Source of the DNA: Vicugna vicugna
Taxonomy: Eukaryota
Direction of reading: 5' to 3'
Length of the DNA stretch: 64,000 nucleotides
Assembly: GCA_013265495.1 (NCBI GenBank)
Contig: MU057744.1
Location: 1,056,001-1,120,000 of the forward strand
Shown here in pieces: positions 1 through 64,000 of the stretch. The notes under the pieces were generated by a model. The model saw nothing but the letters and a program-made list of their open reading frames with translations. It searched no databases and had not been told where the DNA came from. Made by a program: the position numbers and the translations under genes. Within the stretch, counting starts at the first letter, position 1. Every line of letters begins with the position of its first letter.

Positions 1-590
1 TTTGAGCCAGCTCCTAGAGTAATGGAAATAAAAGCAAAAATAAACAAATAGAACCTAATTAAACTTAAAAGCTTTTGCACAGCTAAGGGTACCATCAACA
101 GAATGAAAAGACAGCCTACAGGATGGGAGAAAATATTTGCAAATGATGCAGCTAACAAGGGACTGATTTCCAAAATATACAAACAGCTCATACAGCTTAC
201 TATAGAAAAAAACCCCCCAAAACCAAGCAATCCAATCGAAAAATGGGCAGAAAACCTAAACAGACATCTCTAAAGAAGACACCCAGATGGCCAACAGGCA
301 CATGGAAATGCTCAGCATTGCTAATCATTAAAGAAATGCCAATCAAAACTACAATGAAGAATCACCTCACGCCAGTCAGAATGGCCATCATTCAAAAGTC
401 CACAAATGGCAAGTACTGGAGAGGGTGTGGAGAAAAGCAACCTATGCTGAAAAAGAATATGAAAAGGAATATATGTATGTACATGGGTGACTGAAACATG
501 ATGCTGTGCACCAGACCTTGGCACATTATAAGCTGACCAGACTTCAGTTAAAAAAAGAACACAAAAAAAGGAAAAGAAAGAAAAGAAAAG
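1..590 (+). mobile_element. LINE-1 3' fragment (ORF2 C-terminal region joined to 3' UTR tail and A-rich tail)
   Basis: L1 ORF2 motifs (AAACTTAAAAGCTTTTGCACAGC, GGGAGAAAATATTTGCAAATGA, HLTPVRMAII in ORF 243..494), then L1 3' tail and A-rich tract 549-590. Confidence 0.9.
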
Positions 591-1843
591 CAACCCGGCC
601 TGAGCAAATTTCCTCCCGTTGACCTGCAATTGGAAACACATACCACCAGTGAAGTCTTCTGGACAAAGAAATGAACCTGGGTCTTACTAACCTTCAAATC
701 TAACAAACGAAGCCTGAGATTTGCTTCAAAATGAGCCAGTGGTGGGGAGAGAGCGGGTGAGGAGTGGACTGTGTTGGTGTGTCCCTGTTGGACCTGGACA
801 ACAAGTGAATGGGAATTCATCACACTGTCTCTTTACTTCTCGGTATGTTTTGACATTTTCTAAATAAGTTTTTTTTTTAAAGCATTTGGACTTAATAACA
901 TTTTCTATTTGGAAAAACCACCTGAATTTCCTACTTGTTCCAACCTGTCATAGAAATTCTTCCCTTGAAGTTTTGCTTTTGTCCCTTTATTTTATAATAA
1001 GCTGTGTAAATACAAGTTGGGAGAAGATTAGTGATGGGCAGGAAAGGTTGGTAAAGTATTAAGAGAAGGAGGCCTTTAATGGTTTTGTGAATTTCAGCAG
1101 CTTTGTAGGAACAAAGATGACAATGAACATTAACAGTTACTAGTATTACTCTTGTACTTAAAAAAAAATCCATATATGTAATTCCTTACTGTCTGACTCT
1201 CACTAGGTTCAAGCTCCAGGAAAGCTGTATTTTTTACCCACCATATCTCTAATGCCTAACATGTTGTCTGATTTTATATATATATATTTAAAGTATTCTT
1301 TTTTGTTTCTATTTTACAATCATTTCAGATATATATTCTCATGTTAAATAACACTACAGCATTCTCTAGTTAACATATGATAGTCTGCCAAGCCATTTCA
1401 AGAAAAGTATTTTAAAAGTGGGACAGCATCTCATACTTTGAGCCTCTGGGATAAATTAATTTAATTTACAGTCCTCTGAAGATCTCTCCCATCTCCAAGA
1501 TTCTTTTATTTTATGACAAAGCCTTGGTTCTAGAAGCTCGTTTCTCACACCTGAGAAGACTAGCTCTGGGACATGATCCTGTAGGACATAAGAGGTAAGC
1601 CCCATCAGTCTGAACCTGGGGGTCTGGAGGGTGAAAAAAGAGGTTGAGTCCTCGTGGGTGGTACCGGGACTGGGGCGTGGGGGAGATTAGTTCAAAGCAA
1701 GAGGATTCAAGAAGAAATGAGTCCATGTAGAGCGGGGATAATAGTCGGAAGGGGTAGTTGGCACCAACCATGAGCATTTCCCTGGGAAGCGGACGTGCCT
1801 ATAAGAAATACGAGTGCCATCATTTTGTAAAGAATTCGATCCA

Positions 1844-1969
1844 GGGAGGCGGGCACAGCTCAGTGGTAGAGCGTGTGCTTAGCATGTAAGAGGCCCTGGG
1901 CTCAATCCCCAGCACCTCCTTTAAAAAAAAATTAAAATAAGTAAGTAAATAAACCCAATTACCTCCCCT
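1844..1969 (+). mobile_element. tRNA(Ala)-derived SINE (camelid Vic-type)
   Basis: GGG..CACAGCTCAGTGGTAGAGCGTGTGCTTAGCATG..GGCTCAATCCCCAGCACCTCC with A/B boxes, A-rich linker and CCAATTACCTCCCC tail. Confidence 0.85.
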
Positions 1970-2343
1970 GTGACGGGGAGGTGGAAAGAATGCACTCCTA
2001 AATAATGTGTAATGTAAAAACTGCATAATTCAAGACATTTTCGCCTGGGAATAGATGGAAGGCAGGGTATGTGTTCTCGGAGTTCATGAATCTGTAACTG
2101 TTGTGGCAAGTTTTAACTTTAATGTTGCTTTTATTTGTCATCACTAGTGCCAGAGTTTCTAGAGTTCTGGCTCCTAAATTCATAGTTTAAAAAAAAAGAT
2201 CGAAGTAAATATTTAAAGTTCTTAACAGTGTGTTACCACATCTAACTTGTATTCCAAAATTATTGATTTCGGGGCATGTTTCCCCAGCACTAGCACCACC
2301 ATTGAATGAATGTTTGGGGGATCAACATTAAAAAAAATTAATT

Positions 2344-2460
2344 GGGGGGGGATGGGCATAGCTCAGTGCTGGGGTGGTAGGTAGAGCGCGTGCTTAGCAT
2401 GTACGAGGTCCCAGGTTCAATCCCCAGTGCCTCTGTTAAAAATAAATATGTAAGTTAAAA
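2344..2460 (+). mobile_element. tRNA(Ala)-derived SINE (camelid Vic-type) with insertion in A-box region
   Basis: TAGCTCAGTG..GTAGAGCGCGTGCTTAGCATGTACGAGGTCCCAGGTTCAATCCCCAG; flanks TAAAAAAAATTAATT / TAAAAATTATT resemble a target-site duplication. Confidence 0.85.
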
Positions 2461-3149
2461 ATTATTATTATAACAAAAGTGACACAGCCACACAATAATA
2501 AGCAAAATCACTATGAGAAGTGTTTCCTAGCTTTAAACAGCATAGTTCACTTTAGTGGCAAAAAAAATGGCAGGTATTTCTGTTCGATCAGTTCGTCCTG
2601 AGAAGTAGCAAGAACATATATAGTTTCAAGTCATAAGTCTGAAATCATGTGTTTTTTTTTTACTAGTTTTTAAAAAATTGAGGCAATACATGTATATATA
2701 TATATAGCATATTTTAATACTTCTACATACATGATTTCTAAACTTGTGCTTTATAAATTTGGCTTCTTGGGTATGGAAAGGGGACCATAAAGACAGATGA
2801 AAAAGAAATTGACCCAACCAGAAATGATCCCTTCATCCTTGGAAGTCTAAGGCAATTAACTGTCTGCAAACAATCTGAAACATCTAGTCTTGTGAGCATT
2901 TTAGTGAGTTATAAGCAGCGTTCTTCAAAATGAAAAAATGACAATGCTTCAACACATAACAAGACAATGAGACAAAATGCGTACCGTTTTGTCAAATTTT
3001 TGTCTCCATGATTTTAAGTATGTATGTTACAAGTCACAATCTAAATGGATTTGTTGTGGCTTACTTGGTAAAAGTCTAAAAGGCACCACTGGCGTATCTT
3101 TCCTTTGAAGAAACAAACAGAAATTAACAACAAGAAAATCAAAACCTCC

Positions 3150-4140
3150 CCTTTGCCCCACTGCTTCCTCAGCCTCAGCGCTGCTTCTCTGTCCCTCTTC
3201 ACGGCAGAACTTCGTGAAACTGTTACAGTCATTGTTTCTACCACTTCTTGACCTCCCATTTCTCCGCCCTCTGCAGAGCTGGTTACTGGTTAACCCAGTG
3301 TTGCTAAATCCGCTGGGTGCTTCTGGGTCCTTGACCTCTCCACAGTGTTTGGCACGCCTGGTGGTTCTTCCCTCTTAAGACCCTTCCCTTCTGTGGTTGC
3401 TCCGACACCGTTTTCGGCAGGTGTCCGCGGCTGCCCCTTCCCGGCCTCCTTTATGGCTTTCTCTCTTCGTGCCTCCCTGGGGCTGTGTCCTAGGTCAGCG
3501 TCTGCGTCTGTCTGCCCTCTCAGGTGACCTCATCGACCCCTGTGACTCAGTCTTACGTCCTTCCCCCTCATTTACTGTGCTTAGTCATGCCGGGGGCCTC
3601 TCTGTTCCTGAACTGTTGTTTTGGTTTCTCTTAATTCATTTTTTAAATTGCAGATAGTTAACAATGTTGTGTTAGTTTCAGGGTACATATATACATATAT
3701 ATGTGTATATATATATATTCCTTTTCATATTCTTTTTCATTATAGGCTACTACAAGGTGTGAATATAGTTCCCTGCGCTGTACAGTAGGTCCTTGTTGTT
3801 TATCTATTTTATATATAGTAGTGTGCATCTGCAAATCCCAAACTCCTGCTTTATCCCTTCCCACTCCCCATCTCCCCCCACCCGGCCCCACCCCCGGCCT
3901 CTGTAACCTGTAGCCGTAAGCTTCTGAACACACTAAATATGTTCTCAGGAGCCTTAGGGGCTTTGCGTTAGCTGTTCCTTCAGCTGAGAATGCTCTCCCC
4001 CAAGAGCTTCATGTGGCTGCCTTCTTTCTTGCATTTACCCGCAGCTTAAACATCGCCCTTCTGGAGAGCCTTTCCTGGGCAGCAACTTGAGTAGCCACCC
4101 AAGTGATCCCAATGACCTCATCCTACCTTAATCCTACCTA
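3150..4140 (+). mobile_element. Degraded L2 LINE fragments interrupted by an L1 3' end
   Basis: L2-like 3' motif GGGCTTTGCGTTAGCTGTTCCTTCAGCTGAGAATGCTCTCCCCCA at ~3958-4002 plus pyrimidine-rich L2-like body. Confidence 0.5.
3630..3900 (-). mobile_element. L1 3' end (artiodactyl type)
   Basis: ACAATGTTGTGTTAGTTTCAGG..ATAGTTCCCTGCGCTGTACAGTAGGTCCTTGTTGTTTATCTATTTTATATATAG; reverse complement matches the tail at 443-548. Confidence 0.8.
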
Positions 4141-4189
4141 AATGCATCAGTGTGTCCCTCCCTGGAATGTAAGGGCCATTGAAGAAAGA

Positions 4190-4680
4190 ACCGTCAAAAC
4201 TCCCTGTCCTCAGGGAGCTTGTAGTCCGGTGGGCGACATAAAATAAAATAAAAAGGAAGGTTACATCGTGTATTAGAACCTGGTAGGTGCGAGAGGAAAA
4301 TGAAGCCAGAAGGAGCAACAAGGATTTTGTGTGTGTGTTTTGGGAGAGTGTCAGCGATTTTAAACACAGCGATCAGGAAGGGCCTCTCTGAGAACTGATA
4401 CCCAGCTGGTGCAGAATGAGGGAGGAGGACTGTGGTGGGAAATGAAGTCAGGGAGCGTGGGGCATGGGGAGCGGGGGGCAGATCGTGAAGTGTGAGGACT
4501 TGGCTCTTTCCTCAGAGAATGAGCAAAGCTATTGGAAGGAGCAGAGGAGGAGCAGTGTTTGGATGACATTTTGTCAGGATCTCTCTGGCTGTCGTGTTGA
4601 GAACAGATTGCAGGGGGGCAAGGGCCAAAGCAGGGAGATGCCTCAAGAGGCTGTTGCAGTAATCCAAGGACGAGATGTCA
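4190..4680 (-). mobile_element. L2 LINE fragment
   Basis: CCCTGTCCTCAGGGAGCTTGTAGTC, GATCAGGAAGGGCCTCTCTGAG and GGCTGTTGCAGTAATCCAAGG are typical antisense L2 motifs. Confidence 0.6.
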
Positions 4681-5583
4681 GACTCCTGTATGTTGAAGTC
4701 TCTTGTCTGCAGCTAGAAGGGTCCCGTGAGGCAAATACTACAAAGCCCTTTGTATGTTTGTGTCTCGTGTCCCTGTGCCTTGTTGTGGTGGGCAGTGAGC
4801 ACATATTTGTTGATTTTAAATGATATAAAAAACACACCGAGCTCACAAAACAAAACAGGGACTAATGAAGGGGTTTTTCTAAGAATACATCCTCTAGATT
4901 TGTGGATCTTTTAATCCAGATTTATTGCACCAACGCAGGACTTCTGGCCCTTTTATGCAGTCCCATTTATGCCTAAATTCCTCTTTCCAAAGAAACGGAG
5001 CACTGTTGTGTAGTTATTTCAGCTCGCTTTGTAAGGGAGAGGTAACAGACCCAGGCAAGGTTGGGAAGACATTCAGTTGCTCCTCACTTTATCAATAACC
5101 TATCATTTCAACCTAATAGTTACAGTCTACTTTATGAAAAGCATTACACTAGGCATTGGGGAATATGTAAGTTCCTCTTCTCAGTTTAAAACTGAGTTGG
5201 GTAGATAAGACACAAAGCACAGAAAGATCAGGACAACCCCAGGTAATGAATGTTAAGATTAAAAGCAGCTATTGGAGCCTGGAGGGTGAAGCAGACTTGG
5301 CAAATGAATAGGAGAAGAGTGAATTAGAACGTGAGTTCAAGGGTCTGGGATGGGTAATGAAGTCCTCAATTTAAATAAAAAATAATACAAACCAAAGCTA
5401 CAGAGGAGGAAGAACACCAAAACATGGCTTTTAAAGGAAACATGAGTAAAAATCAAGTAGAGACACGTAGGAAAGGCGAGCACTTTGTGGTCCCTAACAG
5501 AAAACACTGAACACTGAACACAGCTTTATTTACATTTCTCACCGGTGTTTTCACAGCCAGTAGGTTAATCGGGCAGTCAGAAT

Positions 5584-6190
5584 TGTTGCGGAAAAACCGG
5601 CCTCTGTGCCCACAGCCAAGACAGAAACGGAGACAGAGTTTGGGGAGGATGGAAAACAACAGCTTTACTGCTTTGCCAGGCAAGGGGAGTCACAGCAGAC
5701 GACTGCCTCAGAGACCGTGAGCCCATCTTGGGGAAAGGGTCCCGAGGTTTTTTACAAAAACTTGATAGGAACAGGAGAATGGTCATCAGGGTGTGTGCAG
5801 GGGGCAGTATTTCTCAATCGCGATGAATCCACCTGGTATCATGGAGAAACTCCAGAGGGTCTGTTCATTTTTCTGAAGTTCTCAGTCCCCGTCTGTGATC
5901 TCCTTCCTTGAACAAGTCTTCTGGGTTAAAGAGAAACTATTCTAAGAAAAGAATGTTTAAGGAGAAAAGAATGTGTAGCCCAGGGGCTTGTTACTTACGA
6001 AGGGTGATTAGCCAGAAGCGGGGGCCAGAACAGCCCTCTACTGGTAGCTTTCTCCTTGTTCAAAGGGGAGGCTAGGGAAGACATCTGGTGGCCAGATCTG
6101 GTTATCTGTAAAACAGCTCAGGAATGTGCATCAGACGATCAGTCTGGGCGCCAGTGGCACAATCATTGCTTGCTGAGGCCTGCTCTTTTA
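5584..6190 (-). mobile_element. Solo ERV LTR (right boundary uncertain)
   Basis: Begins TGTTGCGGAAAAA; contains AGCTTTACTGCTTTGCCAGGCAAGGGG, the reverse of an LTR R-region poly(A) motif. Confidence 0.55.
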
Positions 6191-6449
6191 CGTCTCAGGG
6201 AGGCCTGGAAGACCGGCTGTCCTACAGAGGAGAGGCAGGAGCCGGGGGGTGGGGGGGCGTGGGCCCCGGACTGAGACGCATCCGGTATCTCTGAACATCT
6301 GAAGTGGTCGGACCTGCGCTCTAAACTGCTTACACGTTTCCCCAGGGAAGTAGGTAACTCTGAAACCAGCCGCGCACCAAACTGGCCCAGAAGCCCCGGG
6401 GGGCCCGAGAGGACGGGGCTCTGGGTCGAACCCACTCCCCATCCTCCAA

Positions 6450-7450
6450 GTCAGGTCCTCTTGGATGGTCCTGTTTGGACTCAGACCCAGGCAGACAAGG
6501 AAGCAGACGTGGGGAGCACCCGACGCCGGCCCCGCCCCGTCCCCCCGCGGGCGACCCGGGGAAGGCGGAGACGGCGCTGGGGCCCCTCGGCCGTCGCCGG
6601 GTCCAGCCCGGCCCTGAGCCCCGCCCCGAGACGCGGCGGCGGGCGCGCGCGGGCCGAGGTGGGAAGGCTTCTCCTCCCCGCTTCCCCGCCCCGCCCTCAC
6701 CCCCGACGGCGGGGCGGAGGCAGCCGGACCCGCCCCGGAGTCCGGCAGACGCCCCCTGCCCGCCGCCCCTCTGCTCGTCCCGCAGCGAGCCGGTCGCGGT
6801 CTGAGTGCCCAGAAGTCCGCGAGCCCCCAGCCCAGCAGAGCCCCGAGCGCGCCCCCGACACAGACGCTGGGCCGGCGGCGGGGACGCGGGGGCGCGCGAG
6901 CCGGAAAATGGCGGCGGACTGACGCCTCCCACGGCCCGTAGCCTACGCGCACGCGCACGCGCACCCCGACGACGCGCAGAGCGCCGCGACGCCCGCCGGG
7001 GTGAGTCGGGGAGGCGGCGGCTGCGGGGGGCGCGGGGAGCCCGGGGCGCGGGGTGGGCGCGGCCGCCCTGCGAGTGGCGCCCGGGGCCGAGCCGCCGTCG
7101 CCGTCGCGGTCCTCCCGGCTGCAGACCCCGGCCGCCCTCGCGCCGCCTCCCCGCGGTGGGGCCGCGGCTCCCGCCCGGCGTGTTCAGGGGCGGCTCGGGG
7201 GGTTCAGCGCTGCCCCGACGCTGACCGCGCTCCGGGGAGACGCCGCAGTGTTGCACCCGAACCGCCCTGGTCCGCGCGCCGCAGGCTCCTAGTGAAGCGA
7301 GCCAGCGCCCGTCCCGTCCCCGTGTGCTTTCGGGACGACTGGCGTCACGCAAGCGTCGGGCTTAAATCGGGTGGCTCTGCGGTCGCGGTGTAAATTATGA
7401 ATGTGGCTGCGGCATGTGTGTGTTTTTGCTCTTGTTGATGCTGCCCGAGT
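6450..7450. promoter_or_regulatory. CpG island / LGALS8 promoter
   Basis: Very GC- and CpG-rich; GC boxes, CCGGAAAATGGCGGC (ETS plus YY1 motif) at 6901-6915, GCGCACGCGCACGCGCA (NRF1-like) near 6947-6963. Confidence 0.85.
6900..7000 (+). other. LGALS8: LGALS8 non-coding exon 1 (start approximate)
   Basis: Strong donor GGG|GTGAGT at 7000/7001 inside the CpG island, upstream of the ATG exon. Confidence 0.65.
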
Positions 7451-7619
7451 CTGACGCAGCAGAACCAACAGTTGGAGGTTTTGACCAGCGAGCAAGGGAA
7501 GAGATCGGGGCCGCGGCTGTATCCCGAGAGAGATGCGGGTGCCCCTCCCCCGCTGTACGGCGTATGTGACACATCGAAATTGTGTATATTTAGGGCATAA
7601 AACTTGCCGTTTCGGTTAC

Positions 7620-8070
7620 ACCGACTTACTTTCTTACAGCGCTTAGATCAGAAATCTGGGACCAGGCAGAGTACTCTCATTAGGCGTCGCTGAAAGTCAG
7701 GAGTTACCCGGTTTGGGCTCTTCTAGAGACCCCGGGGAAGAATGCCTTCCAGGGTATTTTAGCTTTCGCCTGCAGGGTTCCTTTCCTCCTTAGAGTTTCC
7801 CTGTGTGCCCACCTACAGGCCATCTCAGATGCCAGCAGTGATGCGTTAACTCCTGCTCGGGCTCCAAACCCCTGCTTTCCCCTGCTGCCGCCTCTCCGGC
7901 TCAGGGAATTACATCGGGCCCGCAGGGGATCCAGGACAGTCTCCCTGTCTTGACGTCAGCTGGCTCACAACATTGATCACACCTGCAGAATTCCTCTGCA
8001 GTGGAACATGGATGTAACGCAACCATCCAGGGTTGGAGACTGCTGTTCTCTTCGCGCCCTGCCCTATGGT
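7620..8070. mobile_element. MaLR (MLT1-like) LTR remnant
   Basis: CTTACAG..TCAGAAATCT, GGGGAAGAATGCCTTCCAGG and TACATCGGGCCC..GGATCCAGGACAGTCTCCCTGTCTTGA resemble MLT1 motifs. Confidence 0.5.
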
Positions 8071-8870
8071 GTGATGACAGGATTTGCGAAAGTCAAGTGT
8101 AGGAAGCATCAGTTTCGTTTTTGTTTTATTTCTGCTTAGTCTTCATGTCTTCCCTGGAGCTGCTAAATGCAGTGCTGATGGGCACTTTTGTCTCTAAAAC
8201 CGGCTCAGGCCCCCACCCCGCTTTTTTTTTTTTTAGCCGCAGGGAAAACTGTCTTTTTAATACTTGAGGCATTGGTGTTTTTTTTTTCTTTAGACTTGTT
8301 TAATTCAGAGGTGGAAGCGCAGTCCCTCTACTGATAACAGTAGGTGAACGTTATGAAGAACGTACCCTTCCATTGCTTTGTTAACTCATTTAGTCCTCAG
8401 AACCTGTGAGGTGAAAACTTACTCTGTACAGATGAGAAAAGTTAAATGGCTGTCTCTGATAGTTGTATAGAAAGAAATACTTGCTATTTTGCTTTAGTAT
8501 TTTTGGTAATAAGCATTGAAATATTTCCAAGTTAGAAACTTCCTACTGATCTATTTTTTTAAATCAGTATTTCCTGCAGTCATAATCCAAAATTATTTAG
8601 TAAAGTACGTTTATGTTACATATAAGAATTGGGGTCAGATCTTTGATCATAATACCATGGGGTTATTTGTTAAATATCAGTAAAATAATTTACGTATTTA
8701 AAAATAGTTGTGAAGAAAAACGATGCATGCTTATTTTTCTTTCCCTCTATTTGGATTTTACACAGGGCAGGTGCCTCAGTTTCAATCTGGGAATTCTTTA
8801 AATGAAACTGGTTTAAAATCTTTGATCAGACACAGAAGAAAGACTCCAGTCGACAATAAGGTGGAAAAGA

Positions 8871-8912
8871 ATGACGTCCTTAAACAGTCTGCAGAATGTC
8901 ATCTATGAGCCG
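8871..8912 (+). CDS. LGALS8: LGALS8 exon 2 coding part (exon starts ~8766)
   Basis: [14 protein letters not shown]|gtaact. Confidence 0.9.
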
Positions 8913-11900
8913 GTAACTGATTTCTGTAAAATCACTTTTGCTTGTGGCAGGTTTGAGAGCAAATCCAGCTGGATAGTAATTGTCCACTGCTGAGGCGGGG
9001 TAGTGGGAGCAAGAGTGGAATTCACTGCACACCAGGGAAGCAGGCACTGTGATCGGGACTGTGGTGGGGCCGGCTCGCGCAGACACAGCCCCGGAGCCGT
9101 GCAGATGCTCGGTGCGAGCTGGCCCTCTCTGTGCTCGCCGTTCCGCATCTGGGGACCCAGCCAGCCACTGTCGGGTAGCACGCACTTACTGAAAAAAATC
9201 CAGGTGTAAGTGGACCGCCCAGTTCAGAGCTGTGTTGTTCAAAGGTCAGCTGTGTAAGGTCATGTGGGGTGTCATGAATGGAGGAAACGCCACCTCCGCT
9301 GCTGGTGGGAAGGCTCAGATCATAAGACACCGTTTTCAAAGGAACGGATTTCTGACTCTACAGGTTTTACTCTTCTGTTTTAACTAGACCGGTTGATAAG
9401 TTCATGTCTCAGCTTTTCCCTCTGTCCTTCAAATACTGCTTGGTACTTGAGCAGGGAGACGTCAACAGCTGGTGCTGAGCGGGAGGAGGAGGAAAGGTGA
9501 CCGCTGTGGCCTGGCCTCAGGCTGGTCCTGGAACCCCTGCGTGCAGTTGCTGGAAATGCCAGTGTACGTCCTGGGAAGTGCCAACTTGTTTTAGTTTCAC
9601 ATGGTGTGAGAATCTTGGAAGTGTCTAGTTTCCATGTATCCGAAGCTGAATCCTGAATTGTGGTCTGAGAGAGAGCTGCTGCATTTTTTTGGAAACCCCG
9701 GAGGAGATCTGGGACAGTGGGGCAGTCCTTGAAGTAAGGCCCTAAACCAGTCTTTCTGGTGTAAGTGGGTTCAGGTGTTTCGTTATTTACTTTGTATCCA
9801 GAGCTCTTTTTCCCCCTCAGTTTTAATGTCCTTGTGCAAGAGTGACGTACCACCACCTGATAAAGCGAATTCAGTTTTACCAGAAACAGCCTTCAATGGC
9901 AGTAGGTGTGTAAAGGAAGACGTGGTGGCTTTGAGGTCGGCAGGACATTTAAAATGATTTGTGCGTCTTAGAGTTAAAAACATCTCAGAGTTGCAGACTG
10001 ACATCCTGCAAAGATGGGTGGCTGAAGGGTAGGCCCGGGTCCTTGAAGCAGGAGGAACGGCTGGTCGGCTTGTGCTGTTCAGTGCTGCCTGTCATCACAG
10101 AAATGCTGTATTTGAATGTTATTTGGAAAATAAACTTATGGATTAAAATCCCTGCGTACCTTGACACTAGCATAATGATGACTCCTGTAATTCTGGACTT
10201 TGCACCCTCACCTGTGGAGCTGAAACAGCGAGACGCCGACCTTTCAGCCCCTGAGGAAGGGACCCCGCTTTGGAGCAGCAGCTGCCTTCAGGGCTCCCAG
10301 CGGCCTCGTCCGAGGCAGTTCACGATGACGGGTGCCCTAAGTAAACGCCGGCTTTGCCTGGCGCTTATCTTGTTAGTGATTAGTTCAAACAGTGGGGATG
10401 TGTTTATTCAGCTTCTGCGGTGTTCTTTATCAAGCCCTGTGCAGACACAGCACTGTCACCGTTTAGTTTTTATTTCTTAGTGTTTCTGAAGTTCTGGTCC
10501 ACATTGGTGGTAGACAAGTTTTGTTCATATTAATTAACTCTTGGAAAAAACAGAGTAACTTGTGTGACTGGCCTCTGTCAATTTCCCATATTTAGTCTGT
10601 TTCCATGACTAGTTCAACTGATAGATCCCAGGACTTAAAAAGTCAGGCTCGCTTTTCTTCCCACTCACATTGAATGAATAATACCAGAAGTGGCCTCCGT
10701 GAAATCTGCTGTTTGGCAACTCAGTATCAACCTGAGTAACTCACTGTTTATACATAGAGTTCTTAAGGAGGGGTGGAGTGCTGGCTGGCTGAGAAGTTAT
10801 TTAGAGACTAAGCAGACTGGTGGTCGCTCCAAGTTAACAAACCACGTGTGAACATTAATCCCACTGTTCCCTTAAAGCTCTTGCTTCCACTCTCGTTAGA
10901 AGCCTTACCTCCACATCTGTCCTTTCTCCTTAGCTTTCTGAGTACCTCCCTTTCTACCTTGCGAGTTAATCTGAAAACGCAGAACAGTAAAATCTTTTTA
11001 AGCTCCGAGGGCCCTTCCAGCCTTTGTGCTCTTGTTCTTCCTTTGCTGACCGCCTTCCTGAGAGAGTCCATTTCTGCTGCCTGCATTTCCTCCCCTTGGC
11101 TTTGCCCTCTGATTTTCTTACTCCCTTAACTTCTTTCTTTTCTTTACCAGTCTTGTCTTCAGCGTCTCTGCTTCTGTCAGCATCTCTGCCCATCACCTCT
11201 TGACCATGTGTAACCCGCGGTGAATCTCTCACTCTCTCAGACGACCGGCCATCCCCTCAGAGGGCTGTGAGTTCAAAACTAAACTCCCATCTTCCTTCCC
11301 GAACCAGCTTCCCTTTTTCAGTTTTCCGTTTCTCTCTGTCCGTCCATACTACCGAGCCCCAGTAGTTTGAAGACAATCTGTGTTCAGAATTTAAAATTCA
11401 TTTATGTCAAACCCAGTGGCTTTTCCTTTTTTGAAAAATTATTTTAAAAATATAAAGAAAATATGTGCAAATCATTTTTTAAAATTCAAGCAGTATTTCA
11501 GGGTTTCATAAAACACAAATTTCCCTGCTCCCTTAGTGCCTGGTTTCCCCCGGAAAGGCCGTCACTTCCTACCAGCTTTGTGTGTCCCCTTCCTGAGAAC
11601 ATGCACGAGCACGCTCAGACACTCAGCACGTGTGTCGTGCAGCTGTGTTGAGAGTGCGTGGGCCATTGCATTGCCTCTTACGTGTCCTGTTTCCTTACGT
11701 GCATGTGTCAGGCCACATGAACTGTCCTGCACCCTGCTTTTTTCCACTAAACACGGTTTAGAGATACTGGTGTCTTTAGAGCTTCCTCACTGTTCTCATG
11801 GCTGCATAATTACTCTGTTACATGGACGTACGGTGGCTTACTTAACCAGCCCCCTGTAAAGGGCTGTTCACTCTGATGGTCATGTCCAGTGCCTGTGTAT

Positions 11901-14900
11901 GCGTCTCTGTGCACATGTGCTAGTGGCTGTTTTATTTGACTTCTTTTGGAGTCACTTGTGCATGGACACAGTCACTGACCCAGGTTTTGTAAGATAAATC
12001 CATGAAAGCGGTGTCACTGGCCCAGAGGGTGTGATATCCATTCATTGTCTTTTTTTTTTTTTTTGGACCTTTCTTATTTTGCACGTTAAAGACATTGACA
12101 GTCCTCCCTGTGCTGGAACTGACTTCCTTGACACAGCGGCCCTGCAGGCTGCCGGCCCTCCTCCCCCTTCCCTGGTGAGGCCTCCAGCACGGCCTCACTT
12201 CTCATGACTCAGCAGGCGGGCACCCCGCCGGCTACGTCTTTGCAGAGTGAAGTCACAAAGGGAAAGGCACAGGGGGCGAAGCCCAGGGGAACCAGAGCCC
12301 AGTGGAGTCCCACAGGTGCACCTCAGTCTCCTAGCAGCTAGCTGGACGGCACGTGTGAAGCGCTACTCCCCAGGGAAGCGCCTCAGACTCACTGCCCAGG
12401 GTTTTTATTGAGGGCTGGCCGCGCGTGGACAGCCCCTGCCCGGCACGGACCAAAATTCCAGACTCCCGGCAGGAGGGCAGGGGTTTAGCGTAAACCATAC
12501 TGTTCGCACAAGCCGTTTTGGTAAGTAACCCACCCTTCTCAGGTAGGGGGTGGGCGCCATCTCCAAATCCAGTTCCAGACACCAGCCGAGGGCCCACCTT
12601 GGAAGGAGGCCTCTTGGAGACCGCGGCCAGGTCTGCTTGGTGAACCCCTGTGCACCCCCTAATCCGACAGGCCGCTGAGGCTTTGCTCCTGACCGTGCTC
12701 TCAGTGTATCTCCCGTGATGTCCTGAGTGACTGTCTCTCCTCTGACTGTGAAGTATGAGTTCTGGTCACTCACTCAGCGTTAGCCCTGAGTCTCCCCCTC
12801 AGGGTGGTAGGCTGTCCTGCCAGCCCTTCACGCCGACAGTGTTCAGCGTGAACTCGCCATCTTCCTTCTGAGATCGCTTTCCTCCCCAGTTGTACTGCTG
12901 TAGGTAGTGGCCCCACGTGGACAGTTTCCTTTGAAGTATTTCTTGTATCTGCGTCCTCCCACCCCCTTAGTGTCTCCTGCCATCAGCCCAGATTATGTCC
13001 TCATCCCCAGGCTTGCTGGAAGTTGTCCCCAAAAACCCCCTGCCCTCCAGCTAATTTTACCCCCACTGGATTGCTGTTCCCAAACCCACTGTCAGAATTT
13101 CACTCTAAAACCTGGCCCTGGCTCCGTGTTTAACTGCTTCCTTCCTAGTCACTGTCTCCCAGGTGCGTTTTGTCTTCTCCTGCCTCTGCTTTTGTGAGGT
13201 GACATCTCTGCCTGAACTGGCTTCCTCTCTGCCTAACTTCTTCCCCGCTCACGCCGTGCCTCCTTCCTAAACTGTCTTCGGCCGCCTCAGTTAGAATTCT
13301 TTATACAGTTTTCTGAAGCATTTATTTGACACCTACTGCCCCACTTTTTTGTGGTGGAACAGTCAGGGTTTGTAGTTGCAAGCACAGAGGCCAGTCTCCA
13401 ACTGACGTAGAAAAGGGATGTGCCGGGTGGCACTGAGGAGTCTCGGGTCTTTGGTGGGCAGGACTGAAGAGCCAGGCTCGGCAGCCAGACAGCCACAGGC
13501 AGCAGCCCCGCCCACGCTCCTGTCACACCGGCTGCCGCCACTGGTCACGTCACAGGGGCCTGACTGGCTCGGGCACGGGGCTCTGGGCGGCTGCAGGTGA
13601 GGTGAGAGGCTTAGGGCCCGGGAAGGGCAGTGGGGTTTGTGACTGACCCGGGGGGGGGGTGCTGAAAGCAGCCCGCCTGAGCTGGCGTGAGGTTGGGCGT
13701 GACCCGGCTGTTGGGTTGTTAGGGCAGACGCGCCAGTGAAGAGTGTCCTTCACCTGCTGAGGGCTGGCAGGCGGGCATCGGGGAGCCCACGCGTGGGCGC
13801 CGCTGGGCCCGGCGGGCCGCCTGCTGGCCGCCCGCCCCCTCCCTTGCCACAGGAACAGTGGTTGTGAGCGGGCGAGCGGGCCGCGGGGCGTCTGCCTGCT
13901 TCCGTGGTCCGGAAGTGCCGAGGACTGCTGCCGGGACTCGGGGTGCTTCCCGAGGCAGAGAGCGGTCACCCGGACAACTGAAACGGCAAGTGGCCGAACT
14001 CTGCAACACGGCTGCTGCTCAGGAACAACGTATTGACAGCTGCAGCGGTCTGTTAGCAGTGACAGAGTCGACGACGGCCTCAGAAAGCTCTTCCCAGCCT
14101 TGAAACTAAATACGTAATACAATGTCTGTGGTTAAAAACATCGTAAGTGCTTATTACAGAAATCGGGAAAAGCAAGTCCAGAGAGGGGTGCGGTTACCTC
14201 CAGCGCTCATCGCTGGTACTTCGGCCTGGGCTTCGTGACGCTCACAGAAATGGATGCCTGAATAAAATAGTAAGATACTTAAAGAAAAGACATCTGGAAA
14301 ATATGTGAAGAAAATTAGAATCTCATCCTTCAGGAAAACTACTGCAGCACTTGTGGCTGATTTCCTTACAGTGTTTGCTCCTTCCTGTTCAGCGTTTACC
14401 GTTACTGGAGACCACACTGTCTAGTTTTGCAGGCCACTTGCTCACTGATGTTTGTATCACCAGTGTTTTTGTGTTACTAAATAGTCTGCATAAGTATGAG
14501 TTGAACGTATACAAACATTCAAAGTTACAAAAACTGTTCTCATTTTATTGAGAGATTTAGAGCGTGGAGGGTCCTGCTCTTCTTGTCCTCGGGCCGAGGC
14601 CCCGAAGATCGGGGTGGAGGAGTAGTGTCTCCCGTGTTCCCTGCACACAGAACCGTCCGCTCTGGTGTGCAGCTGGAGCCTTGCTCTGCTCGCCCACCCA
14701 GCCTGCCCTCGGCAGCCGCTCATCTCGTTACTTACCTGCAGGTGCCTGGCCTCCCACAGCCCAGTTTGCGGGCTGGTGAGAGCGCCTTCATCCCTGGTGA
14801 TTACTGGCCATCTCTCGACCTCTGTCCTGGATGTAAAGGTGACGGCCATGTCCTGCCCTGTGCAGCTGACAGTCTAGGTGTGTGTGTGCAAGTGAGCGGA

Positions 14901-17900
14901 GTCTGGACAGCCGGGCAGCCCCTCGGAGGAGGCTGGCTCAGTTGGCCCCGAGTCTGAAAGAGGCTCCAGCGGAGAATGTGCCTGAGCTGAGGGTTTCAGC
15001 TCATGAGCCTCCAATGATTACCGCTGTTTTATGTCCTCTGTCATTTACTTCTCACTTGCCGACAGTCCGAGCTACCTGGGATGGACAACGTCGCTGTCGT
15101 AAGCCGGCTGAGCCTGCAGGCGGCTTGTGGTGTGTGGCCTGATCACCCGCTCCAGTGCTCGGTGGCCGAGGAGGTGGTGGTGACGCAGGGGAGGCAGGTC
15201 TAGCCGGTGGCCTGACCGGGGGAGGGGTGGTGGCGGAGCCTCCTCTGGGGGAGGGGAGTGACAAGATCTGATAGCGTGTCGGCCCCAGACGGAAAGGCTG
15301 GGTTCCACGTGAGGAGGGGGTCAGTGGAGACCCGGAGACCCTTGGAGCACAAGCCTGTGCCCTGCACCGGGTGGGCAGGTGGATGCTGTGTCATGAGAGG
15401 TCCACGGGCGCCCAGAGCTCATCCTTAAGGTGGTGCGGTCCTCTGGTGCCCTGTGGGGTGCAGGTGATCCCCCAAGTCCCAGGTGTGGCCAAGTGGCTTC
15501 ACCTGGAGCGCCCTCTGCAGGCCGTGAGTGTTTGTCATTGTCTCTGTCCACACTGGCCTTTGGCTGCGCAGGCCAGGATCCTGCTGGCGGGACCCTCAGT
15601 GGAACTTCAGGAAGGAGGGAGGGGTGGGGGCCTGGCAGCACAAGCTGTTTCGTCTGTTATCTGAATTACCCTATTGAAGTTTTACTTCACACGCCCTCCA
15701 GCCAAATAAACAGTACTGTGAATGACACTTATGTACCTTTTCGTAAAGAACACGGAGCGGTCTGCAGATGCGGTGAGTTTCCTAGCCCTGCTGTTTTGTG
15801 TGGCTGTTTAAATAGTGGAGATGACTTGGAAAATGCTACGGTCTGAGCACCTTTATACACAACCTTCAAAAATGCTGTCTTTTGATTTTCTTTATGTAAA
15901 TGAACATTTGTTACGTTTCTCCTAGGGAATCCCCTACGTCGGGACCATTTCTGAGCCGCTGGAGCCTGGAACTTCGATTGTGCTACGTGGGCACGTCCCT
16001 GGTGACTCAGACAGGTAAGTCCTCGTGTGAGAAGGGAAGGGACGGGGCAGACTATCTCCTTGTGACTGCGGGATGGCAGCAACGCGCAGTGCGGCCGCGG
16101 CCGTCCCGATGCCCCGAGGCCTGACCATGCTTTCAGCAGTGGCCCCGGCCAAGGTGCTGGGGAGATGGGTGAATGACTGAAATCCGGGTCATCTGGGGTT
16201 TTTATTTATACTGTGATTTTTAGTACAAAGAATTAGATACGTGATGAAGGGAACCGCAGTCAGATGACAGGGAGAGTCTAGCTGCAGGACAACCACCCCA
16301 CAGTGTTTGTTAAGATCTGTGTTGGGTGGTTTTACCTCAGACATGCTTACTTTGGGGGCAAACCCTGGACTAGGCTGGATCAGTCTGAATTGGACTTGCC
16401 TTTCTGTGGCCGATGCCCAGGTAGTGACGATTCAGATGAGACGTGAGCGCTCAGTTGGAGGAGCTGCCTGGGCGTCCCAGGGCGCTCGGGCCCTCGCCCT
16501 GCAGCCCCGGGGCCGGCTCCTCTTTCTACGGATTCTTGGAAGCCAAGACTAGTCTTCACACCGTGTTTTGGGCCGCCGGAGGGGAAGGGCCCGGGTGGAC
16601 AGAGGCAGCTGCCAGCTGGTTTTTGAGGCTGATTCTAGTGGTTTTCCCTCAACACTCCCCCGCACCCCCAAACTTGAAGCGAAGGCTGGAAACCTGGGCA
16701 CTTACCCAGATGGGTCAGCCCAGCTACAGCTCAGGGTCTGTTATGAAGGAAGAGGGGAGGGGGTGAGGCAGCCAGGTAGTCAGGCCACGCGGGTGAGGAA
16801 CCAGGGGACCCGTCACGTGTCCCCGGCCTCCTCTCTGAGCCTGTGTGGCCCGTGTTCCTCTCCTCATGCAGATTCCAGGTGGACCTGCAGTGTGGCAGCA
16901 GCGTGAAGCCCCGGGCGGACGTGGCCTTTCACTTCAACCCACGGTTCAAAAGGGCCAACTGCATTGTGTGCAACACTCTGAGAAATGAAAAGTGGGGGTG
17001 GGAAGAGATCACCTACGACATGCCTTTCAAAAAGGAAGAGTCTTTTGAAATCGTGATCATGGTCCTGAAAGAGAAATTCCAGGTGGGTCGTGGAGGGTGG
17101 TGGGCCCTGGGTGACGAGGGGCGTGCAGGGGGTCTCCTGTGGGGGGGCTCCCCCTGCGCTGCTGATGCCCAGAGAGCTTGCTCTTTCTCCTGTCTCGGGG
17201 GGGCGGGGGCGGGCCCCCAGCATCCCCTGTGGACACTGCCGGGCGGTGGGAGCAGGCCCAGGGTGGCCAGGCTTCTACCAGGCTGTGTCCTCCCCGTGCG
17301 GCACAGCGCTGTGCTTGGGAAGGGACAGTAAGCTGTCACCCCATGCCCCAGGGTGGGGGGTCCAGGCTACAGACACGGGATCCTGCAGTGGAAGTCGGAA
17401 GATTTTGTAGAGTTAAGTCCTGCTCTGGGATGGTTCTGCAGGAGTGTGAGATTTTAGACCCAGAGATCTGAGAAGTCGTCTGTGTAGCAAGTACTGTCCC
17501 CTGGCGCCATCCGGCATAGCTTGTGTAGGTGGAGTCTGGTCCTAGAGGCCCGACCCCGCCAGCCCCCAAAGCCTGTCTAGCCTCCCGGCACAGAGATCTG
17601 AGGCTCAGAGGAAGCCCCCGCAGCCCTGGTGCAGCCCTCCCCCTCCCGCCCCCAGCACGCCCCCTCCCCTGGCCTGGGGAGCGTCTGCGTCACGCAGTGT
17701 AACTCTCGTTCCTGTGCTGTTGTGCTTTGGTGTTTCCCGGCGTTTACTCTCCTGCCTGCTGGTGGGTTCTCAGCTCCTCGAGGTCGGAGCTGGGGCTGTG
17801 TTCCGCATGTCTCCCTGAACGTGGTGCCAGGCGTCTGCGGAGGGCGCGGGTGTCTGCTGTGCCTCAGGCCTTGGCTGGGGCCTCGTCGAGTGACCAGGGG

Positions 17901-20900
17901 CCCTTGGCAGGAGAGCCATCTCCTGCTCAGACGGGCGCCTGGGGAAGCCGAGTGGTCCGCCCTGGGCGCTTGTTCAGCAGGTGCAGCAAGGGTTCAGAGA
18001 GCACCTGCCACATGCGGGCTGGTCCCCTAAGAGCGTGGGCCCCTGGGACAGCAGGGGGCTCACTGCACCCTGCGGTCTGACCTGCGTGCCTCGTGCATGC
18101 GGACACGTGTCGTGAGTGCAGCGTTCGTCTCACCAGGTGGACTCAGGCTGGAGACACCCTCATCACAGCCTGTCAGACAGGCGTGTGGAGGCCTGTGGGG
18201 AGAGCTGTGAGGTTAAATCCGTGTCAGCAGGTTTAATTTGGGGAAGTTAATAAAATGAACTCATGCGCGGTCCCCTGGGGGGCTGCCTTCTTTCTGTGCA
18301 GGTGGCCGTCAATGGCAGACACGTCCTGCTGTACGCGCACCGCATCCCCCTGGACAAGGTAGACACGCTGGGCATCCGCGGCCAGGTGACCATTTGCTCC
18401 GTCGGCTTTTGTTTCAGCCCGGTGAGTGCCACGCCCGTCGTCTGACAAAGCGGCAGGAAGCATCTTTGATGTCTTCTGTTGAGATGAGAAAACGTGAACA
18501 GCTGCCTCATTTCCGTATAAAGTTTCAGAAGTCAGTCTTCCAGACTAGTAAGAGCACCCAGATCGACCAGGGCCTTCCTGGCCGTGGATGGCAGATCTGG
18601 CCCGGTTCCCAGAAACCCAAACCAGTCACAGCGGGGCGGGCAGACAGGCAGGCAGACAGCGCTCTGGCTGGACAGGGGCGTGTCCTCGATGCAGGAGCTC
18701 CAGGGTGGCTCCCGGGAGCGGAAGGGCCACATCAGAGGGCGCCTGCACGTTCCGTCACGGCTGAGACCGCTAACCTGCCCTCCAGGGAAGAAAAGCGGGC
18801 GACAGCCTCGCCGCCTGCGCCGCTTCCTCCTGTTCCTGAGGCTCATTCCTGCTTGTTCCGGGAGTGGGAGGGCCCTAGCGTCACCTGCATTTAGGGGTCA
18901 TAATTTCCTAGCATTTTCTTGTTTAGTGCCATTTGTGTTACTGTCTTTGATGTATTAAGTAGATTACATTTAGAATTCTGATGGATGTTAAATCCTAAAA
19001 AATAAATAAGTTTCCGTCAGGGCGTGAGAAGTGCCCAGGCAGCTGCTCTGGACGGAGGTGGGTCAAGACCACGTAGACATTAAGTCTCTCCACGAACTCC
19101 TGGTTTAAAAATGTTTTAGTTGCCATGTAAGTCAGGTGGCGGGCTGAGGTTTCTGAAATTATGTTCTTAATGTGAAAAATTATGTCTTTAATAACTACTA
19201 GGCTGGAAGCAGTCACTTGAAACCTGAGGCTCAGTCTTGCGGGCACCAGGTGCCGTAGGTTCTGCCAATGCTCAGATGGTCAGAGGTCTGACCACAACCC
19301 AGGCTTGTGTACGGAGACCTCGCTGACTCTTAACTGCCGGGTAGCACTGTCGGTGGGTGTTTTGTCTTTTCCCCCCGTCGAAACGAGTGCAGTTTAAACA
19401 GTTCTTTGCTGCTGTTAGTGGGGACAAAGAGGTCTCACAGACCTCAGCGCAGAGTAGAGCCTCACATGTTGGGAGCACCCTGCACAGAGCCAGCAACCCA
19501 CGTGCGGGGAAATCCGTGGAAGTGGTTAGCTTACGGTGGAGGATGTGGGCCTAAGACAGCCGGGACTGCCAGGCTGTCCCAGCCCGCGTGGCACTTCACC
19601 ACTGCGTGGCCGCTGTCGGAAAGCTCCGGCCGCCCGTCCGGCACCCCCAGGTCAGTGCGAGCGTGTGGTGTGACTGCTTTTGTTACAAAATGTTCTCTCT
19701 TCCCTGTCAAATGTCCTCATTTTGTCTTTGTTTTCCAATAGGTACCAAAGTCTGACATGCCGCAGTTTGTAAGTATTTTCGCGCTAACCCATGGAATGTG
19801 TTACCGAATTGCCCAGGAAAGGAATAGTTTAAACCTTGGAAGACAGCTTCGTTGGTCCCATCCCTTACTGCAGGCCTGTCTCCCTGCAGCCTAGTAATAG
19901 AGGAGGAGGCACTTCTAAAGTCGTGCCCAGAACTGTCTACACCAAGAGCAAAGGTTCGACAGCCAGTCACACTTTGACTTGCGCCAAAATTCTGCCTACC
20001 AACTGTCTGTCAAAGGTTTGAAGAGCCACACGTTTCTTAATTCTGTGTAATGAGTTAAGTTTTAGTTAGCTGTATGTGTAACCTGCCCTCGCAGACGCCC
20101 ACGGCAGCCTCCCTGCGTTTGTCTGGGCATCCAGGACGATGTCAGCCAGCCTGGCATCACGTCCTGAGCCGTCAGTGCGTGTCCCCTCGGCCACCTGAGC
20201 CCGGCTGAGCCCTGACGCTGAGGGCCTCCTCCGAGGGAGCTTCCCTCCTCCGAAGGATGTCCGGTCCCCCCACACCCATCCACGCTTGTCTGAACACACC
20301 CTGGCGTCTGCTGAGAGCCAGACACAGGCTGGCTGCGGGGGACCTGCCCTGGGGTTTAGGGGGTCTTGGCCTTTAAGCGTTGCCTGGTGTGTTTGGACAG
20401 ACTCCCCGCGAGACCCCATTCCGCAGGCTTCCTGGTGCTGACGGCGGTTTCTTCGCAGACCCTGCCCTATGTGGCGAAGTTGAACTCCTCCATGGGCCCT
20501 GGACGGACGGTCGTCATTAAAGGAGAAGTGAACACATGCGCCAAAGGGTATGAGAGTGGCCGCCGCATCGGGAAGGCTCTCCCCGGGTGGCACTCGGGCC
20601 GCACTCCCTTAAGTTTCGAGGTCGGGGGAGGGGGGTGGCAAGGAGCGGCTGCCTGGCAGGCAGCCCACTGTGAGGAGCAGGGGGCACATCGTGCCGAGGC
20701 CGGGTGTGCTTGGAGGGACCCTCTTCCTGCGGCTGATGAAATCCTTCAGTTTCTCCCAACCAGTTCTGTAGCCTTAATGTTGATTTTAAAGTTTTCCATA
20801 TTTTTATTTCGTATAAAACATATCAATGAAACGCCAACTCAGAATTTTAAGTTTCTCTTTGAGCAGCATTCCAGGGTCCTCATGCATACTTCCTTGTAGT

Positions 20901-23669
20901 CAGAATCAGAGTTTCTCATTGTTAAAACTAAGAAATTGCACTACTGTCTTCTACTTGGTTAATTAGAGTTTTTTTTTAATTCTCTCAAAAGCTTTAATGT
21001 TAATCTACGCTCAGCAAAATCCAGGGCAATTGCTCTCCACCTGAACCCACGCCTCAACAGTAAAGCGTTCGTGAGGAATTCGTTTCTTCAGGAGTCCTGG
21101 GGAGAAGAAGAGAGAAATATTACCTGCTTTCCATTTAGTCCTGGGATGTACTTTGAGGTGAGAGCATCTTTGTTGGAAATGAGGCAGGAAAGAGAAGCCT
21201 GGGGGTGGCAGTGGTCCGTTAAGTCGGGTCCAGCTTCGCGGGTGGAGACTGCGGTCTGTTTACTCAGAGACATATTCCTGGAAGCTCTCTCGCCCTGGGG
21301 ACCATCAGCTTCAGTGGCCGCGGCAGGTGGCGTCTGCACAGGGATCAGTGGCATTTGTTCTAGTAGGAATTTTGACAGGGACCTGGTCTCGGGGCTGGAG
21401 GAACGTGTCTAACCCAAGTGAACACGAGGACACAGGAGCCACAGGCCTGGCTGCACGGGCCGGCGTGGCCCCCGGGGCAGGACTCTGTTCCGAGTAGTCC
21501 TATTTGTGTGTTGTCAGCGAGGGATACGTTTAGACCGTTGGGACTTGAAGGCACCTGGTCCTGGGTCCCCAGTAGGTGCCTGGGCTGCCGAGCGCGATCA
21601 GCCTAGCATGTGGGTGCTGGGTGCTCAGCAGGGCTCGCTCACTGGCTTTGGTGACTCTTTGCCTCACAGGGTCACCGTGGGTCATTTACTCAGGTCCTGC
21701 TTCGACAGCGTTTTAAATTGTCAAGAGAGGCAATACCAAGGCTGAATAGAAGATGGCGGTTTGACGCCAATATTTATTCACATTTGAACACAGCGCCCTG
21801 GATGTGGTGTCAGACGCGAGCTAACCCCAGGCTCCCTGGAAGTCGTGGGTGTTGGTTTGGAGTTGAGAGGATGTGGGGGTGACTTGAGCAGGGCCCAGGT
21901 GAGGGTCTGCTGACCCGGCAGGAGTTGGGCGTGACGGGTGCCTCGGGGTCCCTGGAGGGGAGGAGGGGCTGCTCCAGAAGGAAGTGGCTCTTGTGGTTGG
22001 TGACAGGAAACCAGCAGCTTGTCTTCTGACCCGAGCCCGAGTCTGGAACTGCGGTATTAAAATTTAAAAGGACAGTAATGGGTGATCATCTTTCCCTGTT
22101 AGCTTCCCACTCCGGGAACGGTAGTTACTCTCCTGTTGGGCCACGTGTCAGTGTTTTGTCGTGACAGACCTTTTCCAGTAGCCTCGACCTCCCGCCTCGG
22201 GAGGGGATTCTCGGGCCTCCCCTCCGGCATTGCTTCGATTCTACGTGGTGTCTCTGCTCCTCATTAGTCCTCTCTCAGCTGTGATCTCATCTGTGAGCTT
22301 TTTATCAGATTCACGTTCTTCTGTTCAGATGGTTTGGCTGTTCAGGTGGTGTGAGGGATTCTGTGGTTTCCCTTGGGTCTGGGGTCCTCTTCCTTTCCCG
22401 CTGGTAACGCGCTGGCCCTGCCTGGTCCGAGGCCGTGAAGGGGACTGACTCCTGTTCCGCTGCGTCCACCTGCTGCTCGTCTTCCCTTCCGGGGGAGGCT
22501 GTGTTGTGTCCTCGTGAGATGCGGTGAAGGGTGCGGCCCCTGCGGCCCCTTCCACCCGGTGGTCGCTGGCTGCCCACCATTGCCGCAGGCAGGTAACCTG
22601 GGCCTGGGTGTCCCCTGGTTCTCCATGTGGCCCTGACTTCTGCCAGTTCCTCCACTGTCCCTGGGACACCACCCCCCCAAGCTCCCCGCAGCTGTCTCCA
22701 TGAGCTCCCCAGCAAAAGAGAAAGGACTCGGCTTGCTGCTTTGCAGATGCAGACTCCGCCTCAGTCTGGTGCCAGGGCTGGAGCCTGGGAGCCCGCCGTG
22801 GGGACACCCGCCCCGGCGGCCTCCATGTGGGCTGGAAACAGGCAGAGGATCCGTGGTATCAGAAGCACAAGGCTTAGATGTAAAAGTGATTAAACGGGTA
22901 GCGGTTTCTTTTGTTTTTATCACTACTATGAGTTTAGGCAAAGACCTCTGAGGGGCTGATGCCAGTGATGCATCAGAACCGAATCTGCCAGCACGCTCAT
23001 CACCCTCTAGTGTCACGGGCTGCCGAGCTCCCTAGCTTTGGAGAGACAGACGAGATGTTCTGAGCTGGGAGGGGACGCAGGGCCGCCAGGCAGCTGTGCA
23101 GCCAGTCCCTAGCCAGTGCCCGAAACTTGCAGAAGCTCACGCTGAGCGGTCCAAGACCCTAGGACTTGAAGCGAAAAGTCAGGACCCACGTGCTGTGGTT
23201 CCCGTCCCTGAACGGTTCCTCTTGGCGGTCTTTAGTGTGGCCAGCCATTGGTGAGGAGGGTGACACCCACCTCCAGGGACAAGGGGTGGAGGGGCGTGTG
23301 CTGAGGATGGAGGCCAGCAGGCCCTGGGCTTCCCGGAGTGTATCCCTGAGCGGGACGAGGCAGGAGGTGCCCCCGGCAGACACGCTTCAGCCCGATCTGG
23401 GTCTTGGGGATGACGGCGGGGAAGGTCCCAGAAGCAGGCTGGGAGAACGTCTCCAAGCGGTTTACTTGCTGACACTCTGTTCCCAGAGGAACCACTAACG
23501 CTGTGTGCTTCCCTTCCAGATGATAATTTATTGTGACGTGAGAGACTTCAAGGTGGCAGTGAACGGCGCGCACAGCCTGGAGTACAAGCACAGGTTCAAG
23601 GAGCTCGGTGACGTCGACACGCTGGAGGTTGACGGCGACATCCGCTTGCTGGAAGTGAGGAGCTGGTAG
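8871..23669 (+). CDS. LGALS8: Galectin-8 (tandem-repeat galectin), spliced CDS: 8871-8912, 15926-16014, 16872-17082, 18302-18421, [19021-19072 frameshifted], 19742-19768, [19890-20015 optional], 20459-20547, 20992-21157, 23520-23669
   Basis: Two CRDs with HFNPRF..CNT..WGWEE and HLNPRL..VRNS..WGEEER motifs; GT-AG junctions with matching phases; 297 aa without both bracketed exons, 339 aa with the 126-nt exon. Confidence 0.97.
9117..9253. mobile_element. Tigger2/MER8-like DNA transposon MITE
   Basis: Terminal AAAAAATCCAGGTGTAAGTGGACCGCCCAGTTCAGAGCTGTGTTGTTCAAAGGTCAGCTG and matching AGCTGGCCCT left end. Confidence 0.65.
11480..12110 (-). mobile_element. Old L1M (L1ME-like) fragment
   Basis: CATGGCTGCATAATTACTCTGTTACATGGACGTAC..TTAACCAGCCCCCTG antisense L1M 3' motifs. 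Confidence 0.45.
12170..12656. mobile_element. MER21-family LTR
   Basis: ACTCACTGCCCAGGGTTTTTATTGAGGGCTGG..ACCAAAATTCCAGACTCCCGG..TAAACCATACTGTTCGCACAAG matches my recollection of the MER21 consensus. Confidence 0.7.
15926..16014 (+). CDS. LGALS8: LGALS8 exon 3
   Basis: cctag|[30 protein letters not shown]|gtaagt, 89 nt. Confidence 0.95.
16872..17082 (+). CDS. LGALS8: LGALS8 exon 4 (N-CRD core)
   Basis: [48 protein letters not shown], 211 nt. Confidence 0.97.
18302..18421 (+). CDS. LGALS8: LGALS8 exon 5
   Basis: [40 protein letters not shown]|gtgagt, 120 nt. Confidence 0.95.
19021..19072 (+). other. LGALS8: Orthologue of LGALS8 linker exon 6, frameshifted (52 nt)
   Basis: tcag|[10 protein letters not shown].. 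then TEVGQDH|gtagac in a shifted frame; resembles human DLQSTQASSLELTEISREN. Confidence 0.7.
19742..19768 (+). CDS. LGALS8: LGALS8 exon 7 (27-nt linker micro-exon)
   Basis: aatag|VPKSDMPQF|gtaagt. Confidence 0.9.
19890..20015 (+). CDS. LGALS8: LGALS8 alternative long-linker exon (Gal-8L)
   Basis: ctgcag|[42 protein letters not shown]|gtttga, 126 nt, frame-preserving. Confidence 0.88.
20459..20547 (+). CDS. LGALS8: LGALS8 exon 9
   Basis: [29 protein letters not shown], 89 nt. Confidence 0.95.
20992..21157 (+). CDS. LGALS8: LGALS8 exon 10 (C-CRD core)
   Basis: [55 protein letters not shown], 166 nt. Confidence 0.96.
23520..23669 (+). CDS. LGALS8: LGALS8 last coding exon
   Basis: [49 protein letters not shown]. 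Confidence 0.96.
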
Positions 23670-24891
23670 CCGCCCGCCTGCCCGCTGCAGAAGCTGAAAT
23701 ACAGAGTGGCTTCCGTAACACTGGCCTGGCTGGCGTGCGTCTTCCCGGCACGGCACGGTTCACGTACACTGTTAACTAGTGAGCTTGCAGAGTTCGGTCC
23801 CCGCACTCGGCCATGCCGGGCAGGGCGGCCTCGTGTAGCAGAGTCTGAGTAGCACCTTCTCGCCGTTACCGAGGCCTCTCCCCTCCCCTGGCCTCCCCTG
23901 CTTAGACCCCCTTCACTGAGCGCTCCCCTGCCAGCTGTGTGCTGGCAGCCCCCGGGCTCCCTGCTCTGCTGAGCTCAGACCCTCCTTTGCCATCGCACCA
24001 TTGTTTCCTCTTCAGGCACTACATAAACTCACCAGGGACTTGAGAGAATCACTCTTAAATCACCTAAAGACACTAGCTTACAGGGTGACCGCTCACACCC
24101 AGGCTCAGCCACGTCCCGTAACCAGAAGGACTTGCACCTGGCGGTTTCCTTTAGCACCGTACTTAGCTCTACTAGCTGCAGGCATTACCAAGTCATTAAC
24201 ACGACGAACACCACACAGCACGAGAAGGCGAAAAAAAGCTGTTTGGCAAACAAACCAAATGGCGTTGAGATTTGCCTGATGTCAATCTCAAGGCCTCTGC
24301 TTTCCGCACCAGTAACTGCTCATTTTAGATGCTGGCACTGAGGGTGAGTCAGACGCCTGCACGCACTATACACAAAGTTCAAGGTGGGAGCAAGACGAAT
24401 TCAACGTGTACAGTTTTACGGGAAACAGGGCAACGTCAGGATTAGACTGAGTGACGAGGCAGGCCCCGCCAGGTGACCTCGCCCGGCGAGAGGCAGCGCG
24501 AGCCCGCCCCGTGCAAACCAGCTCAGCCCTGCGCTTCCGAGCGCGGCCCTGTCACTGTTAGCGCCTGAGATCAAAACAGCGTCCCGCTTTGATTAAATCA
24601 GGCCTGTGCCAGCAAGTCGGTGCTGCGCTGCTGGGATGTTTTGTTGCTCTTTGAAGAGAGCTGGCAGGTCTTTGTAGAATTCTTACAGGTCAGGTCTCGT
24701 TGCAGGAAACTTCAGAGGCTTGGGACGGGGAGGTAAACAGCTCAGTCAGATCATCTTATGGTAAATTGCTGGGCTGAACTGGCCAGGATTTGGGAACACT
24801 ATCGTAACAGTTTTTGGTTAGGCGTGATTTGTAATAATAATGTCTATTACCAGTCTTCCAGCACTAATGCTTTCCCACCTTTTCCTGTTAA

Positions 24892-24897
24892 TTTATT
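24892..24897 (-). terminator. Candidate HEATR1 polyadenylation signal (AATAAA on - strand)
   Basis: TTTATT on + strand; first canonical signal I found downstream of the HEATR1 stop. Confidence 0.5.
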
Positions 24898-25462
24898 GTG
24901 CTAAGTTGTGCAAGCTTAAAAAAAAAATGGAGGGGGAACGTTGGGAAAGTTGTGAAAGGCAAGGAGGGGGTAGAATCCCCCAGGGTTATTTTTCCCTTCA
25001 GAAAATAACATCTGATGACATAGGTTTTGGTCTTTTGGACCAAACCTCTTTAAAAACACATCTGATAAAAGCTGAGCTCTTTGCAAAAAAAAAAAAAAAA
25101 AAAAAAACCACCAGAGGGCATGGCAGAAACTGAAGGCCAGTTAGGAGAAAAGGGAAGCCCACTTACATTGTTTTCTCCGTTTGAACAGTGCAGCTTCATT
25201 TTACATGGCTGCATCACTAAGACCTCAGACTGATTCTCTGATAGAGTAAATACAAAATCTTAAGATGTTTTTTGAAAAGAAACATTTCTTAAAGAGAAAA
25301 ATGCACTCACCCACAGCAAGCTCTAACTCCAAACTGCAAACCAGCCTCTGCTGCTCGGTCCTAATTCTGCACCAAACCCTCAGATTAGATCAGGGGCTTT
25401 CAAACTCAGTTTGAACACCTATGGGAGAGTTCTAAGATGCTGTAAATTTTAAAAAGGCATGA

Positions 25463-25494
25463 ATTAAAAAATAAAATGCCTTAAACAAAATAAA
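25463..25494 (+). terminator. Candidate LGALS8 polyadenylation signals
   Basis: ATTAAA 25463, AATAAA 25470-25475 and 25489-25494; a variant ATTAAA also at 24592. Confidence 0.5.
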
Positions 25495-26268
25495 GGCACA
25501 CTGGTTTCATTTTGAGCCCTCACTTTCCAGCCTCACCGTGACACAGCACAGAGATCAGAGAACTTCAAAGCTCTGAAAAAAACTGTCTCATACAAGGCAC
25601 TCCCGGTTAGGCTGCAGTGGAAGCGCGGTCACGGCCGGTCCCGGGAGGCCCGCTTGGCGTCCCCGAGCGTGTCTGGGCCCTCCCCAGTTGTGGGTCAGGC
25701 GGCCGGGGGCGGTGGGGCGGCGTTTGTGAACAAGCCCCACCTCCCCCGCCCCCCAGAGACTGAAAGGGAAAGGAGGCCTCCGCCATCTGGGGCAACGCGC
25801 ACACAGGAAGGTGTCACCCACCCATAACGCAAGTAAAATCCAAACGGCTTTCTAGCCGAGAGCACTTCTGCTGAGTAACCATCACCTCAAGGTAAGGAGA
25901 GAAGTCGGACATGGATACTGCGTACAGAAGACCTTCCTCCACCAGAGAAATCAGGGCCTCCAGCCCGCACGACCCCACTGCCAGCTCCGGGTCTGAAAGG
26001 AGACGCAGGAAACGTTAGCGATCCCGAGGGACGACCACAGCCAACGCTCAGACCATACGGCAGCCCGCACGGGGACAGCACTGTCCTTTACTCGGTGACA
26101 TCTCCACAACCAGCGGGAGGGGCCTGCGCGGGGCACAAACCAGGGGGGAGTTTTGTAAGGAAGTCCGAGGAGGTGTTAAGGCACCAAAAGTAACATGGTC
26201 CTCAACGCTCCAGAGTAAACTGGACGATCTCAACGCGGAACAGAGTCTGAGATACCAAGAGCCGCGTC

Positions 26269-26357
26269 CTAGAAGTAGCTCTGGAGGGGCTCTCCCAGCA
26301 CAGCTTCCAGCCGCTGGACGGTCCTCTGGCACTGGCGTTCCACCTCCTCGCACTCAT
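26269..26357 (-). CDS. HEATR1: HEATR1 last exon (45) coding part
   Basis: ECEEVERQCQRTVQRLEAVLGEPLQSYF*. Confidence 0.95.
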
Positions 26358-29300
26358 CTGCAAGATCGAGACATCGTGTCAGCCCGGCCGCCCCGCCGCC
26401 CCTCCCCGCCCCCTCCTCTCAGCCTGAACCTGACCCCGAACAGCGGTGCCTCCTCCAGGAGGGAGGGGACAGAGGTGCCCGCGCCGGGCTCCAGGCTGGC
26501 GGTGACTTGCTGACTGGGTCCCCTGCCCCCCCACTCAACAGGCCGCACTCACTCCTGGGCTGCGCAGTGGCACTGTGCTCGCAGGGCCATGTCAGGAACT
26601 GCACAAATCTGGGCTGAGATCCCAGGCCCACACTCAGTTCATCAGGTCGCCTAACCCTTTCAAGCCCCTACTTTCTGTGTGAGGCAGGGGCACGTGCCTC
26701 GTCATGAGGCCTGACGGGGTCACTGGCGGAGAGCGCCGGGGAGATGCTGCTCAGTGACAGGGAGGCTCCCTGCTGCATCCTAGGCAGCGCTGGACGTTTC
26801 CCTGTGGTCAGCCCCACGCCCAGGGACCCGGGCAGTCAGCCACAGAGGTGGACGAGGTCACAGGAGAGCAGCACCCCATGGGCACTGTCGGCGCAGCCCG
26901 GGAGCGAGGATGAGTGACGGTGTCACACCGGGAACCATCCCCGAGGGCTGAGGCGTGGCTCTCACCCAGCCCCCCCACACACACACCAGGAACGGGCCTC
27001 AGCCCTGCAGCGGGGCAGGGGGCTGGCCCGAGACCCAGCCACATCACACCCCAGTCTGCATCCTCAGCGAGCACATTTCCACAGGACTGTACGGTCATCA
27101 CTTCTGAATAGTTTGAGAATTACCTTCCATCAACTCAGCTAAGAAAGGAATGGATTCTGGCAGCAAGACGATATAGTTCTCTTTCAGTTTTTCAGCCACT
27201 GCTAACACAGTAATCAGAGCAGCAAATCGAACCTGAAAGGGATAAAAAGGTGAAGAATGTTTAAAAAGCTAGTATTTCTGCATTTATTACTTTATGACCT
27301 AAACTGAGACAAAGTGAATTTTAAACTCAGTGTTATTTCACATGTGTTTCACTGTGTCCATTCAGCCAGCACCTCAGGTCCCCACGTGACAGGTGGGACC
27401 CGCGGATGCTGTGGGCAACCTTACAGATCAGTGTTTTCCAACTGTGTCCTCGTGCTGCAGGCCTTCCATGTGGATGTCTTTTTATAACATTTTCCTTAAA
27501 AAAAAAAGCTGGTCGCCCTCCTTCTGGTTTGGGGCAGTTTAAAGGATATTTGGATGCAGTAAAGTGAGCTGTTTAAAAACGTATTTGTAACTGCGTGTGG
27601 TCAACCAGGATTTTCTTGGTGTTGTACTGTAAAAGAAATTTAATTTAATACTGCAACTTTCCAAGAACCCACAGTTTAAAATTCGGGGGTCCGTCGAAAT
27701 GGTCTCATTCTTTTCCTTACTTCCCAATGTTATGAATTTCGAGTAATAAATCCATTACTTAAATGCTGCTTTGGTTGTCTCACCCACTGGGCTTTGACTG
27801 TGGTCACCGTTAGTCTGAAACAGCAGACGCTTGGAGTCTGAGCTCCGGTTCGCCCTCCCCGCCCCCCAGACACAACCGGACAGGACGCCGCCAGTCCAAG
27901 GAGCGCTCTAGATAGACTGGGAGCATCTGTCTCTGGAAGCACTACATTTAAATGGTGCTTAAAAAACACGAGGCATTGAAGTCCTTTGGGCACTTTCGGA
28001 CCCGTGTCTAACACCGTGGGGGTGACAAGGCCACTGCTACTTGTAAACGGCCTGTGAGTGACAAGCAGACGCTCCCGGCCGGACGACCAGCACCGGACCA
28101 CGCCCGGCCTCGGTGCCGCCCGCCGCCGCGCACCTTGGGCGAGGAGTCTCTGGTCTTGAGCAGAATCTGGTAGTTGAGTGGCTTCCAGAGGGAGTCGTCG
28201 GCCACAGCCACGGAGAACTGTGCGATGCACGGGACCAGGTGCCGCGTCACCCGCTCCTGGAACCTCTCCTCTCCCCCGAGCCTGTTTTCCAGCTGTGAAT
28301 GGAGAGACAGGCTCTGAGCAGAGGGCATCACTGCTGTCTGAGAAAACGCCCAACGTACGAACGGCGCTCCGCCATCCTTCCTGAGGTCAGCAGGCTCGGA
28401 GCCAGGGCCATTTATTCTAACTTACCACCTCCGCTGACCTCAAACAGAATCTCAGCCCCTGGCACCACCCCTCCCTCTGCGGGACGTCCGAGAGGAGTTC
28501 TTCCAGAGGCAGCCGCACCCCGACAGTCCCAGTGGAGCCGGGTTTTAAGAATTAAACATTTAACTCATAGACCTTATCTCATGCCTCTTACCTGAAAAAT
28601 TCAAAAGTAAAACCTAGTAGATGCCACCATGAAGATAGGTTTCATTCATGAGAAATGAGAAACCAGTTTTGAAATAAGCTCATAAAAAGGAAGAAAAACA
28701 GCCCAGCGAGCCGTCACCCTGGCAGACGGAACACCCACAGACGCGTTCCAGCCGCGGCTTCCGCACCTTTAACAAGACGGCAGCAGCTGCTCACCTGATC
28801 CACCAGCGGCGTCATCAAGGCCTCTGCTCTCTCTTTACTTATGAAATGCTGGGTGTCAAAAAGGAAGATTTTATACAAGCAGTTCAAAATAAACTGCAGT
28901 AGCAGGCAGCACTTTTCAGGGTCATTTTCAGAGTCAAAAAACGCTTCGTCTGTAGATAAGAGAGTAAAAATGGAAACAAAAAACTGAATTTCACAATTTA
29001 ATCTCTGGTGTGTAATTTCAAATCACAATGAAAAGAGCTGTGATCAGAAGGTATTTCTAAGATGATCTGGAAATCCATCAGGATGAGGCAGAACACAACG
29101 AACAGCAGCCTCTCAGGGAGGGGCCCCTCCTCCAGACCTGGTGGGAGTGTGTGAAGACAGCTGAGTCTGGCCGGTCACATCACAGCTGTCAAGTGCGCTG
29201 CGCGTTAGCATTAAAGAACAAATCAACCTGAGCTTTAAGGTTTCACAGTTAACTCCCAATAACATTTGAACATCTGTTTATCCTTTCTCCTCAGTAAGTC

Positions 29301-32300
29301 AGTTAATTCACAGCATGCGGAGACACCTCAGCGTCTGACACCTGACTCAGAAGAACCCAGCCCGGTACTCACTGTACGCTGTGTGGGGTGCACAGGGCAA
29401 GGGCGCCAACTGACCTGGAGTCAGCTACCAACCTGTTTTGGAGATGTTCACCTGGTTCAAGGTGTCAGCAAAGGGCTTCACTAGGTGGCCGGCAAACAGG
29501 GTGAAGAGCCCTTTGAGCGTGCCAGCGATGCGGTCCGCCAGGTTGCAGAACGTCAGCAGCCTGTCCTTCGGGGCGTCCTCCGCTCTGGCCCAGTCAGACA
29601 GCTGCGAGGACGCAGTGGCGTCAGCTCCCCTCAGACTGGGCTGCCGCCACACGAGCACCGAGGCGGCGCGGGGGAGAAGGCTCACCTTGAAGAACAGGGG
29701 TCTGAACGTAACCTCGGAGAGTTTCACCACCATGGCGACCAGACAGTCAACGATATGGTTCTCTGTCTTCCCAACTTCCTCCAGGTCACTCTAAAAACAG
29801 GAGTGTTGATTCAGTAGAGTCCTGACATCTGCAAGCCGTGCAGACAGCCAGGCTGCTCTCTGGCCCCCAGCTCTGGGGCCCAGGGCAGCGGCAGCCAGCC
29901 TACCTCGGCGTGCTGGGCTCGGAAGTCCAGGGCCTCCAGGAAGAAGGCGGTGAGCTGCGGCTGGTGGGAGGCCAGCTCCTCCTTCTTCATGACTCCGAGA
30001 TGCTCACGCAGGATGCTCATGCACGGGCCCAAGTGACTCTAACACACAGTCGAGAGAGGAGCCCCCTTTTAGTTCATTAATGCATTTCTAATGGGATTAA
30101 ATAACCACATTCTTCTTTAAGTGACAACTGAAAAATGTCGGTGCTGTACCCGCCTCCCCCAAAGCCAGACGCCTGGATAATCTAACCTTCCAGGTCTTCT
30201 CAATCTGCCTGTATGTTTTGCTGGCGGCTGGCAGGAAGACTCGGGGTGACAGAGTGCCAGCCAGTGTCTTTTTAAGGGACACGAGACGGACATTAGCCTG
30301 GGAGGCAGCGCCCAGCTTGCTGGTGATTTTCTCCACATGAATCACCTGCAGGAACAGGAAAACGACTATCAGGGCCGCCGCGGGAACCCGCCACAGATGG
30401 CTGTCCACGGACTCACAGGCCGCGGTGACCAGGTGAGGCCGATCCGAACGGCACGACCGGGCAAGCCCGGGGCAGCGGGGCCACACACGGCACTCCTGCA
30501 GCCAAGCCTGAACGTCTGCAGATAAAAGCGGACAGGCGCCTGGTCCCACGGGGGTCAGGGCCGTGGCACACGGTGGCCAGAGGGACACAGAGCACTCAGG
30601 ACAATGGTCTCGGAGGACGGGGCCCAGGGGCTGCGAGGAGAGTCGGGTTCTTCTTGGCTGAAACCCAGAAGGCTCCCCGGGGGAGCGGTCTCCTTCTCTG
30701 ACAAGCCCACTTCCGAGGCCTGACCCCGCTCAGTCACTCGCGTCGTGACAGTTAAGGCTCCTGACCTCAAATGGCCAATGGTCAACAGGACAGGGATCAA
30801 CGGGGGGCCATTCTTGGGAACTTTCCTTCTGCTACAAATGCCACCGGCCTGCTGGCTATCCGCAGGCATCCCGCTCGGCAGACACCGCAGGGCTGAGACG
30901 CTCCATGCTGGACACAAGCAGGGCACTGGCTTGCAGAGGAAGCAAAGTGCAGAGCTCACAGGGGGACAAATGCGGGGAGACACATTCTGCAGCATGGAGA
31001 GGGAGGAGCCTCACACAGCGACACCCGCGCGGACGGCCTGGCCGAGCGGGAGGGACAAGGGATGTGAGAAAAAAGGCCCACGCTTGGGAGAAACAAGCGC
31101 ACCTCTACAGAAGTAAACCCTCCTGCCGTGCTCGGCCCCTGCCCCCCGCCCCGGCCCGGCCCGGCTCACCTGCAGCAGGATGCCTTCCAGGTAGGGGCTG
31201 AGGAAATGCGGCAGGGTCTCCGCCACCTTCTGCAGGGCCGCCAGGGCGCTGAGCAGGTAGGGCTCGCCCGCCGCCAGCTCGCAGGCGTTCTTCATGGCTG
31301 TCAGCAGCGATGGCATCAGGCTGGAAGGAAGGACCAGGCTTCAGGGGACTTCGAACAGACACGGAAAACGGAGGAGGGGCAGAGGCCATCACGACCACGG
31401 CCACACAGCTGTGCCCGGGACACCTCTGGTGCCACAGCCTCACACGTCCACACCTTGGACACGACCACAAGCCAGAGTCTCCCAGGGCCGACAGCACTGG
31501 CCCAGCCGTCACCTTGAAAAGTGACAGCGTCCTACAGCACAGCGAGCTGCGTTCAGTGTCTTGTGATCACCTAGAAGACTATGACCAATCACAGACTTAC
31601 GTATATAAAAAGCGAGTCACTTCGCTGAACCCCTGGAACTAACACAACACTGTAAACCAACTACACTTCAATAAAAAAAAGTAAAAGAAAAAGAAAAACA
31701 GTGTCTTCCAACCGTGTGGACGGCCAAGGTGTGAGAGGCCCAGCAGCCGGCCCAGCAGCCTGCCCGCGGCCGCATGGCGGCCAGCGCTGTGGCCAGAGGG
31801 CCCGGCTCGCTGTGCTCCCGGGGGGAGGGTCGCCCCTTAAGCAATCAGCTCCTAAGCTCCTGCCGAGAGGCGGGGACGCCCGCGCCGCCCGGCCCGGCCT
31901 ACCTGGGCAGCTGGGGGACGGCCAGCGCCCGCAGTGTGGACACGGCCTCCGCCGCACACAGCAGCGCGCCGCCCAGGACGTGCCGCTCCTCCTTGGCTTC
32001 AGGAGCCAACAGCCTCGCGGCAGCGCTCAACACAGAGACAAAAGGCTGCGGGTCCTCAGCACCGAAGTTCCTGCACAGGAGCTTCAGGGAGAACAGGGCT
32101 GTCTGTCTGTTCACTGGCGGCTCCTCCAGCGTCTTTCTTCTGCGCTTCACGAAGGCCAGGAGGACGGGGACCAGCTCGAGGAAGTGGCAAACCTGGGGAG
32201 GGGCCACGACCCCGAGTGAGTGCAGCTGCCAGCGGAGCACGAGCCCCCCACCCCCACCCCGCCTCTGCTGCTCGGTCTTGACGGAAGTCGGACCGAGACG

Positions 32301-35300
32301 CTCTAAGCCTCGCGATCATGCAGAAGCCGCTGCTCCTCCATCTGCTCTATAGCCGGTGAGCGACTGCGCGCACTTGCGGCCGAGCCTGTGTTTACAGAAC
32401 GCGCCCTGCCTCGTCCGGAGTGGGAGGGGGTTCGAATTGTGCTCAAGTTTAGGCAACGTGCGGCCCACACCAAGCAAGACCCCTACCGGGCTGGACTTGC
32501 AGCCTAAGGGCTCTCCTGTCGGAATTCACACCCCACACTGAACACACGCGGGGCCCCGCACCGCACTCGGAGGGCCGGGCGCTCATCTGGCCTGCAGCCC
32601 TGGGGAAACCCGAGGGAGTCCTGGGCGGCTGGGGCCGCCGCCGCGCGGGCAGCACTCACGGTCTGCCGCTTCCAGGAGGCGCCGTGCTGCAGCTTGCTGT
32701 TCAGAAGGTCCAGAGCTTTCCGGCGGACGGACGGCAGTGGGCTCTCCAGCAGCCCCCGGATCACAGGGACGAAGGCTTCAGTGGGCAGCAGGGCGTTGAC
32801 CTACGCGGCAGTGTTACGTTTAACAAACGGGGAAAGTCACAGCAGAGGGACGCTCACGGCTGACAGCCCTCCACCCGCTGCACGCCTTCCAGGCACCAGG
32901 CGTTTTCACGCCTTCCCTTATCTGGTTCTTACGCTGGCCTTTCAGGTAGGCAGTGCTGACCACATTTGCTACACAGACAGTAATAAAGCGTGCTGACAGC
33001 AAGTGAGCCGCTCAGCACCACGTGGCGCCTTCAGCCAGACCTGAGCCAGCGACCCCAACGTCACAGGCCCCACGGGGCTTTCTCTCTCGCCCCACCTGAA
33101 GGCAGCGGGACGCTGTCTAGCCAGACACGGCTTAACACGTGAAGCGTCGTATTCACTGAGGCACATGTTCTCAGTTGATATGGAATCAAATGTTTTCAGA
33201 GAAAATGGCTTCTAGTCATCAAGAGATTCTCTTCCAAGAAAAATCTTGAGCTGCATTATATTAAGAAAAGCTACTGCTAAGTTTACTCTTAAGCTAAAAC
33301 TTCTGCTAGATGATGTTGCAATGGCAGAGAGCAGCAAAGGCACCGAGCAGGCAGGAAGCGGGGGCGCACCTTGTCCAGCAGGTCGTAGGCCTTGCTGAGG
33401 AGGGCTCGCCAGAACTTGCCCGTCAGCTTGTCCGTGTTCCTCTCCAGGGACTGCGCCACCGCGTCTATGTAGCCCAGGACGGCCTCCAGCAACCTAGGAC
33501 ACGGGGCGCTCAGAGGCCTGCGCCGGGCCCCGGCTCTCTGACAGTGTGAAACCACCTCCAAGTGAACATTAGAGAAGGGAAAGCAACGTACCTCTGTTCG
33601 AGGCCGGCCAGCGCCTGGGGGCCACCACTCTCCACCACCTGGGTTTAGAGACGGAATCGTCAGAACAGCCCGGAAGCCGGTAATAAAGACTCACTGGAAG
33701 AAGCGCAGGGACACCTCCCAGTGCCTCCCAACGTCGCAGCGTAACCAGGCTCAGACCAGCCCACCACACGTGACAATGCCACTTCCCTCATTCACACGCT
33801 TCCCGCTGATTCTGATCCCATCCTAAGATACTCAGAATATCTGCAAAGTACTACAAAGACTGAGAAAAATACAGCAAATGAATGACTTTCCTTTACCCAC
33901 CAGCTTTACGGAGAGCCCATCTTTCCTTAGCGGTGTCTGACTCTAGCTGCTCCCCCCAGGCCCCCACCTCTGACCCCAGGCCCCACACCGGACCCAGCCA
34001 TTCAAGGCTGTCAGAGACCACACGCCAGCCAACAACACGCCTTCCTGATCACACTGGGTTTGAGACCTGTCTCTGGACTTGAGTTGTTCTGGGCCACTGG
34101 TTTAACCGCACACAGCGCCCTCTGTACACAACACAACTTACATCTTTGTTCACTTCTGTTCGTAGACATTTAGTTTATGGCCACTTTTGTTCTTCTAATA
34201 ACAGCGCTAAGAAAGCACGTTTCTCCCTGAGCATCTGGCAAGTTTTGTAGAAAAAGGGGAACCATGAGACCACAGCAGGTGGGCGTCTTCAACACGCCTG
34301 GACGCCGCCCAGTGCCCGGTGCTGTCTGAAGGCGCTGTCCTGACTCCCGCTGCCCATCGCCGCCCACAAACACCTGTCCCCCGGTCCTGCCACCCCTGAG
34401 CACTTAGGATTCCTGCCAGTTGGATGAACACCACAGTGGCACCTCATTTCACCTGCATTTCCCTTCCTACCAGGGTGGCTGATTCGTCACACTGGCCACC
34501 TGTGAGTCCTCGAGTGAATCCATTTCTTTGCCGTTTGTTCTCACAGAAACTGAGGCTTTCTCATTTACCCACGGCAGCAGCTTTTTAGCCTGCAGCTTTC
34601 CTTTCATGTTTACGGAGACTTTTTGTTGTTGTTTTGAAGAAATTCTCCTCCATCCCCCAGGTATGCTTCCCTAGAGTTTCTTCTCAGAGAAGCACTGCTT
34701 CTCACACAGGCGGTTTCATCCACCTGAGCTCTCGTTTACACGTGAACAAAGCCGTCCAAGCTCCACCCTGCACAGCTGCCTCCCCGCTGCTCAGTGGTGC
34801 CCGCCCGCAGCACCATGTCCCCTGCACCGCGTGGGCGCCCACTGCCGTGCAGCCCGCGCCCCCTGGGCCCCGGAGCGCCTGCCCGACGCGGCGTGGGAGC
34901 CACACTGACCGCCCGTGAGCTCGCGGGGCCGGCATCAGGGCTGCGTGTTTGTTAGTTCTTTCCTTTTCATTTCTTTGGCCAAATGGGACAGTGACAGAGG
35001 GCGCCTGGCTCCCGGCTGTAACGGGCTCATCCCGAGGCTGCCGTAAACCAAAGGCTTCCAAGGAGCCACCTTCCCAGGCCGAGTTCTGCCCCCACGTGCT
35101 GAGCGCTGCTGCCCTTCCACCGAGAGTCCTGAGCTCACAGAGTCACTTCTCTGTCAGCATTTCCCTCCCAGCAGCTCACGCACCGAGCGAGGTGCGGTAC
35201 AGGTGAACGTCACGGCCTTCCTGGAATCCTGGTCGCCGTCCAGACCCCTCTTTCTGCCGCTTCCCAGTGCTGCATGCACAGCAGGTGCGCAGTGCATCTG

Positions 35301-38300
35301 CGCAGAGCCCACCGCACTCGGGTCAAGAAGCAGCAAAGCTCTCAGCACCGCAGGCTCCCTCCTCCACTCGACACCCGGCCCTCCCCCTCCTGCCCAAAGA
35401 CGGACACCACCGTTACCCCCAGAACCGCAGGTCTGCCTGCCTGTTTCTGAACATCACAGGACTGGAGTCACCGGATGCATTCTTTTGGGACTGGCTTCTT
35501 TCCTTTGATGTCACGTTGACGGGAGTCTGCAGATGGCTGAGTGTCCCCATGTCCATTTACGATGACGGACACTGCCCGCGCCACGGCTGAGGGACACCGG
35601 GTGCTGCCAGCCCCAGGCCACCGTGAGTACTGCTGTCGAGAACAGCCGTGCACTCCCGTGGGCAGCCGCCGCTCGGTGACAGAATTACTGAGCCACGGGG
35701 TTTGGGGGCTCGGCACGACAGGAGGCCATGCCAAGCCGTCTCTCCTGTCAGTCCTCTATTACTCTTAAAGGCACGCCTCAGGTTTCCATGAGATACCCGC
35801 CAAGCTACTTTCACCACTTAAAGCACAGTTCCCTTAGAAAAACCAAAACTGTACCACCAACACACATGAAGAACACCTCACCTTTCTGAGGAAGCTGCTG
35901 GAGGCCAGGAGCTGAGCCATGAAGGACACGGACAGGAAGGTGATGTGTCGCAGCTGCTTGGCGGTGTGCGCGCCCACGGCCAGAACGCGTAGCGGCTCCT
36001 CCTGGGACTCACTCCTGCTGGGGCCCGGCGCGGGCGCGGCTTCTGAAAAGGGCAGCAGAGCAGGAGGCCTCACTCAGCCGCAACCCCGGCTCCACAGAGA
36101 CAACGAGCGCGGTGAATGGGTTGTTCCGGGGAGGCCTGTTCACCTGTCACACGCAGTTTCTCCCCTTTGACATCAGTGACAGAGGGGAGGACACGTACCA
36201 GGGAAGTACCCAACAGTCCAGGGAACAGAGCACGCAAGACAAACCAAACCAAAGGCGGGGTGACCGAGACACGCAAGGGAAAGGGGGCCTCCAGGTACCG
36301 GCTCCACAGCCAGCTTCTGAGGCCGCCAGGCACCCCCTTTCGTGGCCCCACTGACTGGAGGGCCTCCCTCGGCGTCAACGTTTAATTCTCAAAGCTGGGG
36401 ACGTGCGTCCTCCCACGGTTGAGGGGACCTAACATAAAAGGGGGTGCAGTGCCCCGGCGGGGGGGTCTGTGGTAGGCACGTGGACTCCACTTCCTAGGGA
36501 GCGACACTAGCACCCACCGCAGGCACCGCCTGGGTCCCCCCTACACCCGGGCGTCGGGAGGATGGGGCGAGGGGCCACGGGGCAAGGGGCTGCTGCCTGG
36601 AGCACCGACATGGCGCCTTTAGAGCCTTCTCCCTGACGCACCTCACCGCTCTGCGCCAGACGGCACAGAGCAAAGAAAACTCCTAACAGGTCCACCTGCT
36701 CTTAAGCATTTCACTGGTGGGGTGAGCCGCGGTGTTTTCTTCAAGACCCCCACTTGATAAAATTGTAGTAAAGTTGCCACTGCTGTGGTACTTGTTTTTT
36801 CCTGCTTGTAATTATCTTTACACATTTTTGGTGGGGGGGGGGTGGTGGGAGGTAATTAGGTTTCTGTATTTTTAAATTAATTTTTTATTTTATTTTTTAG
36901 TGGAGGCACTGGGGACTGAACCTCAGCTCTGCCCCTGAGCCACAGCCTCCCATCTTTGCATAAGTTTAACAGGAAGCTGTGACACAGCCAGCAGGTCCTG
37001 CTAACCTGCTGTCATTTCCCTAATTCACCCAGACACCTGCTCCTCCACAGCGACACGCCAGCACGAGGCACCAAGGTGTGAAAGCCGGAGAGAGAACGGC
37101 CAGAAGCACTACTAATTTCCATGAGGACTTGAGAAGGTTTGCACCAGACTCGTTACAGACCAGACACTCAGTCTACACAGTCCTTCGGAAGACGCACTGC
37201 AGGTCCGGAGCACGAGCCCACTGCCCTCTGCGCCCGTCGCGGGAGCCCCAGGCTACACGGTACCCACCGTCTGATCGTTGCCCACCTTCCTGGTCCTCTG
37301 GCAGCTGCACCAAGTACTGGAGGACATTCATCACGCTCTGTATCTGATGCTGGACACTAAATTCACAACAGACTGAAATCCAAAACTCAGTGTCGGCCTC
37401 CAGAACCGCGTCCTGCGCAGAGAAGAGGGCAGGTAAGAAGCTGCACCACTCAGGCTCGTGTTACTCAATAGGACAGAGAAGGGAGACGCTTTAACAGTTC
37501 TTAGCACACAGAGCTGCTCTACACTGTCCCTGCGGTTGTGTGTGTGGCCTTAGGAATCAGTGAACGAGCTCCTGACATAAAAAAACCAACTGGGGAGAAC
37601 CATGGGGCCCGGTTCCAGGATAAAGCGCTTCATGACTTCCGGAGAAAGGAGCGCCACTTCACTGGCAGTGGGTTCTAGGTCTCTTCGCAGAGCCACGTCC
37701 AAGGATTCACTTAAAAACAGCCCTGGACTGAGCAGCTCTACCCCGCCTCTCAGCAGCGCTCTTCAGACAGTCATCTGTGTCTTCACTGAGCTGAGTGACA
37801 CCCACCCTCCTCCCCTTCCCCCTGAAATGCCTTCAAAACCACGTTCAAGGGACGCAGTTTAATCACTGCACAGCCTGAACCAGAATGCCCAGCATGGCAC
37901 CGGCCCTGTTTCTAGAAACGTCAGGTCAGCCCAGGAGAAGTCCTGCGGCCCAAGGGTGCTCAGAGGGCCTCGGGCTCTGACAGCAACATCAAGGGAGGCC
38001 ACAAACTTGTCTGAAAGCAGTTCTGATCAAGCACCCCCTCCACCCTGTTTACAGCGGAGAGTGACCCGAAACCTGAAACAGCGCCACTTCCCACTTCCCT
38101 CCCCATCAGCCCACCCTGTTCTGACCTTCTCTCCGCCGGCCACCACCTGTGCTGTTTTGGTGACATACTGCTCAAAGAGCAGGACGAGGAGAACCCAGAG
38201 GAATCGCTCTGCCCCCAGGGTGTCAGTCAGCTGTGCGAGGACCGGCAGCCGCCTGTGCTCCGGGACGTGGGGCAGCGCGTCCACAAACACGCCGACGATC

Positions 38301-41300
38301 TTCACCACGATCTCCTCCACGCTCCTCGTGGCTTCTGCGGAGCCTCCAGTGTCAGACTGTGGGACAGCAAGCAGGATGCTGAGCAGAAGCAAACCACCCA
38401 CCGCGAGATGGGCTCTCCGCAGACAGGAGAGGCCTTCAGATGTGCCCCAGAGTGATGGAAGGAATTTTAATAAACCCAGTCAGCAAGTATCCCAGGAGCG
38501 CAGACTGCCCCTGGGCCGAGCTGCGACACGTAAAGAGGCGACGTTGGGGGCGCAGCCGGCAGAGGCCCCTGCAGGGCCCGCCGGGCCTGCACTGCCTGGG
38601 GAGGGCGGTGCCCCTTGGGGAGCCCAGCGCCAGAGGGGCGACGGCTGCCCCACCTGCTGCCTTCATAACGAACTCCACCTGGTCTCACTCCTGTTTCCGT
38701 GCTCGAGAAACAGTTCCCGGACAAACGGCAGACGGAAGACACGGACACCCACCATAGACGCTCGCCCGAGTGGCTGCCCCGATGCCTGGGCCCAGCCTGG
38801 GCTCTTGGCCCCTTGCACCCTGCACACCCCACCAGGTTCCAGGGCTGCTTCCCGAAGCCCAGCAGTCCCCACCCGGCGGACACCCGCCTCCTGAGCCCCT
38901 CTGCATGTCTCTTCTCTGCCGGCGTATGTTCCTGTCCTTACACATGGGAGCTGCCCGGGCTAACATGCTGCACACAGAACACCAGCCTCACACCAAGACG
39001 CAGAGGACAAGGTGCTGCAGACGGGCGCTCCTGGAGTGGTCACGGCCAGTGACACGAGCAGCGACAGCACCAGAGTGGGGCAGGGAGAAGCCCCCCAGGC
39101 AGAAGCACGCTCACTCAGCCTCGCGGCCGCTTCGCACCTTCAAGTCCTTCACTCCCTCTGGAGACCCGCCTGGTGGAGACCAGGCCTCCCTCAGCTCTGG
39201 GAGCCCGGGCTCCGAGCGTGCGGTGCACGTCTGCTGAGCCATGTGCATCAGCAAGTCTGCTTCAAAACCTCCTGTCCCCCCGCCCCCGCCCTGCGTAAGG
39301 GCCCCCTCACACTCAGCCCACGCCCGCAACGCACAGGAAGTGCGAGTTCACAGAGACTTCTGGAAAAGATGTTACCTCCTAGAGTGTGTCTTGGCTTCGC
39401 TGCTCTGAGAGGCACAAAGCCCTGAGCGTTTCAGAAAGGCTTTTAGTGTCATTCACCACCACCTCAATCTCACACTATGTAAAAACCGTAAAAGTTAAAC
39501 CACACTAACGACGGCAGGGAGCCCGCGTACCTGAATGAGCGCCGGGATGACCATCTTCACCGTCTTGCTAATGACCTGGAAGCTGTAGGTGTCGTCCAGG
39601 CGCATGACATTGGCTCCCATGAACGTAAAAATAGACATGATGTTGTGCAGAACCTTATCCTGAAAGGAAACACGTCTCTCAGCGTTTTCTATTTTAAGCA
39701 CATCAAATATCAATAAGTCATTAGAGGTCAGCAATAAAAAGAAAAGACCCAATTTAAACATGGGCAAAGGATTTGCCGAGACATTTCTCCAAAAACAAAT
39801 AATGGTCATTAAGCACATGAATAGCTGATCCACTTCAGTATCAGGGAAACTCAAAATCCCAATCTTAAGACACTGCTTCACACCCACGAGGGTGACTGTA
39901 ATATAAAGAAAAAGACAGTAACAGCTGTGAGGAGAGGAGAAACCACCACCCGCAGACACTGCGTGGTGGGCACGAGACGCACGGACGCTCTGGGAAACAG
40001 TCTGACAGGTCCTTAGAAAGTCAGAGCCAGCATGTGGCCCTGCAGCCCCACTCCTGCTGGAAACACACTCACACAAAACCTCCCATACGAGTGTTCGCAG
40101 CAGCGTAACTGAGAATCGCCAAAAAGTGCAAACAACTGAAATGTCCATCAACTAATGAACAGGTAAGTCGCGGTGCACGCGCACAACGCTGTATCACACA
40201 GCCGTAAGAGGAACACTGGTTCAAGCTTCAAAACAGATGACTCTTGAAAACACTGTGCAAAGTGCACGAAGTCAGACACAAGGAAGGCCACACACTGTAC
40301 GGTTCCATCTACAGGGACCGTCCAGAGCAGAGAAGGCGGGCAGGGCGGAGGCGGAGCCGGGGACACGCGGCTGCTCCCGGAGTGATGGCCGTGTGACCCG
40401 GTGCAGGTACCAAGACGGCTGAACCCTGCACTCTGAAGGGGCGGGGTTTACGGCATATGAACTACGTACAGTTCGCTAAACAAAAAAATATCAGCTATTC
40501 TTAACTGTTACTGGATTACCAACCCTGTGAGAGCCACTGACTGTATCCCAAGGGAAAAGCCCCACCCAGATAAGACCTTCCACACGTGGCTGCAGCGGAT
40601 CAGAAGACAAGCCCTTTACGCTCATGGGGGTGGCTGATTCCCCAACGTGAAAGTAATTCCAACCTCTTCAAAACATCTTCAAATGACATACTTCTATAAG
40701 GAACACGGCTTCTCTTCTTTAACAGCGGTAGTTTATCACCAAATTAATTTTCTTAAATCACTGGTTGAAAGCCGTGTGAGGATTACCTGAGGAGTCACGG
40801 GAGTCTTTCCAGACAGCACAGCACAGCACAGCCCCACGTGTGGGAGCGACCCTGACCCAGGCACTGTGCTAGGAGCTAGCCAGGAACCCTCACTGCAGCC
40901 CTATGAAGGTCGCTGTTATTCTGCACTTTACAAAAAGGGGCACCAAAGCTTAGCAAGACCAACCAGCTCACAGTCTCGGCCACTGAAGAGGCAGGGCTGA
41001 CAGATCCCAGCGCTGGAAGATCCCAAACACCACTGAATTCAAAGCAGTGCACACCGGTGGGTCCCCACAGAGAGACGCCGGAACCCCTGCCCGAGGACTC
41101 AGAGCGACCGGCACTCACAGGAAATATCCCAGCGACAGCGCCCAGAAGTAAGAGGGCCTGGTGGTGGGTCTGAGGCATCTCGGAGAGGCGGATGCACTGA
41201 ACTATCAGCTCCACGTTGAACTTCTCCTCGTCAAGAACATCTGCAGGGTGAGAAATAAAAACCCCAAGGGGGTGGCACGGACTCCCTCAAGCAGACAACC

Positions 41301-44300
41301 CTCCCCGCTCTCCTTCCCACACAGCACACACCTGTGGGTATCCCGCCGCCATCTGGAGAGAGTTTCTGGCAGATGTTGAGCAAGCAACTCAGAATTAGCT
41401 GTTTGGTGTACTCCATGCTGCCCTGCTCCAGCGGCAAAGGCTCCAAGCTCCTTCAGGACGCCCGGGGAGGAGGGATGGGTGGTGAGAGAGACGCACAAGG
41501 TCAGCGCTGCACTGATGCCCAACTGTCCAGAGCACACATTCAGAGAGGGAAACTACACTACAAACATTAACCATCGAGTCTACAAACATGATGAGAGTCT
41601 AGATTCCTCCCGCAGGCGGACGCTTACGACAACCACCCCCCACCTGCACGCTCATCGCCTTGTTCTGAACCTCCTAGGACAGCCGGGACAACCTCTTTCC
41701 TTCTGGTCGAGAGCTCACACCCACAATTCAGCACAGACACTACAGCGACCTAACCACACGCACCCGAAAAACGCAGCCAGTGTCCCGTTTAATAAATACA
41801 AGCAATGACGTCCCAGGGACGTGGGGCTGGAAGTTAAGAAGGAAAGCAGGGGCTCGGGGCTGTGGGCCAGGGGGTGAAGGTCAGGTTCAGGCACTGGCAA
41901 TGCGTCCCCATAACCTTTCTTTACATCTTTCAACTACAGCCTTCACGTGCTTTACCTTGCAGACCAGCTACACAAGAAAAGAACATTGAATAAGCAAGAC
42001 GGGCAAGAATCAGAGCCTCACTCCCTGCCAGGCTGAAGGCCGGGCGTTACCTCGACAGCAGGCTGAAGAGAGTCGGGACCAGCAGCTGAGGGCTCCTGAG
42101 CTTCTTCTTGTGCTGCAGTAATTCTAGGATGAGGGTTACTCTTTGCCAGTAAGAACCTCCAACGTCCTGACCAGATTCCAGATCCTGTGATTTTCTGGGG
42201 AACACACACGACAAACAGTTAGAAAAGCAAACACTATCGATGCTGAGGAAAAATCATCGCACCCGATTACGCCAAGCTGACGGGCATCGGAAAGTCACAG
42301 CAGTTCCATGACGCTCGGGGACGGGGGAGCCGCAGGCTCTCCCTGCGCTCGGGGCTCTTACTTCTGCTGCATCTTCTGCCTCCTTGCTTGCTGGATTGTG
42401 CCCAAGGGCTTCGTTTTATCTGGTGGCTCCAGTTCTATTCTGACTTGTTCAGCATTAACGGAAATCTGAAACAGGAAGAAGGCGGATGACAGAATTCCAC
42501 GGGGTACAATTAGAGCAGTCACTTGAAGAGATGCAGTGAAAACATATTCTGCCTCCCTGCGACTCGAGGGCCAGACTGATCCCCAAAGGCAAACACCAGC
42601 GACAATTGCTCACATGTTCTTCTGGAAATTTCCCACATACCAACAGCTCTATCAAGACGAAACGTGTAACGGAATTCAGACACCCCTGGATGGTGTGAAC
42701 ACTCCCGAGGGTGAAACCGCAGAGCGAGCCCATAGAGGAGCTACAGAAGCAGTGCGAGCGAGGCGTCCACTGACAGTGTGAGAGATCTTCTGGTGCCACG
42801 AGAGGGACACGGAAACGAACAGTGCCTAAATATACATATTTCCGTCAGGAGAAAGATCAAAGGTATTTATTGATTCTTATCTTGAGAAATAAATGAATCC
42901 AAATATAAGTAAAATTTAAAATTTTTGTGAAATATTTAAGAAAAAGACTGAAATAAATGTATTACATCTTCCTGAAAAAGAAAGACTCTTGATAATGTAT
43001 GATTTTACTTTCCAAATTGAACTATTTTCCATTCAAAGTTTTATTGGTAATCTTTCTACCCTGACAGTGTTTTTCCAAAGTTTATCAGGGAGAAAAAGTC
43101 ACAAGCACGAAGTTAAAAATCTGAAAAGTCAGAGAGAAAGCGGTAAGAAAAACTACAGTAACTGAAACCAAATACGGCAGTAACGGATCTGGGGTGCACT
43201 TCAGGCGCCAGGGGGCACGAGAAACGAAAGAGGATGGTCTTAAACCTGAGTGTGGAGAGCTTAAGAATGGAAGCGTCAGTAACCTAGACGCCCACTTACT
43301 ACGTGACACCAAGGTAAGTTTCCGAGGAATTAAAGGCTACCTACAATAATTCAAATTAAAGGAAAGTCAGAACAAAGTGGAACTGAGTCCTTGCCAGACT
43401 CGCAGAGTGGATGTCTCATCTCTGGAATAAAAGGAGACAGAAGGGAGGAGAGCAGTCTGCAGACATGAATATTCCAAATTTTAACGTTTACATATATAAA
43501 AACAGTAAAACAGAAATAAGGATTGGGAAACACTGCAAGTATTATATAATTTTAGCATCTTTATTCTGTAAAAGGCTCTTCTTGGTAAGAAAAACAATAA
43601 AAAATGTGCTTCACAAGAAAACTAAGTTAGTAAATACACGAGGGAAGGTGTTCAAAACAGCAGTAACAGACAGGTGCTGTGCGTCCAACAGGGGGTGAAG
43701 CTGGCACGTGCAGGTCAGGTGGGGGCAGGGTAAGAAAGATGAAGCTCACACACGTGCGGGCAGAAGCGTGTCACACACCCTGCTGCTCTGCACCCTGGTT
43801 TGTGTCACTTATCTCAGAAAGCTAAGTAAAGACGCTAAAATTCTGAGACCTGCGGAACCTGAATACCAGAACTTCACCACACAATGATCTGTTTCTGTGG
43901 AAGCGTTTTCCTAAAAACGTCACAGAACAAAGCAGTGACGAGGCGGTCAGCCTGGTCTACAGCCAGGTTCGCCACGCACGCAGACCCACGAGCGGCACCT
44001 CCGTTCTGCCCGGTTATGTCGCTCCACGACGGCTCAGATTAAGCCGAGTCTGTTGCCCAGCTGGACGGCAGGCACCACGCAGTCCTAATCCCTGCGCGAG
44101 AGGCAGACCCTCCCACACACCCTGCCTGTTCGGAACGACAGATGCTTCCTACAATAAAGGTAACGGTGAAGACCTGTAACTCCCATCCTGCACTTCTCTG
44201 CGACCTGCGCTTCCACGACTCTGGCCACTGGGGACGTCTGACTTCCTAAAAGCACAGTGAATGGAGGGCGCCTGCACACAGCGTCACCTGGAAGAGGACC

Positions 44301-47300
44301 AACGTGAGTAAACAAGCGACGGAACACTCACAACTTACCCCTTTGAAAACACTGCTGACAGTCTGAGCACAGCGCGCGTCTCTGCAGTTCACCAGCAAGT
44401 CGAACAGCGTGCACAACAGCTTCTGCTGAACCCTTTCATCTGACACAGCTGCAAAGAACGGCTTCGTAATCTAGAGGCAGAAAAAGGCAGCTGAGCTCAG
44501 GGAATAAACGTGAATTCCAGTCTGTCTCTCTCACGACGTGAACCGTTCGTTAGTCTGTCAGTTTCAGTGACTCACGTACATCATTCGGTTCTGCGAAATG
44601 GGTCAGATATACCATATTATTCCTTTAAAACATACCCAGTCCATGATCTTCTCCAAGTAAATCAGTACAAGTTTTTAAAAGCCTGAACATGCTTTAGTTT
44701 CTGAAAGAAGTCACTGACCTTTTCAAGAGCTGTAATCTGAACGGCGGGCATTCCTGTGTAAAGCTCCTTTGTTGTGTGCACAGCTTTTATAAATATATCG
44801 AGACTCTTCGGGTCCTTGTGTAAAAGGGAAGCTGAGTATTCGTTGTATTTTCCCAGAGAGAGGTGCAGAGCAATGGCCTCGTCTTTCAGGACGGCTGTGG
44901 GCTCCTTCTGGATCTTGTCTAGTAGTTGTTCGATCATAGGCAACAGCTGAGAAAGCACCGTCTGAAGTTTGGAAAACTCATTAGTAAACAGTTGTCTATA
45001 CTGATGAAAGCTTGTCGTGCTGTACAAGGACACCCAAAGATACCACGCTGCAAGACTGGGAGCCCAGCCTGAGGAAGGAGCCCAAAATGACGACCTCCCA
45101 GACACCAGGACGGCTGTTCATCCAAGCCGGGCACCCAGGTCCCCTCTGACAGCTCAGTCTGCAACGGGCAAAAGCTCTAAACTCTTCCGAAATGACAGGA
45201 GAAACAATCTGCGAGCATCCTGACTTTGTGAAAACAGGAAATACAAACTTCAAGTTTCACACAAAAGAAATACATTTTAGCTTTTCTAAAATGCTGCACA
45301 CTTCCTCAAACAGTGTTTCCAACTTGGCATGATTAATACTAATTCAAATTATGTCTGTGAAGTCTTTAAACAACGAAACCAGGAGCAGCAAATTACGGCT
45401 TGCAGACCAAATCCCGAGGGCCGCCTGGGCTTGGCAATTTTGTTTCCTCAAACACAGGCACGCTCACTGTCTACCTACTGTCGGGGGCTGCTTTCCCAAC
45501 ACCATGGCAGACCTGAGTGCCCTGCAGACCGCAGCCCACAGAACCTAAAACAGTCACCGTCTGGTCCTTTGCAGAACAAGATGGTCAACTCCCGGTTTCA
45601 ACCCTAGCAGGGACGACCGGAACTGACAAAGGCTATCTGTTCAAGCGCACCACGGCAGTGGAGGCAAATGGCTTTTACTCCGTTTTACCCCCTTTTGTGC
45701 CCCAAGCTGCCGTCCATCCAAGGATGGCAAAGTACACAGGCATTTTTGGAACACGAGACGAAGAGCATTTTTTCTCTGCTTATGAGCACACGCTGTCACA
45801 CCACCAAGTTTCCTCTGTGTCACAGGCTTCCTCGACAACTTAATGAAAGCTACAGACGCTCCCCCCAGAAAAACGTCTGACATACGTTTTAAAATAAAGT
45901 GAATGATCCTGGGATGTACACAAGCCTTTACGTCCAAATCTATCACCTCGTGGAGGGTTTTCACCCGGAGCACAAACACACCCTGACGGGTTTTCAGCAG
46001 CGCATCATCAGTGTTCTTCCCCGTGCGACTTTTAAATTCATTTAAAATCAAGCCCACGATTAGATGGGATGACACACGATTTCAAAATGGAAAGAAACTC
46101 ACTGATTCTTGCCTCTTGTGTCCTGTGTATTTTTCTCCCCCGCCCCCAATCAGTAAGAAAACGCTCCCGTGTGGACACGGAGCTCCCACTGCGTCCTGCT
46201 TACGTGAGTGGCAGCAAGCCCTCAGTGACGCCACGCGCAACGGGCATACCTCACTGTCGACTTCCCGAAGCACCTTCATCAACTCTTTTCCAACGTACGA
46301 TGGGCAACTATATATGCAATTAAGTAGGTTTTTCAAAGTTTCAGACAACTTCTGGTGAGATTTCGCTTTCTTTTCTCTCTGTAGCTCCTCAAATAAAGTA
46401 GCCAAATCCTAGGATACAGAAAAGGAAACTGGATTTAAAAAAAACAAACAAAAAAGCCAAGGAGCCACCGAGGCCACGGGTACTACTGACTGAGGGTTCT
46501 CTCCCACGCGATGCGGCGCCACTCGTGACTTTTCACCTCCCCTGAAGCCTTAGCAGAAAGAGGAGCGCCACCCACCGGCCAGCTTACTATCAAAAGCTCC
46601 ACGCTGCCCTCTCAGCCGGTGGACAAGGAGCAGAAATGAAACGCGGTACTGTCTTTCTAACACAGGGGCTGGGGGGAGGGCACAGCCCAGCGGTGGGGCG
46701 TGTGCTTAGCGCGCAGGGCCCAGGGTCAATCCTCAGTCCCTCCGTTAAACAAGCAAACTTAATCCCCCAATAAGTAAATACATAAAAGGTAACTGTCGCT
46801 TAAAAATTCTTTTTAATTTAAAAAAATTAAAAAGGAAAGAAAACGGGGAGAAAGATGTGCACATGCTGACACACCAGTTTCTAAACTTGATGACTTAGTC
46901 ACCAAAATCCCTACAAAGCAGAATGCCAAGAAAGGAGAAAGAGGCTCACTGTCCACACGGGCACGCACACGCTCAATCTTCTCTGCTAATGAGTTTACCT
47001 GAACAACGTAGGTGGCGTCTGAGGTGATCTCCTCCGCTTTCGGAACCAAGTGCTCTATCAGCAGGTGGAAGTGGGAGGCCACTCCGCCGAGGGCCTGCAG
47101 GCAGAGCGCGGCAGCCCTCCGGACTTCTTTCACGGGGCTCCCCAGACTGACGAGTAGAGACGGCACCACTAAACCAAAGGGAAAAACATGTATGTAACAA
47201 CTTAAAAACTGAACGACTACAAAATTTAAATAGTACCAAAGGGGACACGATGGACAGCCTTCCTCCCAACCCAAACTCCCTCTCTAAAGACCGGTCACTG

Positions 47301-50300
47301 TTTAATTTTGTCTGCTGTTCTAGAGAAACGTCAGGCATCCACTGGCACATTCTCCTGAAAATACACAGATGACGTACAGTATTCACACCCTGTTCTGTAC
47401 CACCTGGCGCCACAGCTCAATGTCTGCTGCAAGTGTTTTCCGTGAAAGTACACACATACCTACAGTATCCTTGTAAAATTGTACACAGATTTCCATGTGT
47501 ATTTTCCAAGCTTTTTTAGACCAGTACCTGACTGGTAAAAGTTTAGATTGTTCCTACTCTTTTCACGTTACAAATGCTGCCACAAACACCATTGTACATA
47601 CATCCTCGCACAAGTGTGCAAAAGAAATGACCCATTTGTGCATTTTGTTTTGCAAATATTTTGTCCTGAACTGATGTATATTTTCACTTTACCTTTCGCT
47701 GTGCAAACTTTATAGCTTTATAGAAAAATTTGTCTTCTAGTTCCGTATTTGCTTAGAAAGGCCCTCCCCACTCTAAGTGAACGTTTCAAGCACCTGCCTC
47801 TGTAGTCAGAGACCGTGTGTACTCCATGTTTTTTTCTAACACTAGAGCGCACCTTCTTAATGTGAAGGCTTTACTTCAGGTGGAATTTCTGTCTAAGAAA
47901 TAATGTTGGAGTCAAACTTTTAAAATGTTTCCAAAAGGCTAGCCAGGTGTCCTGTTTAACAATCCACCCAAGAACCGCACAGGTCCGGGACGTCAGCTTT
48001 CTCATTTCACACGTCCCATCAGCACCTGAAACGCAGCTATTTCTGTCAACCAGTGCTTCCAGAACCAAGTTCAGTAACGGTGATGAATTAACAGGAATGC
48101 TTGTTCACGCAAACGCACAGAAACTGCTACCTTTTGACTTGAGAAGTATGGCCACCGCGTTACTCCAGTTTTGCTGTCACTTGATTACGATTTATTACTG
48201 ATCTTTCGCTAATGACCTTTCAGACCTCTGGACGTGATTGTAAAGTTTCCTCCTTTAACAGTGACAGGGTCAATTACATTAACAGAGTTCCTTATTCTGA
48301 AATAATTTTGTATTGTTGGAATGAACTCTAACTGGGAAAATGTTTGTTTTCTAAAATAATGAAATAATGCTAATGGACCCAGCAAATATTCTATTTAGAA
48401 TTTCTGCATTATTATTCAAAGCAATCATGGCTTTCTGTCTGTAAGCAGTGTCAGTTTTCAGAGTTACGCTGGTCCTATGAGTTACGTTCCTCCGTTCTAT
48501 GCCCTGCCCGTTCAACAGCACTGAGATTACCTGCTTCAGGGATCTGGTAGAATGCATCTGTGTAATCAACTGATTCAGAGGTTTTTTAAAAGAAATCTCT
48601 GGGATAAAGAGGCACCCAAACTCCTTTATGGTAATTAGTTATTTAAGCTCTATTCCATACCACTTACTGGGGCACGTTCTGGTGATTTTCCCCTTACTAG
48701 AAACGATTTGCTCCACACATACTACTTCTGGAATGCTAAGACAGAGTGTGACAAGCTTTCATACACATTCACGGTCATGGGAAAGCTGGAAAGTCCTTCC
48801 TGGTCTCCATCACATTAATTTATAAAATAAAGCCAGAAATAAACAGCTGGAGAGTTGAATTCAGACAAAGGGGAGTTTCAGATCAGGATATCTATTTGCT
48901 AAAATTCCCAGTAAGGTGGGGCAGAGCTTCCAGAAAAATACAAATTCAGAAACAAATTCAAAGTACTAACTACAATGGTTACCATGTTCACGTACAGTAC
49001 TAGAACTCAAGACAAGTCAAAGCTACGTTATATAAGTAATCAGCTTTTAGGAATGTCCTTCCATTTAAAAATCTTCTGTGTGACTTCATTCTACAAACAA
49101 ATTTACTTTGATTTAAAACAGCGTATTTTATATAAAAGCTGGAAACCATACTTGAGTTCTGCTCTTGAACATGCAAATAAACTCACTACATCGATAAGGC
49201 ACAGCAAACCAACGCGAGCCCCAGCTTGTGTCAGACGCTCATTCATTTAGCGAGGATGCGCCGTATGCCAGCCTGAGCTGGGGTACGTATTTGCACAGAA
49301 ACAAGAAATGATGGTTAGATTCCCAAGCCACTGACAGAACTTAACTCGTATAATTGTAATATTCCAACGCCCCCCCACCCCTTCTGACTAGCACACTGTC
49401 TTTGGTTAATCTATGAACACACACAGCAGCCAGCACTCCCGCGGCTCCTCACTGCGGACTCAGCGGAGGCCCTGGGGGACCTGAGCTTCGAGGAGAGCAC
49501 GATGCCTCCCCTGCGCTCAGCGGAGGACTGTGCCAGGGCTGCGCAGCATAAACGCCGGAGCGCTTCGGGAAGGGGCAGGTGACGAAAGGCAGGCAGCGGG
49601 GGCGGGGGGGGGGCCCAGGCTGCGGCAACCCCAGGGGAGCCAGGCCCCCGGCCCTGCTGTTCGCAGACCGCGGGACACAGCCTCCTCAGGAGCCACCGCC
49701 TTGGACGCCAAAGCACAGCAGACGTCACACACCCAGTTAGAAATCGAAACAGTTACGACCCTTCTGAAAACTCACAAGTTTACCAGCAGATAACTATTAA
49801 TAAATTATGCTATCTCCATACAATGGAATACTCTTCAGACATATAAAAGAGAGACAAAAGTCTACATTTGTTAATACAGACAGACGTTTCCAGGGTATTA
49901 ACTGAAAAAGTTTAAAAATGCCCAGGAAGTTCTCATCCAAAACGCTTGAAAAAACCGTAAAAGTAAATCCACCTGAAGTAGAGGCTGCAATTTTATAGTA
50001 AGTAGTGGGGGAAGAGCTACACTCGTGGGATTTTATTTTGTAAGTAAAACTTGAAACTGTGTGTGTTTTACCTCATATATAACAAAATTTTGGTTACAAC
50101 TGTGATAACATGTTCTTTCAAGGAGGTAATAAATGATAAACATTGAGAAATTATTCTGGGAAAAATGTATAACCATTCACAGACCATTTAGAAAGCGTGA
50201 TTTTGGAATTTAAAAAATCAAGCAAGAACACCTCCAGGTTTCCCATGGGCCACTTACTCCACCGGAACCTAAACGACCCGTCATCCTCAGCAAGGCCGTC

Positions 50301-53300
50301 ACCTTCAACCCCCACAGGTGCAATTCTGCCAGGCCCTCTCATCTGTCACCCGCTTTCTAAGTCAAGCCACTCTGCAGTGTCACAGTCATCAACTTCGTGA
50401 AATTCTGCATTTCTTGCAAAAGGCACAGTTTCACTTTATAGAAAACAGAAATTTTATTTTGGGGAGTTTCATTAGTGAGTGCCTAGCCTGAAAATGTCTT
50501 ACACGTGGTGACAGACAAACCCAGGAGGGCGGTCTGAATGGAGACCCACTTTACAAGCAGTCAGCTGAAGACTGAGTTGTATTGTGTGGTCTGGCTTCCC
50601 TAGACGGTCCCGCTCCTGCTGAAGCCGAAGACACGAACAGCTGGATACTGAAAGCCTGTGACCAGCCACCTGCCTTTTTTATTATGTGTCTCTCGGTGGG
50701 TTTCCATAACTGACATTCAAAACCCAAAAGCAAACTTAGAAGTAACCAGAAACCACCTACATATGCACACATACATGCATACACACACTCACACAGAGGC
50801 AGAGGGCACATTCAGCATTAATAAAAAAAAAGAAATTCTCTAAACTACAACCGTCACACGCTACACGGCGGTGACAGAAGGTGACGGCGCCACGCGCAGT
50901 ACCTGGCGACGACGCGGACGCCAGCTGGTGGCGGCACGGTGCCTCCTGAGAGGACAGCAGCACGCGGCCGACGTACAGGGCTTGGGTCTGCAGTGCGGCC
51001 GTCACCTTGCAGCTCAGCGGGTCTGCAAGGCTGGAGCCATAGGTCCATAAAACAGAAAGGAACCTGAAGAACTGGGAAATGTCTTCCAGATGCACCTACA
51101 TTAAAACAAAAAAGAGACAGTGAAGTTTAATTCTTACTCAAATTAAGTTGGTTCCAAATCCTCTTTCACTACTGTGTTAACCACAGGAAACAGCCATTCT
51201 TTGCAACGCTTTCCTTTGCTGAGTCACTCAGTTCCTCCACACTCGGTGTGTGAACTGGGAAGGACACAACACAAGGCAGAGACTGGCGTCCAGGGGACTC
51301 ACTAGGAGTCTGCACCTGAACACACCGGACGACAGCAGGAAAAGCGAGGTCACTAAGCAGAAAAGCAAGACAGGAGTGGCGTGGGGGAAGCCCCACTAAG
51401 AAAGTCCTCGAGGGACAGCACGAGCGACGTCAGGGTAAATGCCGCAGAGGGCAGGTAGGACCAGGACAGAGAACCGACCCCAGTCCTGGCCGATGGAGGG
51501 CGCGGCGCTGCGACCAAAGCTCTTAGCCGAGTGACTCCGCGTGTCCTAAACTGCCTCTCTGACCATCAGTGTCCTGCCGGTGAGGGCAGGAGTTAACCCA
51601 ACGGACGGGCCTGCTGTGACGAGCAAACTGCTGACCAGGCCCGACCGGCGTCGGGATTCAGCACCGCCTCACAGGGCCTGCGTTTATCTTCACGCTCTCC
51701 ACTGCTGAGAGTACTTTCACTGTCATTAAGGACTTCCTAAACTGATCCACGACACCTTCTTAAAGGGAAGAGCACGCCTGAAGAAGACGCGCCGGTACCT
51801 TTATGAAAAGCTTCATCAGGACGCGGAAGTGCGCGGCGTCGGCAGCACCGAGCACCACCTCGAAGAGCCCGAGCAGCAGGCGCAGGTAGCCTCGGCCGTC
51901 CTCCTGCAGCCGCTCGGGGTTCCACCAGGCGCCGCCTACCGGACGGGGAGGAAAGGAGACACGGTGTGTGAGCCGTGGGGACACACGGCCGGGAGCCTTG
52001 CACTCAAGACAAGACAGCAGTGAAGTCAGCAGTCAGTTCTCAGAGCACCACCATGGAGGACCCCCAGCTCACCTACCTTCAGGAAAAGACTTAGGACGCT
52101 TGAGCGCGTGAATAAAATTTTTCAGCGAAAACACGAGTAAAACTGCGTCCTCCATGGCCATGCTCTGGGCAGCTCTGAGCTGTTCCACGTAATGTGCCCA
52201 CAGCTCCAGGGGTATCCCTCTGTCCGTCATCAGCTCCGGATGCCACTCCGAGGGGATCTCCTGAAATGTTAAAAGGAGCAAAACCAGTGCACGTTTAACG
52301 GGGCCCTGAACGTGGTCATACAGACAGACCAGCGGATGTACCACCGGGTCACCGGCAAAATTCTGTCCACACGCGCACTGAGGTGGGGAGAGGATTAACA
52401 GTTTTAATCAGATTCTTAACGAGGTCTAATCATCACTGTTCTCGAGAAAAGACACAAACAAGTTAACTGTGGCTTGATTTTTCCTGTTTTCTTAAAACAC
52501 CACCCCTGAAGACAAACCTTATTCATATAAATTATGCTGATCAAGTAAAAGGTGGAAATAAACAGGCATGTTTCTAAACAGAAAGATGAAGGGTGGGGTT
52601 TCCAGGAGATCGTTAACAGGACTGTTCTCACTGCACACTCGCACTGCTAATCTGAAGAGGGCCCAGGGTGAGAGCCCCATCCCTGCAGATGATTCCAAAC
52701 AAGAAGCAAGACGTTCAGGTGTTTAGAAATCGTACTACAAACGCCAGGAGGAAGCACGGGAAACGGGGCAGGAAAATGACAGACCAGCTCCGCACAGGTG
52801 AGCGCAGAGCAGTGACCTGGAAGTGAAACAATCCAAAGCCAGACCCCTGAGACAGTCTCTGGTGAGGGGTTTCCTGGCTCGTGCGCTGCAACAGCCGGGA
52901 AGATGCTCGAGCCTCTCAGGAAGCCTGTCAGACGTAAAGCGACCCGCTGTCCGCGCACACACACAACCCCCAACGTGTCCGCACTGCAATGCGAGACCAA
53001 AGACAGCCCGGCTCACGCTGTCACAGAGATACAGAGAAGTTCAGAGGGGCCCATCTGGGCTACTTTTTAAATATGAAGATTCACATCAATTTAGCTGACA
53101 GTGGCTATGACCAGAACTTACAAAATCCTGAGGGCACATGTGAATGTGAACAAGATGTGATCCGTTTAGCAGCCCCCAAACCAAGGACCCCTCTGAATTC
53201 TGGAGGGCGTACAAAAACAAAACACTACTATATGGCAGATACTAGAAGAAACCATCTACAACCTCAAGGTGTGGTATTAGATAAAAGCACCAACACACGA

Positions 53301-56300
53301 CACACGTGCCTTGGCAGTACTGTCAGAGACAACAGCAGGCTGGCGAAGCCCAAGTCTGTGTAATACTGAAGTAACACAAAAGATCTGTCCTCGTAAACAA
53401 AAGAATGGAACAGTACTTTGTTCAGTACAAACACAACCAGTGAGTGCCTCACGCCAGAGGCAGCTGAGTACGGCTCGGATCATCACCCAGTGAGGATGGT
53501 TCAGGGGAGAGTCAGCCGTCAGACACAGAACACCGCAACCCTGAAAATCCGTGGTTCGGTGACACTTTCTGCAAAAGGGAGAGAGCACTGACTCTCTGTC
53601 TGCTGCCGCCCAAGCTGCCTCACACCTCATCCCTAGGATCCTAAGACGCAGCACCTGGGCCTCCGATTTTCAGTTCTGCTCTGACCCACAGGCCAGGCTG
53701 TCACTCTGCTCCACGCTCAACCTCCCAGACTCTGCAGCTCCTTACCACTGTGGTAATGACACCTTCCAGCTGCTTTATTTTCTTCTGTAACAAACTGAAG
53801 ACTCTTGTCGCAAATGGAAAGTGAGTTTCTTTTAAGGATGAACAGCAAGAAACAAGCACAGCCAGGACCACGTGGAAGGTCACTTTCTGCTTCGGGCTAC
53901 AGGGCTCCTTTTCTCCAATGCTTATTAAATCCTCCACCTCGGGAAACGAACATACTCCGTTATTGGTAGCTCTTGGTTTGCACATAAACAATTTTCTCTA
54001 CTTCTGCTTATCTAGGTATCCTGTATCTCGTATTTAGAGTGAGATGATAAATATAAAGTCTTAAAAAAGTAGTAAGCCTTGATTTCTGAGTAATTATAAA
54101 AATAAATAATTTCAGAAATTAACACTGAACGTCACTGTACTTGCCAACTAGATGTTTTTACATCTAATACCTCTGAAAGGTTTATTTACTAAAGGAAAAG
54201 AAAATTTCACCTCTTTTAGATTATTGTTATTTTAACAAAAAAAGTGACTTTACCATTTTAAACGAGAAAAAAAAGGTTAAAAAGTGCATGATATTGGAGT
54301 CCTTCTCCAATATACAACCACAATGAAATAAATGATACTAAATGTTATGAATTTTAAATGATCTGCAAAATATACTAAATAACATTATATATTTTTAAAA
54401 CAAAACAAAGTACTCAAGAATGGAACAGTTATTTTAAAAAAGGCTTTAGTAAAGCAGACACTGAGAATCCAGGGAGACGGGGAGAAGGAAGTCCAGGGGG
54501 TGGCGTGGACTTGGCTGCACACCCACCATCTTTAACATTGAAGAGGGGTCCTCTGACTTTATGTTGTCAGCCAGCAACTCAATCATCTTCTGATTTGCTG
54601 CACCGATTAGTTCTCCTGGCTTTGTGCTTTTAATCACATTTTCAAGAGCTGTTAAAAAAAAAAAGACTTGAACACCAGAGGGCACTTACATCACCAACAC
54701 TCACCTAAAGATCACACAGAGCAAGGAATTCAGGCAAAAGGTTTACAATTTCCTATGAAGGTTTGCTGTCTGTTTTTCCTTTCATCCAGTTCAGTGGGTC
54801 AGCTTCCTTTTCACTATATACTTTTCATCTTAGCAAAAATTTTAAACAGTCTTGCTAGCATGTAACAATTACAGCCAAGTTTTACCTGTACTTATCTTTT
54901 TTTTTTTTTTTTGGTCACCTGTTCACCTTTTCTAAAAAACAACTGAATTTCTTACCTTCTTTCCAACCTCTTAATACAGGGTGCAAAGAGCAAATTCCTG
55001 ATTTTGACAAATAGACAGCCATTTTCATCTCAGGGGATTCCACATCGTCACTGTCGATGACCATAAACGGCAGCAGATGCACCACCACCTGGTCTGACAG
55101 CTGACCATTCCCTCTCAGGACCTCTTCTCTAGTCAGTATGCCTGCTGCTATCTCGAGTACCTTGTACCTAAAAGATACGGAAGCACAATTCAGTTGAGAG
55201 ACACATTAGAGACTTGAGTTCAGCAAAGAATCATCCTGGTCTCTTTACCAAACCCATTACTCACAAATATCAAGACATCACTTAAAATCCATGCTAAGGG
55301 GAAAGGAAATAGCTCAGTGATAGAGCGTGTGCTTGGCACGCATGAGGTCCTGGGTTCAGTCCCCAGTATCTCCATTAAACCAACCAACCTAATCCCCCCC
55401 CCCCCCCCCCCCAAAATTGGAGTACAGTCAGTTACGATGTGTCAATTTCTGGTGTGCAGCACAGTGTCCTAGTCATACATGGCATATATTTGTTTTCACA
55501 TTATTTTCCATTAAAGGTTATCACAAGATATTGAACATAGTTCCCTGTGCGATACAGCAGAACTTTTTTTAAAAATCTATTTTTATATATAGTGGCTAAC
55601 ATTTGCAAATCTCAAACTCCAAAATTTAATCCCTTCCCACCCCCTTTCCCCAGTAACCATAAGATTGTTTACTACGTCTGCAAGTCTGGGACAGTAATCT
55701 TAAATGACCTCTGTCAAATCTTTTTTTTAAAGAAATCATTAGGTTAACCACAACGTTAAACATACTATTACACTATATGTCTCAAGTCCACTAGAAATCA
55801 GAGATTCACTTACAAGTCAAAAAATACTGTCCGAGCACACACCGTGCGCTAAGAACTAAACAGGCTACAAAAACCTACGACACGCCCTCAGCTTCCGAGA
55901 AGCTCAGTTGTTTTTCCATGCAAAAGCCCTGGTGTCAAAATGAAATGACAGAAGCCCAGCAAATACTACAGGGGGAACCATGTGCCTCTAAGCTCATTTT
56001 GTGTTTGTTTAATATATTCCTATTTGTTGTTAATTATAAAGTAACATACTACACTCATAAAAAATCAAACACACAGAACTATGCAAAGTACAAAACTAAA
56101 GCTCCTTCCCACCCTCCTCCCCAGATCTCAGCAACACATCACACATTATACTTCTCTTTCCACTGCATTAAGGAAAGTCTCAAACACAGAGAACAGCACA
56201 TGAACCCAAGCAAACCCAAATACAAGTGAGCTTGATATAAGAATTTCACCCATTTATCTGTGTAAGTGAATACGTACCATCCCCTATTTTTTGAAAGTTC

Positions 56301-59300
56301 TGCCCTTTGAAAAAGATTCAGAAGATTTGAAACTGTCACTTCTGAACTGAAGTGTTGTTTGAAAACCTAGAGGAAAAAAAAAACCATAAATAATTTTTAC
56401 TTGCTTCAAATACATACAGTGCTTGTTAAACAAAACTTAAGAAGTTACGAATTATGAAGAATGTATCTCCCAAGAACCCTAGTATCATCTAAGTTTGAGA
56501 GTGACTTCTCAAAAGCGGCGTTCATGGGCCAATTTTCCACAACCCCCAGGAATTCACTCTTGATAAAAATTCAGTGTCCTTTTCCTTCTTGAAAGAATTT
56601 CCAAATGCATAAAACAGTGCAGTCCAATTACTCCCATGAGCTCTCCCCAACCACGCTTAAGTCTGTGCCCTCAGGAGAACAAATTTCCCACGGGAGAATA
56701 ATTTCCCCATATATTCCTGCCAAGAGCAGAGCATCACGTGAGAAAGGGTAAGAAATACTTACAAACAAAACGTGCATTTCAAAACGAAGTCACTCACCTC
56801 AAAAGCGTTCACAGCTGACAAAACAACATCTATACTATCGTCGCCTAATCGGGTTAAAACAGCTTCTTGTATGAAAGACTCGTCGATACTCTCCTGAGCA
56901 ACAGAAAAAAAGTGTTCAGTTGTTGCTGAAACCTCTTGAGACATGACCCTAGAAAGGAAGCAGGAACACCCCAGAACACCCATCAGGGGGACACAGGCTC
57001 GCGGCCCCAGGTGCAAACGCAGAGCTAAGCACACCTGAGTGAACCAGGCAATCTCAGAAGCTCCTTGTAGATGAGTAGTTGGTACAAACTCTCCCCAGTT
57101 TCCACTGAAGATATAGTAAGATATGATGGAAATGCCATCGTGCTGAAGCAAGAGCCTAGGTACTGGGAGTGCACTGACTAAAGAACCAGACTGCCCAGGT
57201 CTCAACCCCGCTCCACCACCGCCGGGCCGTGTGACCTCGAGCAAGCTGCTTGCCCTTTCCAGGCCTCCCCGTCCTCATCTATGAAACAAGGCTACTGAGA
57301 GCGCCCACGTCAAAGGGCCGTTACAGGATTAAACGATACAAGCCCGTGCCTTAAACACTGTTAGAAGCTAGCTGCGAACTTTCAAGATTTTTACAAGGAC
57401 AGAGACACGCACTGAGAAGCCAGTCTGCCAAAAAAAAAAATAAATCCTATTTTTAAGTAACAAAAGACAATAAAGCATACGATCGTGCACCATGACAGGA
57501 AAATAAGACTAACCAAACCGAATCTCTCTCTACCCACAGATGGGGAGAGAGAAAAAAAAGAAACCCTACAAAAAAAAATGTGCATCAGAAGGTTGGGAGA
57601 CAAGAAGTAAAACCCCTAGAATTCACAAAACTGAAGTCAAAGCTTCATGTATCAAATGCCAGAATTTCCCCAAAAGCCAACAAAAACAGCCCAGTCTGGG
57701 TTCTAGAAGAGAAGAGAGCCTACTGCCTGCCACTGACGCAGAAGGGGAAGGAAGTCGAAGCAAAGACAGACGCCGACTGCAGCCACAGCACGCAGCCTGT
57801 GAAGATGAATGTCTGCATTGCGCTTTGTTGAAAAACTAACACATCCGGAGGCCAGGGGAGGCCAGGATCAAAAAAAGGAAGGCTGAGAGGGGCTTCCAGA
57901 CTCAGAGATTCCAGGATAACCTTTTAATTCTAGACACTACAATCTCCCTATTACAAGAAAGAACAGTATTCACTGAGTTTAATTATCAAACAAATCAATA
58001 AGACAAACTTATCAACCACTTTTAAAATTAGGTATAACTTAAAAATACAAAAGAACAAAAAAATCTTTTTTACATTACAAGTCAAATATTAAGGACAGTA
58101 AAATTCAAACTGAGATGAATTTAACGTGCTAATTACAATTAGCTGAAATTAAATCCTACATATAACATGCATATGGTTTTAACTGCCAGGACACAAGTCT
58201 GGGGTTCGGTGCGTGCACACCACTGTGTGCTGTGAGGAAACTAAGCTCTGCTACCGTGTTTCTCTTGCCCAGAAATTTTCCAGATATGCAAAAGGCAGTA
58301 CATGAAGTGATCTTAGAAACTACACAGATGAACAGTCCTATTTTAATTTTATTAAGAACAGTAAAATGTATATACAACTAGAACTTCAAACTCATGATAC
58401 GAAGGGCTATGTAAAGTAGATGAATTAGATGAGCTACGAGGACACAATGTGCAGCACAGGAAATACAGTCAGTGTTTTAGAACCACCTTGCATGGAGTAT
58501 AATCTACAAAAGTGCCCAATTACTAAGCTGTACACTTGAAACTAACAAGTCGACCATCACTTAATTTTAAAAAGCCTATGTAAAAAACGAGTCCACGTGA
58601 AGGACGCTGAAGAAAAGCTTTAAGGAAGCAGCGTCAGCGGTGAGCGAACGCGGCAAAAAGTCTGCTTGAATGGCTGACGTTGGGAAAACACCGCTCTGTG
58701 TGAATCACTGTGAAGTCTCTGTAAAACATCATTTTGGTATAAAAGCTTTGTCTACAAATTAAGTTAGCTTCTGTACTTACTACTTGGAGCCACCAAAATT
58801 TTAAACTGTGACTGGCAGGGACTGAAATCATAAGCAGGGCTCCAAAAGCGATCGCTCTGATGTCCCCAAACAGGCTCATGTTAAATTTAAGACTATCAAA
58901 TTCAAGCGTCAAAACTAGAAAATTCTGGTAACGTGTGAACCTCTGTGAATTAATCTATAAATTCTAGCCGGAAAAACTCACCTACAGCTTAACTAACCAC
59001 CTATGACAGGGAAACACAGGAGAACAGCTGCCACCCGGGCACACGGGTTACAGCGGTGGCTCCTGGCGTGCAAGGCCTGACTCTCCGTCCCGTGCACTCT
59101 CAGCCGCTTTATTGGGCTTATCTCTGTCATTAACACTGACTCTCGGTGGTGACTTCAGCTTCTTATTCTAGAATTACACTGTTCATCGTAAGGATAAGGA
59201 CGTTAGAAACGAACGCGGACACCAACCTGCGACGTTTCCATGATGTTTCTCAGATGATTAACGGCCAGAAGTCTCACAGGAGCAAGCGGATGATTCAGAC

Positions 59301-62300
59301 TGAGCATCAAGGAGGTATCAGAATCTGCTAAAAACTAGAGGATTCATCACAATTACCAAATGATTTTGCCATTAAATCTGAGCAGCGTGCTATCCAAAAG
59401 GAAAACCAGAGGAAACCACCCCAAGCTGCCCAACATGTTCAGTAACAACTGTCTGATTCCAGAGACCAAAAAGCAAAGCAAACCAAAGGTAAAAAGTTAA
59501 GCAAAATCTCTGCCTCCAGAACACAGTGTGAATTACAACGTTGTGATTTCGTGTATATCTGTGCCCTTAGGTTGAAAGCAGTGAAGTAATTCTGTATTCT
59601 TTATGTACATCTGATTCCAAGGTGAAAAACACCAAAGACAAATCACTGTATTAGCACCTAAATGAAAATATGAATTAAAAAAATTGATCGCTGAGTGCAG
59701 TCTACAAGAGGCAGGTAGGTCGGGCGTGAGTCAAGGCCGGGCCGACAGCCCTGCGCCAGAGCAAGCAGCAGCTGAGAGGAGCGCCACGCCACTAAGCCAA
59801 GGAAACCACCCCACCGAGTGGCCTCCTGGCCCCGAGCAGGTGCTGGCCTCAGCAGACAGGTGTGGAGGGGAGTGGGGGTGGAGGTCCCGCTGCCACGAGG
59901 AATCACAGCTGATTATGGAAGGCTCTCACAAGAGTAACGCTTCAGAAACAGCACCTCAATCTAACTCAACAGTTCAGGGACCCCCTATTCCTTGTATTAC
60001 TCAACAACCTCATCAGCAAGTGACGAGTCTCCGGACTCATTCAACACACGGGCTCCGCACAGAAAGCCCATGGGATCCTAGCACGGCGCCCATCTGCAGA
60101 GATCTTTTCAAAGATCGAGCTTCTGAAAATACCTGGGGCAGGAAAGGAGAAGGAGAAAACCCTGGAGTTTCTGCTGTCACTTCCAGTCTGATCAGACTAG
60201 CACCGGACGGCACACTGCCACTGCCCCTAGTGGAGCCTTATAGCTGGCCAGCCCAGGCAGATAGGGTCCAGGGGCTTCACATGCCTCCCACGACAAACTC
60301 AGAGGGTCCCCAGCAAGGCACAACGCTCCAGCAGGCACAAGCCTCTGCTGGGTGGTAATACTTGTGCGCAGCAACCAGGCAGCTGCATAAACCACGCCGG
60401 GAGCTACACAGACACACCTTCAGCCACTTGCTACCACAAACTGCGGTGATGGCATCTCCTGTGCCCTTACATCTCAGACAACTCCGACAGAGGGCCCCCA
60501 AGGAAAGGAGAAATAAGACTGATGAAAAACACAGCAGCTGCTCAAGAACGCCACAGAGAGAAGAAAGAGTGTGTGAAATACTGGAAAACCGAGCTACAGT
60601 CCTGGAAAATCAAAGTAAAAATCTAACAGAAAAGTTAAAAACTCTGAAGGATCTTTATTCTAATAAAAGTGCTTGATTCTTAAAGAAAATACTTCTGCAG
60701 ACTTGCCTAAAAAGTAGATGGGGTTCTTTTCTTTTTGATGGAGCTTTATAAATTAAAAGGTCAAAAATGAAGCTTTTTATTTAGGCTTTTGCAACTCAAA
60801 AATATCTTATGCAAGAGATCTGGTGACAGAGGATAAAGCAGAAAATGACCTCAAGGAAGTTACTGGCACAACTGGAAGCTCTGTAAAAATTAAACCTACT
60901 CAAGAAGAAATGAACGTTCACCAGCTACCACCAATAGATTCTAAACTACAAGCAGAAAAGCTGACACATAACTATATATATAAATTATGTGCTCTGATTA
61001 CATGCGCTTGTTCTACTGTCGGATCTTAAATGGGTGTTTAAAAGCTTGTTTATTGGACTTGAAAGGGTTCTGAGATGGGGTTAATCATGTTTGAGGCCTT
61101 GTCCTAAAAGGCATCTAAGGTGCATGAATGGAGTGTGGTGACTCTGTAACAGTTTTTATCAGAATGCAAAGAGAATTGTTTAAAAGTCTGATGCTTTTAG
61201 TTCGTTTTTTTGGTTACTCTGGGAATGGGGATTTCCTACAAATATTTAATAAATTGTTTTTTGATTCTCTACTCCAACTGCAGTTGAACATACACTACTT
61301 ATTTTGTTGTGCTTTACCAGAATGGAATGCTTACAGGCCCTTGAGATGATATTAGAGGATTTAAAAATCTTTCTGAAGATGCAGACCAAGGTTTTCCAAG
61401 AAGATTTTATAATCAATTTAATGCAAGGTTTATCAGATTCTAAAACAGTAGCGTTATTAAGGCAATTTTATGTTAGAGACTGTTTTGTAATGTACCAAAT
61501 GGTACCTATGTAAGGAAAGTGACTGTCAAGATATTTTTATAGCTAATCTTTATAAATTCTGAAGTTGTTTTTAATTATTATTTTAAAGGTTTATATAGGT
61601 TGTTAGTTAAAAGAAGTATTCTGCACCTCAGAGCATCATTTTTGTATTATGAGAAGTTTCCAGATTGGCTGGTATTTGAACTGTAGGTTTTGTATGCAGT
61701 TTACCCAGAGTTCAAAACCGCTGGTCAGTACACCCGGGTTTAAACCTCTGTGTTCCAATCTGTACATACTCTGAAATTGTCCCGCAAAACTCCTGTGTGC
61801 TTCTTATACAATACGTATCACATTGTTGTCTATGAAATCGAAGGACATTTGATAAAATTTTTAAAAATTGATCACTGAAGAGAGAATGCAATTTATCTGA
61901 ATGATACAACAGTGACATTCAGATTAGTGACAACTTAGGTTATTTACGTATTTCGACTAAGAAGGAAGTCCATCAACCTACAATTTGGGAATAAAATACC
62001 AATAAAGATCAAAGCCTAATTACGGATGAGAACAACCAAAATAATTATACTTTTATTCATAATATTTATTTTCTAGGCTAATTATAAGAACTACTTAAAC
62101 GTCTAACTTTTAGTATAAAGACTTAGGGTGAATTACCAGAAAATCCCTGAAGTTCTAACATAACACTTTCCCTAAGTATGACATGCACAGTTATTAAAAA
62201 ATTAATTGCACCCTTCTCCAGTTATCTAATTCCTGTCTCAGAGTCTTACTTCAGGTGACGAGGCAAACCTGCATAAAACCTTCTCTCTCCATGAAACTTT

Positions 62301-63999
62301 CCAAAGAGAGGAGTGAGGTAGCAAACTTCCTTCCCGGGCTCTTCACGCGACCACATCCGTGCGGCACCCGCAAGTGTCATCAACCCCCAAGGCAAAGCTA
62401 CCTGGTACTTTCCTCCGCTTGTAGAAAGGGAGATAAACTGGTGGAAAAGCTCCTGCTTCTTCACGTCTGTGACCTCCTTCAGGTGCTCCTCTAACACAGC
62501 ATCTAATGTTCTGGGGTACCTGGGATGAAATCGAAGGGTTAGTTTGTTATTTCCAATAAAAGTATTAACCACACACGCTGTATCTGCATAAAGGAGAAAT
62601 GAAACTTTTAAAACTACTGAGACTGAAACTTAAATTTGGACAAACGGAGTATGCAAACTGATCCCAATCAATTATCATCACTGCTTCAACACCGGAAAGT
62701 CTCTCTGTAAAAAATCATACACTCATAGTCCCCACACCACCCGTATTTCCTCTCGCATTTCAGGCACGGTGAGACCCTGAAACTGCCCCCCCCGAAAGGA
62801 AGCAAAGAGCAGGCTTCGTACAGTCCAGTCCCTGTATTAAGCTGTGGCCTGAGGACCACCTCTTCACAAACAAGAAGCCACACACGCAACCCACCTGCTT
62901 TCTAGAAGTCTGATAAGTGGAAGAAACTGTTCGTTAAGCAGAGAGACTTTATCAGGATGGATTTCTTCCTGTGAGCTGTACGAAATATACTCTTCAAAAA
63001 GGAGGCTGCAAAACAAAGCAAATGCCAGCAGACACGAGAGTTACTACTCACTGAACACTTACTATGTTCTAAGGACTCTGGAAAACATCACCTCTGCCAG
63101 ACCTCCACGCGGCAGAGAGCAGACCTAATTCACAGATACACAAAGCCCCAGCTAAGAAGCCCGACGGAGCCCGAGGTCGAAGGGAAGGGCGACAAGAGCC
63201 CACGCCGGGCGCGCCCGGCTCCACCCCAGGAAGTACAGCCAGGTCTGCAGCCCCGGGCGGACCCGAGCCCAAGCTCTCCACAGTCCTTCACCTACTTAAG
63301 CTCGTGTAACCCACACGCCACCCGTGGGAGCCAGGGCACGAATGACACACACCAGCAGACAGGTGCCTGCCCCACGACACACCCCGGCAAAGCCAGACCC
63401 ACGCAGCCTGACCTTCAGAACCACCCCCTCGTATCCCGGGGGTGACAGAGGGCAGGCAGACCGACGTGAGACTGCACTGCCTACCTTCCTGCCCCCGTAT
63501 CAAGCAAGTAAGAAAACGGAGACGGTGCTGGCTTTACTTCATGCCAACACTCAATGGTAAGTTTCTATTTGATATTTACTGCTACTCACTGTGATGTGCT
63601 GTCTCAGGCATTTTGGTCCATTTATCAACAGGAAATTTTAAACAATCACAAATTACATGTAGAATAACCCAAATGTAGCTTCACTACTAACTTTCCATGA
63701 TCATGTACAGGCACAAAAGACAGATGAGAGAAATTACTTCTTTTTCTTCTGCCACAATTATTGGGCTAAGTACTTAGGATTAAACGAAATGACATGGACA
63801 AAGTACATTACAAAGGGATACTGGAAATCTGTTAGCCAACCCTGAAAAGTACACTTAGCCCCAGAAATACAAATCATAAACGTCAAAACAGCGCACCTGG
63901 CCAACAAGTGGTCCAAGCCGCTCTTCAGCGGTACACTGGAGAGTATGGCTTCCAAGAGTCGCCTGCAGGTTTGACCATCCAGCTCTTCAGCTTCTTCTC
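26269..63999 (-). CDS. HEATR1: HEAT repeat-containing protein 1 (UTP10/BAP28, SSU processome); last 37 exons, 5' end outside window
   Basis: 37 exons with consistent phases summing to 5339 nt (2 nt plus 1779 codons including stop); GT-AG junctions; C-terminus ..LLPESIPFLAELMEDECEEVE..LGEPLQSYF*. Confidence 0.97.
27124..27232 (-). CDS. HEATR1: HEATR1 exon 44
   Basis: VRFAALITVLAVAEKLKENYIVLLPESIPFLAELME. Confidence 0.95.
28134..28292 (-). CDS. HEATR1: HEATR1 exon 43
   Basis: LENRLGGEERFQERV..WKPLNYQILLKTRDSSPK. Confidence 0.95.
28795..28949 (-). CDS. HEATR1: HEATR1 exon 42
   Basis: EAFFDSENDPEKCCLLLQF..ALMTPLVDQ. Confidence 0.95.
29433..29601 (-). CDS. HEATR1: HEATR1 exon 41
   Basis: LSDWARAEDAPKDRLLTF..QVNISKT. 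Confidence 0.95.
29686..29790 (-). CDS. HEATR1: HEATR1 exon 40
   Basis: SDLEEVGKTENHIVDCLVAMVVKLSEVTFRPLFFK. Confidence 0.95.
29904..30038 (-). CDS. HEATR1: HEATR1 exon 39
   Basis: SHLGPCMSILREHL..FFLEALDFRAQHAE. Confidence 0.95.
30187..30345 (-). CDS. HEATR1: HEATR1 exon 38
   Basis: VIHVEKITSKLG..RQIEKTWK. Confidence 0.93.
31170..31320 (-). CDS. HEATR1: HEATR1 exon 37
   Basis: LMPSLLTAMKN..TLPHFLSPYLEGILLQ. Confidence 0.95.
31600..31698 (+). mobile_element. Short L1 3' tail
   Basis: GAGTCACTTCGCTGAACCCCTGGAACTAACACAACACTGTAAACCAACTACACTTCAATAAAAAAAA plus A-rich tail. Confidence 0.7.
31903..32192 (-). CDS. HEATR1: HEATR1 exon 36
   Basis: VCHFLELVPVLL..NRQTALFSLKLLCRNFG..AVPQLP. Confidence 0.95.
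32660..32800 (-). CDS. HEATR1: HEATR1 exon 35
   Basis: VNALLPTEAFVPVIRGLL..VRRKALDLLNSKL..KRQT. Confidence 0.95.
33370..33493 (-). CDS. HEATR1: HEATR1 exon 34
   Basis: LLEAVLGYID..KFWRALLSKAYDLLDK. Confidence 0.95.
33592..33638 (-). CDS. HEATR1: HEATR1 exon 33
   Basis: VVESGGPQALAGLEQR, 47 nt. Confidence 0.9.
35882..36042 (-). CDS. HEATR1: HEATR1 exon 32
   Basis: AAPAPGPSRSESQEE..HTAKQLRHITFLSVSFM..FLRK. Confidence 0.92.
36829..36951 (-). mobile_element. Vic-type tRNA-derived SINE (internally deleted)
   Basis: GGGAGGTAATTAGGTTT..TGGAGGCACTGGGGACTGAACC..CTGAGCCACAGCCTCCC is the reverse complement of the SINE at 1844. Confidence 0.75.
37286..37412 (-). CDS. HEATR1: HEATR1 exon 31
   Basis: DAVLEADTEFWISVCCEFSVQHQIQ..LPEDQE. 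Confidence 0.95.
38126..38356 (-). CDS. HEATR1: HEATR1 exon 30
   Basis: SDTGG..VFVDALPHVPEHRRLP..GGEK. Confidence 0.95.
39531..39659 (-). CDS. HEATR1: HEATR1 exon 29
   Basis: DKVLHNIMSIFTFMGANVMRLDDTYSFQVI..PALIQ. Confidence 0.96.
39735..40490 (+). mobile_element. Old L1M 3' region
   Basis: CCCAATTTAAACATGGGCAAAGGATTTG, ACAACTGAAATGTCCATCAACTAATGAACAGG, CACACTGTACGGTTCCATCTAC. Confidence 0.7.
40860..41040. mobile_element. MIR SINE remnant
   Basis: GGCACTGTGCTAGG..CAGCCCTATGAAGG..TGTTATTCTGCACTTTACA MIR core-like. Confidence 0.5.
41119..41240 (-). CDS. HEATR1: HEATR1 exon 28
   Basis: VLDEEKFNVELIVQCIRLSEMPQTHH..GIFP. Confidence 0.95.
41332..41450 (-). CDS. HEATR1: HEATR1 exon 27
   Basis: SLEPLPLEQGSMEYTKQLILSCLLNICQKLSPDGGGIPT. 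Confidence 0.93.
42051..42194 (-). CDS. HEATR1: HEATR1 exon 26
   Basis: KSQDLESGQDVGGSYWQRVTLILELLQHKKKL..LLS. Confidence 0.95.
42362..42465 (-). CDS. HEATR1: HEATR1 exon 25
   Basis: ISVNAEQVRIELEPPDKTKPLGTIQQARRQKMQQ. Confidence 0.95.
44339..44470 (-). CDS. HEATR1: HEATR1 exon 24
   Basis: ITKPFFAAVSDERVQQKLL..VSSVFKG. Confidence 0.95.
44719..44961 (-). CDS. HEATR1: HEATR1 exon 23
   Basis: TVLSQLLPMIEQLL..QITALEK, 243 nt. Confidence 0.95.
45380..45597. mobile_element. MER58-like hAT-Charlie MITE
   Basis: CAAATTACGGCTTGCAGACCAAATCC..GCAGCCCACAGAACCTAAAACAGTCACCGTCTGGTCCTTTGCAGAA. Confidence 0.65.
46250..46408 (-). CDS. HEATR1: HEATR1 exon 22
   Basis: DLATLFEELQREKK..CPSYVGKELMKVLREVDSE. 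Confidence 0.95.
46671..46775 (+). mobile_element. Vic-type tRNA-derived SINE (diverged)
   Basis: GGGGGGAGGGCACAGCCCAGCGGTGGGGCGTGTGCTTAGC..GGTCAATCCTCAGTCCCTCC..CTTAATCCCCC. Confidence 0.7.
46999..47168 (-). CDS. HEATR1: HEATR1 exon 21
   Basis: VPSLLVSLGSPVKEVRRAA..AEEITSDATYVVQ. Confidence 0.95.
47260..48830 (-). mobile_element. Degraded L1M fragments
   Basis: TTTAGATTGTTCCTACTCTTTT..AAATGCTGCCACAAACACCATTGTACATACATCCT and antisense ORF2-like AEILNRIFA. Confidence 0.45.
50903..51095 (-). CDS. HEATR1: HEATR1 exon 20
   Basis: VHLEDISQFF..LWTYGSSL..QTQALYVG..ASSP. Confidence 0.95.
51799..51935 (-). CDS. HEATR1: HEATR1 exon 19
   Basis: GAWWNPERLQED..HFRVLMKLFIK. Confidence 0.95.
52077..52260 (-). 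CDS. HEATR1: HEATR1 exon 18
   Basis: EIPSEWHPELMTDRGIP..PKSFPE. Confidence 0.95.
53746..53937 (-). CDS. HEATR1: HEATR1 exon 17
   Basis: VEDLISIGEKE..KETHFPFATRVFSLLQKKI..ITTV. Confidence 0.93.
54527..54648 (-). CDS. HEATR1: HEATR1 exon 16
   Basis: LENVIKSTKPGELIGAANQKMIELLADN..MLKM. Confidence 0.95.
54956..55167 (-). CDS. HEATR1: HEATR1 exon 15
   Basis: YKVLEIAAGIL..LLPFMVI..SKSGICSLHPVLRGWKE. Confidence 0.95.
55298..55412 (+). mobile_element. Vic-type tRNA-derived SINE with C19 tail
   Basis: ATAGCTCAGTGATAGAGCGTGTGCTTGGCACGCATGAGGTCCTGGGTTCAGTCCCCAGTATCTCC..CCTAAT(C)19. Confidence 0.85.
55413..55690 (-). mobile_element. L1 3' end
   Basis: GTCAATTTCTGGTGTGCAGCA..ACAAGATATTGAACATAGTTCCCTGTGCGATACAG; same family as 443-548 and 3630-3900. 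Confidence 0.8.
56278..56366 (-). CDS. HEATR1: HEATR1 exon 14
   Basis: VFKQHFSSEVTVSNLLNLFQRAELSKNRG. Confidence 0.95.
56798..56893 (-). CDS. HEATR1: HEATR1 exon 13
   Basis: ESIDESFIQEAVLTRLGDDSIDVVLSAVNAFE. Confidence 0.95.
57165..57365 (+). mobile_element. MIR SINE
   Basis: CCAGACTGCCCAGGTCTCAACCCCGCTCCACCAC..TGTGACCTCGAGCAAG..CCTCATCTATGAAA..AGGATTAAA. Confidence 0.7.
58415..58573 (+). mobile_element. 5'-truncated L1 3' end with target-site duplication
   Basis: ATGTGCAGCACAGGAAATACAGTC..GCTGTACACTTGAAACTAAC; flanked by GCTATGTAAA / GCCTATGTAAA. Confidence 0.65.
59227..59334 (-). CDS. HEATR1: HEATR1 exon 12
   Basis: FLADSDTSLMLSLNHPLAPVRLLAVNHLRNIMETSQ. Confidence 0.95.
59689..62192 (+). 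pseudogene. ATF1: ATF1 processed pseudogene (5' UTR, frameshifted CDS 59915-60676, long 3' UTR)
   Basis: Intronless MEGSHKSNASETAPQ.., ILARRPS (shifted frame), GRKGEGENPGVSAVTS, LPQTAVMASPV, LENRATVLENQSKNLTEKLKTLKDLYSNKSA*; several frameshifts and stops; AATAAA near 61990-62006; outer boundaries approximate. Confidence 0.9.
62402..62519 (-). CDS. HEATR1: HEATR1 exon 11
   Basis: YPRTLDAVLEEHLKEV..STSGGKYQ. Confidence 0.95.
62895..63005 (-). CDS. HEATR1: HEATR1 exon 10
   Basis: LLFEEYISYSSQEE..QFLPLIRLLES. Confidence 0.95.
63897..63999 (-). CDS. HEATR1: HEATR1 exon 9
   Basis: EEAEELDGQTCRRLLEAILSSVPLKSGLDHLLA; acceptor at window edge. Confidence 0.88.
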
Positions 64000-64000
64000 C

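What the first reader, a model, noticed from the sequence alone, without database searches (positions are those of the whole stretch)
19021..19072. LGALS8 linker exon carries an apparent 5-nt frameshifting deletion
Seen: after tcag| the exon reads GGC GTG AGA AGT GCC CAG GCA GCT GCT CTG GA ([10 protein letters not shown]), then CG GAG GTG GGT CAA GAC CAC|gtagac (TEVGQDH in another frame). It is 52 nt, between two phase-0 exons. The human exon as I recall is 57 nt ([19 protein letters not shown]), implying loss of about 5 nt at 19052/19053. Inclusion with either donor (19057 or 19072) reaches TGA at 19753-19755 in the next exon, giving an N-CRD-only protein ending TKV* or an NMD target. Skipping keeps the frame but shortens the inter-CRD linker by 19 aa (297-aa protein). 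A cryptic acceptor at 19042 would give an in-frame 30-nt exon, [10 protein letters not shown]. Known: linker length affects cross-linking by tandem-repeat galectins. Inference: lineage-specific linker remodelling or conversion to a poison exon, while all other exons stay intact.
Basis: partly seen in the sequence, partly recalled or inferred. Interest (0 to 1): 0.7.

Follow-up and report, generated by a model that had tools for sequence, protein, structure and literature searches.

The report
Frameshifted linker exon in camelid galectin-8
In this camelid genome one small optional exon of the galectin-8 gene has lost five bases and can no longer be read in frame, so the animal can probably make only the versions of this sugar-binding protein that skip it; this is a real but modest lineage-specific change.

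Summary
Window 19021-19072 is a 52-nt AG...GT-bounded stretch between the last N-CRD exon of LGALS8 (18302-18421) and the 27-nt linker exon (19742-19768). It is the orthologue of the 57-nt, 19-aa linker cassette exon ("exon A") of other mammals. Its first 30 nt match profile columns 1-10 in frame. Its last 21 nt match columns 13-19 in another frame. One base lies where six are expected, a net loss of 5 nt. Including it, with either donor, gives a stop at 19753-19755 and a 175- or 170-aa N-CRD-only product. Skipping it gives open 297- or 339-aa proteins. The window is alpaca-like: 1 of 339 residues differs from Vicugna pacos isoform X1. None of 8 camelid protein models (3 species) carries exon A, against 64 of 117 non-camelid models, and many non-camelids also have skipped forms. 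So camelids most likely lost the canonical 33-aa-linker and 75-aa-linker forms and keep 14- and 56-aa linkers. Pseudoexon versus poison exon therefore stays open. Interest is modest.

The parts
8871..8912 (+). LGALS8 first coding exon ([14 protein letters not shown])
   Evidence: tblastn of camel P0011, 100% identity; part of the open spliced CDS
15926..16014 (+). LGALS8 coding exon 2
16872..17082 (+). LGALS8 coding exon 3 (N-CRD core, HFNPR...WG.EE)
18302..18421 (+). LGALS8 coding exon 4, end of the N-CRD (…SVGFCFSP), ends in phase 0, donor CCG|GTGAGT
19021..19072 (+). Relic of linker cassette exon A: 52 nt where other mammals have 19 aa (57 nt). Acceptor ...gtttccgtcag| has a weak pyrimidine tract (8 of 20 Y). 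Donor CAC|GTAGAC matches 5 of 9 consensus positions.
19050..19053 (+). Frame break: profile columns 1-10 end at 19050 and columns 13-19 start at 19052, so 1 nt stands where 6 are expected (net -5 nt)
19055..19063 (+). Internal alternative donor GAG|GTGGGT (exon end 19057), matching 7 of 9 consensus positions, which is stronger than the 19072 donor. It gives a 37-nt exon, also out of frame.
19041..19042 (+). Cryptic AG that would give an in-frame 30-nt exon 19043-19072 ([10 protein letters not shown]). Only 6 of 20 pyrimidines lie upstream, and no protein model uses it.
19742..19768 (+). Linker exon B (27 nt, VPKSDMPQF)
19753..19755 (+). TGA reached when exon A (52 or 37 nt) is included
19890..20015 (+). 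Linker cassette exon C (126 nt, 42 aa, [10 protein letters not shown]...NCLSK), open and intact
20459..20547 (+). First C-CRD exon ([11 protein letters not shown]...)
20992..21157 (+). C-CRD exon (HLNPR...WGEEE)
23520..23669 (+). Last coding exon with stop codon (…LLEVRSW*)

Best explanation
The 52-nt stretch is the orthologue of the conserved 57-nt linker cassette exon of LGALS8. In camelids it carries a genuine, probably fixed net 5-nt loss. Any mRNA that includes it is therefore unproductive: it stops in the next exon, is predicted to be NMD-sensitive, and would at most yield a 170-175-aa N-CRD-only product. Productive camelid galectin-8 is made only by skipping it. That gives a 297-aa form with a linker of about 14 aa and a 339-aa form with a linker of about 56 aa. 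The canonical 33-aa-linker form (317 aa, called 'Gal-8S' in human work) and the 75-aa-linker form (359 aa, 'Gal-8L') can no longer be made. Skipping this exon is already a common splice choice in other mammals, so the loss removed one option from a combinatorial linker rather than disabling the gene. I think the relic is now mostly a skipped, decaying pseudoexon (inferred). The lesion probably arose in the camelid stem lineage, during a phase of fast, GC-biased change around the end of the N-CRD and the linker (inferred).
For: The sequence and frames were read directly. Homology and the position of the break: the best profile hits for the N-part and the C-part in the whole intron, on both strands, are adjacent, collinear and bounded by AG and GT. 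The rest of the gene is intact: a 339-aa open spliced CDS, 1 aa from V. pacos X1 and 3 aa from C. dromedarius X3. Annotation: the camelid models are 297, 293, 339, 382, 425 and 222 aa, and 0 of 8 carry exon A (C. dromedarius from two annotation sources, C. ferus, V. pacos). By contrast, 64 of 117 non-camelid models do carry it. An intact exon would be expected to produce 316/358-aa models, as it does elsewhere. Exon A is alternative elsewhere too: B-only or B+C-only linkers occur in Muntiacus, Odocoileus, Balaenoptera, Rhinolophus, Hipposideros, Suricata, Sorex and Galemys models. Splice signals are weak: acceptor tract 8 of 20 pyrimidines against 13-15 for the five other internal exons scored, and donor 5 of 9 against 6-8 for the four other internal exons whose donor was scored at its true boundary. 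The relic differs from the mammalian consensus at 11 of 17 alignable codons, while the maximum among 30 distinct non-camelid peptides is 8. That cannot be an assembly slip. Exon 4 shows 12 of 40 changes, with 11 of the 12 changed positions shared by Camelus and Vicugna, and 25 W>S against 6 S>W inferred changes gene-wide. This points to an old, stem-lineage episode. 14 DNA runs from 6 studies hold at least 0.93 of the sampled words of 16800-25800 (not specific to the 52 nt).
Against: No Camelus or outgroup DNA could be fetched. Sharing of the deletion across camelids rests only on the missing protein isoforms. Annotation pipelines do not emit proteins for frameshifted or NMD transcripts, so 0 of 8 says nothing about whether the exon is still spliced in. 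The relic's heavy substitution load does not by itself show relaxed constraint. Its excess over exon 4 (65% against 30%, about 2.2-fold) is no larger than the usual exon A to exon 4 ratio in other mammals (about 23% against 9%, about 2.5-fold). The internal donor at 19057 is good (7 of 9), so the relic could still be recognised by the spliceosome.
Confidence: 0.72

Rival explanations
1. Regulated poison exon. The frameshifted relic is still included in a controlled fraction of transcripts. It then either lowers galectin-8 output through NMD or produces an N-CRD-only lectin of 170-175 aa.
For: Inclusion gives a stop at 19753, upstream of at least three further exon junctions. AG and GT are retained, and there is an internal donor GAG|GTGGGT matching 7 of 9 consensus positions. 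From memory, not from any call: single-CRD LGALS8 transcripts have been reported in human.
Against: The pyrimidine tract is weak (8 of 20) and the original donor is weak (5 of 9). There is no transcript evidence of any kind. I could not test whether the splice sites are conserved between camelid tribes.
Confidence: 0.15
2. Assembly or sequencing artefact. The true exon is 57 nt and in frame, and camelids make the ordinary 316/358-aa forms.
For: The assembly is fragmented (12405 contigs).
Against: A 5-nt loss in non-repetitive sequence is not a typical assembly error. Two other camelid species with independent chromosome-scale assemblies yield no exon-A isoform (0 of 8 models). The same 52 nt also carry 11 of 17 diverged codons.
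Confidence: 0.06
3. Exon remodelling. Camelids use a cryptic in-frame version (for example 19043-19072, 30 nt, [10 protein letters not shown]) and so make a novel 10-aa insert (307 or 349 aa).
For: That candidate is open and in frame, and 8 in-frame AG..GT candidates overlap the relic.
Against: The acceptor has only 6 of 20 upstream pyrimidines and the donor matches 5 of 9. No camelid model of 307 or 349 aa exists among the 8 seen.
Confidence: 0.05

Closest known systems
Human LGALS8 linker isoforms Gal-8S (317 aa, 33-aa linker) and Gal-8L (359 aa, 75-aa linker, extra 126-bp exon)
   Same: Same gene and the same exon set. The window has the 27-nt exon and an intact 126-nt exon, and its exon-A relic aligns with the [19 protein letters not shown] segment of the 317-aa PDB chain. 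Isoform definitions come from passages of PMC6182346 and PMC10895193.
   Different: Both validated human isoforms contain the 19-aa segment. Camelids cannot encode it in frame, so their two forms have linkers about 19 aa shorter (about 14 and 56 aa).
Exon-A-skipped galectin-8 isoforms predicted in other mammals (297-299 and 338-340 aa)
   Same: Identical architecture to the camelid 297/339-aa proteins: N-CRD, exon B with or without exon C, then C-CRD.
   Different: In those species skipping is optional and the exon-A-containing forms coexist. In camelids skipping is the only productive choice.
Natural and engineered short-linker tandem-repeat galectins (chicken Gal-8 with 28- and 9-aa linkers; human Gal-8 crystallised with a 2-aa linker, PDB 3vkl/4han)
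   Same: They show that two Gal-8 CRDs work or fold with linkers as short as, or shorter than, about 14 aa (passages of PMC5856548; PDB alignments).
   Different: Those are a bird orthologue and laboratory constructs. Effects of linker length on cross-linking differ between galectins (PMC5856548), so the functional consequence in camelids cannot be read off them.
Poison (NMD-targeting) cassette exons and decayed pseudoexons in general
   Same: A cassette exon whose inclusion brings a premature stop well upstream of the last exon junction.
   Different: Classical poison exons are conserved and regulated. Here neither inclusion nor conservation could be tested.

Membership tests
LGALS8 (galectin-8, tandem-repeat galectin) orthologue | Two galectin CRDs joined by a linker, encoded by an intact spliced reading frame | tested here: met
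   The spliced CDS from the window is open for 339 aa, 1 aa from V. pacos galectin-8 X1. PF00337 is precomputed for the camelid proteins. The best PDB matches are galectin-8 chains, E 1e-153.
Orthologue of the 57-nt LGALS8 linker cassette exon (exon A) | Position between the last N-CRD exon and the 27-nt exon, bounded by AG and GT | tested here: met
Orthologue of the 57-nt LGALS8 linker cassette exon (exon A) | Peptide similarity to the 19-aa consensus [19 protein letters not shown] | tested here: met
   Top-ranked hits for profile columns 1-10 (z 4.1) and 13-19 (z 3.9) among about 2580 positions on both strands, adjacent and collinear. Only 6 of 17 alignable residues are identical to the consensus.
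Orthologue of the 57-nt LGALS8 linker cassette exon (exon A) | Length a multiple of three (57 nt), phase 0 to phase 0, open frame | tested here: not met
   It is 52 nt, and inclusion shifts the frame to a stop at 19753. It is therefore a relic of the exon, not a working member.
Poison exon (NMD-coupled cassette exon) | Inclusion introduces a premature stop more than about 50 nt upstream of the last exon junction | tested here: met
   The stop at 19753 lies in exon B, and at least three exon junctions follow. The NMD rule itself is established knowledge, not tested here.
Poison exon (NMD-coupled cassette exon) | The exon is actually included in a fraction of transcripts, stabilised when NMD is blocked | not testable with these tools
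No camelid transcript-derived proteins were in the protein collection.
Poison exon (NMD-coupled cassette exon) | Conservation of the exon and its splice sites across related species | not testable with these tools
   No other camelid or outgroup genomic DNA is reachable. The metagenome scan found 0 matches.
Decayed pseudoexon | Weakened splice signals relative to the working exons of the same gene | tested here: inconclusive
   Acceptor tract 8 of 20 Y against 13-15; donor 5 of 9 against 6-8. An internal donor scores 7 of 9, and the ancestral strength is unknown because the exon is alternative elsewhere. These are crude consensus counts, not a trained model.

The most novel reading that the evidence does not exclude
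A burst of GC-biased change in the camelid stem lineage reshaped the hinge of galectin-8. It removed the canonical 33-aa-linker isoform that dominates in humans. The frameshifted relic, with its newly strong internal donor, was kept as a regulated poison exon or N-CRD-only switch. Camelids would then tune galectin-8 cross-linking by a different logic (14- or 56-aa linkers plus an off or monovalent state) than other mammals.
Probability: 0.1. Interest if true: 0.5.

Novelty: new member of a known kind. Interest (0 to 1): 0.3.

Why it matters
Galectin-8 cross-links glycans and acts as a danger receptor in autophagy. Its linker is known to modulate activity, protease sensitivity and partner choice (passages of PMC10895193, PMC6182346 and PMC5856548). 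If the lesion is confirmed, camelids are a natural experiment: the standard 33-aa-linker form is genetically unavailable and only 14- and 56-aa linkers remain. That would be useful for asking which linker-dependent functions are dispensable. It also matters for anyone cloning or raising reagents against camelid galectin-8. It is one more example of lineage-specific loss of a conserved alternative exon, possibly driven by GC-biased substitution. It does not open a new kind of mechanism.

Tried and rejected
1. Read and RNA check. The look-up of sequencing runs listed 14 DNA runs holding at least 0.93 of the words and 5 rows on record as RNA (shares 0.20-0.28), plus one more row only guessed to be RNA (0.26). 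No reads or junctions were seen, and I made no second attempt.
2. Transcript-derived proteins. A search with exon 4 (lengths 71-2000 aa) returned 6 proteins, 5 of them camelid gene models and none from run assemblies of camelids. The clusters of the 297- and 339-aa camel proteins hold 3 and 2 members, all RefSeq or UniRef. This route therefore gives no evidence for or against inclusion.
3. Independent DNA copy. A metagenome-contig scan with the sequence around the break, allowing a 0-6-nt gap, found 0 matches.
4. Retrocopy as a fossil mRNA. A search of the window's own genome with the 339-aa protein found 18 matches. Those off the LGALS8 contig are 32-55% identical, at single-exon scale, and are presumably other galectin genes. 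No long, intron-free, near-identical match (processed LGALS8 copy) was seen.
5. Another in-frame exon A elsewhere in the intron. The profile scan found nothing better on the + strand. The next full-length hit, 18665-18721 (z 3.1), is not preceded by AG.
6. Frame rescue by another acceptor of exon B. By eye, there is no AG at the positions that would give an exon B of length 2 mod 3.
7. Using the relic's substitution load to argue relaxed constraint. Rejected, because it scales with the acceleration of neighbouring exon 4.
8. Earlier notes of this scan: nothing on this genome or gene.
9. Literature. 'LGALS8' plus 'camel' gave 5 papers, none about camelid galectin-8 by title or abstract. The broader search was badly posed, and its 15 listed papers hold no galectin-8 term.
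Full report
**What is in the window**

The window is contig C752:1056001-1120000 of a 2.03-Gb, 12405-contig genome. The + strand between about 8.9 and 23.7 kb carries LGALS8. I placed the exons with tblastn of a dromedary and a horse galectin-8 protein, inspection of the junctions and a rebuilt spliced CDS:
- 8871-8912
- 15926-16014
- 16872-17082
- 18302-18421, the end of the N-CRD (…SVGFCFSP), phase 0
- 19742-19768, exon B (27 nt, VPKSDMPQF)
- 19890-20015, exon C (126 nt, 42 aa)
- 20459-20547
- 20992-21157
- 23520-23669

Joined without the questioned exon, these give an open 339-aa protein. It differs at 1 residue from Vicugna pacos galectin-8 isoform X1 and at 3 residues from Camelus dromedarius X3. 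The animal is therefore a camelid of the South American type, and the gene is otherwise intact.

**The observation**

At 19021-19072 the sequence reads tcag|GGCGTGAGAAGTGCCCAGGCAGCTGCTCTGGACGGAGGTGGGTCAAGACCAC|gtagac, which is 52 nt. I collected the 19-aa segment that follows the N-CRD in other mammals. It is present in 64 of the 125 proteins then held, as 30 distinct peptides with consensus [19 protein letters not shown]. I scored every position of intron 18422-19741 on both strands against it.
- The best match to columns 1-10 is 19021-19050 ([10 protein letters not shown], z 4.1).
- The best match to columns 13-19 is 19052-19072 (TEVGQDH, z 3.9), in a different frame.
- The two matches are collinear and fill the space between the AG and the GT exactly. 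A single base lies where the six bases of columns 11-12 should be.

This is the signature of a net 5-nt loss in the orthologue of the 57-nt exon, which I call exon A here. No other exon-A-like candidate exists in the intron. The next full-length + strand hit (18665-18721, z 3.1) has no AG in front of it.

The 317-aa galectin-8 chain in the PDB copy reads [19 protein letters not shown] at this place. I could not fetch any orthologous DNA, so '57 nt' is inferred from 19 aa.

**Consequences for the reading frame**

- Including the 52-nt exon, or the 37-nt version ending at the internal donor 19057, leads to TGA at 19753-19755 in exon B. The products are 175 and 170 aa, an N-CRD with a short tail ending TKV.
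- At least three exon junctions follow the stop, so by the usual rule such mRNAs should be NMD substrates (established knowledge, not tested here).
- Skipping gives 297 aa, or 339 aa with exon C.
- Eight AG..GT combinations overlapping the relic are open and in frame.
- By simple consensus counts the relic's acceptor has 8 of 20 pyrimidines upstream, against 13-15 for the five other internal exons scored. Its donor CAC|GTAGAC matches 5 of 9 positions, against 6-8 for the four other internal exons whose donor was scored at its true boundary.
- The internal donor GAG|GTGGGT matches 7 of 9. The cryptic acceptor at 19042 has only 6 of 20 pyrimidines.

**Is it lineage-specific, and is it real?**

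A protein search with the N-CRD exon returned 881 hits, and the best 120 were listed. Cluster look-ups and a second search added five more proteins.
- The eight camelid models are C. dromedarius 297, 293, 339, 382 and 425 aa, C. ferus 222 aa, and V. pacos 297 and 339 aa. None contains exon A.
- Of the 117 non-camelid proteins, 64 contain it (my pattern may undercount).
- An intact exon would be expected to give 316/358-aa models, as it does in deer, pig, whales, horses, bats, shrews and primates. The absence in two further camelid species with independent chromosome-scale assemblies is therefore indirect evidence that a disabling lesion is present there too, and that the window's 52 nt are not an assembly slip.
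- It is not evidence that the exon is skipped in RNA, because pipelines do not output proteins from frameshifted transcripts.
- Also against an artefact: the relic differs from the consensus at 11 of 17 alignable codons, more than any of the 30 non-camelid peptides (maximum 8).
- 14 DNA runs from 6 studies hold at least 0.93 of the sampled words of 16800-25800. That is not specific to the 52 nt.

The direct test failed. I saw no reads and no splice junctions.

**Context: a combinatorial linker**

The linkers of the collected proteins show that mammals mix three cassette exons: A (19 aa), B (9 aa) and C (42 aa).
- A+B gives about 317 aa.
- B alone gives 297-299 aa.
- A alone gives 307 aa (horses, rhinoceroses, lemurs).
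- A+B+C gives about 358 aa.
- B+C gives 338-340 aa.
- A+C gives about 349 aa.
- There are extra lineage-specific pieces in horseshoe bats and tree shrews.

B-only or B+C-only models occur in Muntiacus, Odocoileus, Balaenoptera, Rhinolophus, Hipposideros, Suricata, Sorex and Galemys. Skipping exon A is thus an ordinary option. Camelids have lost the alternative, not gained a new form.

In the human literature the two validated isoforms, Gal-8S (33-aa linker) and Gal-8L (75-aa linker, extra 126-bp exon), both contain the exon-A segment (passages of PMC6182346 and PMC10895193). The camelid forms therefore have linkers of about 14 and 56 aa. Short linkers are compatible with function or folding elsewhere:
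- Chicken Gal-8 has natural 28- and 9-aa linkers, with bridging activity negatively correlated with length.
- A six-glycine linker caused partial loss of adhesive properties (passages of PMC5856548).
- Human Gal-8 has been crystallised with a 2-aa linker (PDB 3vkl and 4han).

**Evolutionary setting**

I took residues where at least 5 of 6 outgroups (horse, dolphin, fallow deer, pig, two bats) agree and the window differs. There are 36 such changes. They are unevenly spread:
- 11 of 40 in exon 4
- 3 of 9 in exon B
- 2 of 70 in exon 3

By parsimony on the window's codons they comprise 25 weak-to-strong changes, 6 strong-to-weak, 4 neutral and 5 ambiguous. In the relic the counts are 6 weak-to-strong, 1 strong-to-weak and 3 ambiguous.

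Exon 4 differs from the non-camelid consensus at 12 of 40 positions, where the maximum among 40 other peptides is 8. Eleven of those 12 changed positions are shared by Camelus and Vicugna. The acceleration therefore predates the split of the two camelid tribes and looks GC-biased (an inference; synonymous and intronic sites could not be compared).

The relic's excess over exon 4 (65% against 30%) is no greater than the usual exon A to exon 4 ratio in other mammals (about 23% against 9%). Its divergence therefore does not by itself prove relaxed constraint, and it does not date the deletion.

**Best explanation and rivals**

- Most likely (0.72): a real, camelid-wide frameshift has removed exon A from the productive repertoire. 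Galectin-8 is made as 297- and 339-aa forms, and the relic is mostly skipped.
- Regulated poison exon or N-CRD-only switch (0.15). It is favoured by the retained AG and GT and the good internal donor. It could not be tested here.
- Assembly error (0.06).
- Use of a cryptic in-frame version (0.05). No 307- or 349-aa camelid model exists among the 8 seen.

**Other checks that gave nothing**

- No processed LGALS8 copy in the genome that could preserve an old mRNA form.
- No match in metagenome contigs.
- No earlier notes of this scan on this gene.
- No paper on camelid galectin-8. 'LGALS8' plus 'camel' gave 5 unrelated papers judged by title and abstract. One search was badly posed.

**Verdict**

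This is a further example of lineage-specific loss of a conserved alternative exon in a well-known gene. It is of modest interest (0.3). Its main value is as a natural linker-length variant of galectin-8. The decisive read and RNA tests are listed under next steps.

Noticed in passing
window 18302-19768 (exon 4, exon-A relic, exon B); whole CDS 8871-23669: Camelid-lineage amino-acid changes in LGALS8 are strongly biased towards G/C: 25 weak-to-strong against 6 strong-to-weak inferred changes. They cluster at the end of the N-CRD and the linker (11 of 40 residues in exon 4, 3 of 9 in exon B, but 2 of 70 in exon 3). Eleven of the 12 exon-4 positions that differ from the non-camelid consensus are shared by Camelus and Vicugna. 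This suggests a stem-camelid episode of GC-biased gene conversion.
   Followed up: partly
window 14848-14877: An alternative first coding exon matches the start of dromedary isoform X2 (MSCPAQLTVQ|GIPYVG…). In the window it reads ATG TCC TGC CCT GTG CAG CTG ACA GTC TAG|gtgtgt. The last codon, Q in dromedary, is a stop here, so this alternative start would be unusable in this genome.
   Followed up: partly
proteins P0039, P0042, P0058, P0063, P0064, P0071 (some named Rhinolophus, some unnamed run-assembly proteins) and P0110, P0118 (Tupaia): Extra lineage-specific linker cassettes sit in front of exon A or B: a 12-aa piece in the six bat-type proteins (VSALPERGVVLN in five, VSALPELGVVLN in P0063) and ESARHSFLPTFSEM in tree shrew. 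The galectin-8 hinge gains as well as loses small exons in mammals.
   Followed up: no
window 6001-8000: A stretch of 67% G+C lies upstream of the first coding exon. It is probably the CpG-island promoter and 5' UTR of LGALS8.
   Followed up: no
window residue 146 codon in exon 4 (about 18395-18397): The window encodes Cys where both V. pacos and C. dromedarius models have Arg (…QVTICSVGF against …QVTIRSVGF). This is a species- or individual-level difference at a CpG-type codon.
   Followed up: no
window 24000-64000: The 40 kb downstream of LGALS8 were not examined. The composition profile shows negative GC skew there, and I did not look for what it encodes.
   Followed up: no
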